Shown here in pieces: positions 1 through 64,000 of a stretch of 64,000 nucleotides of DNA. The notes under the pieces are model-generated. The model ran no database searches, had not been told where the DNA came from, and saw only the letters and a list, made by a program, of their open reading frames with translations. Numbering within the stretch: the first letter of the stretch is position 1; every line of letters starts with the position of its first letter. The DNA lies in NCBI GenBank assembly GCA_964383785.1, contig CAYLJB010000003.1, positions 858 through 64,857 on the forward strand, written 5' to 3'. Made by a program: the position numbers and the translations under genes. This DNA is from an uncultured Fluviicola sp. GTDB lineage: Bacteria > Bacteroidota > Bacteroidia > Flavobacteriales_D > Crocinitomicaceae.

Positions 1-268
1 ATGGAATTCCGCGTGTTGTGAAAATCCCTAGATTACGGTGCATCGGTAGAATGTATTCATCTTGGTTCATTGCATACGCACAACCTACGGAAATACCTTC
101 TTGTCCCCAACCAGAAAACCATTTTGTAATTTTCCCTTGACGCAACAAAATCAACATTTTTTCCTCGATCATACGAGGTTTCAAAATTGTTTTATAGATG
201 GTCAATAATTCTTGGTCATCAAATCCTTCGCGGTTAAAGTCGATGTATCGTTTTTCTAATACTTCCAT
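1..268 (-). CDS. 2-oxoacid dehydrogenase E1 (alpha or fused alpha/beta), N-terminal part; runs off the window
   Basis: Manual translation from ATG at 268: MEVLEKRYIDFNREGFDDQELLTIYKTILKPRMIEEKMLILLRQGKITKWFSGWGQEGISVGCAYAMNQDEYILPMHRNLG. The RQGK..W.SG.GQE and PMHRNLG motifs match E1-alpha. Not in the ORF track because it is truncated. Confidence 0.85.
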   Translation of the reverse strand, partial: MEVLEKRYIDFNREGFDDQELLTIYKTILKPRMIEEKMLILLRQGKITKWFSGWGQEGISVGCAYAMNQDEYILPMHRNLGIFTTRGIP

Positions 269-349
269 TCTTTGTGTAATTGCAATTGAATTTGCAAAAT
301 TAATCGAATTTGTGGCAGAAAAAGGCAAAAAGGTGAATTTCTTTAAACG

Positions 350-381
350 AAAAAAGGCTGATTCAGAAGAACCAGCCTTTT
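350..381 (-). terminator. Intrinsic terminator after gdhA
   Basis: AAAAAAGGCTGATTC-AGAA-GAACCAGCCTTTT hairpin; T-tract on the minus strand. Confidence 0.75.
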
Positions 382-399
382 CAAGTATTGTGAATGTGA

Positions 400-1815
<1,416 letters not shown>

Positions 1816-2009
1816 TCAACTAAAGAAACCTTAGAACACATTCCTAACAATTATTGTTAACTCAGAATCCTAGATTGAAAATTCGTGCTTCAGGTATGGT
1901 CATGTTTATTCAACGAATCCTTGATGATTTCATATTTTCGCCGCAAATTGAATGTTGTCAAAGCAACCTAAATAGAAAAGTTGCGTTTATGATTTACAGA
2001 TTTACAATT

Positions 2010-4706
2010 ATGAAAAATTACTTTTTATTTGTTTTACTTAGTATACTTACAGCATACCAAACTAATGCTCAGGTAACTGTGTGTTTGGGAACTGACGCCA
2101 CAGTGTGTACCGGTCAAACAGTTACGATTAATAACTGCGGTGGTGGTGGTGCAAATCCAGGAGGAGGAATCGTATTAAATAACCCAACAAACATCACATT
2201 GTCTGATGACTCATGGAGCGGATTGATCCCGATGGGATTTACATTTAATTTTTATGGAGCCAATTATAATAACTGTGTCATTGGATCAAATGGTATTGTA
2301 AGTTTCAATTCGGCTAATGCGAATGGATTTTGCCCATGGTCATTGAATGGAACTCCAATCCCAACACCGTCAATTGCTTCGGCAAATAATTCAGCGATGA
2401 TTGCTTATGGAGACTTGAATCCTTCAAATGCAAATAGTGGACCTATCCAATATCAGACTTTAGGGACAGCTCCAAACCGAATGTTTGTTGTTCTATACAA
2501 TGGAGTTACCATGTATAGTTGTACTTCTCAATGCGTTTACGCAGCTTACATTTTTTATGAAACTACCAATGTTGTTGAAATGCACATTGGATCTAAAACT
2601 GTTTGTAGCACATGGAACAGTGGTTTAGCAATTGAAGGAACTCAAAATTCAACTGGAGCTGTGGCCACTCCGGTGCCTGGTCGTAACAACCAAGTTTGGA
2701 CAGCTAACCAAGATGGTCGTCGTTGGACTCCGACAGCGCCAAACAATACTACGAATTATACACAGGCTCAGATTTCGTACGTTAATGTGAATTCAACTGG
2801 CGGTCAGACACAATGGCAAAACACTTTGGGACAAACATTCCCATACAATAATGGACAATTGAATGTTACTCAAGTTCCACCGGGAACTACCGGTTATTTC
2901 TTGACTGGTACTTCATGTGGAGTGTCAGTGGGAGCGGTTTCGGATACAACTTGGATCACACGCATCACTGTAAACGCAAATGCTACAGCTACAACTGATT
3001 ATTGTAATGGAGGGAGTGGAACAGCTACGGTTACTCCAACTTCTGGAGGTTCACCATTCACTTACTTATGGGCTCCTGGTGGTCAAACCACACAGACAGC
3101 TACAAACTTGGTGGCAGGAAACTATACAGTAACTGTTACAGATGCGAATGGTTGTGTGAAAAATGTACCTGTAGTTGTACCAAATTCAACAGCTACATTC
3201 TCAGGTATCACGACTGTTGTTTCTTGCCCGGGCGGAAGTGATGGTACGGCTACAGCAACAATGAATCCTGTTTTGGGTACAGTTTCTTACAACTGGTATG
3301 ATGCAGGAGGTCAAACGACTCAAACTGCCACGGGCTTAGCAGCAGGAACGTATCATTGTGAAGTCTCCTCTTCTGTTGGATGTGTAGATACTGTGGAAGT
3401 TGTTGTTACGGAGATTCCGCCAATGGTTGGACAAGTGGTATTAACTCAAGATGCAACTTGTAATAGTTTGAATGATGGTGTTGTTGGTGTTTCGGTTTCC
3501 GGAGGTACTCCACAATACAGCTATTCTTGGGATAATTCTACTTCTACCTTACCTGTTGCTAATGATCTATATGCAGGAACGCATACGGTTACAGTGACTG
3601 ATGTGAACAACTGTGTGATCACTTTGACAGCTACAATTGGAGAGCCTTCTCAATTGGTGATTACTAACCTAACGCCAGATCAAGTGATTTGTTCTGAAAA
3701 TAGCACTATGCTTTCAGTTGCAGGTTCTGGTGGGTCTTCACCATACACATTTACATGGAGTGAGAATGGGACTGTTATTGGCACGGGTTCAACTATTACA
3801 GTTGATCCAGTAAACTCAGGAACACAGTATTGTGTACGTTTGTCTGAACAATGTGGTTCACCAACAACCGATTCCTGTATGATGATCACGTTCCCAACTC
3901 CAATCGTGCCTTCTTTTGTTCCTGACAGAACTACGAGCTGTCAACCAGGTACGTTTGTGTTTACGAATGTGTCAAACAACTTGAATGAGATCGACTCTGT
4001 TGAGATCAGTTTTGGAGATGGAGAATTTGGTACAGTGCAAGATGCAAATGCTGCAACACACACGTATCTAGACCCAGGCTTTTATGATATGAATGTAACG
4101 GTAACTTCGGTGTTTGGATGTGTTTACACAGGTTCATTCCCTCAGATTGTAGAGGTGATTGCAATTCCAACTGCCGAATTTACAATGAGCGCTAATCCAA
4201 CAACGATCTTTGAAACGGTTATCAAGATGCAGGATAATTCAACTCCGGGTGTAGTAAACTGGCAATGGACAGCTCAGGGAGCTTCACCAATGACAAGTAC
4301 CTCGGAGAACCCTACATTCTTCTTCCCTGAAGGAGTCATGGGAACGTACACTGTTGAATTGATCGTGGAAACTGCAGAAGGATGTGTAGATACGGTTGAG
4401 CATGATTTAATCGTTAACAGTGATATCTTGTTCTACGCTCCGAACTCATTTACTCCTGATGGTGATGAATTCAATCAAACTTGGACGTTCGCTATTCAAG
4501 GTGTTGATGAGTACAACTTCGAGTTGTTGATCTTTAACAGATGGGGTGAGATCATCTGGGAAACACATGATATAAATTCAGCTTGGGATGGAACTTACTT
4601 GGGTAAAATTGTGCCAACAGGAACTTATACTTGGGTTGCTCGTGTAAAAGATATTTATTCAGATGAAAAACGAGAATTCAATGGTTATATCAATGTATTG
4701 AAGTAA
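2010..4706 (+). CDS. T9SS type-B (gliding-motility-associated CTD) secreted protein with SprB-like repeats and PKD domains
   Basis: Signal peptide from ATG 2010 (MKNYFLFVLLSILTAYQTNAQ); repeats like ATATTDYCNGGSGTATV...GGSPFTYLW...NLVAGNYTVTVTDANGC; C-terminal PNSFTPDGDEFN...IFNRWGE...WDG. Confidence 0.9.
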   Translation: MKNYFLFVLLSILTAYQTNAQVTVCLGTDATVCTGQTVTINNCGGGGANPGGGIVLNNPTNITLSDDSWSGLIPMGFTFNFYGANYNNCVIGSNGIVSFNSANANGFCPWSLNGTPIPTPSIASANNSAMIAYGDLNPSNANSGPIQYQTLGTAPNRMFVVLYNGVTMYSCTSQCVYAAYIFYETTNVVEMHIGSKTVCSTWNSGLAIEGTQNSTGAVATPVPGRNNQVWTANQDGRRWTPTAPNNTTNYTQAQISYVNVNSTGGQTQWQNTLGQTFPYNNGQLNVTQVPPGTTGYFLTGTSCGVSVGAVSDTTWITRITVNANATATTDYCNGGSGTATVTPTSGGSPFTYLWAPGGQTTQTATNLVAGNYTVTVTDANGCVKNVPVVVPNSTATFSGITTVVSCPGGSDGTATATMNPVLGTVSYNWYDAGGQTTQTATGLAAGTYHCEVSSSVGCVDTVEVVVTEIPPMVGQVVLTQDATCNSLNDGVVGVSVSGGTPQYSYSWDNSTSTLPVANDLYAGTHTVTVTDVNNCVITLTATIGEPSQLVITNLTPDQVICSENSTMLSVAGSGGSSPYTFTWSENGTVIGTGSTITVDPVNSGTQYCVRLSEQCGSPTTDSCMMITFPTPIVPSFVPDRTTSCQPGTFVFTNVSNNLNEIDSVEISFGDGEFGTVQDANAATHTYLDPGFYDMNVTVTSVFGCVYTGSFPQIVEVIAIPTAEFTMSANPTTIFETVIKMQDNSTPGVVNWQWTAQGASPMTSTSENPTFFFPEGVMGTYTVELIVETAEGCVDTVEHDLIVNSDILFYAPNSFTPDGDEFNQTWTFAIQGVDEYNFELLIFNRWGEIIWETHDINSAWDGTYLGKIVPTGTYTWVARVKDIYSDEKREFNGYINVLK

Positions 4707-4724
4707 ACCAGAATCATTTTCTAG

Positions 4725-4756
4725 AAAGCTGCGTCCATAGTACGCAGCTTTTTTTT
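4725..4756 (+). terminator. Intrinsic terminator
   Basis: AAAGCTGCGT-CCATAGT-ACGCAGCTTTTTTTT. Confidence 0.85.
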
Positions 4757-4803
4757 AACAGAAAATTTCAGGATGACGCCTAAAGGGTAGTTATTTTTGC
4801 ATC

Positions 4804-5127
4804 ATGTCGCTGATCTCAAAGATAAGTCTGCTCATTCTGATTAGCTTGTTGAGCTTCGAATTTGTCGATTCAGGTAGATTTTCACCAATAGAACTCGATG
4901 AGGATTCTTATATCAGTATTGGGATAGATGATGCGGATGATGCATACAATACACTTGATGGTCTGGTTAATGATCTAATCTTTTGTCATAGTTTTTCAAT
5001 TCATTTTTTATCGACTGACCCAACATCCCAAGATTTAGATCAAGCGGTCTGTATAGAGTTTTTTCAAATAAAAGAGTTGTATATCTGGTTTAAACAATTG
5101 CGAATTTTTCACTTGAAGTTTATTTAA
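4804..5127 (+). CDS. Small hypothetical protein with an N-terminal hydrophobic signal; possible regulatory leader of the downstream porin
   Basis: 107-aa ORF starting 5 nt after a TATTTTTG box; hydrophobic N-terminus, acidic middle, C-terminal LYIWFKQLRI. Confidence 0.6.
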   Translation: MSLISKISLLILISLLSFEFVDSGRFSPIELDEDSYISIGIDDADDAYNTLDGLVNDLIFCHSFSIHFLSTDPTSQDLDQAVCIEFFQIKELYIWFKQLRIFHLKFI

Positions 5128-5157
5128 AAAACAAGTGAAAAATTAAAATTGATATAC

Positions 5158-6474
5158 ATGAAACATTACATTATAATCTTATCTGGCTTTGTGTCATTCT
5201 TTATACAAGCTCAAAAGTCAGAATTAGACAGCAATCGATTTGTTCCGGAGTTTAAATACAGTTGGAATAACAACAAGCAATACATTAAATTCACAGCGGT
5301 GAATCAGATTTGGATCCGTCATAGCGAGATGAATCCGGGAACAGAGATTGACAAGCATGCTGTTGCGAATTACACGGATATTGGTATACGACGCTTGCGA
5401 TTTTCTGTTTTAGCCCAAATAACCAACAGGCTATTCTTTTACACCCAATTCGGACAGAATAACTTCAATTTCCTTTCTAAACGAAATACAGGGGCATTTT
5501 TTCATGATGCTATTACGGAATACAAGATTTTTCCTCAGCTTCAGATAGGTGCGGGATTAACCGGATGGTCAGGTTTGGCTCGTTTTGCCTCTCCTGCTGT
5601 TGGGTCAGTAATGGGAATAGATGTTCCGCTTTACCAACAAGTTACCAACGGTATTAATGATCAATTCCTTCGTAAACTTAGTGTGTATGCAAAAGGACAA
5701 TTAAAGCATCTGGATTATCGTTTGGCTTTAAGTTCCCCAATGACAATTGCAAACTCATTAGTTGAGATCAAGCCAATCTCTAAAAACGCTGAGTTTTCAC
5801 TGTTGCCTCCAAAATTGCAAACCCAGGGTTATTTGCTTTGGCAATTCCTAGATAAGGAATCAAATACACTCCCTTATACCACAGGAACTTATCTGGGTAA
5901 AAAGAGGATTGTCAATGTGGGAGCTGGATGGATTCACCAAAAAAATGCAATGTGGAATCTAAATGATAATAACGATACTGTTTTGCATGACATGTTTTTG
6001 TTTGGTGCGGATCTTTTCGTAGACCTGCCAATAGGCAAAAAGGGAGCGGCCTTATCATCATATTTTGCTTATACAAGCTATAACCTGGGGCCAAATTATG
6101 TACGAAACGTAGGGGTTATGAATCCGGCAAACGGAACAGATGGTTCTGTATTCAATGGTTCAGGTGTTGCTTTTCCAATGATTGGAACCGGAAATACTTT
6201 TTATTGGCAAGGAGGGTATAAATTTAAGAACGATTTATTACCTCAAGGAGGATCGTTCATGCCTTATACCTCCATTCAAATAGGTGACTACAACCGCCTG
6301 AATAACCTAATGTTTATGTGGAATGCCGGTTTGAATTATTTCATTCATGGGACTCATGCAGGTAAATTGACTCTAGAATACCAATCTCGACCGGTATTCG
6401 AGGATGTTGCTGGTGATCTGGTTGCCGTCAGCAGAAAAGGGATGACTGTCTTGCAATTTCAAATAGCCTTGTAA
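5158..6474 (+). CDS. Outer-membrane beta-barrel (porin-like) protein
   Basis: Signal peptide; IRRLRF motif as in OprO/P-like porins; amphipathic strands; C-terminal VLQFQIAL beta-signal. Confidence 0.7.
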   Translation: MKHYIIILSGFVSFFIQAQKSELDSNRFVPEFKYSWNNNKQYIKFTAVNQIWIRHSEMNPGTEIDKHAVANYTDIGIRRLRFSVLAQITNRLFFYTQFGQNNFNFLSKRNTGAFFHDAITEYKIFPQLQIGAGLTGWSGLARFASPAVGSVMGIDVPLYQQVTNGINDQFLRKLSVYAKGQLKHLDYRLALSSPMTIANSLVEIKPISKNAEFSLLPPKLQTQGYLLWQFLDKESNTLPYTTGTYLGKKRIVNVGAGWIHQKNAMWNLNDNNDTVLHDMFLFGADLFVDLPIGKKGAALSSYFAYTSYNLGPNYVRNVGVMNPANGTDGSVFNGSGVAFPMIGTGNTFYWQGGYKFKNDLLPQGGSFMPYTSIQIGDYNRLNNLMFMWNAGLNYFIHGTHAGKLTLEYQSRPVFEDVAGDLVAVSRKGMTVLQFQIAL

Positions 6475-6516
6475 CCAAGCTTTCATTTTGCGTTAAGCGA
6501 AAACAAGCAACAAACA

Positions 6517-7002
6517 ATGAACTTCTATCTCTCAGCATTCTTCCTTTTTGTCTTTGGCTACGGTTGGACTCAAGTTAAGGCTTGTGAGGAAACCACGGAA
6601 ATGAATAGCGCAATCATTCGTGTTGTGCAATCAACTATCGGGAAAAAGATTGAGCGTGGAGAATGCTGGGATTTAGTTCAATATGCATTGAATAAAGCTG
6701 GTGCATCTTGGGATGGACTGAATGATTTTGGTTCAGAATACGATTATAAGAAAGCGTGTGTTCAACCAGGTGATGTTATACGCTTTGAAAAAGTACAATT
6801 GGAATGGACAGATGAAAAAGGGAATGGATTTACTGAGCAATTCGGTCACCATTATGCGATTGTATACGCTGTTTCAGCCGAGGGTGTTCTAACGCTAATT
6901 CATCAAAATACGGGTCAGCATGGCCGAAAAGTTGGATTGACCACGATGAATGTAAATCACATGACTAAAGGAAAGCTGTTCTTCTTCAGACCTGAAGTTT
7001 AA
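6517..7002 (+). CDS. Secreted papain-fold (CHAP/NlpC-P60-like) cysteine hydrolase-domain protein
   Basis: Signal peptide; GECWDLV (Cys), PGDVI, HHYAIV (His), HQN. Confidence 0.6.
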   Translation: MNFYLSAFFLFVFGYGWTQVKACEETTEMNSAIIRVVQSTIGKKIERGECWDLVQYALNKAGASWDGLNDFGSEYDYKKACVQPGDVIRFEKVQLEWTDEKGNGFTEQFGHHYAIVYAVSAEGVLTLIHQNTGQHGRKVGLTTMNVNHMTKGKLFFFRPEV

Positions 7003-8336
7003 TCGATGCGCATTCGAATACGCCAATCTTTTGGATATAAATTGTTGAAACGGTTTCCAAGATGTTTGATCCATCCAAGCTTGGTGCCTTCAAAACACAT
7101 CAAGCCATATCCATGATTTCCTGGCAACTGAAAGGTTTCGCCCTTCAAGTAATGTAAAGCTTGCTCCTTGGTTAGTTCGTATTTCGGAATGTCAGATCTT
7201 ACCAGATTTACAGATAATGCCAGGGCTTCGTGTGGAATTATTCCTTTACGTGATAGTTCTCCAATCTCTGTTCCAAGCTTAATAATACGGAGTTTTTGTT
7301 TTATCTTCTGAATAAGTTGAAGGTGATTTTCCGGTAAAGCAAACACAAAATTTTCCCATTGAACGAACGCAATTTGTGACTTTAAGTTCACAAGTTCTCC
7401 AACCATTTTCAAATCCTTGAAAGGAGCAAGAGCTGGTTTGTTGTTCTTTTCGTTGCGTTCTTTGGTTTCTGTAGTTTTTTGCAAAACAGCAATAAAAAAG
7501 CCTTCTGCTTTTTGTTTACCAGGAATGGCATAATAACCAATTCCGTTTCTCCCGGTTTCTGCAAATGGTAAATCGATGTGGATCAATGCTGCACCGGTTT
7601 GCGTGATGATCCAATCTATGTTTCTTTCATTCTCTTGATCGTTAAAGGTACAAGTAGAATAGATCAAGTATCCAGATTCTTTCAAGGCAGACCAACAGTC
7701 CATCACGATTCGTTTCTGTCGGGATGCACACAACTCCACGTGTTGTTCGCTCCATTCCTCGCGTGCCTCATGATCCTTTCGAAACATGCCTTCACCGGAA
7801 CAGGGTGCGTCTACGACAATACAATCGAAGACTCCTTCTAGCTTTGTGAAATCAGCCGGATCGTTATTGCTTACAAGAGTATTTGTGTATCCCCATTTGG
7901 TTAAATTTTCCTTCAGGATACGCGCACGTTGCTGAATGACTTCGTTAGAAATCAACAATCCATTACCATTTAAAAAATCACTGATAAGCGTGCTTTTACC
8001 ACCAGGAGCAGCACATAAATCCAAAAATATTGGTTCCTCTGAAAAATTCAACTGATCCAAGGCTGACCAAAGCAGTTGAGAACCAGCTTCTTGCGGATAA
8101 TAGGCGCCACCATGGAAATGCGGATCTAATGTAAATACTGGTCTGGATTCTAAATAACTTCCAAAAGGCATCCATGGTATTGCTTGATCGTTTTCGAGAT
8201 GACCAAGGTATTTTTGAGGGTGCTTGCGGATTGAAACAGGAGGGGTAGCATTGAGTGCATCAAGCAAGGATGTGCCTAAAAAAGGATCTTGTTGGACACG
8301 TCTTACAAAGTCCTCGGGCAATTTTATTGATTCCAT
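6999..8336 (-). CDS. rsmF: RsmF/RsmB-NOP family rRNA m5C methyltransferase
   Basis: DLCAAPGGKST, DAPCSGEGMFRK, YSTCTFN; C-terminal NNLYPKDWRIR. Confidence 0.88.
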   Translation of the reverse strand: MESIKLPEDFVRRVQQDPFLGTSLLDALNATPPVSIRKHPQKYLGHLENDQAIPWMPFGSYLESRPVFTLDPHFHGGAYYPQEAGSQLLWSALDQLNFSEEPIFLDLCAAPGGKSTLISDFLNGNGLLISNEVIQQRARILKENLTKWGYTNTLVSNNDPADFTKLEGVFDCIVVDAPCSGEGMFRKDHEAREEWSEQHVELCASRQKRIVMDCWSALKESGYLIYSTCTFNDQENERNIDWIITQTGAALIHIDLPFAETGRNGIGYYAIPGKQKAEGFFIAVLQKTTETKERNEKNNKPALAPFKDLKMVGELVNLKSQIAFVQWENFVFALPENHLQLIQKIKQKLRIIKLGTEIGELSRKGIIPHEALALSVNLVRSDIPKYELTKEQALHYLKGETFQLPGNHGYGLMCFEGTKLGWIKHLGNRFNNLYPKDWRIRMRID

Positions 8337-9361
8337 GAGCGCAAGAATGGTAAACGAGCTTCAGCTCCTTGTGATTGGTTGCCAAAAATTCCAGCATCAT
8401 ATAGGAATTTTCCGGCCATGGCGATCATAGCCGCATTGTCTGTGCAATAAGCAAACTTGGGAATGAAAACGTTCCAACCTTTTTTATTTCCAGTATCCAT
8501 CAATCTTTGGCGTAATCCCGTGTTTGCAGAAACTCCACCGGCGATGGCGATATCTTTAATGCCTGTATCCTTGACCAATAATTCTAATTTTTTGAAAAGG
8601 ATGTCTAGAATTGTTCGTTGTACACTCGCGCAAATATCAGCCTTGTTCTTCTCCACAAAATCCGGGTCAACTGCAGTTTGTTTCTGAAGGAAATATAGCA
8701 CAGATGTTTTCAACCCGCTAAAACTAAAATCGTATCCCACAACCTGAGGCTTTGAAAAAGCAAAAGCATCCGGATTGCCTTCTTGCGCCAATTTGTCAAC
8801 CAAGGGACCTCCCGGATAAGGAAGACCGATGATCTTTGCGATTTTATCAAAAGCCTCTCCGGCAGCATCGTCAATGGTACTTCCTTTGATCTCTAGGTTT
8901 GTAGGGCTATGAACTACTACCAATTGTGTGTGTCCACCGGATACAGTCAAGCAAATGAATGGAAAAGAAGGAATGGCTTGTCCTTCGTTTATAAAATGGG
9001 CCAAAATATGTCCATGCATGTGGTGCACGTCTATCAATGGTTTGTTCAAGGCCAGAGATAGCGCCTTCGCAAATGAGGTGCCTACGACCAAAGATCCCAT
9101 TAATCCCGGCCCACGTGTATAGGCAATGGCATCTATGTCACTAAGTTGGATCTGAGCTTGTCTCAGGGCTGCATCTACAACAGGAACTATGCTTTGTTGA
9201 TGTGCTCGTGAGGCTAATTCTGGTACCACGCCTCCGTATTGTTCATGTATCGTTTGCGTAGATGTTATATTGGCCAAAATGGTGTCATTTTTGAGTACTG
9301 CTGCCGCAGTATCGTCACAGGACGATTCTATTGCCAATATAACCGGTGCTTTTTGATTCAA
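8324..9361 (-). CDS. tsaD: tRNA N6-threonylcarbamoyladenosine transferase TsaD
   Basis: ILAIESSCDDT, GGVVPELASRAH, DDAAGEAFDK, FSFSGLKT, CTDNAAMI; likely start is TTG at 9361. Confidence 0.96.
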   Translation of the reverse strand: MNQKAPVILAIESSCDDTAAAVLKNDTILANITSTQTIHEQYGGVVPELASRAHQQSIVPVVDAALRQAQIQLSDIDAIAYTRGPGLMGSLVVGTSFAKALSLALNKPLIDVHHMHGHILAHFINEGQAIPSFPFICLTVSGGHTQLVVVHSPTNLEIKGSTIDDAAGEAFDKIAKIIGLPYPGGPLVDKLAQEGNPDAFAFSKPQVVGYDFSFSGLKTSVLYFLQKQTAVDPDFVEKNKADICASVQRTILDILFKKLELLVKDTGIKDIAIAGGVSANTGLRQRLMDTGNKKGWNVFIPKFAYCTDNAAMIAMAGKFLYDAGIFGNQSQGAEARLPFLRSWNQ

Positions 9362-9384
9362 CTTTGTTAAATTTGTACGAATAG

Positions 9385-12300
9385 ATGGCAAAAATACTGA
9401 AAATTGTAAGCAGGTTAATCGGCATGCTGATCGAATGGATCATTGTGCTAGTGATCTTGTTTGCATTTGCAATAAGAAGTAGTCAGTTTCAAACATTTTT
9501 AGGTTCTATAGCCACAGATTATTTATCTGAAGAATTGGATACCGAAATGCGTATTGGGAAAATTGACATTCAGTTTCTGGATAAATTGCTTTTGAAGGAT
9601 GTTTTTGTCAAGGACCAATATGGCGACACTCTCGCTTCTCTTGATCTCATTCAGGTTACAGTTGAATCCATAAATCTATCCGGAAATGCAATTACTTTAA
9701 GTAATGTCCAATTGCACGACGGGCGTGTAGGCATTAGTCGAGATTCGATTACCGGAGACTACAATTACTTTTTTATTACCGATTATTTTGATTCTGGAAA
9801 AAAATCGACAAAGAAAAAAGAACCGATTGCTTTAACCATAAAATCGCTTGATATCGAAAGTGTAGATATTTCTTACGATGACAATCGAAAGGGATATAGC
9901 GAATATGGGATGGATTATGACCATTTGTTCTTTGACGAGGTGGAAATGCACGCCAAACAATTCAAAGTAGGAGATGGCACCTTTGCTTTTTACCTGCAGC
10001 ATTTAAGCACCACCGAAAAATGTGGTTTTCGCTTACGGCGATTGATTTCCAATTGTTTTATTGATCAAGATCGAGGCATCTTTCTTACGGGTGTGAAAAT
10101 TCAAACCCCAACCACGACTATTTATTCGCACAAGTTCAATATGAAGATGTCTGATCTTCAGGGATTGCAAGAATTTGAAGATTCCGTGACCTTTGATGCG
10201 GTAATAGACTCCTCGCATGTTAATTTGAGAGATGTGGCGTACTTTGCCACAGCTCTGGAGGGCATGAGTGATCGTATTGCTGTTAGTGGAGAGTTGCATC
10301 GAAAGGTTAAGAACTTGGCAATTAATGATGTTGATTTGCGATTTGGAAGTAGATCCGTGGTTCGTGGAGATTTCTATTTGCCGGATTTCAGGAAGATCAA
10401 AGGCTCTGCGTTTCAGGAATCCGTGAGTTACGCTTTGGTTGATTTAGATGATCTTACCCGGCTTAAATTACCCAAGGACATGGGGTCAGGAAAAATAATA
10501 CTCGATCCGATGATTGCTCGATTGGGATATGTGGAAATCAAAAGATCTGATATTCGGGGTACAACGGATCGTTTTGTGGTTCAAAGTAAAGTTATGACCT
10601 CAGCGCTTGGTTCAGTGAGTGTGAATAATGGCGTCACGTTTAACGCTTTGGAAAAGGGAGGGTACGCCTTCAAAAGAACCATGAACAGTAAATACGATGT
10701 GTATGTGGATAGTTTCCAATTGGGCAAATTCATTGATAATTCTTTGTTCGGCAAAGTAACTGGTGCTGTTTTCTTGAGTGGTGTTGTTGGTCAAAAAGAT
10801 GTCATACGCATCGAAGAATTGAGTGGCGATATCCAGTCCTTGCAATTTAATAAATATGCCTATACGAACATTGATGTCGCCAATGGATCCTTGCGCAATA
10901 ACGTATTTGCTGCGAAGATAGATATTGATGATCCGCATTTAAAATTATCGTATAATGGCACGATTGATTTACGAAAAGACCATCATTACGTATTTGATGT
11001 GGATATTCCACAAGCAGATTTGGGTAAATTGAATTGGACCAAGGATCCGAATTCTAAATTGAGTACAACATTGACCATGGATATGCATGGTTCAGGTTTA
11101 AGTAGCTATGCAGGTAAGATCGATATTGAGCAACTCAATTATCAAGAGAAAAAGAAGACGATCGAAGTGCCAAGCTTGGTGTTTGATGTCAAACGATTGC
11201 CGCAAACGGACATTTTTACCATCAAAAGTAACGTTGCTGATATCGAATTGGTTGGGAAAATTAATCCGAATACTATACTGGGAAGTTTGCAAAATTGTAT
11301 GGCTCAACTATTGCCAGCCTATTTTGAATACAGGGAATTCTCAAAAAAGAAACCGGTACAAGATCATTTTGAATTAAAGGTTGATGTAAAAGAAGCTGCC
11401 GATTTCCTGGCAATTTTCTTGCCGGATGTTTCCATAGCTAAAGGAACAGAACTTGTTGGGGCTTTCGATGGTAGAACGGGAGATCAATCTTTGGATATTC
11501 AATCAAGCGAATTGGCATATACTGAAGTGGATCTGGAGGATTCGACAAACACCTTTAAGAAATATTTGACTGATTTTTCTTTGGTGCAGACGAAAAAGAA
11601 CCATCAAGTTACGTGTCAGATCAACGCATCTCATGCACAGTGGAATGACTCCATTTATGCGGAGGAATTTGATTGCGAGATAACCGGTGATTCTGCTTCA
11701 TTGACAACGCGTTTAGGTTGGAACGACAAATACCCAAATCCTGCCGAGATCAACTTTCTGACCCAATTTAAACGAGACAGTTCTATTCGGATGTTAATAA
11801 AACCATCCTTTTTTACGATCAAAAAACAGATGTGGGAGATCATGAATACAGCTGAATTGGTATATGCTTCAGACAGGGTTTTGATCGATCACTTGGTAGT
11901 GGAGCGTGATGTACAATTCTTGGCAATTAACGGTGTTCTTTCCAACGATCCCAAGGATGTGATTTCCATTTTTGCAAATGATCTGCACATTGAAGAGTTT
12001 ATCCCGTTAGTAGATCCGGAATTGGATATGGCCGGAAGGTTGAATGGGACAGTTCGCTTATCCACACCGTTCACGAATATTGGAATTGACGGTGATCTGA
12101 GTGCTAAACAGGTTTACATAAATAAGCAGGAAATTGGTGATATCAACTTGGGAGGAAATTGGAATGATGAAATCGACGGTTTTTTCTTACAAGGGAATCT
12201 GAATTATTTACAGCAAAAGACCTTCGACTTTGGAGGACATTTCTATCCTTATCGCGATGAGGAAAATCTTGATTTTAGATTAAACTTCCGCGAGATGGAC

Positions 12301-14010
12301 ATTCAATTCCTCAATGCGTTCATGGATCCTGATGTGCTTTCGGATATCAAAGGATTGGTGAAGGGAGAACTTACCGTGAAGGGAAGAACCGAAAATCCGA
12401 ACATTAATGGTCGCTTAAGTTTACAAAATGGAAATGTAAAGGTTGGCCTTCTTGGTGTGAATTATAAGGTCACAAAAGGTCCTATCCGTTTTGATGGCGA
12501 CAACAGCGGTATCTACGCTGAATTACCTGTTAAGGATGAAGAAGGAAACGATGCCTACATATTCGCCCAAGCTTTCCATACAAATTTTGAAAATTGGAAT
12601 ATGGATTTGGACTTCGTTTTTGATGAACGGGTTCGAAAGTTTGGAGCTCCACAAAATCGTTTGTTAGTCTTGAATACAAAGTATAAGCCTGGAGATGTTT
12701 ACTACGGGAAAGCTTACGCAACTGGTTCTGCTAACATCAATATTCAAGAAAATTTAACGTCCATCACAGTTACTGCTCGTACAGAAAGAGGAACAAAAGT
12801 AGATTTGCCAATGTACGGAAGTGGGGAACTCTCCGAATTTGATTTCATCAGTTTTGATCAGGATACTTTAAAAAATTCAACCAGTAAAGTCAACCTGACG
12901 GGAATCGACCTAAACATGAACATCATTCCAACGACCGATGCGGAGGTTCGATTGATCTTCAACGAAAAAACGGAAGACTTGATGATCGCAAATGGTCAGG
13001 GAGATTTGAACATCACCGCAGATAATTTTGGAAATATCTTCATGTCCGGGCAGTATATGATTAACTCCGGGAAATACAATTTCGTTTTTAACCCGATTCG
13101 TGAGGAGTTCTTCTTGAAAAATGGTGGTACTATCACTTGGACTGGAAATCCTTACGATGCCAATTTGAATATTTCGGCTTATACTCCGGTGAATGCCAGT
13201 TTGGACCAGTTGACCGGTGGTGTTGTGGGAGGTACTACTTCGGATAACAATTCAATCGTTCATTGTATTTTGAATGTTACGAATACGTTGAATGATCCTT
13301 ACATCGGATTAGATATTGATGCCCCGAATGCTACAGAGGCAGGAAAAAGTGCTTTGAATAGAGCTAAATCCTCTAAGGATGATTTGCAAAGACAATTCTT
13401 TTCGTTACTGGTAATGAAGAAATTCATTCCGATAAACGGAGGATTGGGAGTTGGCACCGGTGGGATCGGAGATTTGGTGTCTGAACAGTTGAATGCTATT
13501 TTGGATAAAATGTCTTCAGATGTGAAGTTCCGCGTTGGTTATTCAGAAATGACTTCGGTGAACCAGGGATCAATGACGGTTGGTATGCAGTCAGCTCTCG
13601 GTGAAAAACAAAACATAATTGTTAAGGGAACCTTTGGAGTCGCCAACACACAGGGTGCGCAAGCAAATACAACTTCAAGTTCTTTGATTGGTGACATGAG
13701 TATCGAGTACCTGATTAATGAAGAAGGAACATTTCGAGCAACAGTTGCAAATGAATCCAATAAGAAAGGGGTATTAACCGAAAGTGACCGTGGTGAATTC
13801 TCGCAGGTGGTCGGGGTGTATTATCAGGAAGAATTCAATAAAACGAGTGATTCTAAGATAGTCAATTTCATTACTGATCCGTTCAATCGGAAGAAAAAAC
13901 GACCAGGTAAAAAGGGAAAGAAAGTACCATTGCCTCAAGAGCAGCCTGTAACGGTACCAGAAACACCAGTTGTTTCTCCTCCTGACCCTGCGAAGACTGA
14001 ATCGAATTAA
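9385..14010 (+). CDS. tamB: Translocation/assembly module TamB-domain (AsmA-like) protein
   Basis: 1541 aa; N-terminal TM anchor; beta-taco-like repeats; C-terminal GGTITWTGNPYDANLNI and GVYYQEEF (DUF490-like). Confidence 0.85.
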   Translation: MAKILKIVSRLIGMLIEWIIVLVILFAFAIRSSQFQTFLGSIATDYLSEELDTEMRIGKIDIQFLDKLLLKDVFVKDQYGDTLASLDLIQVTVESINLSGNAITLSNVQLHDGRVGISRDSITGDYNYFFITDYFDSGKKSTKKKEPIALTIKSLDIESVDISYDDNRKGYSEYGMDYDHLFFDEVEMHAKQFKVGDGTFAFYLQHLSTTEKCGFRLRRLISNCFIDQDRGIFLTGVKIQTPTTTIYSHKFNMKMSDLQGLQEFEDSVTFDAVIDSSHVNLRDVAYFATALEGMSDRIAVSGELHRKVKNLAINDVDLRFGSRSVVRGDFYLPDFRKIKGSAFQESVSYALVDLDDLTRLKLPKDMGSGKIILDPMIARLGYVEIKRSDIRGTTDRFVVQSKVMTSALGSVSVNNGVTFNALEKGGYAFKRTMNSKYDVYVDSFQLGKFIDNSLFGKVTGAVFLSGVVGQKDVIRIEELSGDIQSLQFNKYAYTNIDVANGSLRNNVFAAKIDIDDPHLKLSYNGTIDLRKDHHYVFDVDIPQADLGKLNWTKDPNSKLSTTLTMDMHGSGLSSYAGKIDIEQLNYQEKKKTIEVPSLVFDVKRLPQTDIFTIKSNVADIELVGKINPNTILGSLQNCMAQLLPAYFEYREFSKKKPVQDHFELKVDVKEAADFLAIFLPDVSIAKGTELVGAFDGRTGDQSLDIQSSELAYTEVDLEDSTNTFKKYLTDFSLVQTKKNHQVTCQINASHAQWNDSIYAEEFDCEITGDSASLTTRLGWNDKYPNPAEINFLTQFKRDSSIRMLIKPSFFTIKKQMWEIMNTAELVYASDRVLIDHLVVERDVQFLAINGVLSNDPKDVISIFANDLHIEEFIPLVDPELDMAGRLNGTVRLSTPFTNIGIDGDLSAKQVYINKQEIGDINLGGNWNDEIDGFFLQGNLNYLQQKTFDFGGHFYPYRDEENLDFRLNFREMDIQFLNAFMDPDVLSDIKGLVKGELTVKGRTENPNINGRLSLQNGNVKVGLLGVNYKVTKGPIRFDGDNSGIYAELPVKDEEGNDAYIFAQAFHTNFENWNMDLDFVFDERVRKFGAPQNRLLVLNTKYKPGDVYYGKAYATGSANINIQENLTSITVTARTERGTKVDLPMYGSGELSEFDFISFDQDTLKNSTSKVNLTGIDLNMNIIPTTDAEVRLIFNEKTEDLMIANGQGDLNITADNFGNIFMSGQYMINSGKYNFVFNPIREEFFLKNGGTITWTGNPYDANLNISAYTPVNASLDQLTGGVVGGTTSDNNSIVHCILNVTNTLNDPYIGLDIDAPNATEAGKSALNRAKSSKDDLQRQFFSLLVMKKFIPINGGLGVGTGGIGDLVSEQLNAILDKMSSDVKFRVGYSEMTSVNQGSMTVGMQSALGEKQNIIVKGTFGVANTQGAQANTTSSSLIGDMSIEYLINEEGTFRATVANESNKKGVLTESDRGEFSQVVGVYYQEEFNKTSDSKIVNFITDPFNRKKKRPGKKGKKVPLPQEQPVTVPETPVVSPPDPAKTESN

Positions 14011-14124
14011 GAAAAAGGTAGATTTTCCCGTCTCATGTCATTTGGACAAATCGTTAATAAAAAGTGAGAATTCCTATATCGGCAACGAAGAGGATTCGCT
14101 AATTTTAGCCCATAAATAAATCAG

Positions 14125-15609
14125 ATGAAAAAAGTACTTGTTGCAAACCGTGGTGAAATTGCGCGTCGTGTTATTCGCTCTTTGAAGAAAATGAATATCG
14201 CAACGGTTGCGATATATTCAGATGCAGATGCTATGGCTCCACATGTTTTGGAAGCAGATGAAGCCGTTTACGTAGGTAAATCACCTTCTTCTGAATCGTA
14301 TTTGCAGCAAGATCTGATTCTAAAACATTGCAAGGATTTGGGTGTAGAAGGGATTCATCCAGGTTACGGTTTTTTATCTGAGAATGCCGGATTTGCACGC
14401 AAAGTGAAGGATGCCGGGATTAAATTTATCGGGCCGTCACCTGAAGCAATGGAGATCATGGGTGATAAATTGTCGGCTAAACAAGCTGTAAAACACTACA
14501 ATGTTCCCCTTGTACCGGGGGTTGACGAAGCTATCACAGACGTGAATGCTGCTAAAAAGATCGCTGCAGAAGTTGGTTTTCCTGTATTGATCAAAGCTTC
14601 AGCCGGAGGTGGAGGAAAAGGAATGCGTTTGGTAAATAACGTAGAGGAATTCGAGGAGCAAATGCAGTTGGCACAGAGCGAAGCGCGTTCTTCCTTTGGT
14701 GATGATGCAGTTTTCATTGAAAAGTTTGTTACAAAACCACGGCACATCGAGATTCAGGTTTTTGCGGATCAATTGGGCAATACAGTTTACTTATTTGAGC
14801 GTGAATGTTCCATTCAACGACGTCACCAAAAAGTGATCGAAGAGGCTCCATCTGCAGTTCTGACACCAGAATTGCGCAAGCAAATGGGGGAGGCTGCAGT
14901 AAACGTTTGTAAAGCTTGTAATTACGAAGGAGCAGGAACAGTTGAATTCTTGTTGGATGCTGATCTGAATTTCTACTTCTTGGAAATGAATACACGCCTT
15001 CAGGTGGAGCATCCGGTGACGGAAGAGATCACAGGAACAGATTTGGTAGAATGGCAAGTTCGCGTGGCACGTGGAGAACGTTTACCGAAATTACAAGATG
15101 AATTGGAGATCAACGGGCATGCTATTGAGGTTCGTGTATACGCAGAGGATACTTTGAACGGATTCATTCCGGATATTGGAACTTTGAATCGATACAAACG
15201 ACCAAGAAAAGATCTGGCACGTGTGGACGACGCATTCGAAGAAGGAATGGAAGTTCCGATCTATTACGATCCGATGATTGCGAAGTTGGTTGTTTGGGCC
15301 CCGACACGCGAAGAAGCGATGGATAAAATGGTTTCAGCGATCAATGAATATCAAATCTCAGGTGTGAAAACTACGCTAGATTTTGGTAAATATGTGATGA
15401 AGCATCCTGCATTCAGATCAGGTGATTTCGACACGAATTTTATCAAGCATTATTTCTCGGATCCGAACACGATGTGGGAGTCTTACGATGAAGAGGCGGC
15501 AGCACTGAAAGCAGGTTTAGGTGATATTTGGAATAAACTTACCCAAATGGCCAATAAAGATGCTGCATCGAAACACATTGCATCGACTTGGAAAATGCAT
15601 GCGCATTAA
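14125..15609 (+). CDS. accC: Acetyl/propionyl-CoA carboxylase, biotin carboxylase subunit
   Basis: ANRGEIA, HPGYGFLSEN, GGGGKGMR, ERECSIQRRHQK, EMNTRLQVEHPVTE. Confidence 0.9.
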   Translation: MKKVLVANRGEIARRVIRSLKKMNIATVAIYSDADAMAPHVLEADEAVYVGKSPSSESYLQQDLILKHCKDLGVEGIHPGYGFLSENAGFARKVKDAGIKFIGPSPEAMEIMGDKLSAKQAVKHYNVPLVPGVDEAITDVNAAKKIAAEVGFPVLIKASAGGGGKGMRLVNNVEEFEEQMQLAQSEARSSFGDDAVFIEKFVTKPRHIEIQVFADQLGNTVYLFERECSIQRRHQKVIEEAPSAVLTPELRKQMGEAAVNVCKACNYEGAGTVEFLLDADLNFYFLEMNTRLQVEHPVTEEITGTDLVEWQVRVARGERLPKLQDELEINGHAIEVRVYAEDTLNGFIPDIGTLNRYKRPRKDLARVDDAFEEGMEVPIYYDPMIAKLVVWAPTREEAMDKMVSAINEYQISGVKTTLDFGKYVMKHPAFRSGDFDTNFIKHYFSDPNTMWESYDEEAAALKAGLGDIWNKLTQMANKDAASKHIASTWKMHAH

Positions 15610-15633
15610 GCGTTGTATATAATCTATCAGAAC

Positions 15634-15659
15634 AGGTCTTCATATGAAGACCTTTTTTT
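15634..15659 (+). terminator. Intrinsic terminator
   Basis: Perfect palindrome AGGTCTTCATATGAAGACCT followed by a T-tract. Confidence 0.8.
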
Positions 15660-15771
15660 GTCTTATTTGAGATCTAAATTCTTTAATACCATCGATTAAT
15701 TTCATGCTTTTATTCGATGTGTTGAACGAATTTATAATTACCTTTAGCGCACTAAAAAATAAAGAGCTGTC

Positions 15772-16983
15772 ATGAACTTACATGAATATCAAGGTAAATC
15801 CATTCTACAAAAGTACGGAGTAGCTGTACAACGTGGAGTTGTAGTGGATAAAGTTGAAGAAGCCGTAGCTGCTGCAAAGAAATTAACAGAAGAAACTGGT
15901 ACCGGTTGGTACGTAGTAAAAGCGCAGATCCACGCAGGTGGTCGCGGTAAAGGTGTTGTTCAGGAAACTGGATCTCACGGAGTAGTTTTGGCAAAAGGAA
16001 TTGACCAAGTTGAGGAGAAAGTAAAAGGTATCCTTGGCGGTCATTTGGAGACAGCTCAAACAAATGGAAAAGGTAAGTTAGTAAATAAAGTGTTGATCGC
16101 TGAGGATGTTTATTATCCAGGTGAGGCGCAAACAGAAGAATTCTACATGTCTGTATTGTTGGATCGTGAAAGAGGTCGTAACATCATCATGTACTCTACA
16201 GAAGGAGGGATGGACATTGAAACTGTTGCGCATGACACGCCACATTTGATTTTCAAAGAGGAGATCGATCCACGTGTAGGTATCCAAGGATTCCAGGCGC
16301 GTAAAATCGCTTTCAATTTGGGATTGTCTGGAGAGGCATTCAAGCAAATGACAAAATTCGTTGTGGCTTTGTACAGTGCTTACGAAGGTTGTGATGCGGC
16401 GATGTTTGAGATCAACCCGGTATTGAAAACTTCAGATAATAAAGTTATTGCGGTAGATGCAAAGGTTACTTTGGATGGAAACGGATTGTACCGTCATCCG
16501 GATTACGCGGCAATGCGTGATACTTCAGAAGAAGATCCAATGGATGTAGAAGCTGGAGAAGCTGGTTTGAACTTCGTTAAATTGGACGGAAACGTTGCTT
16601 GTATGGTAAACGGAGCTGGATTGGCGATGGCTACTATGGATATCATTAAGTATTCAGGTGGTAACCCAGCTAACTTCTTGGATGTTGGTGGTACTGCAGA
16701 TGCTGAGCGCGTTGAGAAAGCTTTCCATATCATCTTGAAGGATCCAAACGTAAAAGCGATCTTGATCAACATCTTTGGTGGGATCGTTCGTTGTGACCGT
16801 GTAGCTCAAGGTGTTGTAGATGCATACAAGAACATTGGAAACATTCCAGTTCCGATCATCGTTCGTTTGCAAGGAACAAATGCTGAGGCAGCGAAGAAGT
16901 TGATCGACGAATCTGGATTGAATGTTCATTCTGCAGTATTGTTGCAAGAAGCAGCAGATAAAGTAAAAGAAGTATTGGCGTAA
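15772..16983 (+). CDS. sucC: Succinate-CoA ligase beta subunit
   Basis: [49 protein letters not shown]. Confidence 0.97.
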
Positions 16984-17001
16984 GCCGATCAGACAAATAA
17001 G

Positions 17002-17037
17002 AAACCCTCGGTACTTGGTATCGGGGGTTTTGTTTTT
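17002..17037 (+). terminator. Intrinsic terminator
   Basis: AAACCCTCGGTAC-TTG-GTATCGGGGGTTTTGTTTTT. Confidence 0.8.
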
Positions 17038-17089
17038 AAAACTAACATCAAATCCTTTGCTTAAGTTTACTGGTGCAGAAGCTTTTTAA

Positions 17090-17956
17090 ATGATCTTTAC
17101 TCCATTAAATAGAGAATCAATATTACCACTAACTTGTTCCAGGTCGGGCAGTTGTTGTCATGGAAATCGGGTGCGTTTGAATCCGTGGGAATTGCGACTA
17201 TTGGCGGATGCCAAAGGTTTATCCGTTGTGGAGTTTCAAGAATGTTTTACAACAGGCGGTGGAATCTTTTTGCGCTTTGATGGAAAAGCGAATAAATCAG
17301 GACGTAAAGCGTGTAATTTGTATCTCGATGATTCTGGTTGCAGTGTGCATCCTGCTCGCCCTTTAGCTTGTCGGTTATTTCCCTTGGGTCGAGTAATTCA
17401 ACATGGAGAAGCTACTTACATGCATCCGGGAGCTGATTTCCCTTGCCTGTCGGAATGCGCAGAAGTTTTGGATTTGCCAAAAATGTCAGTTGCAAACTAT
17501 TTGTCCGGTCAGGAAACAGCCCAATTCGAACAGGCTCAAGATGCATACATGGAAGTCATGCAAAACCTGGCAGATATTGCGCTAACCTTATTGCTGGATA
17601 CAGGTTTATTGGAACGTGATGAATTTCAAGTTTTGGCTACCTGGAAACAATTGGGAAATACCACTCCGGAGCTACTTTCCTCAAAAATTGGTGAAGCATG
17701 TTTGAAACGCTTGTTGCAACCAAATCTGTCAATGGATCCGCTTGATCCGGGTGACTTCATTCAAGCTCATAATGAACTGTTACTCCAAGATGCTCAAATC
17801 CTGTGTGATCGCTTAACAAGCATGGAAGAAGTTTTTGATGCCTCAAATCAAATGATGGCCATGGCTTTGTTTATGGCACATGCTGTTGGAGCGGATGCTT
17901 CCGGTTTATCTGAATGGTGGGTTCAAATTGCCACGGAAAATGGGGCAGAGCATTGA
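17090..17956 (+). CDS. YkgJ-family (CxxCxxCC) cysteine-cluster protein
   Basis: CSRSGSCC, CNLYL..GCSVHPARPLACRLFP. Confidence 0.8.
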   Translation: MIFTPLNRESILPLTCSRSGSCCHGNRVRLNPWELRLLADAKGLSVVEFQECFTTGGGIFLRFDGKANKSGRKACNLYLDDSGCSVHPARPLACRLFPLGRVIQHGEATYMHPGADFPCLSECAEVLDLPKMSVANYLSGQETAQFEQAQDAYMEVMQNLADIALTLLLDTGLLERDEFQVLATWKQLGNTTPELLSSKIGEACLKRLLQPNLSMDPLDPGDFIQAHNELLLQDAQILCDRLTSMEEVFDASNQMMAMALFMAHAVGADASGLSEWWVQIATENGAEH

Positions 17957-17985
17957 TCTTTAACGAAGAACTCAACTGTATATTA

Positions 17986-18975
17986 TTACCTTCTTCCTCC
18001 CGGTTTTTTCGCGCCACCTTTTGGTTTTCTTGGACCTGAGAAGCTTGGTTTTCCTCCGGGTTTTGAATGATTCGCCATCCGTTTGCGTTCCTTTAGTTGC
18101 GCTTCCTTTAATATGGCCGCATATTCCAGATCCATGGCGGCTTTATCAGGCGAATTTCCGCGTTTCTTAGAAGGTTCCTTTTTCGCTTGTTGCCTGCTTT
18201 GTTCTTTTTCATAGGCTAGCTTGGCCGCTTGATCATTGCGAACAGCCTTTTCACTGTCCTTCCGACTTCCTTCCAAGCTTTTAAACAACAGTTCCAATTC
18301 ATCCGGTTCCAATTCACGGGCTTCACCAACTGCCAAGCCTTTTAGCTCCAAGTGCATAATGCGAATGCGCTTCAAATCGATAACTTCGTAACCAAAATAT
18401 TCACACATCCGTCTGATCTGACGATTCAACCCTTGGATTAAAGTGATGCGAAACATAGTCTGGTTGACCTGTTCTACTTTACATTTTTTAGTCACTTGAC
18501 CCAGGATCGGGACACCTTGTGACATCTTTTCAATGAATTGTGCATTGAAAGGTTTATCCACTGTCACCAAATATTCTTTTTCGTGGTTGTTCCCTGCGCG
18601 CAATATTTGGTTTACAATATCGCCATTACTTGTCAATAGGATCAATCCGGTAGAATCTTTGTCCAAACGACCTATCGGAAAAATGCGTTCGCTGTAGTGG
18701 ATGTAATCAATGATGTTTGTTGGGTCTGTTTTATCTGTGGTACTCGTAACGCCAACGGGTTTATTGAACATCAAATAAACGGCGTCTTTCTTTTCTTTCA
18801 CTTCTACCACCTGTCCGTTCACCATCACTTTGTCGCGCGGTTTTACAACGCTTCCAACTTTGGCAACAGTTCCATTGATCTTCACCATTCCCTTTTCTAT
18901 CAATTGATCTGCTTGTCTGCGAGAACAGAGTCCGCTTTCACTAATGAATTTATTGAGGCGAATGGTGTTAGACAT
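17986..18975 (-). CDS. rluF: 23S rRNA pseudouridine synthase (RluF type)
   Basis: [19 protein letters not shown]4 domain, [19 protein letters not shown]; basic C-terminal tail; likely ATG at 18975. Confidence 0.88.
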
Positions 18976-19216
18976 AATTTCTCTTTTTGCCAAAGATACG
19001 CTTTGATCAGGAATAAAAATGGAATGACGTCATGTGGTTCAAAGGTCTTTCAAACGATTTATTGCCAACAAACACAAATGGGCGTAGCTGTTTCTTGGAC
19101 TTTTGGTGAAAAGTTCTTCAATCTTGACCTGAAGTTCGGTTCTTTTTCTGAATTTTGACTTGAATGATCAGCTTTATGTAATGGTACATTCATTTGATCA
19201 TCAATTGAAACGGGTT

Positions 19217-19663
19217 ATGAAAATTTGGTTTGTCTTGTCTGTGTTTTTTCTAATGTCCGGTTCTTTGTATAGCCAGGATACCCTTGAATTGGTGACTGAA
19301 GAAGAAACGTTACCTTCCATTTATGAGTTGCTGGAAAAAGCAGACAACGTTTATCAAAGTACAGATAGTGTCTTTTTGTATGTGACAAAGAATCCTCATT
19401 TCCCCAAAGAAATTGAAGTGGTGATAGCGAAAGGTTTGGGAACAGAAAATGAGCAAATGGCTCTGTTCATGGCAACTAAAGAAACACAAGCCAGTCAAGT
19501 GGTGATTTACAGACATTCCATGACCGAGCCTGATAAAGATTTTTTATTGCTCAAAGTGAGTCCCGGTAGCGTGATTCTCGATACGCGATTCTTCGCGCAT
19601 GTAAGTGTTGATCTCAGAGAGTTGTGCAAATCGGACAAAATGATCTTTACCAAGGTGCGATAA
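19217..19663 (+). CDS. Hypothetical exported protein
   Basis: Signal peptide MKIWFVLSVFFLMSGSLYSQ from ATG 19217. Confidence 0.6.
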   Translation: MKIWFVLSVFFLMSGSLYSQDTLELVTEEETLPSIYELLEKADNVYQSTDSVFLYVTKNPHFPKEIEVVIAKGLGTENEQMALFMATKETQASQVVIYRHSMTEPDKDFLLLKVSPGSVILDTRFFAHVSVDLRELCKSDKMIFTKVR

Positions 19664-19667
19664 GTCC

Positions 19668-20261
19668 TTAATTGGGTGCGCTACGGCTACAACTACAACA
19701 CTCATAAATTTTATCCTCCCAATTGATACCAAATCGAGCCGTTAAACGGACATTTACGAAGAAATTATGGAAGGATGATCTGAAAAGCAGTTTTCTAGTC
19801 ACCACACAGCCGGCAACAGGTACAAAGCATACTTTGAATTTGTTCTGAGCTGAATCACAAGGACCTCTCCATGAAGCATAGCCGTAAGTTAAAAAAAGCT
19901 GCATGCGTTTTCCAGATGGTGTATGCTTGTACTTTTTGTTAAATCCAAATTTGTATCTGTTTTTGTCCGTCAATTGTCCGTTTTGATAAGTCTTCCAAAC
20001 GCCATGTTTTCGACCATTGAAAATGACCTTCCCGTGTGACGTGATTAGCCCAAGCGAATCGTAATTTGTTTCTTTTCCTTTTCTTAAGAATTTGTCGAAT
20101 TGCACGTACCGTTTCAAACTTCCATTCATGTAATATTCTGTGAGCGAATGATTGTATGAATAGATAGACTGAATCTTTCCGTTTTCATAATAGGTGGTGT
20201 CAGCACTACAATACTGGGTGCTGAATAGAAATACGAGAAGGGCACGCAAGACTTTAACCAT
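19668..20261 (-). CDS. Exported protein with MORN-variant-like repeats
   Basis: Signal peptide; YYENGKI, YYMNGSL, KHGVWKTYQNGQL; C-terminal AGCVV and CCSC. Confidence 0.65.
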   Translation of the reverse strand: MVKVLRALLVFLFSTQYCSADTTYYENGKIQSIYSYNHSLTEYYMNGSLKRYVQFDKFLRKGKETNYDSLGLITSHGKVIFNGRKHGVWKTYQNGQLTDKNRYKFGFNKKYKHTPSGKRMQLFLTYGYASWRGPCDSAQNKFKVCFVPVAGCVVTRKLLFRSSFHNFFVNVRLTARFGINWEDKIYECCSCSRSAPN

Positions 20262-20336
20262 TTCGGATTAATTTGATGGAAGATAATGAAAAGAGCTGAA
20301 GTTGGAGCAAAGTTGTTTCATTTAAACGTTGTTTAA

Positions 20337-20394
20337 TTCGAAATTTGGAATGTTTGAACTTAGCAACTTTGCTAAGTTCGAAAGTTGCAACATT
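20337..20394. repeat. Degenerate 8-mer tandem repeat containing a perfect hairpin
   Basis: ttcgaaat ttggaatg tttgaact tagcaact ttgctaag ttcgaaag ttgcaaca; hairpin GAACTTAGCA-actt-TGCTAAGTTC at 20356-20379. Confidence 0.6.
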
Positions 20395-20440
20395 GAGCTG
20401 AAAATCAAAGAACGCTGTTTGATTTCCTTACATTTGAATT

Positions 20441-21577
20441 ATGAAACAACTTACCTTCTTTTTTTGCCTGATTGCCGGGATAGGGATCGGACAAGCACCT
20501 CAACCTAAATTTGGATTTTACATCCTGAAAAATGGCGAATCAACAGAATACATTCAAGTAGTTGACGATGTGGATGTAGACGGAGAGGAAGCGGGTAATA
20601 TCTACGTCGGAGATGCTGAGGTACTTCAGTTTTTCCGCTACAATTCCGCTGAGAATCGTTTTGAATGTCGACCTGAAGGAGAATTGTCCATGTACCTCAC
20701 ATTTTCAAAGGTTGAAATTCCAGAGATCAAATTGACCAACTTGCGTCTTGAAACTACCACAACTTGGGTTTATTTTGGAACCAATCCGCCGGAAACAGAT
20801 CTGTCTTATGAAGAAGAATACGCAGGAGATTATAGCGAGGATGAAGAAATGTCCAGTTCCGAAGAATTTGAATTTGGAGAGGAAGATCCTTTAATCGTTG
20901 GAAATCCACATCATATTGATAATGTGGAATACTTCAACCCCGAAAGAAGCGAGAATCTTCCTGCGCTGATCACGTTTTGGGAATACCGTTCACAATCCCG
21001 CTTAGTGGAAATTTTCGAGAATGTTGATGCCTTGACTGCAGAGAGGAAAGAGCAGATCGTAGCCGTGGTTGATGTGATGGATAATAATCAAGCCGTAAAA
21101 ACCTATTATGTGATCTATAATGAAAAAGAGCAAACGCATGATTGTTACGACATTAGTAACACCTTGAAAATGCGCATGAAATTTTTTGAAGAATGGCTCT
21201 ACATGGATATCATTGATGTAAAAACGAAAGGAGTTTTCGGTCGTATGAATCAATTGAATTTCGAAAGTCCTGAATTCACACCAAAGGGATCTCGATTATT
21301 AGGTATTTACCACTTGCAAAACGCAACTAATGATCGAATTACATTGGAATCTGATTTTGAGTCAGGAAAAGGGATGTTCTATTTTGAAAACTCTCCATAC
21401 GGTCGTGTATTTAATTTTGATCTAGAAAACATGGGGGATCAAATTGTTTGTAAGGATGAAAACGGTAAGGCCATTTATTCGATCAGCTATCCAAAAGACG
21501 TCGCCGGAGTTTTGGAGTTAAAAGACCTAAAAACAGGAGTTATTGTACGTGGAACCTTCGATTTTGATCAAGAATAG
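20441..21577 (+). CDS. Hypothetical exported protein with an acidic linker and a probable internal repeat
   Basis: Signal peptide; 378-aa ORF; TACATTTG box 5 nt upstream. Confidence 0.7.
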   Translation: MKQLTFFFCLIAGIGIGQAPQPKFGFYILKNGESTEYIQVVDDVDVDGEEAGNIYVGDAEVLQFFRYNSAENRFECRPEGELSMYLTFSKVEIPEIKLTNLRLETTTTWVYFGTNPPETDLSYEEEYAGDYSEDEEMSSSEEFEFGEEDPLIVGNPHHIDNVEYFNPERSENLPALITFWEYRSQSRLVEIFENVDALTAERKEQIVAVVDVMDNNQAVKTYYVIYNEKEQTHDCYDISNTLKMRMKFFEEWLYMDIIDVKTKGVFGRMNQLNFESPEFTPKGSRLLGIYHLQNATNDRITLESDFESGKGMFYFENSPYGRVFNFDLENMGDQIVCKDENGKAIYSISYPKDVAGVLELKDLKTGVIVRGTFDFDQE

Positions 21578-21661
21578 TGGATTCCATTTGTTACTTGGTC
21601 AAGAACTTTGCTCTCGCACAATTTACTACCTTTGCATCTCATGAATTTTCTGAAACCGAAT

Positions 21662-22444
21662 ATGATCAAGTACAAAACAGCCGAAGAGATAGCTATCATG
21701 CGCGATGCAGCGTTGGTAGTAAGCAGAACTCTCGGGAAAATAGCCGAGGTAATCCGACCAGGAATCACTCCCAAGGAATTGGATAAAATGGCTGAAGCAT
21801 ATATCCGTTCTCAAGATGCAATTCCGGGATTTCTGGGTTTGTATGGCTGTCCGAGTACTCTTTTAATCTCGGTGAATGAGCAAGTGGTTCATGGCTTGCC
21901 TACCGATCGTCCTTTGGAAGAAGGTGATATCGTTTCGGTGGATTGTGGCGCTGTTTACAAAGGTTATTATGGCGATCATGCCTATACCTTTGCCATTGGG
22001 AAGATCTCTCCAGAAAAAGAACAATTGTTGAAGGTTACCAAGGAATGTTTGTACCTGGGAATCGAGCAGGCGGTTGTGGGAAATCGTATCGAAGATATCG
22101 GTTGGGCGATTCAAACGCATGCTGAGAAACACGGATACGGCGTTGTACGCGAATTGGTAGGTCACGGATTGGGTAAAACCTTACACGAGGATCCGCAAGT
22201 TCCAAACTATGGTCGTCGTGGTCGTGGTAAGAAGATCATGAACGGATTGACGATCGCTATCGAACCGATGATCAACATGGGGACTGAAAAAGTGGAACAA
22301 TTGGATGACAATTGGACCATTGTCACGGCTGACGGATTACCAAGTGCACATTTCGAACACGACATTGCCGTGGTTGACGGAAAACCGGTGATTCTTTCTA
22401 CGTTCGATTACATCGAAGAAGCGCTGGCAAAACGCAATGACTAG
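21662..22444 (+). CDS. map: Type I methionine aminopeptidase
   Basis: SVNEQVVHGLP, DCGAVYKGYYGD, GHGLG, IEPMIN, SAHFEH. Confidence 0.96.
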   Translation: MIKYKTAEEIAIMRDAALVVSRTLGKIAEVIRPGITPKELDKMAEAYIRSQDAIPGFLGLYGCPSTLLISVNEQVVHGLPTDRPLEEGDIVSVDCGAVYKGYYGDHAYTFAIGKISPEKEQLLKVTKECLYLGIEQAVVGNRIEDIGWAIQTHAEKHGYGVVRELVGHGLGKTLHEDPQVPNYGRRGRGKKIMNGLTIAIEPMINMGTEKVEQLDDNWTIVTADGLPSAHFEHDIAVVDGKPVILSTFDYIEEALAKRND

Positions 22445-23027
22445 TAACCGCGTAGCTGGATTGGCGATCATCACCTTAAGTATGTTCGCTTTTTCCATCT
22501 TCATGAAGGATGGCGTTTTTCTCTATCCTTTCGGCTTATTCAAAGCGGCATCGTTTCTACTTTTTCCGGTAATGCTGATCGTTGATAAGGTGAAACCCGG
22601 TATCAAAGATTGGTTATTGCTTATCGCAACAAGTTTTCTGTTCATAGGATCTAATTTCGCTCTTCAGATCGTTTATCCGGAGATCTCTGACGAACAAACA
22701 GCTGATCGCATCGTACTCATTCAAAGTTTGACCTTGGTCTTTGCATCCGTGTGCTTATTGGTTAATGCAGTACTTTTTGCCAAGGATTACAACGACAGAC
22801 CGTCAATCTTTTTTGGAATAGGTTTTCTAGGCTTGGCGACGGCAATTTTAAGCAATCACCTGGAATGGGGAATAGGAACTTTACCATGTTGGTTTTTGGC
22901 GGTTTATACAAAAGGTAAATTGGAGGAGCGTTTCCGATCGTTTTCCTTGCTTTTGGGATTGCTGATCCTGATCACTGCACTTTCGGCATTCTATTTTGGG
23001 AAAGACCAAGTGCTATTTTCCTTGTAA
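22437..23027 (+). CDS. Hypothetical integral membrane protein
   Basis: About 6-7 hydrophobic segments; overlaps the map stop codon. Confidence 0.65.
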   Translation: MTSNRVAGLAIITLSMFAFSIFMKDGVFLYPFGLFKAASFLLFPVMLIVDKVKPGIKDWLLLIATSFLFIGSNFALQIVYPEISDEQTADRIVLIQSLTLVFASVCLLVNAVLFAKDYNDRPSIFFGIGFLGLATAILSNHLEWGIGTLPCWFLAVYTKGKLEERFRSFSLLLGLLILITALSAFYFGKDQVLFSL

Positions 23028-23069
23028 CAAAATGCCGCTCCATCATTATTTAGGCAAACGCAGACTACC

Positions 23070-24686
23070 ATGAGAACGCTTTTGATCAGCTTCCTTTTTC
23101 TTGGATTTGCGGCAAAGGGCCAAACAACCACCGATGCCTTGATCGAGCAAATTGTTCGCATTACTCCACGTTCTGTAGAAAAATATACGGTCCCGAAAAA
23201 GGACAAGGTTCTTGCTTTGGAAACTTCGTTTAATAACGCTGTTTACAAGGATGCTGCGGCCCTAAACACTTTGAAGGATAAGATCATTGTAAAGGTGGAA
23301 TTGGTTTATACCACTTACCGCAAATCTGAAACCTTCGATCAGCACGGGTTGAACCGTAAACGACTCAAAACCCTTATGAACGTCGCTCCGGATATTCTGA
23401 CTCAAGCAGGTGTTGAGTGGATTTTGATTGCACAAACGGGGTGTACGAGTGCGGAAGAGGGCCCCAATTATTTTCATGGTGTGGTCATTACCTACCGCGA
23501 CAGGCCGAACAATCTAATGACGCAGATCGAATTAAAATACCTGGAAAAAGTTTTTGACGGATCGGTGCCTGCGCATGCCTATGATGCTTTTGTGCGCAAT
23601 GAGATCAAGAATGCTAAACCGGATTCAACCGGACAATTGGTTGTTGAAAAGGAATATAAATTGAAAGAGCCTAAATTCCCCGGAACGGAAAAACAACGGA
23701 TCGATTATTTTACACGCAATTTGAAGTTTCCTACTTCGGTGAAAAAGTTAGACCAGCGTGTGGCAGTTCAGTTTACAGTTGACAAAACGGGAAAGATCAA
23801 AGATATTGTGTTGCCCGAAGATTTTGCAGATCCCGCTTATCGCGAAGAAGTGAAAAAGTTCGTGGAACGCATGCCGAACTGGGAGCCCGGATCAGTCGAC
23901 GGAAAACCGGGAGAGTTCATGGTGCAGTTTACAGTAGAATACCTGAGCCGCGGTTCGATCCTTCCTTCTCCTATTAAATCCTATTCCACGGAAATTCCAG
24001 CTCCCAAAGACGATAAGAATCGCGTAGATTACTCCAAGATCAAACCGGGAGCACGACCGAAAATGGTGATAGATGCCTTGACGCGTAATAAATGGACAAA
24101 TTATTACCTGGTTATCGATATCACTGGTAGTATGGCCCAATACAACGCACAATTATTCGAGTACTTGCGTCAGGTTTATGCTCAGAAAGACACATCCATC
24201 CGTGGGGTAATCATGTTCAATGACGGGGATGGAAGAGCTGATAAGACGAAGAAAATTGGCCAGGTAGGGGGAATTTATCAAATGGATCACCCTACATTGG
24301 ATGAGGTTTTGAACAAAATGATGACTGCCATGGCAAAAGGGGACGGCGGCGATACACCGGAGAATAACATCGAGGCGGTTCTGGCTGCGCAATCTGCTTG
24401 TACTTCTTGTGAACAGTTTGTGATGTTGGCGGATAATGCAGCAACTCCGCGCGACATGAAATTGTTGGATCAGGTACAGAAACCCATCCAGATCATTGTT
24501 TGTGGTTCCAGTAACGCATTGAATGAGAATTATCTGACCATTGCTTACCTTACAAAAGGCTGCGTGGAATTCAACGGTAAGCGTTATGCCGATTTACACA
24601 CCTACGAAGAAGGCGCAACGGTACAAGTAGGTAAAGAAGTGTATATACTGAAAAACAAGCAATTTGTTCGTCGTATCGGGAAATAA
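23070..24686 (+). CDS. Exported protein with a central TonB C-terminal-like domain and a C-terminal vWA-like domain
   Basis: Signal peptide; PKFPG...NLKFP...VAVQFTVDKTGKIKD...MPNWEPG..DGKP; VIDITGSM (MIDAS-like), GDGGDTPENNIEA. Confidence 0.7.
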   Translation: MRTLLISFLFLGFAAKGQTTTDALIEQIVRITPRSVEKYTVPKKDKVLALETSFNNAVYKDAAALNTLKDKIIVKVELVYTTYRKSETFDQHGLNRKRLKTLMNVAPDILTQAGVEWILIAQTGCTSAEEGPNYFHGVVITYRDRPNNLMTQIELKYLEKVFDGSVPAHAYDAFVRNEIKNAKPDSTGQLVVEKEYKLKEPKFPGTEKQRIDYFTRNLKFPTSVKKLDQRVAVQFTVDKTGKIKDIVLPEDFADPAYREEVKKFVERMPNWEPGSVDGKPGEFMVQFTVEYLSRGSILPSPIKSYSTEIPAPKDDKNRVDYSKIKPGARPKMVIDALTRNKWTNYYLVIDITGSMAQYNAQLFEYLRQVYAQKDTSIRGVIMFNDGDGRADKTKKIGQVGGIYQMDHPTLDEVLNKMMTAMAKGDGGDTPENNIEAVLAAQSACTSCEQFVMLADNAATPRDMKLLDQVQKPIQIIVCGSSNALNENYLTIAYLTKGCVEFNGKRYADLHTYEEGATVQVGKEVYILKNKQFVRRIGK

Positions 24687-24689
24687 GAT

Positions 24690-25826
24690 CTAAAACCAAA
24701 TTCCCGCTGACAAGATCACTTCAAAACGCTGATTGGTACTCTTATTTTGATAAAAAAAGATCTTCTCGTCGTTGGCAAGGTGCAGGTAACGAGACTCTAA
24801 TCGGATAAAACTGTGGGAAACCGGTTTGAATTCTATGCCAAGTGTTGCACCATTTACTTGAAGCCCGATTAAGGTGTGGTTTACGTTCAAAACCGGACCT
24901 GTCAAAATCTCTTGCAGATCACTGAAGAATTCGTAACGCAGATAACTAGCAAAAGTCGGTGTGAATCGATGTTTGTAAACTGCTAATGCAGAATAGAAAA
25001 AGGCCGTTTTTGAAGTATCAGAAAGTTGGCTGTTTTGCTGAGCACCGAAGTTAAGATCAATACCTAAAGAATTTCTTCTTGATTTAAGAATACCAATATA
25101 ATTGATATAAATCCGTTGTTTGTCCTTTGTCAAACTTTCGTCTGTCGTCATCAAATTCAGGGTGTGCGACTGTTTACTGTTTGGAACAAACTGTGATGAA
25201 AGTGTGAGTGCTTTATTATTATTTGTTTCAATGAATGTATTGTATCCATTAAATACACCTGCCTGTAAGGTCCAGTGATCATTCATGGAATAGGTGAGTT
25301 TTGCTCCGCTTAAAAAATAGGGCTCATAATATGTTGTTGTCGCAAAACTTACTGTTGGATTCTCGCGGGGTTGAATAGATTCAAGTCCGAAATGTGTTCT
25401 GAAGTAACCCAAATCTACCCAAAGTCCTTTCCGAATGCGGATTCCCACATTTGCCTCCTGAACCATGTTTAAGTAACTTGACCAGGCAGAGCGGGCGATA
25501 TCCCCATAAAATAAAGTGGCAATGCCACGAATATGTTCAGCTTGATAGGTTGCATTCAGCAAGATCATATTCAACCCAAACTCTTTATTTCGAGGGCTTC
25601 CTGTAGGAAACTTGACGAAACCTTCGCTGTTATTAGTGTCTGAATAATATGCGAAATAAGTATCAATATATCCGGAATAAGAAAAGTGACCGGTAGAATC
25701 GTCGTGATCTTCATACGGATCAAGTTTTGTTCCTGTAAAACTGATGTCAGTTGAATCTTTTTGTGCTTCAATGTGAAATACAACAATTGATGTATATATT
25801 ACTACAATTACATGCTTCATTTTCAT
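24690..25826 (-). CDS. Outer-membrane beta-barrel porin (BBP2-like)
   Basis: SGYIDTYF, QEANVG, GYFRTHFGLES, EPYFLSG, NGYN; ends in AGIWF. Confidence 0.75.
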   Translation of the reverse strand: MKMKHVIVVIYTSIVVFHIEAQKDSTDISFTGTKLDPYEDHDDSTGHFSYSGYIDTYFAYYSDTNNSEGFVKFPTGSPRNKEFGLNMILLNATYQAEHIRGIATLFYGDIARSAWSSYLNMVQEANVGIRIRKGLWVDLGYFRTHFGLESIQPRENPTVSFATTTYYEPYFLSGAKLTYSMNDHWTLQAGVFNGYNTFIETNNNKALTLSSQFVPNSKQSHTLNLMTTDESLTKDKQRIYINYIGILKSRRNSLGIDLNFGAQQNSQLSDTSKTAFFYSALAVYKHRFTPTFASYLRYEFFSDLQEILTGPVLNVNHTLIGLQVNGATLGIEFKPVSHSFIRLESRYLHLANDEKIFFYQNKSTNQRFEVILSAGIWF

Positions 25827-25936
25827 ACAACAAGTTTAGAAAAATTCCTCATTCCGACAGCAGTGTTTAAAGCCTTCGATTTAATTAGAATAAGAAAAAT
25901 CTTTTTGTACATTCGATAAGACTAAAGTTATCCGCT

Positions 25937-28126
25937 ATGGGTCAAGAAGAAGATAAGATCAATGATCTTGAAAAGCGCTACCGCGAATTATGGGACCGCC
26001 ACCAGGCTTTGAAAGAAGAGATTCGCACGAATTATGCAGAATTCAAAGCGTGGAAAGAAGGCAAAACTTCGGTAACAACCGAAAAGCAATCATCTGTTGA
26101 GGCCCCAATTCCCTCCTCCGAAGATCGCCCCGTTCAAGCTGAAACACCCAAAAAAGAAAAACAACTCATCGATTGGGAGCATTTTGTAGGTGAAAAGCTC
26201 TTGGCCCGAATTGGAATTGCTATCGTTCTCATTGGTGTAGCCATCGGTGTGAAATATGCGATTGACCATCAACTGATCGGTGTAGGATTGCGAATTGCTG
26301 GAGGTTATTTAGTTGGAGCAATTTTAGGATTTGTAGCCATTCGTTTGCATAAGAAATACGAGGCTTTCAGTGCGATACTGGGCAGTGGGGCTTTGTCAAC
26401 TATTTATTTCATGACCTATGCGGGATATGCATTTTATCATGTGTTTCCACTCGGACTTGCCTATGGAGGAATGTTATTGACAGTAATAGCCACTGTATTT
26501 GCAGCCCTTCGAATGAATCGCGTGATCATCGCTCATTTAGGTTTAGCGGGAGCTTATTTGTTGCCTCCACTCGTTAGTACAGGTAATCAACATATTAGCT
26601 ACTATTTGGGTTACATGCTTTTGATAAATGTTGGTATGCTGGTGCTATCATTCCTACGTGCTTGGAAAAGCTTGTTCATCCCCATTATAGCATGGTCCAT
26701 CATTATTTTCATTGTTTGGTTTGCAGACGATTTCAGACCACAGGACACCTGGTTGGCAACTATCTATATTTGGTTGTTCTACATCGTCATTTCACTTGGC
26801 GTAAAAGCAAGTAGTTTGCGTTTGAAGGAATCTTTAGATGCATGGGGACATACGCAATTATTTGCCTTAACAACCTTCACGTTTTTAGGGTTAAATGCTG
26901 CAGGTCACAATTCTGATTTAATGAATTTGCTGGCTGGGGTAGTTCCTGTTTTGGCATTGGTGCTTTATTGGTTGAAGGACAAACAAGTGGCAGATAACTC
27001 AGGAACAGACCTCCAACTGTGGTTGGGCATTGCAGCAATGTTCATGTTGCCTTTTTCAGCCTATTATCCGGTATTTATACTTGCAATTGCTACTTCGATC
27101 TGGTCGTGGTGGGCAATGGGTGTTCGGGTTGAATTGATCCGTATTCTGGGTGCATTGTTTACGGGCATTATGGGATTGGTGATCATGTCCACGGGTTTCA
27201 CCAGAACGATGGGTGGACATACAGAGGTGGCATGGATGAACGATTATGTGCTGGCTTTGGTGTTTCTTGTTGTTTTCCATTTGGTGCTCTATTGGCGACT
27301 AAAAGCTCAATTTGCGGCGGTTGAAAATCGCATTTATATACAGATCAATTCCTTGGTGCTGGTTACATTAACGGCTGTGTCTGGATTCATGGCCATTAAA
27401 TATGCCGGAAATCTCGCATTAGCTGAGCTTAAAGACCCCAAAGAGCCCATCACCATCTTTACCAATTTAGATCGCTTAGACCCGAATAAAGCTCAAGCTT
27501 ATCGCATGCTCGGTTACTTATGGATGGCCTTTGTTTTGGCATGTTCTATTTGGTATCGTAAATCGGTGCTTGCTTTGGTGAACGCTTATCGGACAGGGAT
27601 ACGAATTAGTTTTTTATTGGGACTATTTTTCTTGTTGGTAGGTGTGACCTATGTCAATTCCTGGTCGGATGATTTTAATAACGGGGATATAGACCGAACC
27701 ATGTTCGAAGCTTCACGCTATGGTTTCTTTGTTGTACTTTGTTTCATTGGCTGGTTCCAATGGCGAAGCATGCGCGAATCTACTTGGGAATTGGCATTTG
27801 GACACGTTGGATTATTGTGGCTGCTTTCCTTGGAATTGATCCATTGGTCACTGATCTACGAAATAGGAGTGGGCTACAAATTGTTGCTCTCTTTGCTATG
27901 GGGAACTTACGCCGTTTTCTTGCTCATTCGTGGATTAAAAACAGAGTCCTCAGCTTTACGTGTTACCGCACTGTCAGTTTTGGGAGTCATGTTAATGAAG
28001 TTATTCTTTTACGACCTGACAATGCTTAGCACCATCACCAAAACCTTGGTATTCCTATTGGTAGGAGGTTTACTCTTGGTTGGAGGTTATTTTTACCAGC
28101 GTATGTCGAAACAACAAGAAGAGTGA
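25937..28126 (+). CDS. DUF2339-domain membrane protein
   Basis: N-terminal coiled coil; WEHFVGEKLLARIG..KYAID; C-terminal KLFFYDL...FLLVGGLLL...YQR. Confidence 0.85.
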   Translation: MGQEEDKINDLEKRYRELWDRHQALKEEIRTNYAEFKAWKEGKTSVTTEKQSSVEAPIPSSEDRPVQAETPKKEKQLIDWEHFVGEKLLARIGIAIVLIGVAIGVKYAIDHQLIGVGLRIAGGYLVGAILGFVAIRLHKKYEAFSAILGSGALSTIYFMTYAGYAFYHVFPLGLAYGGMLLTVIATVFAALRMNRVIIAHLGLAGAYLLPPLVSTGNQHISYYLGYMLLINVGMLVLSFLRAWKSLFIPIIAWSIIIFIVWFADDFRPQDTWLATIYIWLFYIVISLGVKASSLRLKESLDAWGHTQLFALTTFTFLGLNAAGHNSDLMNLLAGVVPVLALVLYWLKDKQVADNSGTDLQLWLGIAAMFMLPFSAYYPVFILAIATSIWSWWAMGVRVELIRILGALFTGIMGLVIMSTGFTRTMGGHTEVAWMNDYVLALVFLVVFHLVLYWRLKAQFAAVENRIYIQINSLVLVTLTAVSGFMAIKYAGNLALAELKDPKEPITIFTNLDRLDPNKAQAYRMLGYLWMAFVLACSIWYRKSVLALVNAYRTGIRISFLLGLFFLLVGVTYVNSWSDDFNNGDIDRTMFEASRYGFFVVLCFIGWFQWRSMRESTWELAFGHVGLLWLLSLELIHWSLIYEIGVGYKLLLSLLWGTYAVFLLIRGLKTESSALRVTALSVLGVMLMKLFFYDLTMLSTITKTLVFLLVGGLLLVGGYFYQRMSKQQEE

Positions 28127-28160
28127 TAAACATCTTCGGTGCTTTCCGTATCTTTGCGCC

Positions 28161-29165
28161 ATGGTGAAGATTCGTGATATAGAATTGGGGGAGTTTCCGC
28201 TTTTATTGGCGCCAATGGAGGATGTAAGTGATCCGCCGTTTCGTGCCTTGTGCAAAAAGCACGGAGCTGACCTGATGTATACCGAATTCATTTCCTCTGA
28301 AGGACTGATCCGAGATGCGATCAAGAGTCGTCAAAAGTTGGACATCTTCGATTACGAGAAACCAATCGGTATTCAAATTTTCGGAGGGGATGAGGAAGCG
28401 ATGGCCTTATCTGCAAAGATCGTGGATGCGACGCAACCAGATTTATTAGATATCAACTTTGGTTGTCCTGTTAAAAAAGTAGTTTGCAAAGGCGCTGGAG
28501 CGGCGGTTCTAAAGGATGTTGATCTCATGGTTCGCTTAACAAAAGCGTGCATCGATTCTACCAAGCTTCCGGTTACTGTTAAAACCCGTTTAGGCTGGGA
28601 TTTCGACAATATCAACATCATGGAAGTAGCAGAGCGATTGCAAGACATTGGAGTAGAGGCGCTTTCTATTCATGGAAGAACACGAGCGCAGTTGTACAAA
28701 GGCGAAGCAGATTGGCATTATATTGCTGACGTAAAGAATAATCCGCGTATTAAGATCCCCATTTTCGGAAATGGCGATATCGATTCACCGGAAAAGGCTT
28801 TGGAATACCGAAATACATTCGGAGTGGACGGAATCATGATAGGTCGTGCAGCCATTGGTTATCCGTGGATCTTTCGTGAGATCAAACACTATTTTGCAAC
28901 CGGAGAAAAATTAGCTCCACCAACAATTCAAGAACGCGTTCAAGCTGCCCGCGATCATTTAGATATGAGCGTGAAATGGAAAGGTGAACGTTTAGGGGTG
29001 GCAGAAATGAAACGTCATTACACGAATTATTTCAAAGGAATTGCTCATTTCAAGGAATACCGCACAAAACTGGTAACCTCTTTCGACCTGAATGAAATTC
29101 AGGACCTATTGAATTATCTGGAGGAGAATTGGCAGCAATTTGAATTGGTCAGCGAGTCTCGTTGA
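28161..29165 (+). CDS. dusB: tRNA dihydrouridine synthase DusB
   Basis: LLAPMEDVSD, DINFGCP, VTVKTRLG, HGRTR, NGDI, GRAAIGYPW; start ATG 28161. Confidence 0.95.
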   Translation: MVKIRDIELGEFPLLLAPMEDVSDPPFRALCKKHGADLMYTEFISSEGLIRDAIKSRQKLDIFDYEKPIGIQIFGGDEEAMALSAKIVDATQPDLLDINFGCPVKKVVCKGAGAAVLKDVDLMVRLTKACIDSTKLPVTVKTRLGWDFDNINIMEVAERLQDIGVEALSIHGRTRAQLYKGEADWHYIADVKNNPRIKIPIFGNGDIDSPEKALEYRNTFGVDGIMIGRAAIGYPWIFREIKHYFATGEKLAPPTIQERVQAARDHLDMSVKWKGERLGVAEMKRHYTNYFKGIAHFKEYRTKLVTSFDLNEIQDLLNYLEENWQQFELVSESR

Positions 29166-29498
29166 TCATTCCACTACGTAAGTGAATTTCACACGCGCAT
29201 GCTCAAATTTGGCGAAACCTGTTCCAGGTGTGAACGTCAGTTTTTTGGCCGCATTTTGAGCCGGCATAAGTGCAGGTGTACCTTTGATGCCTTCTGCGTC
29301 CACCACTTTAGCAGACGTCACTTTACCAGTGCGATCGATCGCCACTTCAACAGTTACAGTACCCGCTTGCTTGTACGTGATTGTAAGCGTAGTTTCGCTT
29401 GTGATCACTCGTCCGCTTTCAACAGCAGTTCCGGAAAGCAATTGTCCGTATGATTGGACGGAAAAGAAAAGTGTTGCAATAAGGATCAATCGTTTCAT
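29166..29498 (-). CDS. Small exported TonB C-terminal-like protein
   Basis: Signal peptide; GTVTVEVAIDRTGKVTSAK...AAKKLTF. Confidence 0.65.
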   Translation of the reverse strand: MKRLILIATLFFSVQSYGQLLSGTAVESGRVITSETTLTITYKQAGTVTVEVAIDRTGKVTSAKVVDAEGIKGTPALMPAQNAAKKLTFTPGTGFAKFEHARVKFTYVVE

Positions 29499-29499
29499 A

Positions 29500-31599
29500 T
29501 CAGGAAATTTCTGCCCAATTCGGTTTGTCCCGAAGGCGTTTCACTAACTCGATACGCAAGAAATGGTTTTCAGGTTGCTCTAATCGGGGATCTTTTTGCA
29601 AAATTTCTCGAGCACACTCACGTGCCTGAGCCACCAAAGGACCATCCTTCGCCAAATCAGCGATTTTAAGGTCTAAGTTGCCGCTTTGCTGGGTTCCCAT
29701 GATGTCGCCTGGACCTCGTAGTTCCAAATCCACTTCAGCAATCTCAAAACCGTCGTTTGTGCGGACCATTGTTGATAGTCGCTTTTTGGTGTCATTAGAA
29801 AGCTTGTTTCCTGAAAGAAGAATGCAATAGGATTTTTCTGCACCGCGACCAACTCGTCCGCGCAACTGGTGCAATTGAGACAATCCAAATCTTTCAGCGC
29901 TTTCAATGATCATGATGGAAGCGTTGGGTACGTTCACACCCACTTCAATAACTGTAGTTGCGACCATGATCTGCGTTTTTCCCTCCACGAACTGACGCAT
30001 TTCGTAATCCTTGGCCTCTGGCTTCATTTGCCCGTGAACAATGCTTACACGGTAATCCGGCAAAGGGAAGGCGCGACAGATCGATTCGTAGCCATCCATC
30101 AAATTCGCATAGTCTAATTTTTCAGATTCTTGAATAAGTGGATAGACAATGTACACCTGACGTCCTAAAGCAATTTCCCGCTTGATGAAACCAAAAACCA
30201 CTAAGCGGTCCTTCTCGAATCGATGCTCCGTTGTAATCGGCTTTCTTCCTGGAGGTAATTCATCAATTACCGAAACATCCAGATCACCATAAAAAGTCAT
30301 GGCTAAAGTGCGTGGAATTGGCGTTGCCGTCATCACCAAAATGTGCGGGGGAACACTGTTCTTCTTCCACAATCGCGCACGCTGTGCTACACCAAAGCGA
30401 TGTTGTTCGTCAATGACAACAATGCCTAAATTCTTGAATTGGACCACGTCTTCCAATAAGGCATGGGTACCAACCAAAATATGGATGCTTCCATCCAGCA
30501 ATCCTTCATGGATCCGCTTGCGTTCTGCTTTTTTGGTAGAACCGGTAAGCAATGCGATCTGGATGGGTGTGTTTTCCAATAATTCACTTAATCCAATGTA
30601 GTGTTGATTGGCCAAGATTTCCGTTGGAGCCATCAATGCTGCCTGAACTCCGGTGTCAATACCCATTAGCATGGTTAGCAAAGCCACGACTGTTTTTCCA
30701 CTACCTACATCTCCTTGCAATAAGCGGTTCATTTGATGTCCGGAACCCAGATCTTTTCGGATTTCTTTTAAAACGCGTTTTTGCGCATTCGTAAGAGGAA
30801 AGGGAAGGTGCTTTTCGTAAAAGTCTAAAAATATTTGACCGACCTCCGTGATCTGATGTCCAGCCGTTTTACTCAATGAGATTTGCCTGCGCAGTAATAA
30901 CTCCAATTGTAAATGAAGTAATTCTTCAAATTTGAAACGAGCACGAGACTGTTGTGCCAACTGCACATCTTTCGGTGCGTGAATGGCTTGAATAGCGCGA
31001 TGGATATCGGGAAATCGATAATGGTCGAGTAAATGCTTTGGAAGCGTTTCAGGCAATTGTGAAATTCCACCCTGAGCCAATAAACTGAGGATGATCTTGT
31101 GTAAACCACGTGAATGAAGTCCTGCACTGGTAAGTTTTTCAGTGCTGGAATAAACAGCTTGCCATCCCAAGTTTGGATCGACCATTGCCATGGGGATCAC
31201 TTCCGGATGAGGTATGTTCCAATTTCCACCAAATTGTTTGGGTTTACCAAAGACTTGTATGGGAGTATGTGGTTTTAAATTCGGCAACACGAATTTGTAG
31301 CCTTGAAACCAAACAAGGTCAATCGTTCCGGTACTGTCTTGAAATTTCACCGTCAAGCGTTTTGCACGACCTGTCCCGGTTTCTTTGATGCCAATGATCT
31401 GTCCCTTGAGCTGAACGAAATTATCTATTTGACCAATTTCACTGATCGTGTGGTATCTCGAGCGATCGATATAGCGAAAGGGAAAATGAAATAAGAGATC
31501 CTGATAATTGAAGATACCCAATTCTTCCCGCAACAATTTTGCCCGTTGTGGCCCAACGCCTTTAACAAATTCTACAGATGTCTGTAACCAATCACTCAC
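29500..31599 (-). CDS. recG: ATP-dependent DNA helicase RecG
   Basis: QGDVGSGKT, DEQHRFG, MTATPIPRT, QLRGRVGRG, RGPGD. Confidence 0.97.
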   Translation of the reverse strand: MSDWLQTSVEFVKGVGPQRAKLLREELGIFNYQDLLFHFPFRYIDRSRYHTISEIGQIDNFVQLKGQIIGIKETGTGRAKRLTVKFQDSTGTIDLVWFQGYKFVLPNLKPHTPIQVFGKPKQFGGNWNIPHPEVIPMAMVDPNLGWQAVYSSTEKLTSAGLHSRGLHKIILSLLAQGGISQLPETLPKHLLDHYRFPDIHRAIQAIHAPKDVQLAQQSRARFKFEELLHLQLELLLRRQISLSKTAGHQITEVGQIFLDFYEKHLPFPLTNAQKRVLKEIRKDLGSGHQMNRLLQGDVGSGKTVVALLTMLMGIDTGVQAALMAPTEILANQHYIGLSELLENTPIQIALLTGSTKKAERKRIHEGLLDGSIHILVGTHALLEDVVQFKNLGIVVIDEQHRFGVAQRARLWKKNSVPPHILVMTATPIPRTLAMTFYGDLDVSVIDELPPGRKPITTEHRFEKDRLVVFGFIKREIALGRQVYIVYPLIQESEKLDYANLMDGYESICRAFPLPDYRVSIVHGQMKPEAKDYEMRQFVEGKTQIMVATTVIEVGVNVPNASIMIIESAERFGLSQLHQLRGRVGRGAEKSYCILLSGNKLSNDTKKRLSTMVRTNDGFEIAEVDLELRGPGDIMGTQQSGNLDLKIADLAKDGPLVAQARECAREILQKDPRLEQPENHFLRIELVKRLRDKPNWAEIS

Positions 31600-31718
31600 C
31601 CTTCAAAGATAAGGAAGATACGAAATGAAAAAAAGTGTTAAATGTTTAATGTTTTGCACAAAAGATTAAACAAAACTAATAAGTGCTTGTTTCTAAGATC
31701 GTAACAAAACAACTTATT

Positions 31719-33392
31719 ATGAAAAAAGCACTATTTAGTATTACATTTTTGACCCTGGCATCTGGGGCGATGGCACAAGCACGTTTACAAGTTATTCACA
31801 ATTCAGCAGATGCAGCAGCAGCAACGGTTGACGTTCGCGTAAATGGAGGTTTTCCGGATGCGTCATTTGACGATCTTTCATTCCGCGAGGCAACACCTTT
31901 TATTACTGTGCCTGCAGGAACCTACACGGTTACTATTAACGGACCTTCCAGTGTTGATGCAAGTTCGCCGGTATTTACAAAGTCTTTGACCGTAGTTGAT
32001 GGCGAAACGTATGTGGTAATGGCTGCAGGGATTGTAAGTCCAACAGGATATTCTCCGGCAACACCATTTGACTTATTTGTAAAAGCAGACGCCCAAGAAG
32101 CAGCTAGCGTGCCGACTAACAACGATATCTTGATCTTCCACGGGGCGACTGATGCTCCGGCGGTTAAAGTGTCAGAAGTTTCCAACCCATTAGCGGTGCT
32201 TGAATTGGCTTCGGGAGCTGAGTTTGGCGATTTTACAAATTATATCGTTGTTCCAAATGATGATTATTCGGTACAAATCCGCACGATGGATCAAACAACC
32301 GTTGCTCAATACAGCGCACCTTTGCAAACTTTGGGAGCTAGCGGTGCTGCGTTGACAGTGATGGCGTCCGGATTTTTAAATCCATCAGTCAACTCCAACG
32401 GAGCGGCATTCGGTTTGTTCGCAGTGTTAGCGGATGGTACAGTTATTCAATTGCCAAGTCAGGCTATTTCAACCGCTCGTTTGCAGGTGATTCACAATTG
32501 TGCAGCAACAGACGCAGCAACTGTAGGAGTATGGGTTAACGATGCTATCAATTTGATACCGGCGTTCCAATTCCGCACAGCTACAGCATTCATTGATGTA
32601 CCAGCAAACACGAACTTAGAAATAGACATCACAGCTCCGAATGCTGCTTCTAGTGCAAGTCCATTATATACGCAGACAATTAACTTGGCTGGTGGTGATA
32701 AATATGTGGCCATTGCTTCAGGAACGATTGGTTCAGGAACTTATTCACCTGCAACACCATTCAATATCATTGCATTTGGTGGAGCTCGCGAAAGCGCTAA
32801 TGCAGCAAATCAAGTAGCGGTAAAAGTATTCCACGGAGCAACAGATGCACCGATGGTAGATGTACGTGAGACAGCTATTCCAGCAGGAATTATTGTGGAC
32901 AGCTTATCTTACGGTGAAAATGCTGGTTATTTAGATTTACCAAATGCAGCATTTGAATTACAGATCGAAGCCGGAGGTACACCGGTGATTTCATACGACG
33001 CAGATCTGACGACATTGGGAGGAAACGCAATTACAGTATTGGCTTCTGGGTTCTTGTCTCCAACAACGAATAACAACGGAGCAGGATTTGGTTTGTGGGT
33101 TGCTTTGCCAACAGGAGGGAACTTGTTAGGCTTGCCTGTAGCATCAGGATTGTCAGTAAACGAGGCAGTAGGATCAACGTTGAAGTTTTATCCAAATCCG
33201 GTAACAACTTCATTGGTGGTAGAAAATACAGTAGAAGGAGATATTTTAACAATTTCTGACTTGTCAGGTCGAACAATTTTGACTCAAAACTGTTCTAATA
33301 TGCAAACAGTTTTATTGTTAGAAGGAGCGCCTGCAGGACAATACCTGTTGTTCAACAACGGAATGCCTGTGGGAAAACTGGTAAAACAGTAG
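31719..33392 (+). CDS. DUF4397-repeat protein with a T9SS type-A sorting domain
   Basis: Repeated ARLQVIHN and FHGATDAP modules (two of each); C-terminal YPNPV...DLSGR...GQY..KLVKQ. Confidence 0.85.
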   Translation: MKKALFSITFLTLASGAMAQARLQVIHNSADAAAATVDVRVNGGFPDASFDDLSFREATPFITVPAGTYTVTINGPSSVDASSPVFTKSLTVVDGETYVVMAAGIVSPTGYSPATPFDLFVKADAQEAASVPTNNDILIFHGATDAPAVKVSEVSNPLAVLELASGAEFGDFTNYIVVPNDDYSVQIRTMDQTTVAQYSAPLQTLGASGAALTVMASGFLNPSVNSNGAAFGLFAVLADGTVIQLPSQAISTARLQVIHNCAATDAATVGVWVNDAINLIPAFQFRTATAFIDVPANTNLEIDITAPNAASSASPLYTQTINLAGGDKYVAIASGTIGSGTYSPATPFNIIAFGGARESANAANQVAVKVFHGATDAPMVDVRETAIPAGIIVDSLSYGENAGYLDLPNAAFELQIEAGGTPVISYDADLTTLGGNAITVLASGFLSPTTNNNGAGFGLWVALPTGGNLLGLPVASGLSVNEAVGSTLKFYPNPVTTSLVVENTVEGDILTISDLSGRTILTQNCSNMQTVLLLEGAPAGQYLLFNNGMPVGKLVKQ

Positions 33393-33420
33393 TATTTTTA
33401 GTAGTGGTTAGGTAAAAGAG

Positions 33421-33449
33421 AAGAGGGATGCTTTTGGCATCCCTCTTTT
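33421..33449 (+). terminator. Intrinsic terminator
   Basis: AAGAGGGATGC-TTTTG-GCATCCCTCTTTT. Confidence 0.85.
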
Positions 33450-33519
33450 CGTTGTTTCCAGTCAATTTCAATCAGGATAACCGTTAAAAATTTTGTTGAT
33501 TTCTTGGGTCAAACGGCAT

Positions 33520-33550
33520 AAAAAAAGGGATGTTTTTACATCCCTTTTTT
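33520..33550 (-). terminator. Intrinsic (bidirectional) terminator after dsbD
   Basis: AAAAAAAGGGATGT-TTTT-ACATCCCTTTTTT. Confidence 0.8.
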
Positions 33551-33563
33551 AGTTTGATTAAAC

Positions 33564-35657
33564 TTATTTTGAGACTTTTTTAAGACCACTTTCCAACCAT
33601 TTTTGGAAAACTGAAGGGTCGGAATGATTTTGATAATCCGCAGAACCTACTGGTACATCTTTACCGTCTGGAGTTTGAATCACATAATACGGCTGAGAAG
33701 ATGTTTTGTATTCTTCAATTTGTTTTGCAGTCCATTTGTTTCCGATCGTTTTGATAGCGAAATTGCGACCATTCAATTGAATAGTTTTTTGTTGATCTTT
33801 AGGCAATTCAGTGCGTTCGTCAACATATAGTGACACAATCACGAAATCCTCTCTCAAATGTTCGATCACGCCAGGCTCACCCCAAACGGATTGTTCCATT
33901 TTTCTACAATTCACGCAGCCCCATCCTGTAAAGTCTACGAATAATGGCTTGTTTACTTCTTTCGCGTAAGCCAAAGCTTTGTCATAGTCATTGAATGCTA
34001 ACAGACCTTGCGGACCTTCGTGCATGCCATCAACTGCGTGTGTCGAAGATTGAACACTTGTGTTTCCTCCGCCACCGAAGCCTTTTGGAGATTCAGCGTA
34101 AAAGTCAGGCGGTAAAAATGCATTGACAAGTTTCAAAGGTGCACCCCAAAGTCCTGGGATCAAATACATCGTGAATGCCAGTGTTAGCGTTGCAATCATA
34201 GTGCGTCCAACAGAAAGTCTGTCTACTTCACTGTCATGCGGCAATCGGAGCTTACCGAACAAGTATAGCGTCAACGTTCCAAATACTGCAACCCAGATTG
34301 CGATGAAAATTTCTCTTTCCAATAGGTGCCATTGCATCGTTGTGTCAGCAGTAGAAAGAAATTTGAAAGCAAATGCGATTTCAAGGAATCCTAAGAAAAC
34401 TTTAACTACATTCAACCAACCTCCTGAACTTGGCATTGAATTCAACCATGACGGGAATAAAGAGAATAACATGAACGGCAATGCTAAAGCCAATCCAAAG
34501 GCAAACATTCCTACCATCAATGCGCTACCACCTCCGTAAGCTGAAAGTCCTCCTAACAAACCACCTAAAATTGGTCCGGTACAAGAAAAAGATGCCAAGC
34601 ATAATACCAACGCCATAAAGAAAATTCCAACAAGTCCACCTTTATCTGCTTTCTCATCAGCTTTGTTCGTCCATTTGGCTGGTAATTGAATTTCGAATGC
34701 TCCAAGGAACGAAAGTCCGAAAAGGAACAACATCAAAAAGAAGAAGATGTTGAAATAAACGTTCGTAGACAATTCGTTCAAGATATGTCCAGCACCTGTT
34801 ATTACTACGATTCCACCGAGAAGCACATGGATCAGCACAATGGATCCTCCGTACAAGAAGGCATTTTTTATTCCTTGTGCTCTGGTCTTACTGCGTTTTG
34901 TAAAGAAACTTACAGTCATCGGGATCATAGGAAAAACACATGGCATGATCAACGCTGCGAATCCGCTGAAAAATGACAAGAAGAAAACACCCCAAAGTGA
35001 TTTATTTGACACTTCATTTGTGTTCTTCTCTTTATCCGGCTTTTTCTCGTTGGCAATTGTCGTTTTAGCATTCGGATTAGGCTCTGGCGTATCATTCCCC
35101 AAATTTCCTGAAGCAGCAGCTGTGTTTTCACCGGTAGTTTCCTCTACACTTGCTGTTCCGTCTGCATTTGGTTTTACTTTCACACTGAAAGTGCCATCAT
35201 ATGGAGGCAAACAATGAGATGCATCGCAAGGCTGGAAGGAGTAACTACCACTAACTGTAAATTCTTTGTCCGTTATGATTTTAATTTTTTGCTTAAATTT
35301 TACTTTTCCCTCATGAAAACATAAATCTTCATCAGATTCTTCATCATGTTTAAGAATTGGTTTTGGCTCTGTTACACCCCCTACTAATTTGTAATCTTTA
35401 CTCTTGTTTACAGTATATTTGGTTGCATAACCAAAGCTTCCTTTTGGCAGAACGATCGCATTGATGTGCCACTCCTTAGCGATTGATACTTCTGCTATAA
35501 CGGTAGCCTCGTTGTCTTTCCCCATTTCAACAGAGAATTTCCACTTGGCTTTGTCCTCTGGGAACTCTAATCCTTGGGCTCTAACGGCAAATGAGCATAC
35601 GAAAAGCACTGCTGAAAGTGCTGCAAAAAGCTTGGTCTTCATAGAAAAAATCTGCAT
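33564..35657 (-). CDS. dsbD: Thiol:disulfide interchange protein DsbD
   Basis: N-domain CDASHCLPP; TM MPCVFPMIP and SCTGP; thioredoxin DFTGWGCVNCRKME. Confidence 0.92.
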   Translation of the reverse strand: MQIFSMKTKLFAALSAVLFVCSFAVRAQGLEFPEDKAKWKFSVEMGKDNEATVIAEVSIAKEWHINAIVLPKGSFGYATKYTVNKSKDYKLVGGVTEPKPILKHDEESDEDLCFHEGKVKFKQKIKIITDKEFTVSGSYSFQPCDASHCLPPYDGTFSVKVKPNADGTASVEETTGENTAAASGNLGNDTPEPNPNAKTTIANEKKPDKEKNTNEVSNKSLWGVFFLSFFSGFAALIMPCVFPMIPMTVSFFTKRSKTRAQGIKNAFLYGGSIVLIHVLLGGIVVITGAGHILNELSTNVYFNIFFFLMLFLFGLSFLGAFEIQLPAKWTNKADEKADKGGLVGIFFMALVLCLASFSCTGPILGGLLGGLSAYGGGSALMVGMFAFGLALALPFMLFSLFPSWLNSMPSSGGWLNVVKVFLGFLEIAFAFKFLSTADTTMQWHLLEREIFIAIWVAVFGTLTLYLFGKLRLPHDSEVDRLSVGRTMIATLTLAFTMYLIPGLWGAPLKLVNAFLPPDFYAESPKGFGGGGNTSVQSSTHAVDGMHEGPQGLLAFNDYDKALAYAKEVNKPLFVDFTGWGCVNCRKMEQSVWGEPGVIEHLREDFVIVSLYVDERTELPKDQQKTIQLNGRNFAIKTIGNKWTAKQIEEYKTSSQPYYVIQTPDGKDVPVGSADYQNHSDPSVFQKWLESGLKKVSK

Positions 35658-35661
35658 GTGT

Positions 35662-36093
35662 TTAAGGAATTATAATGGTAAACGGGACATCAACCGGAGG
35701 AAGACACATCACGTCGTTACAGACCATGTAGGTCACGTAACCGGTTAATGTTCCCTTTGAACCGGATTTGATCTTTTGGGTGAAACGCACTTGATCTTTG
35801 AAAAAGTCCAGTGTTGCTTCAAAATTTTCATCGTATTCCTGAATAGGTTTTGGTTCTGCGATCGGCCCGTCAACAGTGATTCCAGCTGATTCGGTATATA
35901 CAAAGTTTGTGGGCACAGGACCAATGTCGTTCTTGATGTGTTGGCTGTATAAATGCCATCCCCCGGCAATAGTTGCCTGAAATTCAACTTCTTTCGTCTC
36001 GTTGTTGTAGCTAAATGACCAAGAAACTTTTTCCTGTGCTTGGACTGCCAACGTTAAAAAAAGGGCAAAAAAGAAGACAATTCGTTTCATCAT
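35662..36093 (-). CDS. Stand-alone DsbD N-terminal-domain protein
   Basis: Signal peptide; GWHLYS, GPVPT, YMVCNDVMCLPP. Confidence 0.85.
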   Translation of the reverse strand: MMKRIVFFFALFLTLAVQAQEKVSWSFSYNNETKEVEFQATIAGGWHLYSQHIKNDIGPVPTNFVYTESAGITVDGPIAEPKPIQEYDENFEATLDFFKDQVRFTQKIKSGSKGTLTGYVTYMVCNDVMCLPPVDVPFTIIIP

Positions 36094-36171
36094 GATTGGG
36101 TAATATCGTCAATCAAAACTACAAAACGAATTGTCGTCATCAATAGAACAATCCAATAAATTCTTGAAAAG

Positions 36172-36441
36172 CTAAAATTTCAATTCCACAATGTGGTCTA
36201 TCGGTATCCACATACCGCCTTTTAAACAGATGTACTTTTGACCTGTTGCCCAAATAGTGGTATTTACGCGTTTTAAACCGCTATCGTCATGGAAGATGAT
36301 CCCCACTTTAGTATGATAACCATTACCCAAGCGCGTCGCCTCTTCCAGTTTTCGGTGGATATCTGGTTCTTGTTTTACAGCTAAGGGCTCCTTGAATGTC
36401 AATTCTTTGACAAGCTCTTTTTCGATTACTTCTGGTTCCAT
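36172..36441 (-). CDS. Conserved Bacteroidota hypothetical protein
   Basis: ATRLGN..HTKV.I.F.D..G.KRV.TTIWA...LKGG..IPI pattern; likely ATG at 36441. Confidence 0.7.
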   Translation of the reverse strand: MEPEVIEKELVKELTFKEPLAVKQEPDIHRKLEEATRLGNGYHTKVGIIFHDDSGLKRVNTTIWATGQKYICLKGGMWIPIDHIVELKF

Positions 36442-36510
36442 GGTTTTTATCGTTTGCAGGTTACCTAATTTAAGTAAATTTTTAAATGAAATCAAGAAGT
36501 CGGAAAAAAA

Positions 36511-37794
36511 TCATTTTTTTTCAACGCGCAGGATGGTGCGTGATGAAGCATCTGCTAAACAACGCTTGTCTACTTTGATGCCCGGAATCCAGATAACTCC
36601 ACTTTCGTCGGCTAAGACCCGGAAAACTTTGCGATCGTTTTCAGGAATACCAGCGTCTTTTAAGATCTTGTGAACCCGTTGTTTTCCTTTTAAGCCAGGA
36701 GGTGACATCGTATCGTCTGATTTTACTAATCTAATAAGCAGTTTTCCAGCGATCTTTTCTGGATCGAGATAAATACAATTGAGATCAAAAGCCGCCGGAA
36801 GTGTTTGCACAACTTTACTCTTGAAATCCCAAGTGGAATTGTTGATCGTCGAGACTATCGGTTTTAACGTATTTTTAACGTGCTGAAGTGTAGTAAACCC
36901 AAAATCTATTTTAGCTCCTGATTGCAATTTCTCGAAGGTGTTGGCTCTTTTCAATAAATGATTTGGTGCACCAATTTCTCTTAAAAAAGTCAATCGCTCG
37001 GCTTGATCCCATTGAGACCATTCCTTTATATCGATCGTTTGTTCCAATTGCCATAACTCTAATGCCGGTAAAATTCGCTTGCCAAGTTCTATTTGATTCT
37101 CACGGAGTTTTTCTTGAAGGTAAAGAATACTCTTCGCAAGATCCGGATTTTCATTTTCCAGAATAGGTAATAAGTAATGACGAATTCGATTGCGCAAATA
37201 ATTGTCTGTTTGATTGGAGGAATCTTCCCGCCAGTATAATTTATTCGCTAAAGCAAAGTCGTACAATTCTACCTTTCGCAAGTTTAAAAATGGACGTATA
37301 AACTGTTGACGGAGCTGGTGCATTCCAGCCAAACCGTAACTTCCACCTCCTCGGGCCAATTGCGTAAAGAATGTTTCCAATTGATCATCTGCATGGTGCG
37401 CCAACAAAACAATTCCATTTGGATGTAGATCAGTCCATTTACGCATGGCTTGGTATCTGATCTTCCTCGCTTCATTTTGTACGTTTTTTCCCTTGCGTTT
37501 CAATAGTTTCGGATCAGCTTGGACTACATGTAGCGAAAAGCTATAATTGACGCATAAACTGCGAACAAAAGCCTCGTCGGCGTCACTCTCTGCTCCACGC
37601 AAATGATAATTCACATGTAGCACGTCTGCATTTCGTTTTTGCAAGTAACACACATGTAACAATACGCGGCTGTCAAGTCCACCGCTGCAAGCGATGAGCA
37701 TTGGTCTGTCTTTCGGGACCAATTGTTCAAAGGCATCGATTACCACGGACATGTGCCAAGGAGATTCAAAAGTTTGCCGACTTTTATTTGACAT
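36511..37794 (-). CDS. tilS: tRNA(Ile)-lysidine synthetase
   Basis: SGGLDS, ARKIRY, AHHADDQLET, EDSSN..RNRIRH. Confidence 0.93.
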   Translation of the reverse strand: MSNKSRQTFESPWHMSVVIDAFEQLVPKDRPMLIACSGGLDSRVLLHVCYLQKRNADVLHVNYHLRGAESDADEAFVRSLCVNYSFSLHVVQADPKLLKRKGKNVQNEARKIRYQAMRKWTDLHPNGIVLLAHHADDQLETFFTQLARGGGSYGLAGMHQLRQQFIRPFLNLRKVELYDFALANKLYWREDSSNQTDNYLRNRIRHYLLPILENENPDLAKSILYLQEKLRENQIELGKRILPALELWQLEQTIDIKEWSQWDQAERLTFLREIGAPNHLLKRANTFEKLQSGAKIDFGFTTLQHVKNTLKPIVSTINNSTWDFKSKVVQTLPAAFDLNCIYLDPEKIAGKLLIRLVKSDDTMSPPGLKGKQRVHKILKDAGIPENDRKVFRVLADESGVIWIPGIKVDKRCLADASSRTILRVEKK

Positions 37795-38873
37795 TCCGCA
37801 TATTCTTTCTCAGGATCTGAAAGACTTGTGATCGCGCCACCAACGGGACAAGACAGGTAGTTTTCCTGTTTGTTGTAAATAAACGAACGGATCATCACAT
37901 TCAGATCAATGATACCATTTGGGTCGCGGTAACCAATACTTCCGGAGTATAAACCACGTGAAAAAGACTCGTGCGTTTCGCTCAATCGAACTGCTGAACG
38001 CTTGGGAGCACCGGTCATGCTGCCCATAGGAAATAATGCTTTTAAGATCTCAGTAAATCCAATTTCTGGTCGTAAGTTACAAGAAACGGTTGAGATCATT
38101 TGGTGAACCATCGGAAACGAATAAATGGCGCACAATTCGTCTACTTGAACGGAGTTCTTTTCAGCGATCTTAGAACAGTCGTTTCTTACAAGATCTACGA
38201 TCATGACATTTTCAGCACGCTCTTTGGGATCGGATTTCAACTGCTCGATGATGCGCTGATCTTCTGTTGGATCCGCCGATCTTGGAGCTGTTCCTTTGAT
38301 CGGTTGACTGATCAATTTGTTTCCTTTTAAACGAAAAAAGCGTTCCGGACTAGCAGAAACCACTTCCCAATTCGGACTATTCCAATAAACACTAAATGGA
38401 GTAGGAGATTGGCTTTGCAAATGCTGAAAAAGTGATTTCCCATCGAAATCGTTCACCTGTTCTGCGTAGAATTCCTGACAGTAATTGATCTCGTAGATGT
38501 TTCCCAATTGAATTTCGTTTTTCAAGGTTTGTACACGAGATAAATAGGTTTCGCGCGATTCACGTGCTTTCCAGCTTACTTTTTCAGAAGGCTGATAATC
38601 CATTAATGGAGTAGTATTGGGAACAATACGAGTCTCATTAGCAGTCCAAAGACGTAGTAAAGGAAATGAACTGGGCTTTTTGGTTTTCTCCAGATTTAAA
38701 AAGTGGTGTCCGAGATCATAGCTGATCGCAATGAATACAAAATCATGTTTGTAACTTTCTAGAAACGCATCAGCCAAATACAGCTCCTGCGGATCGAACA
38801 GTTCAAAAACTGCTGCTTCCCCCAAGCCGATAAGGCGCTTTTCATGGTCCAATTGCACATTGATCTCGTACAT
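37740..38873 (-). CDS. pabB: Aminodeoxychorismate/anthranilate synthase component I family
   Basis: SPERF, PIKGT, KERAENVMIVDLVRND, FPMGSMTGAPK, RGLYSGSIG. Confidence 0.85.
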   Translation of the reverse strand: MYEINVQLDHEKRLIGLGEAAVFELFDPQELYLADAFLESYKHDFVFIAISYDLGHHFLNLEKTKKPSSFPLLRLWTANETRIVPNTTPLMDYQPSEKVSWKARESRETYLSRVQTLKNEIQLGNIYEINYCQEFYAEQVNDFDGKSLFQHLQSQSPTPFSVYWNSPNWEVVSASPERFFRLKGNKLISQPIKGTAPRSADPTEDQRIIEQLKSDPKERAENVMIVDLVRNDCSKIAEKNSVQVDELCAIYSFPMVHQMISTVSCNLRPEIGFTEILKALFPMGSMTGAPKRSAVRLSETHESFSRGLYSGSIGYRDPNGIIDLNVMIRSFIYNKQENYLSCPVGGAITSLSDPEKEYAECQIKVGKLLNLLGTCPW

Positions 38874-38934
38874 AGTACAAATTTACGTGGAAATGATCGA
38901 ATGACGTTGTTTCTGAAATGTGTAAATTCGTTTC

Positions 38935-40254
38935 ATGCTATACCGCATTTTAAAATGGTTGGTGGGACTTGGAATTCGCATGTATTACAAAGAAGTGCGT
39001 ATTCATGGTTCAGACAGGATTCCTTCGGAAGGTCCGGTGATTTTGATCGCCAACCACCCCAATACCCTCATGGATGCCTGGATGGTGGGTTATGCCAGTA
39101 AACGAAAGGTCCATTTCTTAGCCAAGGCGACGTTTTTCAATTCTCCATTTAAAAAGAAAGTATTGAGTGCTTTGGGTATGATTCCGATCAATCGAAAATC
39201 AGATGGAGCTACCAGTGGTGTGAGTAATAAGGATTCCTTCGAAGCATGTTATAAATTGCTGGAGCAAGGAGAGGTGTTGGTTGTATTTCCTGAAGGGACT
39301 AGTTATTTAGAACGTCGTTTGCGTGAATTGAAAACGGGAACCGCACGCATAGCATTGGAAGTTGAAAAACGCAATGGAGGAAAGTTAGATGTACATATCG
39401 TACCTGTAGGCTTGAATTACATAGATGCCGACACCTTTCGAGGCAAAGTCATGGTGCACATTGGTAAGCCGATCTCAATGAGTGAAGAGCTGGTGGAAGC
39501 CTATGTAAAAACTCCGGGAAAGGCGGCGCAGCAGTTAACGGAACAATTCCGCATCGCTTTAACAAGGGTTTTTGTGACCATGGACGATGCAATAAAGGAA
39601 ACAATATCCGACAAATTGCGTTGGATCTTTGATACTCGTTACACCAATCGAGGAGCACAAGTAGAAACCAGTATTCAACTACTGCGAACAATACAGGCGA
39701 AAATGGACAGTTTTGCCCTTACAACTCCGTGGAAAGTGGAAGCGATCAGCAAGCAGGTAGAGGAATTAGAGCAAGATTTAGTGAAAGCCGGAATTCGTCC
39801 TGATTTTCTGGATCGTCCTTATCGAGCAACGCTTTATAGTCGACAATTTGTGCAGACCACGATATTCTTAGTGGCTTGTTTCCCTTTGTTTCTCTTTGGT
39901 TGGTTGCACAATATTGCCACTTACAAATTCATTGGATTCGTAGTTCCTAAAATGTCGAAGGATGTGGAATATCACGCTCCACTAGTTGTGTTATTAGGTT
40001 TGCTACTTTATCCGATAACTTATTTAATCTTTTGGCTCAGCGCGGATGCCTTTTTTGAATTGTGGTGGTGGCAAGAATTGATCTATCTAGGAGCGATGCC
40101 CTTGAGTGGGATCTTTGCGCATTACTATGCAAGAAGTTACCATCATTTGCGTTCAAAGCGTAAATTCAGTCGTTTTGCGCGCAAGCGTAGAGAGTTTTTT
40201 GAGGAGGTGAAATCGAAACGCGAAAAGCTGAAAGACTTGATTTTTAGTGAATAA
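38935..40254 (+). CDS. Lysophospholipid/glycerol-3-phosphate acyltransferase family
   Basis: NHPNTLMD (HxxxxD), FPEGTS, LKTGTARI; C-terminal TM helices. Confidence 0.88.
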   Translation: MLYRILKWLVGLGIRMYYKEVRIHGSDRIPSEGPVILIANHPNTLMDAWMVGYASKRKVHFLAKATFFNSPFKKKVLSALGMIPINRKSDGATSGVSNKDSFEACYKLLEQGEVLVVFPEGTSYLERRLRELKTGTARIALEVEKRNGGKLDVHIVPVGLNYIDADTFRGKVMVHIGKPISMSEELVEAYVKTPGKAAQQLTEQFRIALTRVFVTMDDAIKETISDKLRWIFDTRYTNRGAQVETSIQLLRTIQAKMDSFALTTPWKVEAISKQVEELEQDLVKAGIRPDFLDRPYRATLYSRQFVQTTIFLVACFPLFLFGWLHNIATYKFIGFVVPKMSKDVEYHAPLVVLLGLLLYPITYLIFWLSADAFFELWWWQELIYLGAMPLSGIFAHYYARSYHHLRSKRKFSRFARKRREFFEEVKSKREKLKDLIFSE

Positions 40255-40309
40255 TCAGATCGTAAAAAAGGATTGAAGGGGCAAAAGCTATTTTTTTTCT
40301 CAAAATTGC

Positions 40310-40339
40310 TTTGCAGGAACGCATGAATTGTTATTTTTG
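40310..40339 (+). promoter_or_regulatory. Bacteroidota primary-sigma promoter for tRNA-Ser
   Basis: TTTG (-33-like) ... TATTTTTG (-7 box, 40332-40339). Confidence 0.7.
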
Positions 40340-40360
40340 CCCCCACGTTCTTTGAACACA

Positions 40361-40447
<87 letters not shown>

Positions 40448-40487
40448 CAACGATGCGGTGAAAAAAATGAGAAAATCATTTTTGTGC

Positions 40488-40517
40488 TTGCAAAAGAGAG
40501 AAAAGTCACTATCTTTG
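40488..40517 (+). promoter_or_regulatory. Primary-sigma promoter for tRNA-Pro
   Basis: TTG ... TATCTTTG (40510-40517). Confidence 0.7.
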
Positions 40518-40582
40518 CACCCGCAAATGAGCATTCCACTTCGCAAGCGGCGAAGTGCTGAAAGACATAAAAAAGCCTAGTT

Positions 40583-40657
40583 CGGGGCGTAGCGTAGTCC
40601 GGTCATCGCGCCTGGTTTGGGACCAGGAGGTCGCAGGTTCGAATCCTGCCGCCCCGA
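40583..40657 (+). tRNA. tRNA-Pro(TGG)
   Basis: CGGGGCG/CGCCCCG acceptor stem, CCTGG-TTTGGGA-CCAGG anticodon arm, GGTTCGAATCC. Confidence 0.96.
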
Positions 40658-40664
40658 CGAAACA

Positions 40665-40704
40665 AAAGGGGATTCTGATATTTCGGAAATCCCCTTTTTT
40701 ATTT
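40665..40704 (+). terminator. Terminator-like hairpin after tRNA-Pro
   Basis: AAAAGGGGATTCTGA-TATT-TCGGAAATCCCCTTTTTTATTT. Confidence 0.75.
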
Positions 40705-40721
40705 ACTAGGAATAGACATGA

Positions 40722-40941
40722 GCTCACATAGCTCATCCCGAAAATGATCGGGAGGATAGAGCATCCCGACCTTCAAGTCGGGAAGGTCTCAGGTTCGAAT
40801 GAACTATGTGTGTTAGAATAAAAAGAAATTAGGTCCCATAGCTCATCCCGAAAGCGATCGGGAGGATAGAGCATCCCGACCTTCAAGTCGGGAAGGTCTC
40901 AGGTTCGAATGAACTATGTGTGTTAGAATAAAAAGAAATTA
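40722..40941 (+). repeat. Two tandem 110-bp tRNA-Arg-derived units carrying TCCCGA/TCGGGA hairpins (pseudo-tRNA array)
   Basis: 40727-40831 and 40837-40941 are identical except for 2 nt in the first hairpin loop. Both share CATAGCTCA, GGATAGAGCA and AGGTCTCAGGTTCGAAT with the adjacent tRNA-Arg. Confidence 0.92.
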
Positions 40942-41015
40942 GGTCCCATAGCTCAGCTGGATAGAGCAACTGCCTTCTAAGCAGTAGGTCTCAGGTTCGA
41001 ATCCTGATGGGATCA
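40942..41015 (+). tRNA. tRNA-Arg(TCT)
   Basis: GGTCCCA/TGGGATC acceptor stem, ACTGC-CTTCTAA-GCAGT anticodon arm, TCAGG-TTCGAAT-CCTGA T arm. Confidence 0.96.
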
Positions 41016-41019
41016 CGTT

Positions 41020-41050
41020 AAAGCCACCTTCGAGGTGGCTTTTTTGTTTT
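41020..41050 (+). terminator. Intrinsic terminator after tRNA-Arg
   Basis: AAAGCCACC-TTCGA-GGTGGCTTTTTTGTTTT. Confidence 0.88.
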
Positions 41051-41117
41051 TATAATTCCCCATCCAAGACAAGATAAAATTGCCTTTTTACAAAAATGTA
41101 ATCGCGTATTCAAATTA

Positions 41118-41137
41118 ATATCGTAATATTGCAATAT
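41118..41137. promoter_or_regulatory. Probable ArsR operator
   Basis: Imperfect palindrome ATATCGTAAT-ATTGCAATAT 12 nt upstream of the arsR ATG. Confidence 0.6.
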
Positions 41138-41149
41138 GTAAATATTAAG

Positions 41150-41476
41150 ATGGGAACAACAAAGACCGAACAATTTACAGCAGAACAAGTGGAACAAGCC
41201 GCGTGGTTCAAAGCGATTGGCAATCCGGCGAGACTGGCGATCCTGCAATTTCTGGCTAAGCAATCAAGTTGTATTTGTGGCGATATCGTGGATGAGATCG
41301 GACTGGCACAGCCAACGATTTCAGCACACCTCAAAGAACTGAAGCAGGCCGGATTGATCCAAGGAACCATATCCGGAAAAGCAATCTGCTATTGTATTAA
41401 CCAAGATGCAGTGGCGCGTCTCCAAGAGGCACTGCTTGGCTTTTTACCTCCTGCTAAATCTTCAAAATGTTGCTAA
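41150..41476 (+). CDS. arsR: ArsR/SmtB family arsenic-responsive repressor
   Basis: FKAIGNPARL, CICGD, LAQPTISAHLKELK..GLI, C-terminal CC; ATG 41150. Confidence 0.9.
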   Translation: MGTTKTEQFTAEQVEQAAWFKAIGNPARLAILQFLAKQSSCICGDIVDEIGLAQPTISAHLKELKQAGLIQGTISGKAICYCINQDAVARLQEALLGFLPPAKSSKCC

Positions 41477-41494
41477 TTATTTAATTGAATAGAT

Positions 41495-41971
41495 ATGAAA
41501 CTTTCAACTTTTAAAAACGCGTTGCAGTCTGTGGATAGTCTGCAATTTGTATTGCCAAACGGCCAATCTGTACCGGCTCATTTTCACATCACCGAGATCG
41601 GAAACATCACGCGTCATTTCATTGATTGCGGAGGAACTGAACGCATCGAGCGCAAAGTAAATTTCCAATTGTGGGTAGCTGGAGATACGGACCACCGTTT
41701 GAAATCAGAGAAATTGCTACGCATCATTGAGTTGGGTGAAAAACAATTAGGTCTAGGCGACTTGGAGATCGAAGCAGAATACCAAGGAGATACTATCGGG
41801 AAATTCGCTGTGGAGTTCAATAACGGGATCTTCTTCCTGAAGTCTACACAAACGGCTTGTTTGGCAGAGGATGCGTGTGGTATTCCAGTGGAGAAGCAAA
41901 AAGTTTCTTTACAAAGTTTGGGTACCCAATCAGATAGCAGTTGTTGTACTCCCGGTTCAGGTTGTTGTTAA
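41495..41971 (+). CDS. DUF6428-like protein (ars-associated, Cys-rich C-terminus)
   Basis: VPAHFHITEIG, FIDCGG, QLW, TACLAEDACG, CCTPGSGCC. Confidence 0.8.
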   Translation: MKLSTFKNALQSVDSLQFVLPNGQSVPAHFHITEIGNITRHFIDCGGTERIERKVNFQLWVAGDTDHRLKSEKLLRIIELGEKQLGLGDLEIEAEYQGDTIGKFAVEFNNGIFFLKSTQTACLAEDACGIPVEKQKVSLQSLGTQSDSSCCTPGSGCC

Positions 41972-41981
41972 ACACAGAGTT

Positions 41982-42599
41982 ATGTTATTGGTTTCTATCG
42001 CGCATCTATGCCGAGAATTAACAACCGGTTTTGATCAGATTTCGGAAGAACGAAAAGCAACACTGGAACAACTCAGTGCATTTGTACAAACACGACTGGA
42101 AAATGGACAACAAGTAGATTTAATCTATGTCTGCACCCACAATTCGCGTCGTAGTCATATCGGTCAGATAGCGGGAGCTGTTGCGGCGGCATTTTACGAT
42201 CTGGATAACATCGAAACGTATTCAGCGGGTACCGAAGCCACTGCGATTCATACGAATACATTGACAGCTTTAGAAGATCTTGGCTTTCATGTACAAACGC
42301 TTGAAAGTGGATCAAATCCAAAAATGCGTATCGGTTTCGGAACAACGGAACATAGCATCTGTTTTTCCAAGACCATCGACGATGATTCTTTGCCAAAATC
42401 GGATTTTGCGGCTTTAATGACCTGTGGTGATGCAGATGAGAATTGTCCGTTCATCCCGGGATGTGCGATCCGTTTGCCATTCCGTTATGTCGATCCGAAA
42501 AAAGCTGATGGTACTCCGGAAGTGAAACAAGTTTATCAAGATAAGGTGCGCGAGATCCTGCGCGAACAATTGTATGTATTTTCAAAAGTAACACGATGA
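41982..42599 (+). CDS. arsC: LMW-PTP-fold arsenate reductase-like protein
   Basis: VCTHNSRRS P-loop, SAGTEAT, MTC..ADENCPFIPG, DPK. Confidence 0.8.
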   Translation: MLLVSIAHLCRELTTGFDQISEERKATLEQLSAFVQTRLENGQQVDLIYVCTHNSRRSHIGQIAGAVAAAFYDLDNIETYSAGTEATAIHTNTLTALEDLGFHVQTLESGSNPKMRIGFGTTEHSICFSKTIDDDSLPKSDFAALMTCGDADENCPFIPGCAIRLPFRYVDPKKADGTPEVKQVYQDKVREILREQLYVFSKVTR

Positions 42600-43633
42600 A
42601 CGCAAAACGTAAAAGACTCACATTTTTAGATCGTTACCTCACCCTATGGATCTTTATGGCCATGGCCGTTGGAATTGGTTTGGGTTATGCTTTACCTGGT
42701 TTATCGACGGCAATTGATAACATGTCAAGCGGCACCACGAACATTCCGTTGGCGATTGGTTTGATCATCATGATGTACCCACCGTTGGTGAAAGTGAAAT
42801 TTGCCGAGATCCCGAAGGTGATGGCCAAGCCGAAATTACTGCTTGCGTCGTTCTTCATTACTTGGATCGTTGGACCTTTCATCATGTTCTTGTTGGCAAC
42901 GACCTTGTTGCGCGATTATCCGGAATACATGACCGGGTTGGTGATCATTGGTCTGGCTCCATGCATAGCCATGGTGATCGTTTGGAATGAATTGGCTCAA
43001 GGGAACAGGGAATTGGTTGCTGGATTAGTTGGTGTAAATAGCTTGTTGCAAGTGGCGTTCTTCAGTTTGTACGCGTACTTTTATCTGGAGATCATGATGC
43101 CTCTTTTTGGTATCCGCGGCTTGTCCTTAGACGTCACCATCGCTGAAATTGCACAAACGGTCGGGATTTACCTCGGAATTCCTTTTGCTGCAGCAGTACT
43201 TACTCGTATGCTGGTTATTCGGGCTAAGGGTATCGATTGGTTGGAGCGCAAATTCATTCCGTTCATTTCTCCGTTCACCTTGATCGCCTTGTTATTTACG
43301 ATTGTTGTGATGTTCAGCCTGAAAGGAGACCAGATCATTGAATTGCCGCTGGACGTATTGCGTGTGGCTTTGCCTTTGGTGATCTTTTTCATCATTATGT
43401 TCTTGCTGATGTTCGCCGTAGGGAAATGGATCGGTGCGTCTTATACGGACAATGCAACACTCTCTTTTACGGCATCCGGTAACAACTTCGAATTGGCCAT
43501 TGCAGTGGCGATCGGTGTTTTTGGTGTCAACAGCGGACAAGCCTTTGCAGGAGTGATCGGACCCTTGGTGGAAGTACCCGTGCTCATCGGTATGGTAAAC
43601 GTAGCGTTTTGGCTGAAAAAGAAATGGTATTAA
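42596..43633 (+). CDS. acr3: ACR3-family arsenite efflux transporter
   Basis: LDRYLTLWI, MMYPPL, APCIAMV..WN, GNNFELAIAVA, GPLVEVPV. Confidence 0.95.
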   Translation: MNAKRKRLTFLDRYLTLWIFMAMAVGIGLGYALPGLSTAIDNMSSGTTNIPLAIGLIIMMYPPLVKVKFAEIPKVMAKPKLLLASFFITWIVGPFIMFLLATTLLRDYPEYMTGLVIIGLAPCIAMVIVWNELAQGNRELVAGLVGVNSLLQVAFFSLYAYFYLEIMMPLFGIRGLSLDVTIAEIAQTVGIYLGIPFAAAVLTRMLVIRAKGIDWLERKFIPFISPFTLIALLFTIVVMFSLKGDQIIELPLDVLRVALPLVIFFIIMFLLMFAVGKWIGASYTDNATLSFTASGNNFELAIAVAIGVFGVNSGQAFAGVIGPLVEVPVLIGMVNVAFWLKKKWY

Positions 43634-43707
43634 CTATTAGTTTGCTTCTACTTAGAATTCCACGGGATTATTCCTTCTTTCAAGCCTTTTCCTATCTTTA
43701 ACATATC

Positions 43708-44751
43708 ATGATTCCACCCAGAAAATGTGTGCTTTTGGTGTCGCTGCTTGTGAGCGTGCTTTCGCTTCACGCGCAAGATGATCCTTTAGATCATATTTTG
43801 GATTCATTGGTGCGTGTAAATCATGTGAAAGAATTTCGATTGGATCTCCGTTCGATCGGTTACCGTTCGGATACAACTTACTTCATGGAGATCTTGCGCT
43901 TTGATCAGCGTGGAAATCGGATCGAAAGCATTGTGCCCAAATCGCGGAATCGTTTTGACCGCCGTGTGGAAGCCTACGACAGTTTGAATCGCCGTGTTTT
44001 GTTTAGAGATTACAATCCCGAGGACACCACACGTTTTCACACCGAGAAGATCTGGATCTTTCAAGACTCGATGAATTACCGCGAGGAAACCTATTCAGAA
44101 GGTAAAAAAGTCTCCTATGCCGATATCTCCGCGCGATCTTCGAAAGATACCATGTGGATCACGCAAGATGAATACAATTTGGAATACGATACCCACGATC
44201 GAACGGTGTCACGTTACCGACCTGTTGGGGATACCATGCAGATTTCAGAACACATCAATTTCGACGACGAAATGAAACTCAAAGGTGTCGATTCGTATTA
44301 TCAAATCGTTCGTACATTGGATACAGGAACGCTCGTGATGCAAGGAGTCTGGCGAGTCAAAGAATCTGAATGGGATGAATTTCACAACGACATAGATCTC
44401 ATGCGCGATTTTTACCAGAATCCGGAAAAATACATCCAAATGCAGTTGGATGGCAAGTTTGAAATGGAAGTGGATGAAGATCCGTTCATTTACCAGATAT
44501 ATAATCTAAAGGGACAGTTGGTGCAAGATGATCAAGGAATTTTCAAGCAGACTTACAGCTACAATGTAAAAGGGCAATTGATCCAACAGATTGGTTGGGG
44601 AGAATTGGATGGGGAAGAATATGGCGATCTCGTACCGATTCATTACACCGATTACGAATACAATGAACTGGGGCTGCCGCTGAAAGTCACCGAATCCTCC
44701 GTTAAAAACAACAATAAACGGATCATGATGTATACCTACACCTATTGGTGA
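43708..44751 (+). CDS. Exported hypothetical protein with YD-like beta-hairpin repeats
   Basis: Signal peptide; FDQRGNR, YDSLNRR, YNLKGQL, YNVKGQL, YNELGLP. Confidence 0.65.
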   Translation: MIPPRKCVLLVSLLVSVLSLHAQDDPLDHILDSLVRVNHVKEFRLDLRSIGYRSDTTYFMEILRFDQRGNRIESIVPKSRNRFDRRVEAYDSLNRRVLFRDYNPEDTTRFHTEKIWIFQDSMNYREETYSEGKKVSYADISARSSKDTMWITQDEYNLEYDTHDRTVSRYRPVGDTMQISEHINFDDEMKLKGVDSYYQIVRTLDTGTLVMQGVWRVKESEWDEFHNDIDLMRDFYQNPEKYIQMQLDGKFEMEVDEDPFIYQIYNLKGQLVQDDQGIFKQTYSYNVKGQLIQQIGWGELDGEEYGDLVPIHYTDYEYNELGLPLKVTESSVKNNNKRIMMYTYTYW

Positions 44752-44759
44752 TTCGTTTC

Positions 44760-45095
44760 TACTTTTTTTACCGAAAAAAAGGTAAGCTCTTTCTTTTGAC
44801 GGCTCAAAAGAAACAAAACGCCTTGTGCCATTCGAAGCCGTTCGGATAAAAAACGGCCTGTCGGTGATTTGAGGCAAAAGTGACAAATCAGGATTTGAAA
44901 CGACAAGCGCTTTTACCAAAATCTCACGCCATCCCGTTTTTTATTTTCCTCACTTCCAAGAATGGCACGAACATCCGCAGTGAAAATTTGTGGTTTGTTG
45001 CTAGATAAAATTCCGCGGGATAATCTAGTTCCCTCCGAAGGGGGAACCGGTTCCGATATTAACTATGTGTTCTATGTGTCTATGTGGTTAAAAAG
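44760..45095. repeat. Highly structured intergenic element (stacked hairpins plus a 9-mer repeat); MITE-like or ncRNA-like
   Basis: Hairpins at 44790-44813, 44825-44968 (long), 45001-45028 and 45028-45047; CTATGTG x3 at 45063-45089. Confidence 0.65.
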
Positions 45096-45117
45096 AACCA
45101 TCATATGGTCAATCCGC

Positions 45118-45573
45118 TTACGTTCCCTTCCGTTTACGTGTATCCGTAATGTGTAAGATCTTCCAAGTGCCGTTGAGGTAAACCAATTGAAACGCGTTCA
45201 CGCCGCTGTGGCTAAAGGTTGTGTCCACGTAGAATTCGTAATCCATCCAGACGCTGGCCAGGTTGTCCGAGATTTGGATCTTCACTTTCGAAATGCGTTC
45301 ATCCCACGTTTCTTCATGGGGTGTGCCCACCGCTTCTAAAAAGCCTTGTACGGTTTCACTCACTACCTGCGGATTGCCACTGCGATCGAAAAAGGTGGTA
45401 TATAGGTCTGCTTCCGGGTGTAAGGTCTTGGCCACCATCGCGCTGTCGCCCACACGCATGCCTTGAAAAAAGGTGTCGATCACGGCTCGTACCGCTGCTT
45501 TTTGATCCGTGTTCTTCTGAGCAAATAGTCCGCCAACAAGCAAACAGAACCAGAGACTTAGTGCGTATTTCAT
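45118..45573 (-). CDS. NTF2-like (nuclear transport factor 2 family) exported protein
   Basis: Signal peptide from ATG 45573; LASVWMDYEFY...SHSGVNAFQL...WKILHITDTR. Confidence 0.8.
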   Translation of the reverse strand: MKYALSLWFCLLVGGLFAQKNTDQKAAVRAVIDTFFQGMRVGDSAMVAKTLHPEADLYTTFFDRSGNPQVVSETVQGFLEAVGTPHEETWDERISKVKIQISDNLASVWMDYEFYVDTTFSHSGVNAFQLVYLNGTWKILHITDTRKRKGT

Positions 45574-45574
45574 G

Positions 45575-46978
45575 CTATTTTCCTTTAAATGATGCAATGC
45601 GTATTTCGTTCAATAATTTGTATTGGGCATCGGTGATCTCCTGAATGTGCACGTAGCGGCCTTTTCCAAAGTCGGCTGCTTCCTGCATCAAGGATACATC
45701 GCGATCCTTCGTTTGGATCCCCACCACCGAAAAGATGATCCCTTTCTTCGAGTACTTGCGCACGATCTTTTGATAGTCATCCGAATCTTTGTTGAAGGCT
45801 CCATCGGTGATCACAACCACCATGTTCGTTTTTCCGGCGTCGTAATTCTTCAAAACTTGTTTGTAGCCCAATTTGATCCCTTTTCCTCCGGCAGTCATAC
45901 CACGTGGTCTAAGTTCGCTCACTGCCGTTTGGATTGCTTCTTTATTCGCTCCTTTCGTTGGTGCTTGAAATACTTCCGCATTGTCGGAATAGGTCACCAA
46001 GCCCATGATGTCATCCGGACGCAAGTTGCTCACCAATTGATTCAAAGCATATTTCATCAAGTCCATTTTCTCGCCCAATTTCATACTGCTGGAAACGTCG
46101 AGCACGAAAACCACATTGACGTCGTTGAAGTAGGATTTAGAGAACTCTGTTGGTGGCAATTGTGCCAGTTCTGGAATCTTTTCCACCGCGGTATCCTTCA
46201 CCGGAGCTTGCTCCTGAATGATCTCAACAACGCTTTCATTCGGCAATTGTACCGGTTCTTCCGAAATCGGTTCCGGTTCAGGAGTTGGTGGAGGAGGTGA
46301 GAATGCAGGATCTTTGCGCAATGGAATGGTAATTTCGCTGATCTCTGGTCCAACGAATACACCGGCTTCTTTTTTCAAGTATCCTTCGTGTGTTGCCAAA
46401 AAGTAGAAATACCCGCTGGGAATAGCTACAGAAAACGCGCCTTTTCGTCCTGTGATCCAAGCGCCGGCAGGTTCTCCATTGCGGATGATCGCTACTTTGG
46501 ATTGCGCCAACGGAAGTCCGGTTTCTTTATCCACGGTGATGATGGTCAATTCTTTGGTGCGCACGGAACTAGGAGAGGCGTTGAAATCCGGGCAGCGTGT
46601 CATCTGATCACCTGAAAATCCGGGTAGTTCCACAACATTTCCCTTCACGCGAATCACTGTTGGTTGAGCCGCATCACTGAAATACACGTAAACTTCATGC
46701 TGGAATTTGCCTTTTTTCGTTGGATTCACTTGCAAGCGCAAGGTCACGGTGCTATCCGGTACAAACTTATCGGTGGAAATGCGGTAACTGATCTCCGGTC
46801 CGTGTTGGATGCGGAGCAAATAACTCATTTTAGTTCCCTTGTTCTGAATCGGAATGTCCACATAGCGCTGGGTGCTGCTGTACAAATCTCCCAGATCAGC
46901 AGATGTGTTGACGATCGTTGTTTGTCCGAAGAGGAAGCTACCGATCAACAACAGGAAAAAAGTGAGTGCGCCTTTCAT
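45575..46978 (-). CDS. vWA-domain protein with an N-terminal Ig-like (DUF1573-like) domain and a Pro-rich linker
   Basis: FVLDVSSSM, GMTAGGKGI, ITDGAFN; PPPPTPEPEP linker. Confidence 0.85.
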   Translation of the reverse strand: MKGALTFFLLLIGSFLFGQTTIVNTSADLGDLYSSTQRYVDIPIQNKGTKMSYLLRIQHGPEISYRISTDKFVPDSTVTLRLQVNPTKKGKFQHEVYVYFSDAAQPTVIRVKGNVVELPGFSGDQMTRCPDFNASPSSVRTKELTIITVDKETGLPLAQSKVAIIRNGEPAGAWITGRKGAFSVAIPSGYFYFLATHEGYLKKEAGVFVGPEISEITIPLRKDPAFSPPPPTPEPEPISEEPVQLPNESVVEIIQEQAPVKDTAVEKIPELAQLPPTEFSKSYFNDVNVVFVLDVSSSMKLGEKMDLMKYALNQLVSNLRPDDIMGLVTYSDNAEVFQAPTKGANKEAIQTAVSELRPRGMTAGGKGIKLGYKQVLKNYDAGKTNMVVVITDGAFNKDSDDYQKIVRKYSKKGIIFSVVGIQTKDRDVSLMQEAADFGKGRYVHIQEITDAQYKLLNEIRIASFKGK

Positions 46979-47207
46979 AAAACGAATTTAACCCAAATTA
47001 CGCAATAGCTCTTCTATTACAAATCCAATCTACTTCAAATCAGTAAATTAATCAATTAAATCTTGCAAACATAGCTCGCTATGCTTTTAGATTTAACTGA
47101 CTGATTTCTTGTGTCTTGGATTTTCATTACGAATTCTATTGCGGAATTTGGGTTTAAACTTAAAAAGTCAAAAAGGATCGTTTGGGTACAAAATGACAAA
47201 TTCAGAC

Positions 47208-47238
47208 AAAAAAAAACGCCCCGATTATCGGAGCGCTT
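47208..47238 (-). terminator. Intrinsic terminator after the DUF2911 gene
   Basis: Minus strand GCGCTCCGA-TAA-TCGGGGCGTTTTTTTTT. Confidence 0.7.
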
Positions 47239-47262
47239 CTTCAATTTAATGGGGTATTCTTG

Positions 47263-48102
47263 TTATTTCGACCACGTTGAGATAGACTCATTGAATTGCT
47301 TCACGTAGTCAGCATTTTTGCCTTTTTCAGCCAATGCCAATCCAGCTTGAGCGGTTTTGATTGCTCCTGCCTTATCGCCTAATTCAGCTTGGATCAATGA
47401 TTTTGTTCGGAACATCCAGTATGCATCCGGACGCATCTCACATGCTTTTGTCGACCATTCCAATGCTTGATTCAAATCGCGTTTTGCATTGTAGTAATAC
47501 AAAGCTGCCGAGTTGTAATCGTTTGCGCTAGGTCCGGCCAAGGTTTTCTTGATGTTCGCCATCACTTTCGCATCCGTAGGAACTTGGAACGGTACACGAA
47601 CTGTCGTTTTATCCCAAGTGAAAACCAAAACAGCACCGTTGTTGTCCATGGCATCTACAGAGATGGTGAAGTTTTCAGTAACTTCTTTCACATGAGAAAC
47701 CGCTACACTCGTTTTCAAGGCCACTTTTGCATCCGACCATTCTTCCGGAGTTCCCCAGTTGTTGGTCTCTGTATAAAAGTAGATCTCCCAGCTTTCTTTT
47801 CCAGGCTTTGTGAACAAAGCGTAAGTACCAGCTTTCAAGGTGTCTTTACCGAAGATCACAGCATCCGAACACGTAAACTTGGTGTTTTCGTTTGCTCCGG
47901 TGCGCCAGATCTGATCGTAAGGAACTACATCGCCAAAGATCTCACGACCCTTTTTACCTGGACGGGAATAAGTGATCGTCAGGTCAGTTAGACCAACGCG
48001 TTGTTCCATTTTGCTCGCCGGACTTGCCTGAGGAGCGATCTGTGCATCTGCTGCGCTCCACATTGCTGCGGACAAACAGATGGAAAGAATCCATTTTTTC
48101 AT
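47263..48102 (-). CDS. DUF2911-domain protein with a C-terminal TPR-like region
   Basis: PQASP, YSRPGKKGREIFG, WRTGANENT, AGTYALFT; ATG 48102. Confidence 0.88.
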   Translation of the reverse strand: MKKWILSICLSAAMWSAADAQIAPQASPASKMEQRVGLTDLTITYSRPGKKGREIFGDVVPYDQIWRTGANENTKFTCSDAVIFGKDTLKAGTYALFTKPGKESWEIYFYTETNNWGTPEEWSDAKVALKTSVAVSHVKEVTENFTISVDAMDNNGAVLVFTWDKTTVRVPFQVPTDAKVMANIKKTLAGPSANDYNSAALYYYNAKRDLNQALEWSTKACEMRPDAYWMFRTKSLIQAELGDKAGAIKTAQAGLALAEKGKNADYVKQFNESISTWSK

Positions 48103-48145
48103 GTACTCGTTTTTAGGTGAACAATTCAACCGACGTCTTGTTTGA

Positions 48146-48832
48146 TCAACCGATCAATTTTTCCAAGGCAGCCGCTAAATTGTCGTTTGCGTTTCCGTAT
48201 TTCGCTGTGTAGTCAGCGTGAGATCTGCGGATCACTTCGTAAGCTTCCTCGCGACCGTATACGTGCGTGATCTCTACATTTTTTGCTCCTCCGTCCAAAT
48301 CTTTGTAAGTAAGGAAGAAGTGACGTACGCGATCGATCACCATTTTAGGCATTTCATCGATGTCGTTGATGGAACCATAAGCTTGGTCACCTTTCAATAC
48401 AGCGATGATCTTATCGTCTGCTTCACCACCATCCAACATGCGGAATCCTCCGATCACTTTCGCTTCACACAAGATGTTCCCATGATTGAACGAACGCTCA
48501 GACAACACACAAATATCCAACGGATCGCCATCTCCTACGATGTCTGTACGACCTGTTTTTTCATTTGCAAATGCTGCAACTTGCGTATCACAGTATGTTT
48601 GCGGAACGAATCCATACAAACAAGGCATGTGGTTCGATAATTTTTGCGGACGGTCTACCATAACGTAACCAGACGCTTTGTCGATCTCGTATTTGATAGA
48701 ATCTGCCGGAATGATCTCAATAAAGGCATTGAGGATCTCCGGTTGTTTTTCACCGATCTCGATTCCGTGCCAAGGGTGCGATGTAAAGCGTTTGCTCATC
48801 GCGTCAATAAGTGCTTTTACTTCTGCTTTCAT
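48146..48832 (-). CDS. ppa: Inorganic pyrophosphatase (family I)
   Basis: HPWHGI, KYEIDK, YGFVPQT, DGDPLDI, DGGEADDKI. Confidence 0.95.
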   Translation of the reverse strand: MKAEVKALIDAMSKRFTSHPWHGIEIGEKQPEILNAFIEIIPADSIKYEIDKASGYVMVDRPQKLSNHMPCLYGFVPQTYCDTQVAAFANEKTGRTDIVGDGDPLDICVLSERSFNHGNILCEAKVIGGFRMLDGGEADDKIIAVLKGDQAYGSINDIDEMPKMVIDRVRHFFLTYKDLDGGAKNVEITHVYGREEAYEVIRRSHADYTAKYGNANDNLAAALEKLIG

Positions 48833-48891
48833 GGGCGCAAATATACGATACTTTGGATTTTACAAGTTGAAGCCAGGATGAAATGATCCGG

Positions 48892-49992
48892 CTATTTTTG
48901 ATTGTACATGTAAATTTCGCGTTGCGGATACGGAACACTGATGCCGTAATGACGGAAAAGGCGATCGATCTCGAAGCGAATTTCGGATTTGTACTGATTG
49001 ATGTCCCAACTTTGGTCAGCCCAGAAAATGAGCTCCATCAATAAACCGTTTTCAGCGAAATCAACCATACGGACTTGTACTGGTTCGGTTTTCTTCACTT
49101 TCGGGTGACTCATAGCCGCTTGGATCAATAGGTCGCTTACCATTTGTGTGTCTGAGCCGTAGTGGACCGTCACGTGGATGCGGAAACGCGATAAATGTGA
49201 ACCATGACTCCAGTTTTCGATGTATTCCTGCGTAAGCTTCGCATTCGGAACGATCAATACGTTTCCATCGCGTGTTTCGATCTGAGTAGTACGCACATTG
49301 ATCCGCAGGATCTTCGCTACGATCGCTTCAGAAGATTTTCCATCGTACAGTTCGATCACATCTCCCACGCGAATACTTCCTTCAAATAACAGCACGAAAC
49401 CAGAGAACATGTCCTTGAACACATCCTGCAATCCCAATCCCAAACCAACCAACAAGGCTGCCGAACCTCCAAGGAAAATGGACGGCTCCACATCCATGGC
49501 GCTCAAGCAGAAGAAAAAGGCCAAGGTATAGATCACGTATTTCGCAACTTGCATGTATACGTACTCCGTTCCTTTGTCGTATTTATCCGAATTGCGGAAA
49601 CGGCGCTGCAAGAAGAGTTGTACAAAGTTGATAGCTACTTTGGCTCCGAAAATGATCACTACTACCAACAAGACATTCTCGAAACTGATCTTGATCTTCT
49701 TGGTATCGATGAATTTATAGTCAAGGAATTCCTTGAAGGAAACTTCCTGATTGTTGATGCTGAAACTCAGAATTGCCAAATAAACACCAAGGGCATAGAC
49801 ACTTTGAGAAAAGATCTTCAAATACGTCACACGGCGACCTTCCAAGCGAATATTTGCTTCAGAGAGGTAGCGTTTTAGCGAACGTTGGATCATGCGACGC
49901 AAGATGAATGCAGTCACCATCAATCCGCCAATGATCAGGATATTGAGCAAGCAAACGTTATAAGGACCTAATTGAAATAGCGTAGCCAACAT
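48892..49992 (-). CDS. MscS-family mechanosensitive channel
   Basis: GLGLGLQD..SG..LLFE..IRVGD, VPNAKL, PYPQRE. Confidence 0.9.
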   Translation of the reverse strand: MLATLFQLGPYNVCLLNILIIGGLMVTAFILRRMIQRSLKRYLSEANIRLEGRRVTYLKIFSQSVYALGVYLAILSFSINNQEVSFKEFLDYKFIDTKKIKISFENVLLVVVIIFGAKVAINFVQLFLQRRFRNSDKYDKGTEYVYMQVAKYVIYTLAFFFCLSAMDVEPSIFLGGSAALLVGLGLGLQDVFKDMFSGFVLLFEGSIRVGDVIELYDGKSSEAIVAKILRINVRTTQIETRDGNVLIVPNAKLTQEYIENWSHGSHLSRFRIHVTVHYGSDTQMVSDLLIQAAMSHPKVKKTEPVQVRMVDFAENGLLMELIFWADQSWDINQYKSEIRFEIDRLFRHYGISVPYPQREIYMYNQK

Positions 49993-49995
49993 AGT

Positions 49996-51969
49996 TTAAT
50001 GCATTATGGTTCGTCCGAGTTTTTGCGCCAAGGACATTTTTACGCGCTCTAAAATAATCTGTTCTGATAAGAGATCCATCATTTTTTCTTCATCCGTTCC
50101 AGCTAATTTTTCCAATTCCTGGCGAATGGTAGCGATCCGTTTCAACACGTAGTGACTTTTGAATGCGTAGATTGCACTCATTACGGCGTTCTTGATCTTG
50201 TCGATCTCGCGGTTCGTGTCCACGTTGTATTTGATCAGCCACTGCGGACTTAATTCATGAATATCTGTTTCAACGTTACTGACCCATTGCACGATCTCTT
50301 GATCCGGGTGCTTGATCCAGTAGCTGCTTTTGTACAAGGTTTTGTTCGACAAGCCCTCCACGGTGTGCTCATACATACGCTGGAACAGCGGATAGGAGAA
50401 GGAAAGTCCGTCTTTATCCAATTCGTGGTGAATCAATTCTGCAACCGAGACCTCTACTTTCTGCGTTTCGCCATGTTCGTCCAAATGCTCCGTATGCGTG
50501 GCAATTGGTGCGTATTTAATCAAAATGCGGATCAGATCGTATTCTTCAAAAGGGTAGGGAGTGGCAGGAACTGTTTGAGCTTGCTGCTGAGTTGGGATCA
50601 CCGTATCGGTTAATTCCGGATTCTCAACAATTGCAGGTTCCTGTAGCTCTTTCGCTAGTTGTTGTTTCTTGGTTTTGTTCAGTTCGTTGACAACGATCGA
50701 CTCGTCCAGGTCGAACTCTTTCGAGATCTCTTTAGTGTAAACGGAACGCGTGATCGGATCCGGAATGAGTGAGATCGAATGCACGATGTCTCGGATCATC
50801 TGCGAACGCTGAATTGGATCGGCATGTCCCTCTCCTAAAAGAAGTGAAGTTTTAAAACTGACAAAATCTTGCGTGTTTGCCTTGATGAAATCCATCAATT
50901 CCGTGGTGCTGACTTTCTTGGAATACGAATCTGGGTCATCACCGTCCGGGAACAGGACCACCTTCACGTTCATGCCTTCTTCCAAGATCAGGTCGATCCC
51001 GCGGAAAGACGCTTTGATACCTGCTGCATCTCCATCATACAAGATCGTGATGTTGCTGGTGTAACGTTTGATCAATTTGATCTGTTCCTTCGTCAAGGAA
51101 GTACCCGAGGAAGAAACGACGTTTGTAACACCCGCTTGATGCATGGAGATCACGTCCGTGTATCCCTCACACAAGAAACAGTTGTCGTATTTGATGATAT
51201 CGCCTTTGGCAAAGTACAATCCATACAAGATCTCACTCTTGTTGTAGATCATACTCTCCGGCGAGTTGAAGTATTTGGCTACTTTTTTATCGGTGAACAA
51301 GGTGCGTCCTCCAAATCCAAGCACGCGACCGGAAATGGAATGGATCGGGAACATCACACGACCGCGGAAAAAATCGAAATGGCGATCTTCTTTCGTTTTC
51401 ACCAAGCCCACTTTTTCCAGGTATTCCAGCTTGTAGCCTTTTGCCAGTGACGCTTTGGTGAAGTCGTCTCCGGAGTTCAAGCAATAACCTAACTGGAATT
51501 TCTTGATAATATCTGCACGAAAACCGCGTTCCTCGAAGTAGGAGAGACCCACACTTTGTCCTTCGTTCGTTTCATGCATGTTGTGCATGAAGTGTTCCTT
51601 TGCAAATTCGTTGATGATGTGCAAGCTCTCGCGTTCACTCACCGCAGCCAATTCTTCGGCAGTTTGCGGTTGATCTTCCGGAACTTGAATGTTGTATTTA
51701 TCGGCTAGCCAGCGCAAGGCTTCCGGATAGGAGAAATGTTCCTTTTCCATGAGGAAGGAAACCACGTTCCCACCTTTTCCGGATGAAAAGCATTTGTAGA
51801 TCTGCTTGGCGGGCGACACCATAAACGACGGTGTGCGCTCATCCACGAAGGGACTCAACCCTTTTAAGTTAGAACCCGAGCGCTTCAAGTTCACAAATTC
51901 CCCGATCACCTCCTCAATACGGGAAGTTTGCATGATCTCATCGATGATATGCGGGGGAATGCGAGACAT
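49996..51969 (-). CDS. dnaG: DNA primase
   Basis: GLSPFVDERTPSF, FRGRVMFPI, GFGGR, KYFNSPE, EGYTDV, YDGDAAG, DPD. Confidence 0.97.
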   Translation of the reverse strand: MSRIPPHIIDEIMQTSRIEEVIGEFVNLKRSGSNLKGLSPFVDERTPSFMVSPAKQIYKCFSSGKGGNVVSFLMEKEHFSYPEALRWLADKYNIQVPEDQPQTAEELAAVSERESLHIINEFAKEHFMHNMHETNEGQSVGLSYFEERGFRADIIKKFQLGYCLNSGDDFTKASLAKGYKLEYLEKVGLVKTKEDRHFDFFRGRVMFPIHSISGRVLGFGGRTLFTDKKVAKYFNSPESMIYNKSEILYGLYFAKGDIIKYDNCFLCEGYTDVISMHQAGVTNVVSSSGTSLTKEQIKLIKRYTSNITILYDGDAAGIKASFRGIDLILEEGMNVKVVLFPDGDDPDSYSKKVSTTELMDFIKANTQDFVSFKTSLLLGEGHADPIQRSQMIRDIVHSISLIPDPITRSVYTKEISKEFDLDESIVVNELNKTKKQQLAKELQEPAIVENPELTDTVIPTQQQAQTVPATPYPFEEYDLIRILIKYAPIATHTEHLDEHGETQKVEVSVAELIHHELDKDGLSFSYPLFQRMYEHTVEGLSNKTLYKSSYWIKHPDQEIVQWVSNVETDIHELSPQWLIKYNVDTNREIDKIKNAVMSAIYAFKSHYVLKRIATIRQELEKLAGTDEEKMMDLLSEQIILERVKMSLAQKLGRTIMH

Positions 51970-51974
51970 GTTTC

Positions 51975-52391
51975 TTATTCTACTTTACCGTAATCTTTTT
52001 CGGAATCGAGGGTGCCGTCTTCTTTGTAAAAACGCCACAATCCGGACTCTTTGTCATTTGAAAATTCTCCGGTATAACGCATAGCGCCATTCGGGTAACG
52101 GACAAAAATAAATCCGTGTTTTTTTCCTTTCACGTACTCAGTCATAGACATTTCAGTTCCATTTTCAGAATAAAAGAACCAGCGCCCATCGCGAATCCCA
52201 TCTTCAGATTGTGGACCTTGAAATTTGATCGCTTTTCTACCCGGATAGTATTCGGTGTAGATACCATCTTTGTATTCCACCAAAACTTCCGCTTTTTTCT
52301 CCTTTTTTGGTTTTGGAGCCGGTTCAGAACCACAAGCCGTGGTCAAACCAATGCAAACGGAGATGATTCCGAAATAAATGAATGCTTTCAC
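51975..52391 (-). CDS. MORN-variant repeat lipoprotein
   Basis: Lipobox LTTAC; RDGRWFFYSENG, KHG...YPNG, ESGLWRFYKEDG; likely GTG start at 52391. Confidence 0.75.
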   Translation of the reverse strand: MKAFIYFGIISVCIGLTTACGSEPAPKPKKEKKAEVLVEYKDGIYTEYYPGRKAIKFQGPQSEDGIRDGRWFFYSENGTEMSMTEYVKGKKHGFIFVRYPNGAMRYTGEFSNDKESGLWRFYKEDGTLDSEKDYGKVE

Positions 52392-52514
52392 GTGAGATTT
52401 TTTTGTGAAGGGTAAAGATAAGGAAAGTTGAAGCATAATAAATAAATTTAGTTTATTCTGAAAGAATAGACGTTCCTCGATGATGATTGGTTAAATTCGC
52501 TGGAAAATGATAGT

Positions 52515-52796
52515 ATGATCCCATTCATTCCGGGAATAATTCTGGGGAAATTATTTTTCGATCTGGCAACCAAGCACGCTAAGAATGCATGGTTGTTCGC
52601 AGTAATCGGAGCATTGGTTTATCTGGTGGCACAATTTGCGTTTGCTTTCGTGGTGTTTGCCATTTTGGTAAGTCAAAAAGGAACCTACAACAATTTGGCA
52701 TTGTCCATCTCATCCATCGCTTTTGGGATCGGGATTGCGTACATTTTGTTGGTCTTTCTGAAGCGCAACTGGGAACGTGCAGAGAACAAACAGTAA
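52515..52796 (+). CDS. Small membrane protein (paralogue of the next gene)
   Basis: GKLFFDLATKHAKNAWLFAVIG...LKRNW. Confidence 0.7.
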   Translation: MIPFIPGIILGKLFFDLATKHAKNAWLFAVIGALVYLVAQFAFAFVVFAILVSQKGTYNNLALSISSIAFGIGIAYILLVFLKRNWERAENKQ

Positions 52797-52815
52797 TTCA
52801 TAAAACCATCTAAAC

Positions 52816-53142
52816 ATGTTAGGATTATTACCACTTTACTTCATAGGCAAATACTACGCAGAATTGGCAACGGCTTACAATAGAAAAGGTTGGGTATTTG
52901 CGCTTATTGGTGTGTTGATCGCCTTGGCTAGTCAGTTTTTATTGGGATTGATCGTTGGGTTCATTGCCGTGATACAAAACAACGAATCGTTATTAGAAAG
53001 TGAACTGTTATTGAATTTGGGCGCGATCATGTTTTCGATTTTGGTGGCAGTGATCGTATACAAGATCCTCGAATCGAACTGGAAGAAAAATCCGAAAACC
53101 ACTCCGGGCAGAGAAGATTTGCTGGACGATCAAGGGGAGTAG
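52816..53142 (+). CDS. Small membrane protein
   Basis: GKYYAELATAYNRKGWVFALIG...LESNW. Confidence 0.72.
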   Translation: MLGLLPLYFIGKYYAELATAYNRKGWVFALIGVLIALASQFLLGLIVGFIAVIQNNESLLESELLLNLGAIMFSILVAVIVYKILESNWKKNPKTTPGREDLLDDQGE

Positions 53143-53155
53143 ATGCTCAATTCAT

Positions 53156-54904
53156 TCAGTTTCTAATTTCGTAAACCGGCAACAAGTTTCCTTCCAAATC
53201 ATAGTGTTCAACGATTTCCGGATAGCTGTATTCCGGTGATTTTTGAATGGCAATAATTCCATCATGAACACGGATCAATTGTTCCGATTCACTCAATTTC
53301 AAGATCGTTTCTTGTGTTTGGAGATTGAAGAGGAAGCCGTTTTGTTTTTGGTCTGTGTAAATACAAAGCAAATTAGGGGTCAACATTTGCACCGATCTGT
53401 AGTCCTTTTTTAACAGCGGTTTTCCGTTCAGATCCAATAATTGTTGTCCTTGTTCGCTGTATCCATAAATGTAAGGTAGGAAGGCATTTGCACGTGAATG
53501 GTCATGCACAAAATAGCCAGCGATGTAAGGTTTGAGGATGCTAATGGTGTCTTTATTCTTATCAATAATCCAGGCGCTCTTAGACTTCACTTCTCGGATG
53601 ACTAGACGATCATGCACAAACCAGTCTGTTTGGGTTCCGTAATCTTCCATGTTGTATTTGCATGGCAAGAATTCGTTTCCTTTTTCATCCAAGAGTCCAT
53701 AACCGGATCCATTGATAAAGGCACGAGCAAATCCTGCTTTGAAAGGCAAGATATCGTAATAGACTTTGTCATTAATGAATTTCCCTTCTTTGTTTATCAA
53801 ACGGCATGAAAAATTGCGTTCAGTTCCAAATACACGCACGGGAGCAGTTCCTTTATAGAATCCCAATGCTTGCTCAAATTGATAAGCGATCATCACTTTT
53901 CCGTTGGTATCGATATAGCCCCACTTTTCGTTTTTAAAAACTGCAGCGAAACCATCTTGAAATTCGAGTCCCCAGTTCGCCTTCAACACAAACTTTTCAT
54001 TCCCCAGTAAATCGACATATGCGATATGATCTCTGTCCTTTTGAACGAAGATCAATCCTTCTGAATATTGACCGACTTGAGAAAAGGTGGATACATACAA
54101 AAATCTTCCATTTTCATCTACGATACCGTGGTCATTTTCAAGTACGGCTTCATAGCGATGACTTCCAATATATTTCAGCATATTGAAACGATAGGGGATC
54201 AAGATGTTGCCCAACGAATCCATGACGCCTTGTTTGCCTTGATTTGTAAGGAAAATGACATGACCATGTTCGTTTGGTAGATCAATCTGTACGATATTCA
54301 TTGGACCTTTGCGGTTTCCTTTCCCATCTGTAAATCCGTAAATCCGTGTTGTGTGAATCAGGATACTGGAAAGGTACAGGCTATCTGAAAGTTTTCTATG
54401 CGTGGCATATTTCAAGGGCAGTTCTTGTCCGCGGGAATCCAATAGGAGATAGGAACCTTGCGGGTCTTCTACCAGAAATTCAGTCGGTTCAGGCGAAGGA
54501 GTTTTGTTTTCTTGCCAATGTAGGTCGTAAAAAAATCTTGGTTTCAATACGTCGTAATATTTCACAGAAAGCGTACCTGTTGAATCCCGAAAGCGAAAAT
54601 GCGTGGAATATTTGTCATGTGTAGCAGCAATTTCATATCGCTCGTAAATCTTCAGTCGCTGGATTCCGTTGAGCGCAGGAAAAACGATCGTATCATAAAC
54701 CTGAGCACGTTTCAATTCTGTGCAACAGCTGCATCCGGCTTGACAACAAATGTGACCATGAGCGCATTCACTCAGGATATTTGTATGAGTGAAAAACTCC
54801 CTGTTTTCAATGGTTATCGGCGCGCGAATGGTATCCTGGCTGTGAACTGTCTCACTCAATACGAGCGTAAAAAAGAACCAAAAACCAAAAATGATTTGTT
54901 TCAT
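53156..54904 (-). CDS. WG-repeat-containing exported protein
   Basis: KWGYIDTNGKVMI, F.EG/DG.A repeats; signal peptide from ATG 54904. Confidence 0.85.
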   Translation of the reverse strand: MKQIIFGFWFFFTLVLSETVHSQDTIRAPITIENREFFTHTNILSECAHGHICCQAGCSCCTELKRAQVYDTIVFPALNGIQRLKIYERYEIAATHDKYSTHFRFRDSTGTLSVKYYDVLKPRFFYDLHWQENKTPSPEPTEFLVEDPQGSYLLLDSRGQELPLKYATHRKLSDSLYLSSILIHTTRIYGFTDGKGNRKGPMNIVQIDLPNEHGHVIFLTNQGKQGVMDSLGNILIPYRFNMLKYIGSHRYEAVLENDHGIVDENGRFLYVSTFSQVGQYSEGLIFVQKDRDHIAYVDLLGNEKFVLKANWGLEFQDGFAAVFKNEKWGYIDTNGKVMIAYQFEQALGFYKGTAPVRVFGTERNFSCRLINKEGKFINDKVYYDILPFKAGFARAFINGSGYGLLDEKGNEFLPCKYNMEDYGTQTDWFVHDRLVIREVKSKSAWIIDKNKDTISILKPYIAGYFVHDHSRANAFLPYIYGYSEQGQQLLDLNGKPLLKKDYRSVQMLTPNLLCIYTDQKQNGFLFNLQTQETILKLSESEQLIRVHDGIIAIQKSPEYSYPEIVEHYDLEGNLLPVYEIRN

Positions 54905-54965
54905 GCCAAAGGGATACAGTCGCAGATGACTTTGGTTCAAAAACTTATTTTTGATTCTCTTTTGT

Positions 54966-55570
54966 TCTCGATACACCGCTTACAGCGGCACTCGAACAGA
55001 CAGTCGCGTGGGAAATTCAGTCGACCGGTAGGCGACGCTAAAATTTGTGCATTTGCGGGAAAGCAAACTAGGTGTCCTTTGTGTCTATGTGGTTGATGAT
55101 TCTGGTTTATGAGCCAGCGAATAAGGTCTTTGTGTCCTTGAGTTTCGGGGGTAGGATACAAAAATCTCCTTTGCGACTTTGTGGTAAAAAAAACTATGTT
55201 CTCTATGTTTCTATGTTGTTCAAAAAAAGCGAGCCCACGCGCAAAAGGGTAGATCTTCCTGTTTCATTTTAACACAAAGAGCGCAAAGTAAGGAAGAGCG
55301 CAGAGGAAGAATTTGATCATCCTTTTCAATTCTTCATTCTCAATTTTCAATTATCATTCTCTCCTTTACTTCTTCACTCCTTTACTCTGCGTTTAAAAAA
55401 GCGAGCCCGCGAGCAATAGTGTGAACACGACGATTTCTTATTTAAGTAAAGAAGATCGCAGCGTCAATATAACTGACAGTCGAGTGGGAAAATCCATCGA
55501 CCGGTAGGGGACGAAAGACAATTGCGCATCTGCGGGAAAGAAAAAACTTTGTGCCTTTGTGGTAAAAAAT
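54966..55570. repeat. Mosaic repeat-rich intergenic region (65-bp direct repeats, hairpins, 7/8/9-mer arrays)
   Basis: 54999-55063 resembles 55475-55540; AAAAAAGCGAGCCC twice; TTTCAAT-type x5; CTTTGTG/CTATGT arrays. Confidence 0.75.
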
Positions 55571-55579
55571 GAAAACGAT

Positions 55580-56548
55580 TTATTTCTCGCGGTTAACGGT
55601 ATATTCCACCAATCCTACTAAGGAGCGTTTTGCGGGTGAATCTGGAATGTCTATCAGCAAGTCCAATGCCTGCGTCTTCAGCTCGATCATGCGCTCGTGA
55701 GCGTATTCGATACCGCCGGCTGCGATCACCAATTCGATGGCGCGGTTAACGTATTTCTTTTCTTCGTTGTGGCGCTTTACAATGTTGATCAACTCTTTGC
55801 GCGTTTCGCGGTCGCAGTGTGCCAAAGCATAGATCAACGGCAAGGTCATTTTGCGTTCACGAATGTCGTTCCCGGTTGGTTTTCCAATATTCCCCGGAGT
55901 TCCATAATCGAAAATGTCGTCTTTGATCTGGAAAGCCAAACCTACCAATTCACCGAATTGACGCATGCGATCGGCCATGTCTTCGCGGTCCACGGACGCA
56001 GCAGCTGCTTCACAAACCGTTGCGATCAAACTAGCAGTTTTCTGGCGGATCACTTCGAAATACACTTCTTCAGTAATGTCCAGTTTACGCGCTTTTTCGA
56101 TCTGCAGCAATTCTCCCTCACTCATTTCACGTACCGCTCGGGCTACGATCTGCAAGGCACGGACATTATCGTTTTCAATGGAATGCAATAAGACACGAGA
56201 AAGCATGTAATCGCCCACCAAAACAGCAATCTTATTCTTCCACAAGGCATTTACAGAGAAAAATCCACGACGTTCGTTGGCATCGTCTACCACGTCATCG
56301 TGTACCAAAGTAGCGGTGTGTAACAATTCTACCAAAGAAGCACTTTGATAGGTGCGGTCGTTGATGTCTCCCAACATTTTTGCGGTTAGGAACAAGAACA
56401 TCGGACGCATTTGTTTTCCTTTTCTGCGGATGATGTAATGGGTGATCTTGTCCAACAAAGGAACTTTAGATTTCATGCTCTGATGAAACCGCACTTCGAA
56501 GAGTTTCATCTCTTCTTCAATGGGTGCTAAAATTTCCTTTACGGTCAT
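55580..56548 (-). CDS. ispB: Polyprenyl (octaprenyl-like) diphosphate synthase
   Basis: GKQMRP, LVHDDVVD..RRG, KTASL, FQIKDD, GKP.GND. Confidence 0.88.
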   Translation of the reverse strand: MTVKEILAPIEEEMKLFEVRFHQSMKSKVPLLDKITHYIIRRKGKQMRPMFLFLTAKMLGDINDRTYQSASLVELLHTATLVHDDVVDDANERRGFFSVNALWKNKIAVLVGDYMLSRVLLHSIENDNVRALQIVARAVREMSEGELLQIEKARKLDITEEVYFEVIRQKTASLIATVCEAAAASVDREDMADRMRQFGELVGLAFQIKDDIFDYGTPGNIGKPTGNDIRERKMTLPLIYALAHCDRETRKELINIVKRHNEEKKYVNRAIELVIAAGGIEYAHERMIELKTQALDLLIDIPDSPAKRSLVGLVEYTVNREK

Positions 56549-56648
56549 GAGTACAAAAATACGCTAAATCGGAAAGGGAGGATGGAGAAACGAAAAGATT
56601 TTTAGTGAGTATTAACAGAAAGGAAGAGCTCCTTTTTCAGAGCTGCCT

Positions 56649-56683
56649 TTTCAATTCTTAATTTTCAACTTTCAATTCTCAAC
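56649..56683. repeat. 7-mer tandem repeat overlapping the rlmN stop
   Basis: tttcaat tcttaat tttcaac tttcaat tctcaac. Confidence 0.65.
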
Positions 56684-57766
56684 CGTTCCCGTTTTCTTTA
56701 GAACGCGTCGATCCATCATTTTGTTCTTATTCGCCAACTGACCACATGCCGCATCGATGTCTTTTCCACGACTGCGACGTACATTGACGATCAAGTTGCA
56801 TTTCTCTTCCAGGAACTGTGCAAAAGCATCTACCTTTTCGCGGTCAGCTTGACGGTATTCTCCGCCATCGATCGGATTGTACTCGATGATGTTGATCTTG
56901 CACGGAACGCATTTCGCGAATTCTGCTAACTCACGTGCGTCCTCCAAACCGTCGTTGAAATCCTTGAAGATAATGTATTCAAAGGTCACGCGAGAACCCG
57001 TTTTTTCGTGGAAATAAGCGAGCGCCTCCTGCAATGCTTCCAGGTTATTCGTGTCATTGATATCCATGATCTTCGAACGCTTCTGATCATTTGCAGCATG
57101 CAGTGAAAGTGCTAAGTTGAATTTCACATCATCATCGCCCAATTTCTTGATCATCTTGGCAATTCCGGCGGTAGAAACTGTGATGCGTTTCGGGGACATG
57201 CCCAAACCGGTTTCAGAAGTGATCAGTTCAATACTGCGCAGTACATTCTTGTAGTTGAGCAAAGGTTCGCCCATGCCCATATACACAATGTTACTCAGGG
57301 GTGTGGCATATTTGTCCGTTGCTAAATTCCGTAAGTAAACAACTTGGTCTACGATCTCTCCGGCACTCAGGTTGCGCATCATTTTTAAGCGACCGGTGGC
57401 ACAGAATGCGCAGGTCAAACTACAACCCACTTGCGAAGAAATACAAGCGGTCATGCGGGACGTTGTCGGGATTAAAACACCTTCGATCACTTGACTTTGT
57501 CCGTCAACACCAAAAGCACATTTGATGGTTTTATCGGTTGAAACTTGTTGGTCCTCCACCGTCAATTGATCAATGAAGAAATGACTGTTCAGTTTCTCTT
57601 GCAATCCTTTGCCGATGTTGTTCATTTCACCGAAGGACTTCACTTGTTTCTTCCAGATCCATTCAAAAACCTGCTTTGCACGAAATGCGGGTTCGCCTAA
57701 AGCAACCAGACTTTCCTGGAGTTCTTTCTGACTCAGATTTCGGATATTGATCAACTTTTCAGACAT
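56672..57766 (-). CDS. rlmN: Dual-specificity RNA methyltransferase RlmN
   Basis: CISSQVGCSLTCAFCATG, MGMGEPL, SLHA, DIDAACGQL. Confidence 0.97.
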   Translation of the reverse strand: MSEKLINIRNLSQKELQESLVALGEPAFRAKQVFEWIWKKQVKSFGEMNNIGKGLQEKLNSHFFIDQLTVEDQQVSTDKTIKCAFGVDGQSQVIEGVLIPTTSRMTACISSQVGCSLTCAFCATGRLKMMRNLSAGEIVDQVVYLRNLATDKYATPLSNIVYMGMGEPLLNYKNVLRSIELITSETGLGMSPKRITVSTAGIAKMIKKLGDDDVKFNLALSLHAANDQKRSKIMDINDTNNLEALQEALAYFHEKTGSRVTFEYIIFKDFNDGLEDARELAEFAKCVPCKINIIEYNPIDGGEYRQADREKVDAFAQFLEEKCNLIVNVRRSRGKDIDAACGQLANKNKMMDRRVLKKTGTVEN

Positions 57767-57768
57767 TG

Positions 57769-59643
57769 TTACAGGGCTTTGTAATCCTCGTAGATCGTTT
57801 TCAAGAAGTAATGACAGCGTTTTTCCTCGCGCTTAAAGTCGGCTGGTTTCAGGTTGTTCTCCCCAATGCGTTTTTGCTCCATGTAGTAGGTGAAATTCCC
57901 TTCAGGAACAATCCAACCATATCCGCGAATGATACTGTGGAAAGCAAATTCCGGTACCTGCGGATTCATCAAATCTTTACTCCATGGATAACGTGAAATA
58001 TCTCCTTTCATCTGTGCGATCAAAGTAGCAGCTACATCGGCTTGCGACCCGATCTTGTCGATACGTCTTCCGCGGAAATTCTTCTTGATCGGTTCACCAT
58101 AGAACAACAAAGGAATACGGTAAAGACGACCCATTCCTGGATCAGTAACTGTAGGTGTGGCGTGTCCGTGATCTGCGACGAAAACGAATAACGTGTTTTT
58201 GTACCACGGTTGTTTTTTGCATTTGCGGATGAATTCACCCAAGGCTTCATCGGAATACACCAAGGCATTCATGAAATCGGCTTCTTCACCGGTAAATGTT
58301 TTCCCTTTTCCTTTTGGTTGGTCGTATGGTGCGTGAGTCGATCCCGTAAAGGCACATTGTAGGAAAGGTTTCTTGTGCGTATTGATCTCGTCTAGCAAGA
58401 AACGATACAAGTCTTTGTCAAAGAAATTCAACTTTCCTCTTGGAAGATCAGATGGGAAATCCGATTCGTCTTTTACCACGTCAAAACCGTGATCCATGAA
58501 ATAACCTCCAATGTTCCCGTATTTTAAGTCGCCGCTGAAGATATAACTCGAGTGATAGCCCCAGCCTTCCATATCTTCGTTCAAGCAATGCAGTTTGCGG
58601 TGTTTTTCCGGCTGCATCGAAATGGATACTTCCGGTACCGCAGGATTTCCGCTGAAGATGGAAGAGTTTCCGATTTCACTGGTTGTTCCGGTTGCATACA
58701 GGTTGGTAAAGAGCACTCCTTGTTTTGACAAACGATCGAAATTGGGAGTTGCGCCTTTATTCGGACCCAAACAGCCAATGGCTTCAGCTGCCCATCCTTC
58801 CAGAACGATCACCACCACATTCGGACGGTGATTACTCAAGAAATACTCGGTGGAATCTTTCGGGTAGTCGTACCAACTTTTTACCTCTGCTTCCGCAACA
58901 GCTTTATCAATGTTTGGAATGAAGGCATCGATCTCACTGCGGTTGTATAACAAGAAGCTCTTCGCGAAGAAGTACAAGGAATTGATAGAAATGTCGTTTG
59001 CCACAGTATTGTTGGAATACGTTGCTGCATTGATGTTCAACGGGATCTGTTGCCACCCCCCACGAAGTGCTAGGAAGTTTAGTGAACCGACCAAAGCGAA
59101 AAGAACCGGAATGCGCCAAAAGCCAAACCAGTGTTTGACCAAATGTTGTTCTCCAGGTTTCGGGAAGATACGTGAAGCCAACCAGAAATAGGCAAATAAT
59201 TCAATGATCGCGAATAAGGCATACCAGAAGATCATGCTGTAATTAGCCGTGCGAACTACTTCATCGGGATTGGCAAGATGCATGAACACACGAGAGGTCA
59301 ACTTGTGATTCCATTCACCGTAAGCGACAATTTCACCTGCTTGTACTGCAACCAAAAAGACAATGAAGATTCCGAGAATGATGCGATAGATGCGATGCCA
59401 GTGCTTCCAAGGTGAAAGCTTACTTGTCAAACGGAATAAGAATGGTAATGTAGCTAAAGCTCCTGCTGTTGCAAGATCTACGCGGAAAGAATAGACAAAC
59501 GAAAGTAACCATTCACCGATGCCCACTTCCTTCAATTTTCCCCAGTGAAAAACCGAAAACAACAAGCGATGGAAGTCAAAGCAGAGAATCCAAAAGACAA
59601 TCAGCAAGACTGCATCCCGAAATAGTTTGAAAAACGTTGTCAT
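57769..59643 (-). CDS. LTA synthase family / sulfatase-like membrane protein
   Basis: N-terminal TM helices, LRGG, PNVVVIVLEG, TPNFD, STHAPY, FVADHG. Confidence 0.88.
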   Translation of the reverse strand: MTTFFKLFRDAVLLIVFWILCFDFHRLLFSVFHWGKLKEVGIGEWLLSFVYSFRVDLATAGALATLPFLFRLTSKLSPWKHWHRIYRIILGIFIVFLVAVQAGEIVAYGEWNHKLTSRVFMHLANPDEVVRTANYSMIFWYALFAIIELFAYFWLASRIFPKPGEQHLVKHWFGFWRIPVLFALVGSLNFLALRGGWQQIPLNINAATYSNNTVANDISINSLYFFAKSFLLYNRSEIDAFIPNIDKAVAEAEVKSWYDYPKDSTEYFLSNHRPNVVVIVLEGWAAEAIGCLGPNKGATPNFDRLSKQGVLFTNLYATGTTSEIGNSSIFSGNPAVPEVSISMQPEKHRKLHCLNEDMEGWGYHSSYIFSGDLKYGNIGGYFMDHGFDVVKDESDFPSDLPRGKLNFFDKDLYRFLLDEINTHKKPFLQCAFTGSTHAPYDQPKGKGKTFTGEEADFMNALVYSDEALGEFIRKCKKQPWYKNTLFVFVADHGHATPTVTDPGMGRLYRIPLLFYGEPIKKNFRGRRIDKIGSQADVAATLIAQMKGDISRYPWSKDLMNPQVPEFAFHSIIRGYGWIVPEGNFTYYMEQKRIGENNLKPADFKREEKRCHYFLKTIYEDYKAL

Positions 59644-59692
59644 AATCCCCGACAAATTTAAGGCAATTTATCCGATTTTAGCGCATTTCTTT

Positions 59693-59744
59693 TGTCAGTT
59701 TCTCTGACACCTTGTCGCGTTTCCGCCCTTGGCAAGGTAGTTGA
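59693..59744 (+). promoter_or_regulatory. Putative sigma54-type promoter with upstream TGTCA/TGACA inverted repeats for grpE-dnaJ
   Basis: TGTCAG-TTTCT-CTGACA (59693-59709); TGGCAAGGTAGTTGA with GG-N10-GA spacing (59730-59744). Confidence 0.55.
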
Positions 59745-59769
59745 GTACACAGTGCAAAATTTCATAGAA

Positions 59770-60330
59770 ATGGCAGAGGATAAAGAGCAAAATGAAGCAT
59801 TGAATCAGGAAGCAGAAGCGCAGGAGAATCAGAAGGCGAATGAACAGCCGTCGGAGGAGACTGCTTCAACTGACAATACGTCAGTGGAGCTAACGGCAGA
59901 AGATCAAATTGCAGCTCTCAACGATAAGTACATTCGCTTGTATTCGGAATTCGACAATTACCGCAAACGTACGAACAAGGAAAAATTAGAATTGATTGCT
60001 ACGGCGAGTTCCGGTGTTTTGAAGGATCTGTTAACGATCTTGGATGATTTTGAACGCGCCATTGCAAACAATGAAACAGCAGAGGATATTGAATCTGTAA
60101 AAGAAGGATTCAAGTTGATCCAACACAAATTTAAAACCATCCTGGAAGGAAAAGGGTTGAAGCAAATGGAGGCGAAAGGTTTGGATTTCGATCCTGAATT
60201 GCACGAGGCGATCGCGAATATTCCGGCTCCATCTGAGGACTTGAAAGGAAAGGTTGTGGACGACGTAGAGCGCGGGTATTTCTTGAACGAACGCGTGATC
60301 CGTTACGCAAAAGTAGTGGTAGGTAACTAA
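59770..60330 (+). CDS. grpE: Nucleotide exchange factor GrpE
   Basis: RLYSEFDNYRKRT, LDDFERA, FDPELHEAI, GY.LNERVIRYAKVVV. Confidence 0.96.
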   Translation: MAEDKEQNEALNQEAEAQENQKANEQPSEETASTDNTSVELTAEDQIAALNDKYIRLYSEFDNYRKRTNKEKLELIATASSGVLKDLLTILDDFERAIANNETAEDIESVKEGFKLIQHKFKTILEGKGLKQMEAKGLDFDPELHEAIANIPAPSEDLKGKVVDDVERGYFLNERVIRYAKVVVGN

Positions 60331-60351
60331 AACAAAACTTGCTGAATAGCA

Positions 60352-61467
60352 ATGGATAAAAGAGATTTTTACGAAGTATTGGGCATTGCGAAGAATGCTT
60401 CAGAAGCCGAGATCAAAAAGGCTTATCGCAAGATGGCTTTGAAATATCACCCGGACAAGAATCCCGGAGATAAAGAGGCAGAGGAGAAATTCAAGGAAGC
60501 AGCTGAAGCGTACGAGGTTTTATCTGACCCGAATAAAAAAGCACGCTATGATCAATACGGTCATGCCGGCTTAGGCGGCGGAGGTGGATTCGGCGGAGGC
60601 GGGATGAACATGGATGACATCTTCTCGCAATTCGGCGATATTTTCGGTGGTGCATTTGGCGGTGGAAGTTTTGGTGGAGCGCGTGGTGGCGGTCAGCGTG
60701 TTGTGCGCGGTACGAACTTGCGTGTGAAAATGAAATTGACGCTGGAGGAAATTGCTGAAGGTGTAACCAAAAAGATCAAAGTGAACAAATTGGTGAACGC
60801 AGAAGGCGTTACCTACAAGAATTGTTCAACCTGTAATGGAACCGGACGTATCACGCGTATTGCACAAACTTTCTTAGGTGCAATGCAAACTCAAACTACG
60901 TGTAATGCCTGTCATGGTGCCGGAAAAATGATCGATTCGAAACCGGCTGACGCGGATAGTCAAGGATTGAAACGTCAGGAGGAAGTGATCGAGATCGATA
61001 TTCCTGCAGGAGTAGAAGAAGGAATGCAGTTGAGCGTTACCGGAAAAGGAAATGCAGGTCCATTCAATGGCGTACCGGGTGATCTGATCGTTGTGATCGA
61101 AGAACAGGAGCACGAAGAATTGCGTCGTGAAGGAGAACATTTGCATTACGAAGCATTCGTGAATTTTGTGGATGCAGTTTTAGGTGAATCCATTGAAATT
61201 CCAACAATCAACGGTCGTGCGAAAATCAAGATCGAACCGGGAACACAAAGTGGTAAAATGCTCCGTTTAAAAGGCAAAGGATTACCGGTGTTGCAAGGGT
61301 ACGGTCATGGAGATCTTTTCGTGCACATCAACGTTTGGACTCCGAAAAAGGTCAGCAAAGAAGAACGCGAGATCTTAGAGAAATTGAAAGAGAGTGAAAA
61401 CTTTAAACCGAATCCGGGCAAACACGAAAGAGGATTCTTTCAACGGATGAAGGATATGTTTCAATAA
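60352..61467 (+). CDS. dnaJ: Chaperone DnaJ
   Basis: J domain with HPD, G/F-rich region, two CxxCxGxG motifs, C-terminal domain. Confidence 0.96.
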
Positions 61468-61473
61468 TAAATG

Positions 61474-61499
61474 ATCCCCTGCTTCGGTAGGGGATTTTT
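61474..61499 (+). terminator. Intrinsic terminator
   Basis: ATCCCCTGC-TTCG-GTAGGGGATTTTT. Confidence 0.8.
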
Positions 61500-61803
61500 A
61501 ATTCCAATAGGTTCCGTCAAGGCCTAAAATAAAACCGATCCAAAGAAGTGGAAAGCTGAATACGATCGCAAGGATCGTGTATAACCACAACCAATTTCCG
61601 AATCTACGCATTTTAGTACGTATCCAATAGCAGAAAAAGCCTGCAAATGCTCCGGCTATGGGTGTTATTACCAGTGGTTTGATACGCCAATAACTTGACC
61701 ATTCCGGATTGGGTTCTCCAGCCGTGAAAAGAAAAAGGGTAACTAAGCTCAATCCAATGAAGAATCCTGTGAGCGTGAACAAACGCATTTCCTTGGTAAA
61801 CAT
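61498..61803 (-). CDS. Small membrane protein (conserved Bacteroidota hypothetical)
   Basis: PNPEW..YW.IKPLVITP.AGA.AG...LW.G..LGLDGTYWN. Confidence 0.7.
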   Translation of the reverse strand: MFTKEMRLFTLTGFFIGLSLVTLFLFTAGEPNPEWSSYWRIKPLVITPIAGAFAGFFCYWIRTKMRRFGNWLWLYTILAIVFSFPLLWIGFILGLDGTYWN

Positions 61804-61879
61804 CTTAAGTGTTTTGCTTTATAACGTAACATTTTCCGTTTCATTGTTCTAAGAATTTCGGTTACTTTCGCAAGTACAC

Positions 61880-62800
61880 ATGGAAACAGAAGATCAACAA
61901 CCGGAAGTAGGCACGTATTTGCGTTCGCATCAGAATCAAACCGCCCGGTCTTTGGTGGCGGCCATTTTTCTCGCTTTTGGTGGATTTATAATTTTGGGGA
62001 ATATGGCAGCCGGATTGATCATCAGCACGCGCGTTCAAAAGCTGGATTCCATGGATAGCATCCGATCTCAGTTTTCAACCAACGAATTCTTCGTGATCAA
62101 TTTGATCCCTTTTGTGATTGGATTTTTGATGTTGGTTTGGTCGGCAAAAGTTTTACTTCGCGAACGCTTTCAGTTTTTGATCAGTATACGACCCCAATTT
62201 TCCATGAAGCGCTTCTTGGTGGGTTTAGGCACCTGGTTAGGGCTTTCCTTAGTGTTGTTTGGAATTGATTACTTCCGTTTTCCGGCAATGTATCAGTGGA
62301 ATGCCAATGGAAACGAAACCTTGATCTTGCTAGGGATCACCTTATTCATTGTTCCGCTGCAAACGGGTTTTGAAGAACTGCTATTTCGAGGAGTCTTATT
62401 CAAATTGCTCGGCAAAAGCAAGTTGCCGGGTATCGCATTGGTTTTGATCAACGCAGTCTTGTTTGCTTCATTGCATTTAGCCAATCCGGAGGTGCAGGAA
62501 TTGGGATGGATCGCTATCGTTTACTACGTGTTTTCAGGAGTGTTCTTAGCGCTCATAACCTTAATGGATGATGGTTTGGAGCTTTCCTGGGGCTTTCATT
62601 TTGCCAATAACGTATTTGGCGTGTTTTTCTTGACAAATGATTGGCAAGCATTTCAAACGGATGCCTTGTTCAAGGATATCTCACAGCCGGATTTCAGCTG
62701 GTCCATGTTGATCAATCTGTTTGTTTGGTATCCGCTGTTCATTCTTTTATTCGCTAAAATTTACAAGTGGAAGCATTGGAAACAACGCTTGCTAGCGTAA
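61880..62800 (+). CDS. CPBP (Abi/CAAX) intramembrane metalloprotease
   Basis: EELLFRG, FASLH, HFANN. Confidence 0.9.
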   Translation: METEDQQPEVGTYLRSHQNQTARSLVAAIFLAFGGFIILGNMAAGLIISTRVQKLDSMDSIRSQFSTNEFFVINLIPFVIGFLMLVWSAKVLLRERFQFLISIRPQFSMKRFLVGLGTWLGLSLVLFGIDYFRFPAMYQWNANGNETLILLGITLFIVPLQTGFEELLFRGVLFKLLGKSKLPGIALVLINAVLFASLHLANPEVQELGWIAIVYYVFSGVFLALITLMDDGLELSWGFHFANNVFGVFFLTNDWQAFQTDALFKDISQPDFSWSMLINLFVWYPLFILLFAKIYKWKHWKQRLLA

Positions 62801-62845
62801 CCAGACCAAAGCAAATTGTTATTTTAGTCCATTCGATAAACGCAC

Positions 62846-63778
62846 ATGCTGGAAATTCAAGAAATTACGAAACGGTATAACCGCAAATTAGCTCTGGATG
62901 AGGTTTCATTGTCCTTGCGACAGGGAGAATTGTTTGGTTTGCTGGGACCTAATGGGGCCGGAAAGACAACTTTGATACGGATCATCAATCAAATTGTAGA
63001 GGCCGATTCAGGAACCATTCGCTTTAAGGGAGATCTGATGCAGCAAAAACATTTGGCATCGATTGGCTATTTGCCGGAAGAGCGCGGTTTATATAAAAAC
63101 ATGACCGTAGAAGCGCATGCCTATTTTCTGGGAGCCTTGCGTGGTCTTTCTAAACGAGATTGCGAAAAGGCCTTGAATTATTGGCTCGACCGCTTCGATA
63201 TTCAGAATTGGCGTAAAAAACGTATCGAGGAACTTTCCAAAGGAATGGCGCAAAAGGTGCAATTCATTTGTACGGTCTTGCATGAACCAGATCTTTTGAT
63301 CTTGGATGAACCTTTTTCCGGCTTTGACCCGGTTAATGTGGAGCTCATCAAACAAGAATTGCTGGAAATGAAAGCGCGTGGTAAAACCATTATGATCTCC
63401 TCGCACAATATGCGAAGTGTAGAGGAAATTTGCGACCGTGTGGCTTTGATCCACCAATCGAAAAAGGTGTTGGAAGGTCGCGTTTCTGTTTTACAGGAAG
63501 AGCGCAAGACTGGAGAATATGCAGTCAAATTCCGTGGAACAATGATCGCTTTTGTAAATGCCTTGTGGACAGGATTTGAGTTGGTAGATAAAGAAATCCT
63601 GGGAGATGATCGCTTCATAGCAAAGGTTAAAATGCGTGGAGAGAACAGTTTCGAGGACTTATTGAAAGTGCTCATGGGACAAGTACGTATCGAAGCTGCT
63701 TGGGAAGTATTGCCTTCTATGCAGGATATTTTTATTCAGGAAGTAGCACCTAAAAAAGAAACGGAAGATGAAAAATAG
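62846..63778 (+). CDS. ABC-2 type transporter ATP-binding protein
   Basis: GPNGAGKTT, LSKGMAQK, ILDEPFSG, SSH. Confidence 0.93.
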   Translation: MLEIQEITKRYNRKLALDEVSLSLRQGELFGLLGPNGAGKTTLIRIINQIVEADSGTIRFKGDLMQQKHLASIGYLPEERGLYKNMTVEAHAYFLGALRGLSKRDCEKALNYWLDRFDIQNWRKKRIEELSKGMAQKVQFICTVLHEPDLLILDEPFSGFDPVNVELIKQELLEMKARGKTIMISSHNMRSVEEICDRVALIHQSKKVLEGRVSVLQEERKTGEYAVKFRGTMIAFVNALWTGFELVDKEILGDDRFIAKVKMRGENSFEDLLKVLMGQVRIEAAWEVLPSMQDIFIQEVAPKKETEDEK

Positions 63779-64000
63779 TTGGATCATAGCCATGCGCGAA
63801 TTGCGCGAACGAATCGGAAGCCGCTCTTTTTTATTGATGGCTTTCCTGGGACCAGTGGTCGTATTGATCCTGACCTACCTCTTGTTTGCCTTAGGTGGAA
63901 ATGAACAACAAAAATGGCATGTCTTGATCGTAGATCCGGCCAATGTTATGGAACAAAAGATCATGGCCAAGGAAGATCCGAATATCACGTATTCCTTTGC
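63768..64000 (+). CDS. ABC transporter permease, N-terminal part; runs off the window
   Basis: Manual translation MKNSWIIAMRELRERIGSRSFLLMAFLGPVV...; overlaps the ATPase stop codon. Confidence 0.82.
   Translation, partial: MKNSWIIAMRELRERIGSRSFLLMAFLGPVVVLILTYLLFALGGNEQQKWHVLIVDPANVMEQKIMAKEDPNITYSF

What the first reader, a model, noticed from the sequence alone, without database searches (positions are those of the whole stretch)
40718..41015. Tandem array of re-engineered tRNA-Arg copies with loops swapped for TCCCGA/TCGGGA hairpins
Seen in sequence: two 110-bp units abut the intact tRNA-Arg(TCT) and align with it segment by segment. The tRNA reads ggtcccatagctca|gct|ggatagagca|actgccttctaagcagt|aggtctcaggttcgaat|cctgatgggatca. 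Unit 2 reads ggtcccatagctca|TCCCGA-aagcga-TCGGGA|ggatagagca|TCCCGAC-cttcaa-GTCGGGA|aggtctcaggttcgaat|gaactatgtg. Both substitutions start right after a CA and use the same TCCCGA/TCGGGA stem. The only difference between the unit bodies is in the first hairpin loop (aaatga vs aagcga). The lost 3' T-stem/acceptor strand is replaced by TGAACTATGTG (40800-40810), which pairs at 10/11 positions with the unit's own 5' CACATAGCTCA (40725-40735), so a new closing stem forms. The array also opens with the hairpin ATGAGCT-cacat-AGCTCAT. Inference: this is not random pseudogene decay. It looks either like targeted placement of a REP-like palindrome into tRNA loops (HUH/RAYT-type ssDNA chemistry or template switching) followed by tandem amplification, or like a structured tRNA-mimic RNA, for example a decoy for anticodon nucleases or a processing modulator of the tRNA that reads AGA. 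No enzyme gene is adjacent, so any machinery must act in trans.
Basis: partly seen in the sequence, partly recalled or inferred. Interest (0 to 1): 0.85.

Follow-up and report, generated by a model that had tools for sequence, protein, structure and literature searches.

The report
Hairpin-rewritten tRNA copies from nuclease element
Two broken copies of the front of an arginine tRNA gene, with two of their arms rewritten into a fixed DNA hairpin, sit just before the intact gene; the same design recurs at many tRNA genes across Bacteroidota beside a tiny nuclease gene that likely makes or spreads these copies.

Summary
The two 110-bp units are real (contigs of four other metagenome runs carry them). 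They are 3'-truncated tRNA-Arg copies (positions 1-60) with TCCCGA..TCGGGA hairpins in the D loop and in place of the anticodon stem. They are not a one-off and not RAYT-linked. The same hairpin marks partial copies of tRNA-Val, -Leu and -Ser in this genome. Two tRNA genes here are followed by cassettes of a ~85-aa GIY-YIG nuclease gene plus a hairpin-bearing tRNA remnant. Across GTDB the anticodon arm is replaced exactly at 26|44 in 61 of 66 scoreable loci. The old anticodon is often kept in the loop (19 of 71 vs 5.5 expected), so stems look overwritten in place rather than pasted in. The nucleases form a tRNA-adjacent group (27 of 30) apart from Ssn-like proteins (0 of 20). Best reading: gene-less units of a tRNA-nesting GIY-YIG/hairpin repeat system, Ssn-like in logic; enzyme action is inferred. 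Eight paper searches found no description; this scan has reported the same system on other DNA (17 notes).

The parts
40361..40448 (+). tRNA-Ser(GCT), first gene of the cluster
40583..40658 (+). tRNA-Pro(TGG)
40664..40699 (+). Terminator-like stem after tRNA-Pro. Its inner part (40673-40688) is a degenerate TTC(T)GA..TCGGAA hairpin where most relatives have a shorter, different loop; possibly a fifth overwritten hairpin (inferred)
   Evidence: sequence; relatives
40711..40820 (+). Unit 1 (distal, more decayed): leader + tRNA-Arg positions 1-60 (40722-40800) + spacer
40736..40753 (+). TCCCGA-N6-TCGGGA hairpin replacing D-loop bases 15-17 in unit 1
40764..40783 (+). TCCCGAC..GTCGGGA hairpin replacing the anticodon arm (27-43) in unit 1; loop derived from the anticodon loop
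40800..40810 (+). Truncation junction: an inverted near-copy (9-10 of 11) of the unit's own 5' part; likely a fold-back scar, not conserved in homologues
40821..40930 (+). Unit 2 (proximal): leader + tRNA-Arg positions 1-60 (40832-40910, identical to the tRNA outside the two hairpins) + spacer
40846..40863 (+). D-loop hairpin of unit 2
40874..40893 (+). Anticodon-arm hairpin of unit 2
40942..41016 (+). Intact tRNA-Arg(TCT), the template of the units
   Evidence: 71 bits
41020..41042 (+). Intrinsic terminator-like hairpin closing the tRNA cluster

Best explanation
The units are tandem, gene-less duplicates of the leader and front three-quarters of tRNA-Arg whose D loop and anticodon stem carry a fixed TCCCGA..TCGGGA hairpin, and they likely belong to a selfish tRNA-nesting repeat system driven in trans by a tiny GIY-YIG nuclease encoded beside other tRNA genes of the same genome. 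Shown: the layout, the exact arm boundaries, the kept loops, the strand and position link to the nuclease genes, and copy-number change. Inferred steps: (1) A tRNA gene exposed as single-stranded DNA folds into its cloverleaf, a branched substrate for an Slx1/Ssn-like enzyme. (2) Nicking near an arm and recombinational or template-switch repair duplicates part of the gene and leaves one intact copy. Front-part copies collect upstream; back-part copies, often with the nuclease gene, collect downstream. (3) In the spare copy an arm stem is overwritten with the hairpin motif, probably one strand from a donor hairpin and the other by fold-back copying, which would explain the symmetrical 26|44 junction, the kept loop and the paired 7th position. 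(4) Hairpin-bearing copies are cut or recombined more often and amplify in tandem. The best candidate enzyme here is the 89-aa ORF behind tRNA-Val (G000:C5:12405-12671, minus strand), whose own tRNA remnant carries the same hairpin in the same arm.
For: Own genome: 7 of 11 hairpins lie in partial copies at 4 tRNA loci; 0.46% of the genome is within 500 bp of a tRNA, P about 3e-8 for 4 of 8 sites. 4 of 6 GIY-YIG hits are short ORFs in tandem cassettes directly behind tRNA-Phe and tRNA-Val, the intact ones followed by hairpin-bearing tRNA remnants. Right junction exactly at position 44 in 61 of 66 scoreable loci. Cognate anticodon kept in the loop in 19 of 71 vs 5.5 by permutation, p=0.0005; 7th pair T-A in 33 and C-G in 29. 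Proteins picked by profile alone: 27 of 30 lie next to a tRNA, 16 of 30 next to a TCCCGA hairpin; Ssn-like control: 0 of 20 and 2 of 20. In 151 phylum genomes the median hairpin count is 14 with the nuclease group (n=98) vs 4 without (n=53), while the reversed control pattern does not differ. Catalytic-type Tyr, Arg, His and Glu are conserved in 44 proteins; the fold is nearest UPF0213 and Slx1. At the orthologous Arg locus 13 of 21 genus genomes have upstream partial copies and 4 have the nuclease gene just downstream; the closest relative has a clean empty site. Precedent: SsnA binds and cuts ssDNA beside its own hairpin repeat (PMC11893778).
Against: No biochemistry for this protein group; all links are genomic. 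12 of 53 genomes without the group still have 10 or more hairpins. G115 has 240, placed inside other dispersed repeats, with only a UvrC-sized GIY-YIG in the assembly, so the hairpin can be abundant without the gene (lost, unassembled or another enzyme). In complete genome G012 only 10 of 31 hairpins lie in tRNA or 5S copies. Hairpin type does not map one-to-one on protein subclade: the nuclease found in cis at the Arg locus in relatives goes with a TCCGCC hairpin. Genome statistics are not corrected for kinship, and some GTDB loci overlap (L145-L148). A nuclease alone cannot write sequence; the donor and repair steps are not identified.
Confidence: 0.6

Rival explanations
1. Same parts, but domesticated: the nuclease and hairpin-marked tRNA remnants guard tRNA loci, which are integration hot spots, by cutting incoming or excising single-stranded DNA there, as SsnA limits integration of transforming DNA in Neisseria.
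For: SsnA lowers integration of NTS-bearing DNA (PMC11893778). The nuclease group is in 98 of 151 phylum genomes with conserved catalytic residues. The intact tRNA was kept in the loci read.
Against: Tandem arrays of up to about 12 nuclease copies or 9-12 gene-less units, frequent broken ORFs and patchy presence among close relatives look selfish rather than maintained. No defence test was possible.
Confidence: 0.15
2. The TCCCGA hairpin is a general Bacteroidota/Chlorobi REP that overwrites any folded ssDNA (tRNA arms, 5S copies, terminators, other repeats) through an unidentified enzyme or host template switching; the GIY-YIG gene only hitchhikes in tRNA duplications.
For: Hairpins in terminator-like stems, 5S copies and other repeats; hairpin-rich genomes with no small GIY-YIG found.
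Against: Does not explain why this protein group sits on the same strand beside tRNA remnants in several phyla, why sister groups go with their own palindromes, or the genome-level co-occurrence.
Confidence: 0.12
3. The units make a functional structured RNA (tRNA mimic, anticodon-nuclease decoy, or processing modulator like E. coli rtT RNA).
For: Unit 1 folds stably (z about -4 to -5). RNA-library contigs from 2 of 4 runs cover the units (X16 record 14, X18 record 28). They lie inside a tRNA cluster.
Against: No 3' acceptor strand; anticodon destroyed; closing stem not conserved; unit 2 does not take the same minimum-energy fold; upstream copies end at scattered positions, 46-60 in 40 of 43; absent from the closest relative. 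RNA contigs cannot show discrete ends and may be precursor or DNA.
Confidence: 0.08
4. A RAYT/IS200-like HUH transposase inserts the palindrome as a pre-formed REP into tRNA loops.
For: REP-like hairpin; some D- and T-loop cases look like plain insertions of an identical 18-mer. HUH chemistry on ssDNA hairpins is established knowledge.
Against: The single Y1 gene in this genome has another palindrome. Only 2 of 10 Y1 loci from hairpin-rich genomes have a hairpin within 1.5 kb, and 0 of 3 in G115. Kept anticodon loops argue against pasting a ready-made hairpin into the anticodon arm.
Confidence: 0.05

Closest known systems
Ssn family (SsnA, cd10448) with NTS/SRM hairpin repeats; Chenal et al. 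2025, PMC11893778 (read parts 1-5 of 11 plus term search; supplements not read)
   Same: Single-domain GIY-YIG protein of about 85-95 aa; gene flanked by a dispersed hairpin repeat with fixed stem and free loop; repeat also scattered genome-wide; the authors raise an IS/REP-like selfish origin.
   Different: Separate protein group in my tree; different motif (no CGTC-tagged ATTCCC..GGGAAT); nested in tRNA-gene duplications and tandem arrays; hairpin replaces tRNA arms at exact boundaries. The words tRNA, Bacteroid and Flavobact do not occur in that paper's main text. Activity untested here.
REP/RAYT (TnpA-REP, REPINs, BIMEs); PMC3733652 (passages), PMC6006769 (listing only)
   Same: Short palindrome dispersed in tens to hundreds of copies, acted on in trans, forming clusters.
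   Different: Partner gene is GIY-YIG, not HUH; no GTAG/CGTC tag seen; preference for copies of stable-RNA genes; loop inherited from the target.
Stand-alone bacterial Slx1-like / UPF0213 GIY-YIG proteins; PMC1564403 (passages), PDB 1zg2, 1ywl, Slx1 6seh
   Same: Nearest sequence and fold matches; minimal GIY-YIG domain.
   Different: The passages seen give no tRNA or repeat association; UPF0213-like proteins form their own group with another palindrome and no tRNA neighbour.
Phage T4 SegB, a free-standing GIY-YIG homing endonuclease in a tRNA cluster; PMC2330249 (listing and start of abstract only)
   Same: GIY-YIG gene that promotes inheritance of a tRNA region.
   Different: SegB cuts dsDNA sites in a phage. 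Here the protein is of the Slx1-like side, chromosomal (only 2 of 45 viral-contig hits are genuine), with tRNA remnants and hairpins.
E. coli tyrT 3' repeats / rtT RNA (mostly recalled; one passage in bioRxiv 2024.07.17.603846) and tRNA-targeting genomic islands (recalled)
   Same: Tandem tRNA-derived repeats beside a tRNA gene; insertion that duplicates part of a tRNA gene and restores an intact copy.
   Different: No integrase or cargo; both 5' and 3' part duplications occur; arms are rewritten with a fixed hairpin.

Membership tests
Ssn/SRM | Small single-domain GIY-YIG protein with catalytic Tyr/Tyr/Arg/Glu | tested here: met
   PF01541 hit; invariant Y16, H30, E62 and near-invariant Y5, R26; model with GIY-YIG fold
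Ssn/SRM | Protein falls in the Ssn (cd10448) clade | tested here: not met
   Quick tree of 70 proteins: 38 tRNA-adjacent proteins separate from 21 Ssn-like proxies and 11 UPF0213-like ones, SH-aLRT 93/92/96. The proxies are homologues of one NTS-flanked protein, not SsnA itself; CDD was not available; only 89 columns.
Ssn/SRM | Gene flanked by the NTS/SRM motif | tested here: not met
   Flanks carry TCCCGA, TCCGCC or CCTGCC-type hairpins inside tRNA remnants; NTS-like motifs flank 13 of 20 Ssn-like controls
Ssn/SRM | Gene associated with its own hairpin repeat, locally and genome-wide | tested here: met
   16 of 30 loci with an adjacent TCCCGA hairpin; median 14 vs 4 per genome; exceptions
Ssn/SRM | Site-specific cleavage of ssDNA beside the hairpin | not testable with these tools
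   Needs purified protein
REP/RAYT | Y1 HUH transposase gene flanked by the same palindrome | tested here: not met
REP/RAYT | Dispersed multi-copy extragenic palindrome | tested here: met
Functional tRNA / tRNA mimic | Cloverleaf with paired acceptor and T stems, or a conserved substitute | tested here: not met
   No Rfam tRNA score on the units; 3' strands missing; substitute stem not conserved
Functional tRNA / tRNA mimic | Discrete stable RNA product | tested here: inconclusive
   RNA-library contigs cover the units in 2 of 4 runs but cannot show ends or strand
tRNA-targeting integrative element | Partial tRNA duplication with an intact gene restored; filled and empty alleles | tested here: met
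tRNA-targeting integrative element | Tyrosine or serine integrase in the element | tested here: not met
   The 283-bp Pro-Arg spacer holds no ORF of 80 aa or more; the ~400-bp cassettes at C4 and C5 hold only the GIY-YIG ORF in frame with the remnants

The most novel reading that the evidence does not exclude
An undescribed class of minimal selfish element: one ~85-aa GIY-YIG enzyme reads tRNA genes as folded single-stranded DNA, breeds in them by duplicating their halves, and rewrites arm stems in place with its own recognition hairpin while keeping the host loop. That is a structure-directed sequence-overwriting process that has remodelled tRNA loci across Bacteroidota and several other phyla.
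Probability: 0.35. Interest if true: 0.88.

Novelty: new variant of a known kind. Interest (0 to 1): 0.68.

Why it matters
It ties a very common but unexplained protein group (small 'GIY-YIG nuclease family protein' genes, 98 of 151 sampled phylum genomes) to a defined DNA motif and target, which makes a direct ssDNA cleavage assay possible and could extend the Ssn toolbox to new specificities. Exact arm replacement with an inherited loop is not explained by the transposition chemistries I know, and points to an uncharacterised way of rewriting folded DNA. It also warns annotators: full-length rewritten copies are called as odd or suppressor tRNAs by ARAGORN (13 'Stop(TTA)' calls in L102, Ile(TAT) in L172; Pro(AGG) and Arg(GCG)).

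Tried and rejected
Assembly artefact: rejected, units lie in contigs of other runs. Rfam family: none on the units. RAYT link: rejected. Conserved new closing stem: 0 of 39 rows beat shuffles. That test mis-registered the 5' segment in four rows with D-loop inserts (L007, the window's own, L155, L184, L186) and took a wrong cognate in two (L162, L173-Pro); the window was retested alone. Phage-borne element: 45 viral-contig matches, of which only 2 have tRNA-like context and a GIY-YIG gene; the other 43 lack both and show that the pattern gives chance hits in GC-rich DNA. Likewise 25 of 126 GTDB loci failed my tRNA-context regex, some of them real copies missed by it. NCBIfam gave no family above cut-off. 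A sigma-70 promoter scan found nothing, but it does not cover Bacteroidota promoters. The careful 84-protein tree did not finish; quick trees with few columns were used, and no one-clade test was run. Hairpin-type versus protein-subclade co-evolution could not be separated from locus orthology. RNA runs X15 and X17 had no contig over the units, which proves nothing. Paper searches found no description; subscription journals and supplements were not searched. Look-ups of earlier findings by narrow words, by sequence, by relatives and by genome were empty.

Full report
Observation. The window holds a tRNA-Ser/Pro/Arg cluster. Between tRNA-Pro and tRNA-Arg(TCT) lie two 110-nt direct repeats. Each is 31 nt of leader or spacer plus tRNA-Arg positions 1-60, ending after the T loop. 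D-loop bases 15-17 are replaced by an 18-nt TCCCGA..TCGGGA hairpin. The anticodon arm (27-43) is replaced by a 20-nt hairpin whose loop is the anticodon loop minus one base. Unit 2 is otherwise identical to the tRNA; unit 1 has extra changes at its 5' end. Rfam scores only the three real tRNAs. Contigs from 4 of 4 laid DNA runs cover the units, one across the unit junction without a difference; strains differ at the 5' end of unit 1, and joints suggest other unit numbers. The closest relative found (G015, 95% identical around the tRNA) has a clean empty site.

Own genome. There are 11 such hairpins. Seven lie in partial copies of tRNA genes next to the intact gene (Arg four, Val, Leu, Ser); four look like terminator stems. 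Only 0.46% of the genome is within 500 bp of a tRNA (P about 3e-8 for 4 of 8 sites). Of 6 GIY-YIG hits, 4 are short ORFs in tandem cassettes directly behind tRNA-Phe (C4) and tRNA-Val (C5); the three intact ones run into a 3' remnant of that tRNA carrying hairpins, and the fourth is truncated. The Val remnant has the same TCCCGA hairpin in the same arm. The one Y1/HUH transposase gene has a different palindrome.

Relatives. At the orthologous Arg locus, 13 of 21 genus genomes carry upstream partial copies (TCCCGA or TCCGCC hairpins, or decayed), with acceptor sequences that mostly follow each genome's own tRNA. Four have the nuclease gene just downstream; 3 of the 21 had too little downstream sequence. 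Of 126 loci, 74 have a same-strand tRNA and 2 an opposite one, 46 have a small GIY-YIG hit (all same strand), 101 pass a tRNA-context regex and 42 have two or more copies; some overlap. The query fixed only the left junction, yet the tRNA sequence resumes exactly at position 44 in 61 of 66 scoreable loci, over 15 tRNA types. Upstream copies start at or before base 2 (38 of 43) and stop at 46-60 (40 of 43). Downstream copies start at 3-22 (34 of 35) and 22 of 35 run to the 3' end or beyond. The most distal copy is the most decayed in 10 of 18 arrays, the proximal one in 1.

How the arm was changed. The loop inside the hairpin remembers the cognate anticodon: 19 of 71 contain it against 5.5 in permutations (p=0.0005), and the pair next to the fixed stem is T-A in 33 and C-G in 29. 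The fixed stem shares only 2-4 of 10 bases with the original stems in 60 of 71, while the flanks match the resident tRNA by selection of the rows. So the stem looks overwritten in place on both sides. One-sided change followed by fold-back copying would explain the symmetry (inference). The inverted near-copy at the window's truncation junction (p=0.0002-0.003) fits fold-back repair too, but it is not a conserved RNA stem. Some D- and T-loop cases look like plain insertions of an identical 18-mer, so two routes may exist.

The protein. 44 tRNA-adjacent proteins keep the GIY-YIG catalytic-type residues (roles from established knowledge). The model (pLDDT 79) is nearest UPF0213 and Slx1. A profile finds the group in 98 of 151 phylum genomes, often as tandem arrays. 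The 30 best loci, picked by protein alone, have a same-strand tRNA in 27 and an adjacent TCCCGA hairpin in 16. Twenty Ssn-like controls have no tRNA within 600 bp, NTS-like motifs in 13 and TCCCGA in 2; a quick tree separates tRNA-adjacent, Ssn-like and UPF0213-like groups. Genomes with the group have more hairpins (median 14 vs 4; reversed-pattern control 2 vs 1; not kinship-corrected).

Against. Twelve of 53 genomes without the group have 10 or more hairpins. G115 has 240, inside other dispersed repeats, with no small GIY-YIG found. In G012 only 7 of 31 hairpins are in tRNA copies (one judged by eye) and 3 in 5S rRNA copies; the rest are dispersed. So the hairpin is a wider REP-like motif and the enzyme link is correlative. 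RNA-library contigs cover the units in 2 of 4 runs, which fits read-through in the tRNA precursor but shows no discrete RNA.

Known systems. The closest is Ssn/SRM (PMC11893778; parts 1-5 of 11 read): a small GIY-YIG enzyme that binds its own ssDNA hairpin and cuts beside it. This system works like it in logic but fails clade and motif membership, and that paper does not mention tRNA or Bacteroidetes. The REP survey (PMC3733652, passages) and the GIY-YIG phylogenomics paper (PMC1564403, passages) show no such tRNA nesting in the passages seen. Eight searches found no description; supplements were not read. After my reading was formed (stated), one search showed 17 earlier scan notes, 8 of them displayed, describing the same system on other DNA. 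They are unchecked AI notes and are not counted as evidence.

Verdict. The feature is real and non-random: gene-less units of a widespread tRNA-nesting GIY-YIG/hairpin system, apparently unpublished. Mechanism confidence 0.6; class: new variant of the Ssn/REP kind; interest 0.68. The exact 26|44 boundary and the inherited anticodon loop are the most surprising and most testable points.

Noticed in passing
window 41129-43633: Directly after the tRNA-Arg terminator: ArsR-family regulator, DUF6428, an ArsC-like protein (no Pfam hit; judged from its CTHNSRRS motif, recalled) and an SBF/Acr3-type transporter, i.e. an arsenic-resistance-like operon. Of the relatives read, only G015 also has arsR here, so the 3' side of this tRNA is a variable insertion site.
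   Followed up: partly
G000:C4:31111-32020 (L001): tRNA-Phe followed by two identical 402-bp cassettes (84-aa GIY-YIG gene + tRNA 3' remnant with a CCTGCC-type hairpin in the T loop).
   Followed up: yes
G000:C5:12000-12922 (L003): tRNA-Val followed by one full and one truncated GIY-YIG cassette; the remnant carries both a TCCCGA and a CCTGTC-type hairpin.
   Followed up: yes
L102 (Saprospiraceae MAG): At least 13 near full-length rewritten tRNA-Val-like copies at 101-bp spacing, called Stop(TTA) tRNAs by ARAGORN; likely false suppressor calls, or a candidate for a functional variant.
   Followed up: no
G012:C1 3022849, 3029319, 3153842 (L272, L273, L275): The same hairpin sits in partial copies downstream of 5S rRNA genes (5S confirmed for L272), so the system may also act on rRNA genes.
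   Followed up: partly
G115 (L364-L377): 240 TCCCGA hairpins, often in twos and threes inside a dispersed MITE-like repeat with GGGCACCTCT-type ends; no small GIY-YIG found in the assembly.
   Followed up: partly
L038-L043, L050, L055 (relatives): UPF0213-like small GIY-YIG genes are often flanked by their own palindrome family (CTGAGC..GTCGAAG type) and not by tRNA; probably a third nuclease/hairpin pair besides Ssn and the tRNA group.
   Followed up: partly
G000:C81 (L096): RAYT-like Y1 transposase gene flanked by GCTGGTGCGCG..CGCGCACCAGC palindromes.
   Followed up: partly
L333, L346, L311, L312 (IMGVR_UViG_3300050505_000468) and L318, L319: A viral contig with arrays of about 72-bp spaced repeats containing a TCCCGA..TCGGGA stem and variable spacers, with no tRNA or GIY-YIG nearby; CRISPR-like in layout, unrelated to this finding as far as tested.
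   Followed up: no
window 40489-40520: Bacteroidota-type promoter-like sequence (TTGC .. TATCTTTGCA; consensus recalled) upstream of tRNA-Pro.
   Followed up: no
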